From: Naegleria gruberi
Lineage: Eukaryota
Reading direction: 5' to 3' (one strand)
Assembly (NCBI GenBank): GCA_000004985.1
Contig: GG739229.1
DNA: 3,275 bases
Under the pieces are notes generated by a model. The model worked only from the letters and a program-made list of their open reading frames with translations. It ran no database searches and was not told the origin of the DNA. This document shows positions 1 through 3,275 of this stretch, piece by piece. Position numbers and translations under genes: made by a program. Numbering within the stretch: the first letter of the stretch is position 1; the number at the start of each line of letters is the position of its first letter.

Positions 1-818
1 ATAATCAAAGAGTATGTATTTCCAAACCTACCATTAAGATCTGTCTTCCATAATTGGAAGGAATAGATTGAAGTGTAGTAATTTGGGATGAGTCCAGTAA
101 AGAAGGTTTGAAGCAAGATTTTTGGGGATAATGAGAGTTGAGACTTGTCAATAATTGGGGCATTGTCAAAGGATAGGAGAATTGACATGGAGGTTTTATA
201 TTCATCCACATGATAACTGACATCTCTAGGAAAGCTTATTGGAATTGAAGCTCTCATATTGCTAACCGGATGAATAACACCTTGCATGTAGTATTGGAAG
301 GAAAATGATGTTTCTCTAATTTGAGAAAAAGTTATTGTAAAATTACTAGTCAGTTCAAATTCTCCAAAATTCTCATATTGAATATCGAACTTTAAGAGTT
401 GATTTCTGACTGGATCCTTCCTAACGCCAACTATTTGCATTCCATAAGGATCTACATTCTTCAAAATTGATCTTTGCGTATTCACAGTGATTTTACATGA
501 GTTCACATTTTCACATGACAGATTTGTAAAGTCAAATGAAAACATTTCTGATTCGAATGTATCAAAAAAGAATCTAGCATTAATCTTACTATGTGTGAGG
601 GAATAGTTTCCACTCCATTTACCATTCCTATCGAAATCCAACGTCATGGTTCCATGTAGATTTGGAACAGCAAGTTGATACATGACTATTTTAGATGTGT
701 CCACTGCATAATCGAGACCAAAATGATGAAATTCTCTAATAGGTTCCTGTGTGTTTCCACAACCAACAAGGGCAAGCAATAGAACTACTAATATCAATAA
801 GAAAATATAACCTCTCAT
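1..818 (-). CDS. Partial CDS for a secreted, probably N-glycosylated protein of unknown family. The 5' end is complete and the 3' end runs past the window start. An N-terminal signal peptide is followed by two tandem diverged copies of a domain about 195 aa long.
   Basis: ATG at complement(816..818). I checked every plus-strand triplet starting at positions congruent to 0 mod 3 from 3 to 818 by hand and found no tta, cta or tca (minus-strand stops), so 272 codons are open to the window edge. The nearest upstream in-frame stop is at complement(972..974). Translation: MRGYIFLLILVVLLLALVGCGNTQEPIREFHHFGLDYAVDTSKIVMYQLAVPNLHGTMTLDFDRNGKWSGNYSLTHSKINARFFFDTFESEMFSFDFTNLSCENVNSCKITVNTQRSILKNVDPYGMQIVGVRKDPVRNQLLKFDIQYENFGEFELTSNFTITFSQIRETSFSFQYYMQGVIHPVSNMRASIPISFPRDVSYHVDEYKTSMSILLSFDNAPIIDKSQLSLSPKILLQTFFTGLIPNYYTSIYSFQLWKTDLNGRFGNTYSLI... 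An open frame this long is extremely unlikely by chance in AT-rich DNA. The ORF track omits it, apparently because it has no stop inside the window. Confidence 0.8.
   Translation of the reverse strand, partial: MRGYIFLLILVVLLLALVGCGNTQEPIREFHHFGLDYAVDTSKIVMYQLAVPNLHGTMTLDFDRNGKWSGNYSLTHSKINARFFFDTFESEMFSFDFTNLSCENVNSCKITVNTQRSILKNVDPYGMQIVGVRKDPVRNQLLKFDIQYENFGEFELTSNFTITFSQIRETSFSFQYYMQGVIHPVSNMRASIPISFPRDVSYHVDEYKTSMSILLSFDNAPIIDKSQLSLSPKILLQTFFTGLIPNYYTSIYSFQLWKTDLNGRFGNTYSLI
759..818 (-). other. Predicted N-terminal signal peptide of the minus-strand CDS (M-R-G-Y followed by a 15-residue hydrophobic core, then G-C)
   Basis: Residues 1-20 are MRGYIFLLILVVLLLALVGC. This has a basic n-region (R2), an uninterrupted L/I/V/A core and a small-residue cleavage region (A-L-V-G-C-G-N). 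Downstream sequons NYS, NLS and NFT fit a secretory-pathway protein. Confidence 0.65.
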
Positions 819-853
819 ATATGATTCTATTTTTTTTCTGTTTTGCTGTGAAC

Positions 854-890
854 ATATTGTCGTTTTAGTAATAGTGTGCACAAATAAATT
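854..890. repeat. Left arm of a long-range inverted repeat (28 bp perfect at 854-881, plus 9 bp after an indel at 882-890)
   Basis: The reverse complement of 854-881 is gtgcacactattactaaaacgacaatat, identical to 1928-1955. The reverse complement of 882-890 is aatttattt, matching 1909-1917 after a 10-bp insertion (1918-1927) in the right copy. Confidence 0.75.
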
Positions 891-1061
891 CATAAATCCA
901 TGAATATTCAGGGCCAAATAAGAAAATAATGAAATAATAAAGAAATCGAGTACAGTGAGTTTACAGCGATATTATTTACGTTTCGTAGATGCCCTTTGAA
1001 AAAAAATTTTAAATTTTTCAACAACCTTTTGCAAGCACTTCAAAAATATTTTTATCGCCCT

Positions 1062-1100
1062 TAATAATTCAAAGAAAATGAGAATATTTTTGAATTATTA
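1062..1100. repeat. 12-bp perfect inverted repeat (taataattcaaa / tttgaattatta) with a 15-nt spacer
   Basis: 1062-1073 taataattcaaa is the reverse complement of 1089-1100 tttgaattatta. It lies inside the interior bracketed by the long inverted repeat. The adjacent 12-bp palindrome aaaaatattttt is at 1041-1052. Confidence 0.5.
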
Positions 1101-1475
1101 TAGAGTTCCAGTGATAGTGATAGTGAACAATTAATATTGAAACCAACACATAGATTTTAAGATATAGTTACTCTCATTCACCAATATTTTGAATTAATGG
1201 TGTCACCATCACATGTCTGTAGAATGACTATACTATATTTAATTTTAAATTGTTGACTTTTTTGTGCTTAATTGACTTGAAGATACTGAGCCATCAATAT
1301 GAAACTTTCTCAGATTGTTCTCCTCATCAAGGGGAGTGTATTCATATTTGATACTTGTATGATATTTTATAAATTGACTGAGAGGGAGCGAAATCTTTTT
1401 ATTGAAATGTGACAATTTGACAGATTGTTATTATTATCATATTGAATTCTATTCTAACAATGTGAAATTGATACA

Positions 1476-1660
1476 AGATGTATAGTAGTGTGATTAAATG
1501 TATCTGGTAAAGTTACAGGATGATTGGATGTACTTTCAATGAGATGGAGTGTTCACTAGGAAATACATAGTGTTGACATTGAACATTATGATTAATTTTA
1601 GAATGTAGTTTGAAATGTTTCTAAACTTATTGTGGATGTATTTCATTGATGTATACTCTT
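1476..1660. repeat. Degenerate (G/A)ATGTA-rich low-complexity block
   Basis: GATGTA or AATGTA occurs at about 1478, 1498, 1528, 1601, 1612, 1636 and 1651. There is no ORF here. Confidence 0.35.
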
Positions 1661-1690
1661 AACTGATTCCCAAGAGAGTGTCAGCTAAAA

Positions 1691-1698
1691 CTGTTTCT
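1691..1698 (+). promoter_or_regulatory. Degenerate 21U-RNA (Ruby) core motif CTGTTTCT, one mismatch to CTGTTTCA, with an A-rich 5' flank (taaaaCTGTTTCT)
   Basis: It has 7 of 8 matches to the core and sits in an AT-rich spacer context. Candidate T starts at 1737-1738 lie about 39-40 nt downstream, but there is no clean YRNT. Confidence 0.2.
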
Positions 1699-1908
1699 TC
1701 AATTTTTACGTTTTTTCAAAAATCAGAATTAAAAAATTATAAAATAGGGGCACTAAAAACACAGTAAAGAGAAGAAAAACTTGTTTTTGAAGGGCATTCA
1801 CTTTTAACAACTACGATTTTTAAGGGGTGATTGAAAAAAAACCCAGTAATCGCTGTAATCAAGTTAAATGTCTTTATTTGTTGAGTAAGGTATAAAAGAA
1901 GCTGCGGA

Positions 1909-1955
1909 AATTTATTTCATCAATAGAGTGCACACTATTACTAAAACGACAATAT
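1909..1955. repeat. Right arm of the long-range inverted repeat
   Basis: 1928-1955 gtgcacactattactaaaacgacaatat is the exact reverse complement of 854-881. 1909-1917 aatttattt matches the reverse complement of 882-890. Confidence 0.75.
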
Positions 1956-2504
1956 TGCAGCTGAATTGAATGAAATATTTGCACTATTTTAAGGGCAATT
2001 TTTTGGGCAATTTTACGGACCAATAAATCGGAGTTGGAATCACGAAATTAAAAACCCAAATTATCAAACTTTAGTTTTTAATTCAGCTGAAGGACCAAAC
2101 AAAAAGACAAAACCTACAGCACCACAAATCGTCGGGATGAGGTGCATTCATCGTGATATAGCCATTCAATTAAAATGTGAAATATCAAACGGCACAACTC
2201 TGCTTTAATTTAAATATTCGGAACATTTGTTATTAGTATCAAACTCCACACATTACAAATTAAAAAATCAATCCAAGAAATTAAATCCAAAAAGCCATCA
2301 TCCACCTCATCCAACTCCACTATTCATACCACAAAGTTTCTTTCACATGTTGCTTGATGTAATATTTTTTTTCAGGCATTAAAGCTTCATGTTCCTATTA
2401 GAATCGTAGAAGGAACACATTTCTAATTGGCATCAATTCCGAAAAGCAATTCTGGAAATCTGCTTACTTCACAAAAACGAAAAAACTGTCTCGAAATCAA
2501 TCCT

Positions 2505-2521
2505 CTCTCTTTTTCTCTCTT
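2505..2521. repeat. Polypyrimidine (CT)n-like tract ctctctctttttctctctt
   Basis: This is a direct read of the sequence. It would be a GA-rich (GAGA-type) element on the minus strand. Confidence 0.5.
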
Positions 2522-2606
2522 ATCGTTAGAGTACTCGTATTCAAAATGTTAATTTGAATAATAAAAATTTGTAATAAAGAAAAAGAAGTGATGAATGGAT
2601 CGCATA

Positions 2607-2629
2607 CGACTAATTCTACCGACTAATCC
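2607..2629. repeat. Short direct repeat cgactaattc / cgactaatcc
   Basis: 2607-2616 and 2620-2629 match at 9 of 10 positions, 13 bp apart. Confidence 0.4.
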
Positions 2630-2695
2630 GAAAGTACTATTACACACACGAACGTTTAACGTTGCAACTCCTAATAGGACGAAAAGGTTAGGTTT

Positions 2696-2801
2696 CTAGG
2701 CAGTGCCTTAGCGAATTAATGTTACTTTGTTTAATAGTAGAAGTAACATTCATTGGTGCCTTTATTCGAAATTGATTGGTAGTGAATGTATCACTGCCTA
2801 G
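2696..2801. repeat. Nested inverted-repeat (hairpin-in-hairpin) structure: a 10-bp outer stem enclosing a 14-bp stem with a 13-nt loop
   Basis: Outer stem: 2696-2705 ctaggcagtg is the reverse complement of 2792-2801 cactgcctag. Inner stem: 2714-2727 aattaatgttactt pairs with 2741-2754 aagtaacattcatt at 13 of 14 positions, and the central 10 bp are perfect. An additional small hairpin is at 2782-2798 (gtagtga / tcactgc). Confidence 0.55.
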
Positions 2802-2925
2802 CTGGTTACTGTATCGAATTATTCGAAAGCAATGTTTGCTATCGTGATTGAATGCAACATTTGGAAATGATAAAAATCAAGAAGGTAGCTTTGCATCTAG
2901 GAAGAGATTCGAACACTTTCGAATA

Positions 2926-2933
2926 GTGTTTCA
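2926..2933 (+). promoter_or_regulatory. Near-consensus 21U-RNA core GTGTTTCA (one mismatch at the first position), with a downstream CATT small motif placing a T at 2972
   Basis: GTTTCA, the most conserved part of the core, is intact. A YRNT (c-a-t-T) ends 39 nt after the core. The predicted 21-mer is TGTAATTCTTTATTTATTGCA at 2972-2992. Confidence 0.2.
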
Positions 2934-3081
2934 TCTGTCTTCACTGCTTCAGAATGTTTTATCCTTCTCATTGTAATTCTTTATTTATTGCATTTGTCCA
3001 TAACCATGCAAAATTTAATCCAAAAATCAAATATTTGGCAATTTCCACTTAACAATTCCATCAAGCAGTGTGAGAAATCTG

Positions 3082-3102
3082 CCTTTCATCCTCAAATATT
3101 AA
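3082..3102 (-). ncRNA. Predicted 21U-RNA (piRNA), 5'-TTAATATTTGAGGATGAAAGG-3'
   Basis: The 21 nt begin with the T at minus-strand position 3102, positioned by the upstream CTGTTTCA core and the TATT small motif. The 5' U is as expected for a 21U-RNA. Confidence 0.35.
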
Positions 3103-3142
3103 ATACAGAAAAGAAAACACACTGCAACATTTGTATCATGCT

Positions 3143-3150
3143 TGAAACAG
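3143..3150 (-). promoter_or_regulatory. Exact 21U-RNA (piRNA) upstream core motif CTGTTTCA on the minus strand
   Basis: The plus strand 3143-3150 reads tgaaacag, which is CTGTTTCA on the minus strand. The downstream spacer is AT-rich, and a YRNT small motif (TATT) ends with its T 41 nt past the core, which is the expected spacing for C. elegans type-I 21U loci. Confidence 0.5.
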
Positions 3151-3275
3151 CTGTCAACTTGCCAAAAACAGTAATGCAATAATATGAAGACTTGTGAAGG
3201 CAGCACTGTCCCAAATGTTTAAAAAATCGCATCCTTTCTCTAAAAAAGAAGCACCATTAATTATATAAAAATCGT

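What the first reader, a model, noticed from the sequence alone, without database searches (positions are those of the whole stretch)
1..818. Long minus-strand coding ORF missing from the supplied ORF track encodes a secreted protein of unrecognised family
Reading the minus strand in the frame of the ATG at 816-818 gives 272 consecutive sense codons to the window edge. I verified each triplet by hand. The track lists only a 72-aa ORF in a different overlapping frame (5-223), so the real gene would be missed by anyone relying on the track. The product opens with a textbook signal peptide (MRGYIFLLILVVLLLALVGC). It has few cysteines (C20, C103, C109), three N-glycosylation sequons (NYS, NLS, NFT) and many short beta-like F/S/T-rich segments. 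I cannot match it to a named domain from memory. A nematode-specific expanded secreted family, for example the CUB-like or DUF class that is often pathogen-induced, is a guess only.
Basis: seen in the sequence. Interest (0 to 1): 0.6.

Follow-up and report, generated by a model that had tools for sequence, protein, structure and literature searches.

The report
Naegleria surface-protein gene start, already annotated
The open reading frame is real, but it is the already-annotated first exon of a large, Naegleria-only membrane glycoprotein gene cut off by the end of a tiny scaffold, not a small secreted nematode protein.

Summary
The minus strand from the ATG at 816-818 reads 272 sense codons to the window edge, with a chance probability of about 3e-9. 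It is missing from the ORF list only because ORFs that run off an end are not listed.

The interpretation does not hold. The window is a complete 3,275-bp scaffold of the amoeboflagellate Naegleria gruberi. NCBI already carries this ORF as XP_002668195.1, 'predicted protein, partial'.

Its first 264 residues are 98% identical to the N-terminus of NAEGRDRAFT_73814 (1,232 aa), and colinear with it. They are 30% identical to a second paralog, NAEGRDRAFT_69472 (1,183 aa). Both full-length proteins are type I membrane proteins. Their layout is: signal peptide, three tandem X-Y modules, a Pro/Ser-rich stalk, a membrane-proximal domain, one TM helix and a short tail.

The window encodes the signal peptide plus module X1, the membrane-distal tip. 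So the window is an uncollapsed allele or a very recent duplicate of the 5' end of that gene.

No homologs were found outside N. gruberi, and there is no Pfam or PDB match. AlphaFold models are low confidence and all-beta. A cell-surface receptor or adhesin role is inferred from the architecture only. Interest is low: a known hypothetical gene fragment from an orphan family.

The parts
816..818 (-). Start codon (ATG) of the gene
   Evidence: Translation. This is the same Met1 as in P0001 and P0003, and P0002 aligns from its own Met1.
759..818 (-). Signal peptide, residues 1-20 (MRGYIFLLILVVLLLALVGC). Cleavage is predicted after residue 19, 20 or 21.
   Evidence: Kyte-Doolittle mean of 2.65 over residues 1-24 in the homolog. 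Confident helix at residues 2-20 in the AF2 model. n/h/c regions and -3/-1 rule candidates.
27..758 (-). Module X1, residues 21-264: the membrane-distal N-terminal ectodomain module, predicted all-beta.
   Evidence: 98% identical to P0003 residues 21-264 and 29-30% identical to P0002 residues 18-256. Related to internal modules X2/X3: hhalign E 7.7e-5 over 210 columns, score 37.4 against a shuffled 13.8 +/- 2.2.
22..32 (-). Probable exon 1 / intron 1 junction. There are two candidate GT donors on the minus strand: G|GTAGGT (GT at 31-30) and AG|GTTTGG (GT at 27-26).
   Evidence: The minus strand at 40..1 reads ATCTTAATGGTAGGTTTGGAAATACATACTCTTTGATTAT. Identity to P0003 ends after R264. The deposited partial product is 262 aa, which corresponds to a CDS ending at base 32. 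This is inference; no transcript data were available.
3..26 (-). Open-frame tail (FGNTYSLI) that does not match the full-length homolog. It is probably the start of an intron or a divergent scaffold end.
819..853 (-). Short A-rich 5' flank between the ATG and the left arm of the inverted repeat.
   Evidence: Sequence; inverted-repeat coordinates.

Best explanation
Bases 818 to about 28-32 on the minus strand are the first coding exon of a Naegleria gruberi gene. The window is a whole 3,275-bp scaffold, and the gene runs off its end. The scaffold is an uncollapsed allelic copy, or a very recent duplicate, of the 5' end of NAEGRDRAFT_73814. That gene encodes a 1,232-aa type I membrane glycoprotein of a family seen so far only in N. 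gruberi; its second member is NAEGRDRAFT_69472.

Shown: the exon encodes a cleavable-type signal peptide (residues 1-20) and module X1 (residues 21-264). X1 is the first and most divergent of three ~230-aa beta-rich X modules. In the full-length proteins the X modules alternate with ~90-aa Cys-pair Y modules. These are followed by a Pro/Ser/Thr-rich stalk, a ~110-aa membrane-proximal domain, one TM helix and a ~38-aa basic-start cytoplasmic tail.

Inferred: the protein enters the ER through the signal peptide and is anchored in the plasma membrane with the ectodomain outside. X1 would sit at the tip, held away from the membrane by the stalk. There it would act as a ligand- or substrate-binding head of a cell-surface receptor or adhesin, for example for substratum or prey contact. 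I put identity and architecture at about 0.85-0.9, and the receptor/adhesin function at about 0.35.
For:: the only hit among 5.8 billion proteins is P0001, 'predicted protein, partial [Naegleria gruberi]', 100% identical, on a contig of length 3,275, which equals the window length.
the 90% cluster of P0001 also holds P0003 (XP_002671218.1, NAEGRDRAFT_73814, 1,232 aa, 275-kb scaffold).
258 of 264 residues are identical and colinear from Met1.
exhaustive phmmer over 1.84 billion representatives finds only one further relative, P0002 (1,183 aa, E 6e-13), and it matches at its N-terminus.
P0003 and P0002 are colinear over their full length at 36% identity.
each has exactly two hydrophobic segments, the N-terminal signal and a C-terminal TM helix (P0003 residues 1166-1194) followed by YMRRKQ.
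internal X and Y repeats, with X1 related to X2/X3 (score 37.4; 0 of 150 column shuffles exceed 19.9).
the 7-sequence AF2 model is all-beta, at low confidence.
the ORF is far beyond chance.
(PMC8296547): Naegleria adhesion receptors are unidentified and SadA/SibA orthologues are absent, so the functional niche is open.
Against: The C-terminal 970 residues, including the TM helix, are not in the window. Membrane anchorage of this copy is therefore extrapolated from the 98%-identical full-length gene.
I could not obtain DNA of the 275-kb scaffold, so allele versus duplicate is unresolved and dN/dS is unknown.
The six replacements need at least 7 nucleotide changes in 792 nt, which is high for simple allelic variation.
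There are no transcript or proteomic data.
A 1.1-kb inverted-repeat element begins 36 nt upstream of the ATG. It could mean that this copy has a disrupted promoter.
Confidence: 0.82

Rival explanations
1. The window copy is not an allele. It is a separate, recently duplicated and possibly truncated or pseudogenised fragment of NAEGRDRAFT_73814, sitting in repeat-rich DNA.
For: At least 0.88% nonsynonymous-only divergence, including one two-step replacement, P136I. The remaining 2.4 kb of the scaffold has no coding signal. A foldback-like inverted repeat abuts the start codon. The scaffold is tiny and unplaced.
Against: The frame is intact for 264 codons with no stop or frameshift. Naegleria is described as mainly a heterozygous diploid (PMC9928731). 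Draft Sanger assemblies commonly leave divergent haplotype pieces as small scaffolds (general knowledge). Surface proteins often carry elevated nonsynonymous polymorphism.
Confidence: 0.3
2. One reading: a complete small soluble secreted glycoprotein of a nematode-specific, pathogen-induced family such as CUB-like or DUF.
For: A signal peptide is present. There is no hydrophobic segment within residues 21-272. There is no Pfam domain.
Against: The source is Naegleria gruberi. The ORF has no stop in the window and is colinear with the N-terminus of a 1,232-aa protein that has a TM anchor. No CUB or DUF match appears even at E <= 1. No nematode protein is among 1.84 billion representatives.
Confidence: 0.03
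3. A bacterial lipoprotein gene, present through contamination or horizontal transfer. This is suggested by the lipobox-like L-V-G-C at the end of the signal peptide.
For: Residues 17-20, LVGC, fit the lipobox pattern. There is a sub-threshold Pfam LptM_cons hit on residues 7-22 of P0003 (E 0.55).
Against: No bacterial homolog was found in 1.84 billion representatives or 5.8 billion clustered proteins. The only relatives are two N. gruberi nuclear genes on 275-kb and 395-kb scaffolds. The paralog lacks the Cys, reading VVKGLK. GC is 30-36% with a long non-coding flank, which is unlike a bacterial contig.
Confidence: 0.01
4. A degenerate transposon-derived ORF associated with the adjacent inverted-repeat element.
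For: A perfect 28-nt inverted repeat at 854-881 / 1928-1955 begins 36 nt from the ATG. The frame stays open into it.
Against: There is no transposase or any other Pfam domain in the ORF or in the element. The ORF lies outside the repeat arms. Its homologs are long type I membrane proteins with signal peptide, stalk and TM helix.
Confidence: 0.02

Closest known systems
NAEGRDRAFT_73814 (XP_002671218.1 / UniProt D2VXN6), N. gruberi predicted protein, 1,232 aa
   Same: 258 of 264 residues are identical and colinear from Met1. The signal peptide, Cys102/Cys108 and all three sequons are the same. It falls in the same 90% cluster as the window's deposited product.
   Different: Six replacements: V18A, F30L, D36N, T87A, P136I, R168S. 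The window copy diverges after residue 264 and ends with the scaffold. The relation between the flanking DNA of the two copies is unknown.
NAEGRDRAFT_69472 (XP_002675378.1 / UniProt D2VKQ1), N. gruberi predicted protein, 1,183 aa
   Same: This is the only other detectable homolog: E 6e-13, about 30% identity over query residues 8-238. Its full-length architecture is the same as 73814.
   Different: It is a distant paralog. It has no Cys at the end of the signal peptide, lacks the second Cys of the C-x5-C loop, and has a shorter Pro-rich stalk.
Large type I adhesion receptors of other amoebae: Dictyostelium SibA, the Entamoeba Gal/GalNAc lectin heavy subunit and the Acanthamoeba mannose-binding protein. 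This comparison is from general knowledge.
   Same: The general plan is shared: signal peptide, ectodomain of about 1,000 aa or more built of repeated modules, a single TM helix and a short cytoplasmic tail.
   Different: There is no sequence relationship. Pfam finds no VWA, integrin-beta-like, Cys-rich lectin or other domain. Herman et al. 2021 report no SadA/SibA orthologues in Naegleria (PMC8296547). Function was not tested here.
Jelly-roll / discoidin-type carbohydrate-binding beta-sandwiches (DDR1 DS-like domain, CBM32)

Membership tests
NAEGRDRAFT_73814/69472 family (Naegleria type I membrane glycoproteins; unnamed) | Significant sequence homology of the N-terminal module to family members | tested here: met
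   98% identity to P0003. E 6e-13 to P0002 in an exhaustive phmmer search.
NAEGRDRAFT_73814/69472 family (Naegleria type I membrane glycoproteins; unnamed) | N-terminal signal peptide directly followed by module X1 | tested here: met
NAEGRDRAFT_73814/69472 family (Naegleria type I membrane glycoproteins; unnamed) | Three X-Y module pairs, a Pro-rich stalk, a C-terminal TM helix and a short tail | not testable with these tools
   These parts lie beyond the scaffold end. They are seen only in the full-length homologs. DNA of the larger scaffolds could not be fetched.
Eukaryotic Sec-type cleavable signal peptide | Positively charged n-region, a 7-15 residue hydrophobic h-region, and a polar c-region with small residues at -1 and -3 | tested here: met
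   MRG / YIFLLILVVLLLALV / GCG, with cleavage candidates after residues 19-21 and a helix at residues 2-20. SignalP was not available and cleavage has not been shown.
   0 Pfam families at E <= 1. The source is Naegleria gruberi.
Bacterial lipoproteins | A lipobox with an invariant +1 Cys, conserved in homologs, in a bacterial genome | tested here: not met
   The LVGC motif is present, but the paralog has VVKGLK. There are no bacterial homologs. The LptM_cons hit at E 0.55 is below its cutoff of 27.3 bits.
Integrin-beta-like / Sib adhesion receptors | An extracellular VWA domain, Cys-rich repeats and a talin-binding NPxY tail | tested here: not met
   No Pfam domain in P0002 or P0003. No NPxY in either tail (sequences).

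The most novel reading that the evidence does not exclude
The X and Y modules are new protein folds. On this reading, the two-gene family plus this extra copy would be a Naegleria-restricted, fast-evolving class of cell-surface receptors. They would fill the currently empty slot of adhesion or prey-recognition receptors in Naegleria, and the allelic or duplicate divergence at the membrane-distal X1 tip would reflect diversifying selection on a binding surface.
Probability: 0.12. Interest if true: 0.5.

Novelty: already known. Interest (0 to 1): 0.14.

Why it matters
It matters little for genome annotation. The ORF is already deposited (XP_002668195.1), and a 98%-identical full-length version exists in the same assembly. 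The practical lesson is methodological: ORF tracks that drop ORFs touching a sequence end will hide real genes on short scaffolds. Biologically, the family is an orphan with no homolog among about 1.8 billion representative proteins. It has a clear surface-receptor architecture, in an organism whose adhesion and prey-recognition receptors are unknown. That makes the full-length genes reasonable candidates for a targeted experiment, but nothing here shows function.

Tried and rejected
Searches and models that gave nothing usable:
- Pfam on the ORF, on P0002 and on P0003: nothing, or only a sub-threshold lipobox hit.
- PDB sequence search with the single protein and with the family profile: nothing significant. 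The best hits were DsbP at E 0.036 and EGFR TM peptides at E > 1.
- Word-indexed homology search with P0002 and with the P0003+P0002 profile: no further members. This tool did not even connect P0002 with P0001, so its negative result for the C-terminal 970 residues is weak.
- Metagenome contig scan with the family alignment: 150 pattern matches, none confirmed.
- AlphaFold2 on the single sequence (pLDDT 34.8) and on a 7-row alignment of X modules (pLDDT 39.8, pTM 0.39): too poor for fold assignment.
- Foldseek against afdb50: the library was not available.

Attempts to fetch data that failed:
- DNA of the full-length loci, by exact-protein look-up: not on record. This left DNA-level comparison, dN/dS, and intron or synteny checks impossible.
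- Literature search for the locus tags and accessions, and a search of the supplements of PMC8296547: no mention.
- The N. gruberi genome paper (PMID 20211133) is not held.

Checks on the rest of the window:
- Rfam, tRNA and Pfam scans of bases 819-3275: nothing.

Rejected ideas:
- Nematode origin.
- A small soluble secreted protein.
- A bacterial lipoprotein.
- A transposon ORF.
- Glycosylation sequons as evidence, because their count equals chance.

Full report
OBSERVATION

Translating the minus strand of bases 1-818 in the frame of the ATG at 816-818 gives 272 sense codons, beginning MRGYIFLLILVVLLLALVGC. The ORF lister shows only the 72-aa ORF at 5-223 in another frame. The reason is mechanical: the tool does not list ORFs that run off an end of the source.

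With the local base composition, the per-codon stop probability is 0.070, so 272 open codons have a probability of 2.8e-9. In 2,000 Markov-1 random windows of the same length, the longest open run in any frame averaged 92 codons and never exceeded 182.

Three small corrections:
- The cysteines are at 20, 102 and 108.
- The three N-X-S/T sequons equal the number expected from composition, 2.85 +/- 1.5.
- The frame is open upstream to base 971, with another in-frame ATG at 891-893. Both deposited models and the paralog alignment start at 816-818.

SOURCE AND ANNOTATION STATUS

A search of 5.8 billion clustered proteins returned one hit. It is P0001, 'predicted protein, partial [Naegleria gruberi]', 262 aa and 100% identical, found on a single contig of length 3,275. 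That length equals the window, so the window is a complete small scaffold of the N. gruberi assembly.

The accessions are EFC35451.1 and XP_002668195.1. GC of 26-36% fits this AT-rich genome. The nematode guess is therefore wrong, and the gene is already annotated.

WHAT THE ORF BELONGS TO

The 90% cluster of P0001 also contains P0003 (NAEGRDRAFT_73814, XP_002671218.1, UniProt D2VXN6). It is 1,232 aa long and lies on a 275-kb scaffold. The window ORF matches its first 264 residues with 258 identities and no gaps.

After R264 the two diverge: the window reads FGNTYSLI where P0003 reads KLSQRISI. On the minus strand the sequence there is AAT GGT AGG TTT GG. It offers two GT donors:
- G|GTAGGT. 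A CDS ending at base 32 gives 262 complete codons, which is exactly the length of the deposited partial product.
- AG|GTTTGG. This preserves the match to P0003 through R264.

I infer that the exon ends at base 32 or 28, and that the last 8-10 'codons' are the start of an intron or a divergent scaffold end. I could not check this, because DNA of the larger scaffolds could not be retrieved.

FAMILY

An exhaustive phmmer search of 1.84 billion representatives with the 272-aa query found only P0001 and one other protein. The other is P0002 (NAEGRDRAFT_69472, XP_002675378.1, 1,183 aa) at E 6e-13. It shows about 30% identity over query residues 8-238 and its own residues 18-256.

P0003 and P0002 align over their full length at 36% identity. 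Further searches found nothing:
- the word-indexed search with P0002 and with the two-sequence profile;
- a metagenome-contig scan;
- Pfam;
- PDB sequence searches.

One caveat applies. Only the N-terminal 272 aa received the exhaustive search. The word-indexed tool failed even to link P0002 to P0001, so the absence of relatives for the C-terminal 970 residues is weakly established.

ARCHITECTURE (P0003 numbering)

Each full-length protein has exactly two strongly hydrophobic segments. One is the N-terminal signal. The other is a C-terminal helix (residues 1166-1194) followed by YMRRKQ and a tail of about 38 aa. That is a type I topology by the positive-inside rule.

Profile-profile comparison of sub-alignments shows internal duplication:
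- X2 (362-595) against X3 (695-905): 96.6% probability, E 5.6e-10.
- Y1 (266-361) against Y3 (906-990): 78% probability, E 1.8e-5.
- Y1 against Y2 (596-694): E 1.5e-3.

The window-encoded module X1 (21-264) aligns colinearly over 210 columns with a four-sequence X2+X3 profile, at E 7.7e-5 and 61.7% probability. Shared landmarks are HFG.DY/RFGEDC, NVDPYGMQI/HVDPFSMRV and ISFPRDVSY/VNYPRRIEY.

As a control, 150 column-shuffled targets scored 13.8 +/- 2.2 (maximum 19.9) and the reversed target scored 11.7, against 37.4 observed. X1 is therefore a real but divergent first copy of the module.

After Y3 come a Pro/Ser/Thr-rich stalk (about 990-1040) and a conserved membrane-proximal domain of about 110 aa. 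The overall plan is: SP-(X-Y)x3-stalk-Z-TM-tail.

STRUCTURE

AlphaFold2 on the single sequence gave pLDDT 34.8, with only the signal helix confident. With a 7-row alignment of X modules it gave an all-beta model at pLDDT 39.8 and pTM 0.39.

MECHANISM

Shown:
- a signal peptide of the cleavable type;
- homology to the membrane-distal module of a type I membrane protein;
- modular repetition.

Inferred:
- co-translational ER entry and display at the plasma membrane;
- X1 at the tip of an extended ectodomain raised on a probably O-glycosylated stalk;
- a role as a ligand- or substrate-binding head of a surface receptor or adhesin.

Herman et al. 2021 state that adhesion factors in Naegleria remain mysterious beyond Nfa1, and that SadA and SibA/C orthologues are not found (PMC8296547). 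Such a role is therefore unfilled, but nothing here tests it. I give the functional inference about 0.35.

ALLELE OR DUPLICATE

The six replacements are V18A, F30L, D36N, T87A, P136I and R168S. They need at least 7 nucleotide changes in 792 nt, or 0.88% counting nonsynonymous changes only.

Naegleria is described as mainly a heterozygous diploid (PMC9928731). Small unplaced scaffolds in draft assemblies are often uncollapsed haplotypes (general knowledge). The frame is intact. I favour a divergent allele (about 0.55) over a recent duplicate or pseudogene fragment (about 0.3), but I cannot decide without the other locus's DNA and read depth.

RIVALS REJECTED

- Small soluble nematode secreted protein: rejected on taxon, on the absence of a stop codon, and on collinearity with a 1,232-aa TM protein.
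- Bacterial lipoprotein: LVGC fits a lipobox, and there is a sub-threshold LptM_cons hit at E 0.55. However, the paralog lacks the Cys, there are no bacterial homologs, and the source is a eukaryotic scaffold.
- Transposon ORF: there are no transposase domains, and the ORF lies outside the inverted-repeat arms.

REST OF THE WINDOW

Bases 819-3275 contain no open run longer than 93 codons. They have no Pfam match, no tRNA and no Rfam family.

A perfect 28-nt inverted repeat (854-881 / 1928-1955) starts 36 nt upstream of the ATG. Patchy extended arm similarity continues to about 1060 and from about 1770.

VERDICT

The ORF is real, but it is already known. It is a partial, duplicate or allelic copy of the first exon of an annotated hypothetical gene. 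The taxon and the 'small secreted protein' reading were wrong. The residual interest is that the gene family is an orphan with a clean surface-receptor architecture.

Noticed in passing
window 854-881 and 1928-1955 (extended similarity about 845-1060 and 1770-1964): A perfect 28-nt inverted repeat (ATATTGTCGTTTTAGTAATAGTGTGCAC) has arms 1,046 nt apart, with patchy further arm similarity. The left arm starts only 36 nt upstream of the gene's ATG. It looks like a foldback or MITE-like element. No coding capacity and no clear target-site duplication were found. It could be an insertion polymorphism that kept this haplotype from being merged in the assembly.
   Followed up: partly
window 819-3275: There are 2.4 kb without any open run longer than 93 codons, and no Pfam, tRNA or Rfam match. 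That is unusually empty for the gene-dense N. gruberi genome, and suggests repeat-rich or intergenic DNA on an unplaced scaffold.
   Followed up: partly
window 759-770 (residues 17-20, LVGC): The end of the signal peptide fits the bacterial lipobox pattern and draws a sub-threshold Pfam LptM_cons hit on the homolog (E 0.55). The paralog has no Cys there, so this is a coincidence in a eukaryotic protein.
   Followed up: yes
window 819-971, minus strand: The coding frame stays open for 51 codons upstream of the annotated ATG. It contains an in-frame ATG at 891-893 that lies within the inverted-repeat arm region. Use of that ATG would put 25 residues in front of the signal peptide.
   Followed up: partly
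window 495-515 (residues 102-108, CENVNSC): The only two cysteines of the mature X1 module form a C-x5-C motif. Only the first is conserved in the paralog NAEGRDRAFT_69472, so a small disulfide loop, if there is one, is specific to the 73814 lineage.
   Followed up: no
P0003 residues 266-361, 596-694 and 906-990 (outside the window): The Y modules each carry a conserved 'DP..x.CA[YF]' motif and a second Cys 27-38 residues downstream. This suggests one disulfide per module. Y1 against Y3 is supported by hhalign at E 1.8e-5.
   Followed up: partly

What the first reader, a model, noticed from the sequence alone, without database searches (positions are those of the whole stretch)
854..1955. 28-bp perfect long-range inverted repeat (about 37 bp with one indel) bracketing ~1.05 kb that starts 36 bp upstream of the start codon
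The reverse complement of 854-881 is identical to 1928-1955. The match continues for 9 more bp (882-890 versus 1909-1917) across a 10-bp indel. A perfect 28-mer inverted copy 1 kb away is not expected by chance even in AT-rich DNA. The left arm lies only 36 bp from the ATG of the secreted-protein gene, so the gene's proximal promoter and 5' UTR lie inside the bracketed segment. Possible interpretations are a non-autonomous TIR transposon or foldback element inserted at the gene's 5' end that may supply or disrupt the promoter, a local inverted duplication, or a large cruciform-capable regulatory structure.
Basis: seen in the sequence. Interest (0 to 1): 0.6.

Follow-up and report, generated by a model that had tools for sequence, protein, structure and literature searches.

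The report
Probable non-coding transposon beside Naegleria gene
A perfect 28-base inverted repeat brackets 1.05 kb of non-coding, AT-rich DNA just upstream of an orphan surface-protein gene of the amoeba Naegleria gruberi; it is most likely an ordinary non-autonomous cut-and-paste transposon, but its copy number could not be checked.

Summary
Positions 854-881 and 1928-1955 are 28/28 complementary, and about 2.5e-9 such repeats are expected by chance. The 9-base continuation across a 10-base indel also exists and is nominally non-random (about 1% of shuffles).

The window is an entire 3,275-bp unplaced scaffold of Naegleria gruberi. Its minus-strand gene is a 98%-identical second copy of the 5' end of NAEGRDRAFT_73814, a 1,232-aa orphan membrane protein.

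The similarity between the arms ends sharply on both sides, and the interiors are unrelated. The 1.05-kb interior has stops in all frames and no Pfam, protein-database, Rfam or tRNA match. The only possible target-site duplications are palindromic ones (TA, AT or ATAT) at the outer edge of the repeat.

This anatomy fits a non-autonomous TIR DNA transposon. It does not fit a foldback element, and a cruciform is physically unlikely with a 1,046-nt spacer. The superfamily is unresolved, with Tc1/mariner-like, Ginger2-like and Sola1-like features each only partly met.

The decisive test could not be run, because no Naegleria genome DNA was reachable. That test is a search for dispersed copies and for an empty allelic site, predicted as GTGAACATATTGCAGC. 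The finding is ordinary and of low interest.

The parts
854..881 (+). Left terminal inverted repeat, 28 nt (ATATTGTCGTTTTAGTAATAGTGTGCAC)
   Evidence: (I1, 100% complementary)
1928..1955 (-). Right terminal inverted repeat, 28 nt, exact reverse complement of the left arm
   Evidence: (I1)
882..890 (+). Possible 9-nt inward continuation of the left arm (AAATAAATT)
   Evidence: Read. Occurred in 37/3000 shuffles (loose definition) and 4/3000 (strict definition).
1909..1917 (-). Partner of the 9-nt continuation. It is separated from the right arm by 10 extra nt (1918-1927, CATCAATAGA).
854..857 (.). Candidate target-site duplication, left copy. It is ATAT if the element is 858-1951 (TGTCG...CGACA), or TA at 855-856 if the element is 857-1952. 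Because it is palindromic, it cannot be told apart from the outer end of the inverted repeat.
   Evidence: TSD enumeration. No 3-bp or 5-10-bp duplication exists.
1952..1955 (.). Candidate target-site duplication, right copy (ATAT, or TA at 1953-1954)
882..1927 (.). Interior of the bracketed segment. It is 28% G+C and has 23-42 stop codons per frame. There is no protein, Pfam, Rfam or tRNA match. It contains an imperfect palindrome at 1039-1100.
819..853 (-). 35-nt spacer between the left arm and the start codon. This is all that remains of the gene's upstream region outside the segment.
1..818 (-). First exon of an orphan N. gruberi gene (XP_002668195, partial). It has a signal-peptide-like N-terminus and is 258/264 identical to NAEGRDRAFT_73814.

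Best explanation
The segment 854-1955 (or 857-1952 / 858-1951 if the outer TA / ATAT is a target-site duplication) is one copy of a non-autonomous class II (cut-and-paste, TIR) DNA transposon of about 1.1 kb. It is inserted 36 bp upstream of the start codon of an orphan surface-protein gene in Naegleria gruberi.

Shown: the perfect 28-nt terminal inverted repeats, their sharp inner and outer boundaries, and the lack of any coding capacity.

Inferred:
- The 28-nt ends are binding and cleavage sites for a transposase encoded elsewhere in the genome.
- Insertion duplicated a palindromic TA or ATAT target.
- The insertion displaced the gene's native upstream region by 1.1 kb, so transcription of this copy must start in the remaining 35 nt or inside the element.
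- The tiny scaffold stayed unplaced because it is a haplotype or duplicate that differs from the main-scaffold copy by this insertion.
For: - The inverted repeat is 28/28 perfect and far beyond chance.
- Similarity stops abruptly. The outer flanks do not pair, and the interiors are unrelated (score 14 against a shuffle mean of 14.7; weak collinear signal only). This pattern is expected when the termini alone are constrained at family level. It is not expected of an aged inverted duplication.
- The interior is non-coding. No ORF exceeds 56 aa, each frame has 23-42 stops, there was no hit among 5.8 billion proteins at E<=10, and there was no Pfam hit at E<=1 in six frames. G+C is 28%, against 33-34% in both flanks.
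- No RNA gene explains the repeat.
- It is not vector or plasmid sequence.
- Palindromic TA/ATAT sits at the outer edge. TA is the pogo/Tc1 target. ATAT fits the AWWT target of Sola1. TGTCG fits the TGTNR termini of Ginger elements (PMC3845634, PMC2836005).
- The window is a whole 3,275-bp unplaced scaffold that duplicates, at 98% protein identity, the 5' end of a gene on a 275-kb scaffold.
- DNA transposons are known in the genus. The N. gruberi genome is 5.1% repeats, and DNA transposons make up 1.25% of the N. lovaniensis genome (PMC6125883).
Against: - Only one copy has been seen, and dispersal in the genome was not testable.
- No TSD exists outside the repeat, and the palindromic candidates cannot be distinguished from the repeat itself.
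- No superfamily's criteria are all met.
- No internal extra copies of the terminal motif were found.
- A scan of JGI metagenome contigs gave only a chance 20-mer hit. Scans of viral contigs and of prokaryotic genomes gave nothing.
- The literature search found no description of these termini.
Confidence: 0.62

Rival explanations
1. Locus-specific inverted micro-duplication that is not mobile. A 28-37-bp stretch was copied in inverted orientation 1 kb away, for example by template switching during replication or repair. It has no function.
For: Only one copy is known. There is no unambiguous TSD. No related sequence was found anywhere that could be searched.
Against: Template-switch events normally create nearby, short-spacer inverted repeats (established knowledge). 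The palindromic TA/ATAT lies exactly at the outer edge, and the interior is non-coding and more AT-rich than both flanks. Both are unexplained coincidences under this reading.
Confidence: 0.15
2. Solo LTR of a Gypsy-like retrotransposon. The element would be 858-1951 with TGT...ACA ends and a 4-bp ATAT duplication, left behind by recombination between two LTRs. It would carry its own promoter and poly(A) signals next to the gene.
For: The TGTCG...CGACA ends fit the TGTNR pattern reported for Gypsy LTRs (PMC2836005). A 4-bp duplication is possible. A non-coding segment of 1.1 kb is LTR-sized. LTR elements occur in Naegleria, at 0.68% of the N. lovaniensis genome.
Against: The terminal inverted repeats of LTRs are usually only a few to about 20 nt (my knowledge). 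A perfect 24-28-nt repeat with a further 9-nt continuation is atypical.
Confidence: 0.07
3. Invertible promoter cassette. A site-specific recombinase would act on the two 28-nt inverted sites and flip the 1.05-kb segment, switching expression of the downstream surface protein on and off.
For: Geometry only. Inverted sites bracket the whole proximal upstream region of a gene for a predicted membrane or surface protein.
Against: No recombinase is encoded in or near the segment. No precedent in Heterolobosea is known to me. Only one orientation has been observed.
Confidence: 0.03
4. Assembly or cloning artefact on a tiny, low-coverage scaffold.
For: The window is a complete 3,275-bp unplaced scaffold, about the size of a single small-insert clone.
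Against: Chimeric joins do not create a clean 28-nt inverted repeat 1 kb apart. There is no vector or plasmid similarity. The gene part is a good match to a real gene.
Confidence: 0.04

Closest known systems
Non-autonomous Tc1/mariner/pogo-type elements (TA-flanked; mariner-like elements have TIRs of about 28-30 bp and are about 1.3 kb long)
   Same: The TIR is 28 nt. TA dinucleotides can be read directly outside a TTGTCG...CGACAA element. The overall length is about 1.1 kb. pogo-type MITEs insert strictly at TA (PMC3845634).
   Different: The termini do not resemble the CAG-type ends I recall for this superfamily (from memory, not tested against a library). No transposase remnant is present. 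The TA cannot be separated from the palindromic end of the repeat.
Ginger2/TDD DNA transposons
   Same: If the element is 858-1951, its ends TGTCG...CGACA fit the conserved TGTNR termini. It is then flanked by a 4-bp AT-only palindromic duplication. Ginger2 makes 4-bp TSDs in AT-rich RTATAY targets (PMC2836005, PMC3845634).
   Different: The reported preferred TSD is TATA, not ATAT. Reported TIRs are about 50-180 bp, against 28-37 bp here. No integrase-like coding sequence is present. Ginger2 was not reported from Naegleria in the paper read (0 occurrences).
Sola1 DNA transposons and their MITEs
   Same: A 4-bp ATAT duplication fits the AWWT target that is described as a hallmark of Sola1 (PMC3845634).
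   Different: The example Sola1 TIRs start with GGACCG..., which has no similarity to these ends. This rests on a single palindromic tetranucleotide.
Foldback elements
   Same: Inverted ends and no coding capacity.
   Different: Foldback arms make up much of the element. Here only 28-37 bp pair, and the rest of the two halves is unrelated.

Membership tests
Class II TIR transposon, non-autonomous | Terminal inverted repeats at both ends | tested here: met
   28/28 perfect. Expected number by chance is 2.5e-9.
Class II TIR transposon, non-autonomous | Target-site duplication directly flanking the termini | tested here: inconclusive
   Only the palindromic options TA, AT and ATAT exist, and these are also part of the inverted repeat. 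Nothing was found at 3 bp or at 5-10 bp.
Class II TIR transposon, non-autonomous | Several dispersed copies sharing the termini, and empty sites at orthologous or allelic loci | not testable with these tools
   N. gruberi DNA is not in the reachable collections. The metagenome scan gave one chance hit. Viral and prokaryotic scans were empty.
Class II TIR transposon, non-autonomous | No intact transposase gene | tested here: met
MITE in the strict sense | Length below about 800 bp | tested here: not met
   The element is 1,094-1,102 bp, depending on the boundaries.
Tc1/mariner/pogo | TA target-site duplication | tested here: inconclusive
   TA at 855-856 and 1953-1954 is compatible but lies inside the palindrome.
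Tc1/mariner/pogo | DD(E/D) transposase, or terminal similarity to an autonomous member | not testable with these tools
   No coding remnant is present, and no TE library or host genome was available.
Ginger2/TDD | TGTNR termini | tested here: met
   TGTCG...CGACA, if the boundaries are 858-1951 (criterion from PMC2836005).
Ginger2/TDD | 4-bp TSD, preferentially TATA within RTATAY | tested here: inconclusive
   A 4-bp duplication is possible, but it reads ATAT within CATATT.
Ginger2/TDD | TIRs of about 50-180 bp | tested here: not met
   28 nt perfect, and at most about 47 nt counting the indel and the 9-mer.
Sola1 | 4-bp AWWT target-site duplication | tested here: inconclusive
   ATAT fits AWWT but is palindromic with the repeat.
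hAT, Mutator, P, Merlin and others with 7-10-bp TSDs | 7-10-bp direct duplication flanking the TIRs | tested here: not met
   No such duplication at any boundary from 850 to 865.
PIF/Harbinger and CACTA (3-bp TSD); piggyBac and Kolobok (TTAA) | 3-bp TSD, or TTAA TSD | tested here: not met
Foldback element | Long inverted arms forming most of the element | tested here: not met
   The interiors are unrelated. The collinear alignment gives z=1.2-2.5 only.
Solo LTR (Gypsy-like) | TG...CA ends with a 4-6-bp TSD | tested here: inconclusive
   TGT...ACA and ATAT are possible, but the boundary choice is arbitrary.
Solo LTR (Gypsy-like) | The same sequence as direct repeats flanking gag/pol elsewhere in the genome | not testable with these tools
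   No genome access.

The most novel reading that the evidence does not exclude
The two 28-nt inverted sites are recombination sites of a DNA inversion switch. The switch would flip the 1.05-kb upstream segment and so toggle expression of a lineage-specific surface protein in a free-living amoeboflagellate. This would be a phase-variation-like mechanism not described in Heterolobosea. A milder novel reading is that this is the first recognised member of a Ginger2-like (TGTNR ends, 4-bp AT-rich TSD) short-TIR family in Discoba.
Probability: 0.03. Interest if true: 0.8.

Novelty: new member of a known kind. Interest (0 to 1): 0.2.

Why it matters
If confirmed, it is one more non-autonomous DNA transposon in a protist genome with few repeats (5.1%). 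Its position is of local interest. It sits 36 bp from a start codon, on a scaffold that duplicates a gene found elsewhere. It may therefore mark an insertion polymorphism between haplotypes or recent duplicates, and could alter expression of an orphan surface-protein gene. Its termini could also help curate the Naegleria repeat library and locate the autonomous partner. It does not bear on any open question.

Tried and rejected
- Long degenerate arms (foldback or long TIR). A lenient local alignment appeared to extend over about 600 columns at 58% identity. Stricter scoring with shuffles showed this to be noise.
- Fetching the allelic or paralogous locus NAEGRDRAFT_73814, or any N. gruberi DNA. 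The proteins P0001, P0002 and P0003 are not in the gene-position index.
- Looking for sister copies through gene models. A six-frame translation of 854-1955 searched against 5.8 billion proteins gave nothing at E<=10.
- Transposase or integrase remnants. Six frames of 819-3275 against Pfam gave nothing at E<=1.
- Environmental relatives. A 20-mer of the arm scanned against JGI metagenome contigs gave one hit, L001. The match does not extend beyond the 20 bases and lies in an unrelated, higher-GC eukaryote-like contig, so it is a chance hit. Viral contigs and prokaryotic genomes gave none.
- RNA genes. Rfam at E<=1 gave only a noise-level mir-84 match outside the segment, and no tRNA was found.
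- Vector or plasmid origin of the 28-mer: rejected.
- Extra internal transposase-binding-like copies of the terminal motif: none above chance.
- Literature. No paper held describes N. gruberi TIR families or contains this terminal sequence. The N. gruberi genome paper is not held.

Full report
**Origin of the window.**
The minus-strand reading frame from 818 to 1 is open for 272 codons. It is 100% identical to XP_002668195, 'predicted protein, partial [Naegleria gruberi]', whose only contig is 3,275 bp long. The window is therefore a complete small unplaced scaffold of the N. gruberi assembly.

The same 90% cluster holds NAEGRDRAFT_73814, a 1,232-aa protein on a 275-kb scaffold. It is 258/264 identical to the window's product. 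The window thus carries a second copy, either an allele or a recent duplicate, of the 5' end of that gene.

By reading the sequence, the protein has a signal-peptide-like N-terminus and, in the full-length copy, a C-terminal hydrophobic segment. It has no Pfam domain. An exhaustive HMMER search of 1.84 billion representatives found only one further relative, a 30%-identical N. gruberi paralogue. It is an orphan, lineage-specific gene.

**Check of the observation.**
The arms 854-881 and 1928-1955 are 28/28 complementary, with 1,046 nt between them. This is by far the best self-match of the window.
- In 200 dinucleotide-preserving shuffles the longest exact inverted repeat averaged 13.3 nt and never exceeded 20.
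- The analytic expectation for a perfect 28-nt inverted repeat in this window is 2.5e-9.
- The claimed continuation is present: 882-890 pairs with 1909-1917 across ten extra bases (1918-1927).
- A near-collinear 9-mer of that kind arose in 37 of 3000 shuffles under a loose definition and in 4 of 3000 under the strict one. It is nominally real, although a gap-penalised alignment test did not register it.

**Extent of the similarity.**
A lenient alignment seemed to run on for hundreds of bases, but this does not survive controls.
- With stricter scoring, the best local match between the two interiors scores 14, below the shuffle mean of 14.7 and similar to a direct-orientation control.
- Collinear alignments of the first 60-500 nt give z-scores of only 1.2-2.5.
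- Outside the arms the flanks do not pair.
The repeat is therefore a short terminal feature of 28 nt, perhaps about 47 nt with the indel. It has sharp boundaries and is not a long arm.

**Content of the bracketed segment.**
- No ORF exceeds 56 aa, and each frame has 23-42 stops.
- A six-frame query found nothing among 5.8 billion proteins even at E<=10.
- Six frames of the whole non-genic part, 819-3275, hit no Pfam family at E<=1.
- Rfam and tRNA scans are negative.
- G+C is 28%, against 34% in the coding flank and 33% in the right flank.
- The 28-mer is not vector or plasmid sequence.
- The terminal motif has no extra copies inside the element beyond chance.

**Boundaries and target-site duplication.**
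I enumerated every mirrored boundary from 850 to 865 with duplications of 2-10 bp. Only palindromic solutions appeared:
- TA, giving element 857-1952 (TTGTCG...CGACAA).
- AT.
- ATAT, giving element 858-1951 (TGTCG...CGACA).
There is no 3-bp, TTAA or 5-10-bp duplication. This argues against hAT, Mutator, P, Merlin, PIF/Harbinger, CACTA, piggyBac and Kolobok.

The remaining options each meet one published criterion:
- TA is the strict target of pogo/Tc1-type elements (PMC3845634).
- ATAT fits the AWWT target called a hallmark of Sola1 (PMC3845634).
- TGTCG fits the TGTNR termini of Ginger elements. Ginger2 makes 4-bp duplications in AT-rich RTATAY targets (PMC2836005).
None is fully met. Ginger2 prefers TATA and has TIRs of 50-180 bp. 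The Sola1 example TIRs are unrelated. The ends are not the CAG-type ends I recall for Tc1/mariner. Gypsy LTRs share the TGTNR pattern, so a solo LTR is a formal rival, although a 24-28-nt perfect terminal repeat is atypically long for an LTR.

**Interpretation.**
The most likely reading is a non-autonomous cut-and-paste DNA transposon. Four features support it:
- A perfect, sharply bounded 28-nt terminal inverted repeat.
- A non-coding AT-rich interior.
- A possible palindromic TSD.
- Residence on a tiny unplaced scaffold that duplicates part of a gene assembled elsewhere.

The mechanism is inferred rather than shown. A transposase encoded elsewhere would bind and cut at the 28-nt ends, and integration at a TA/ATAT site would produce the duplication. 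The insertion leaves only 35 nt of original sequence upstream of the ATG, so this gene copy must be transcribed from those 35 nt or from within the element, or it is silenced. The scaffold may have stayed unplaced because it differs from the main-scaffold copy by this insertion.

Naegleria genomes do contain such elements. The N. gruberi genome is 5.1% repeats, and DNA transposons make up 1.25% of the N. lovaniensis genome (PMC6125883).

**What could not be done.**
The decisive test is copy number and an empty site, and it needs the N. gruberi genome. None of the reachable collections holds it:
- The three N. gruberi proteins are absent from the gene-position index.
- Viral and prokaryotic scans were empty.
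- No paper held describes these termini.
Family membership therefore remains unproven, and my confidence in the transposon reading is about 0.6.

**Rivals.**
- A locus-specific inverted micro-duplication (about 0.15).
- A solo LTR (about 0.07).
- An assembly artefact (about 0.04).
- An inversion switch (about 0.03).
A cruciform is unlikely, because the spacer is 1,046 nt and extrusion needs short spacers (established knowledge).

**Verdict.**
The foldback reading is rejected. This is most probably an ordinary new member of a known kind and is of low interest. One cheap, sharp test remains: BLASTN against the host genome, with the predicted empty site GTGAACATATTGCAGC.

Noticed in passing
window 1-3275: The window is an entire unplaced 3,275-bp scaffold of Naegleria gruberi. 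Its gene fragment is 258/264 identical to the N-terminus of NAEGRDRAFT_73814, which lies on a 275-kb scaffold. The six differences seen are at the protein level, and synonymous differences could not be counted. It may be a divergent haplotype or a recent partial duplicate.
   Followed up: partly
window 1-29, minus strand: The window's translation agrees with the full-length protein up to ...DLNGR and then diverges (FGNTYSLI versus KLSQRISI). On the minus strand the sequence there reads AG|GTTTGG. An intron therefore probably starts at about window position 27 and runs off the window edge.
   Followed up: no
window 1-818 and P0002: The gene family is an orphan. An exhaustive search of 1.84 billion representative proteins found only this gene and one 30%-identical N. 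gruberi paralogue (NAEGRDRAFT_69472), and there is no Pfam domain. BLASTP shows weak internal repeats of the N-terminal ~230-aa module within the 1,232-aa protein (residues 362-558, E=0.011).
   Followed up: partly
window 1956-3275: These 1.3 kb to the right of the segment have no ORF longer than 64 aa and no Pfam hit in six frames. With the bracketed segment, 2.4 kb of the scaffold is non-coding. This is unusual if N. gruberi is as gene-dense as N. lovaniensis, whose genome is 77% coding sequence.
   Followed up: partly
window 2690-2815: A strongly structured stretch. It has a 10-bp hairpin (2718-2727 / 2741-2750) nested within a 10-nt perfect inverted repeat, CTAGGCAGTG (2696-2705) / CACTGCCTAG (2801-2810). 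The single-strand fold has z=-4.3, and none of 200 shuffles folded as well. There is no Rfam match. It could be a small MITE or a structured RNA.
   Followed up: partly
window 1958-1970 and 2077-2089: A 13-nt inverted repeat (12/13; CAGCTGAATT is perfect) starts 3 nt after the right arm and brackets 106 nt that contain a tandem GGGCAATTTT motif. The fold z-score is only -1.9, so it may be chance.
   Followed up: partly
window 1039-1100: An imperfect palindrome inside the bracketed segment (arms 1039-1055 / 1078-1094 and 1062-1073 / 1089-1100). It is the second-best self-match of the window.
   Followed up: no
L001 557-576: The only metagenome contig sharing a 20-mer with the arm is an unrelated, higher-GC eukaryote-like contig. 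The match does not extend by a single base, so it is a chance hit.
   Followed up: yes
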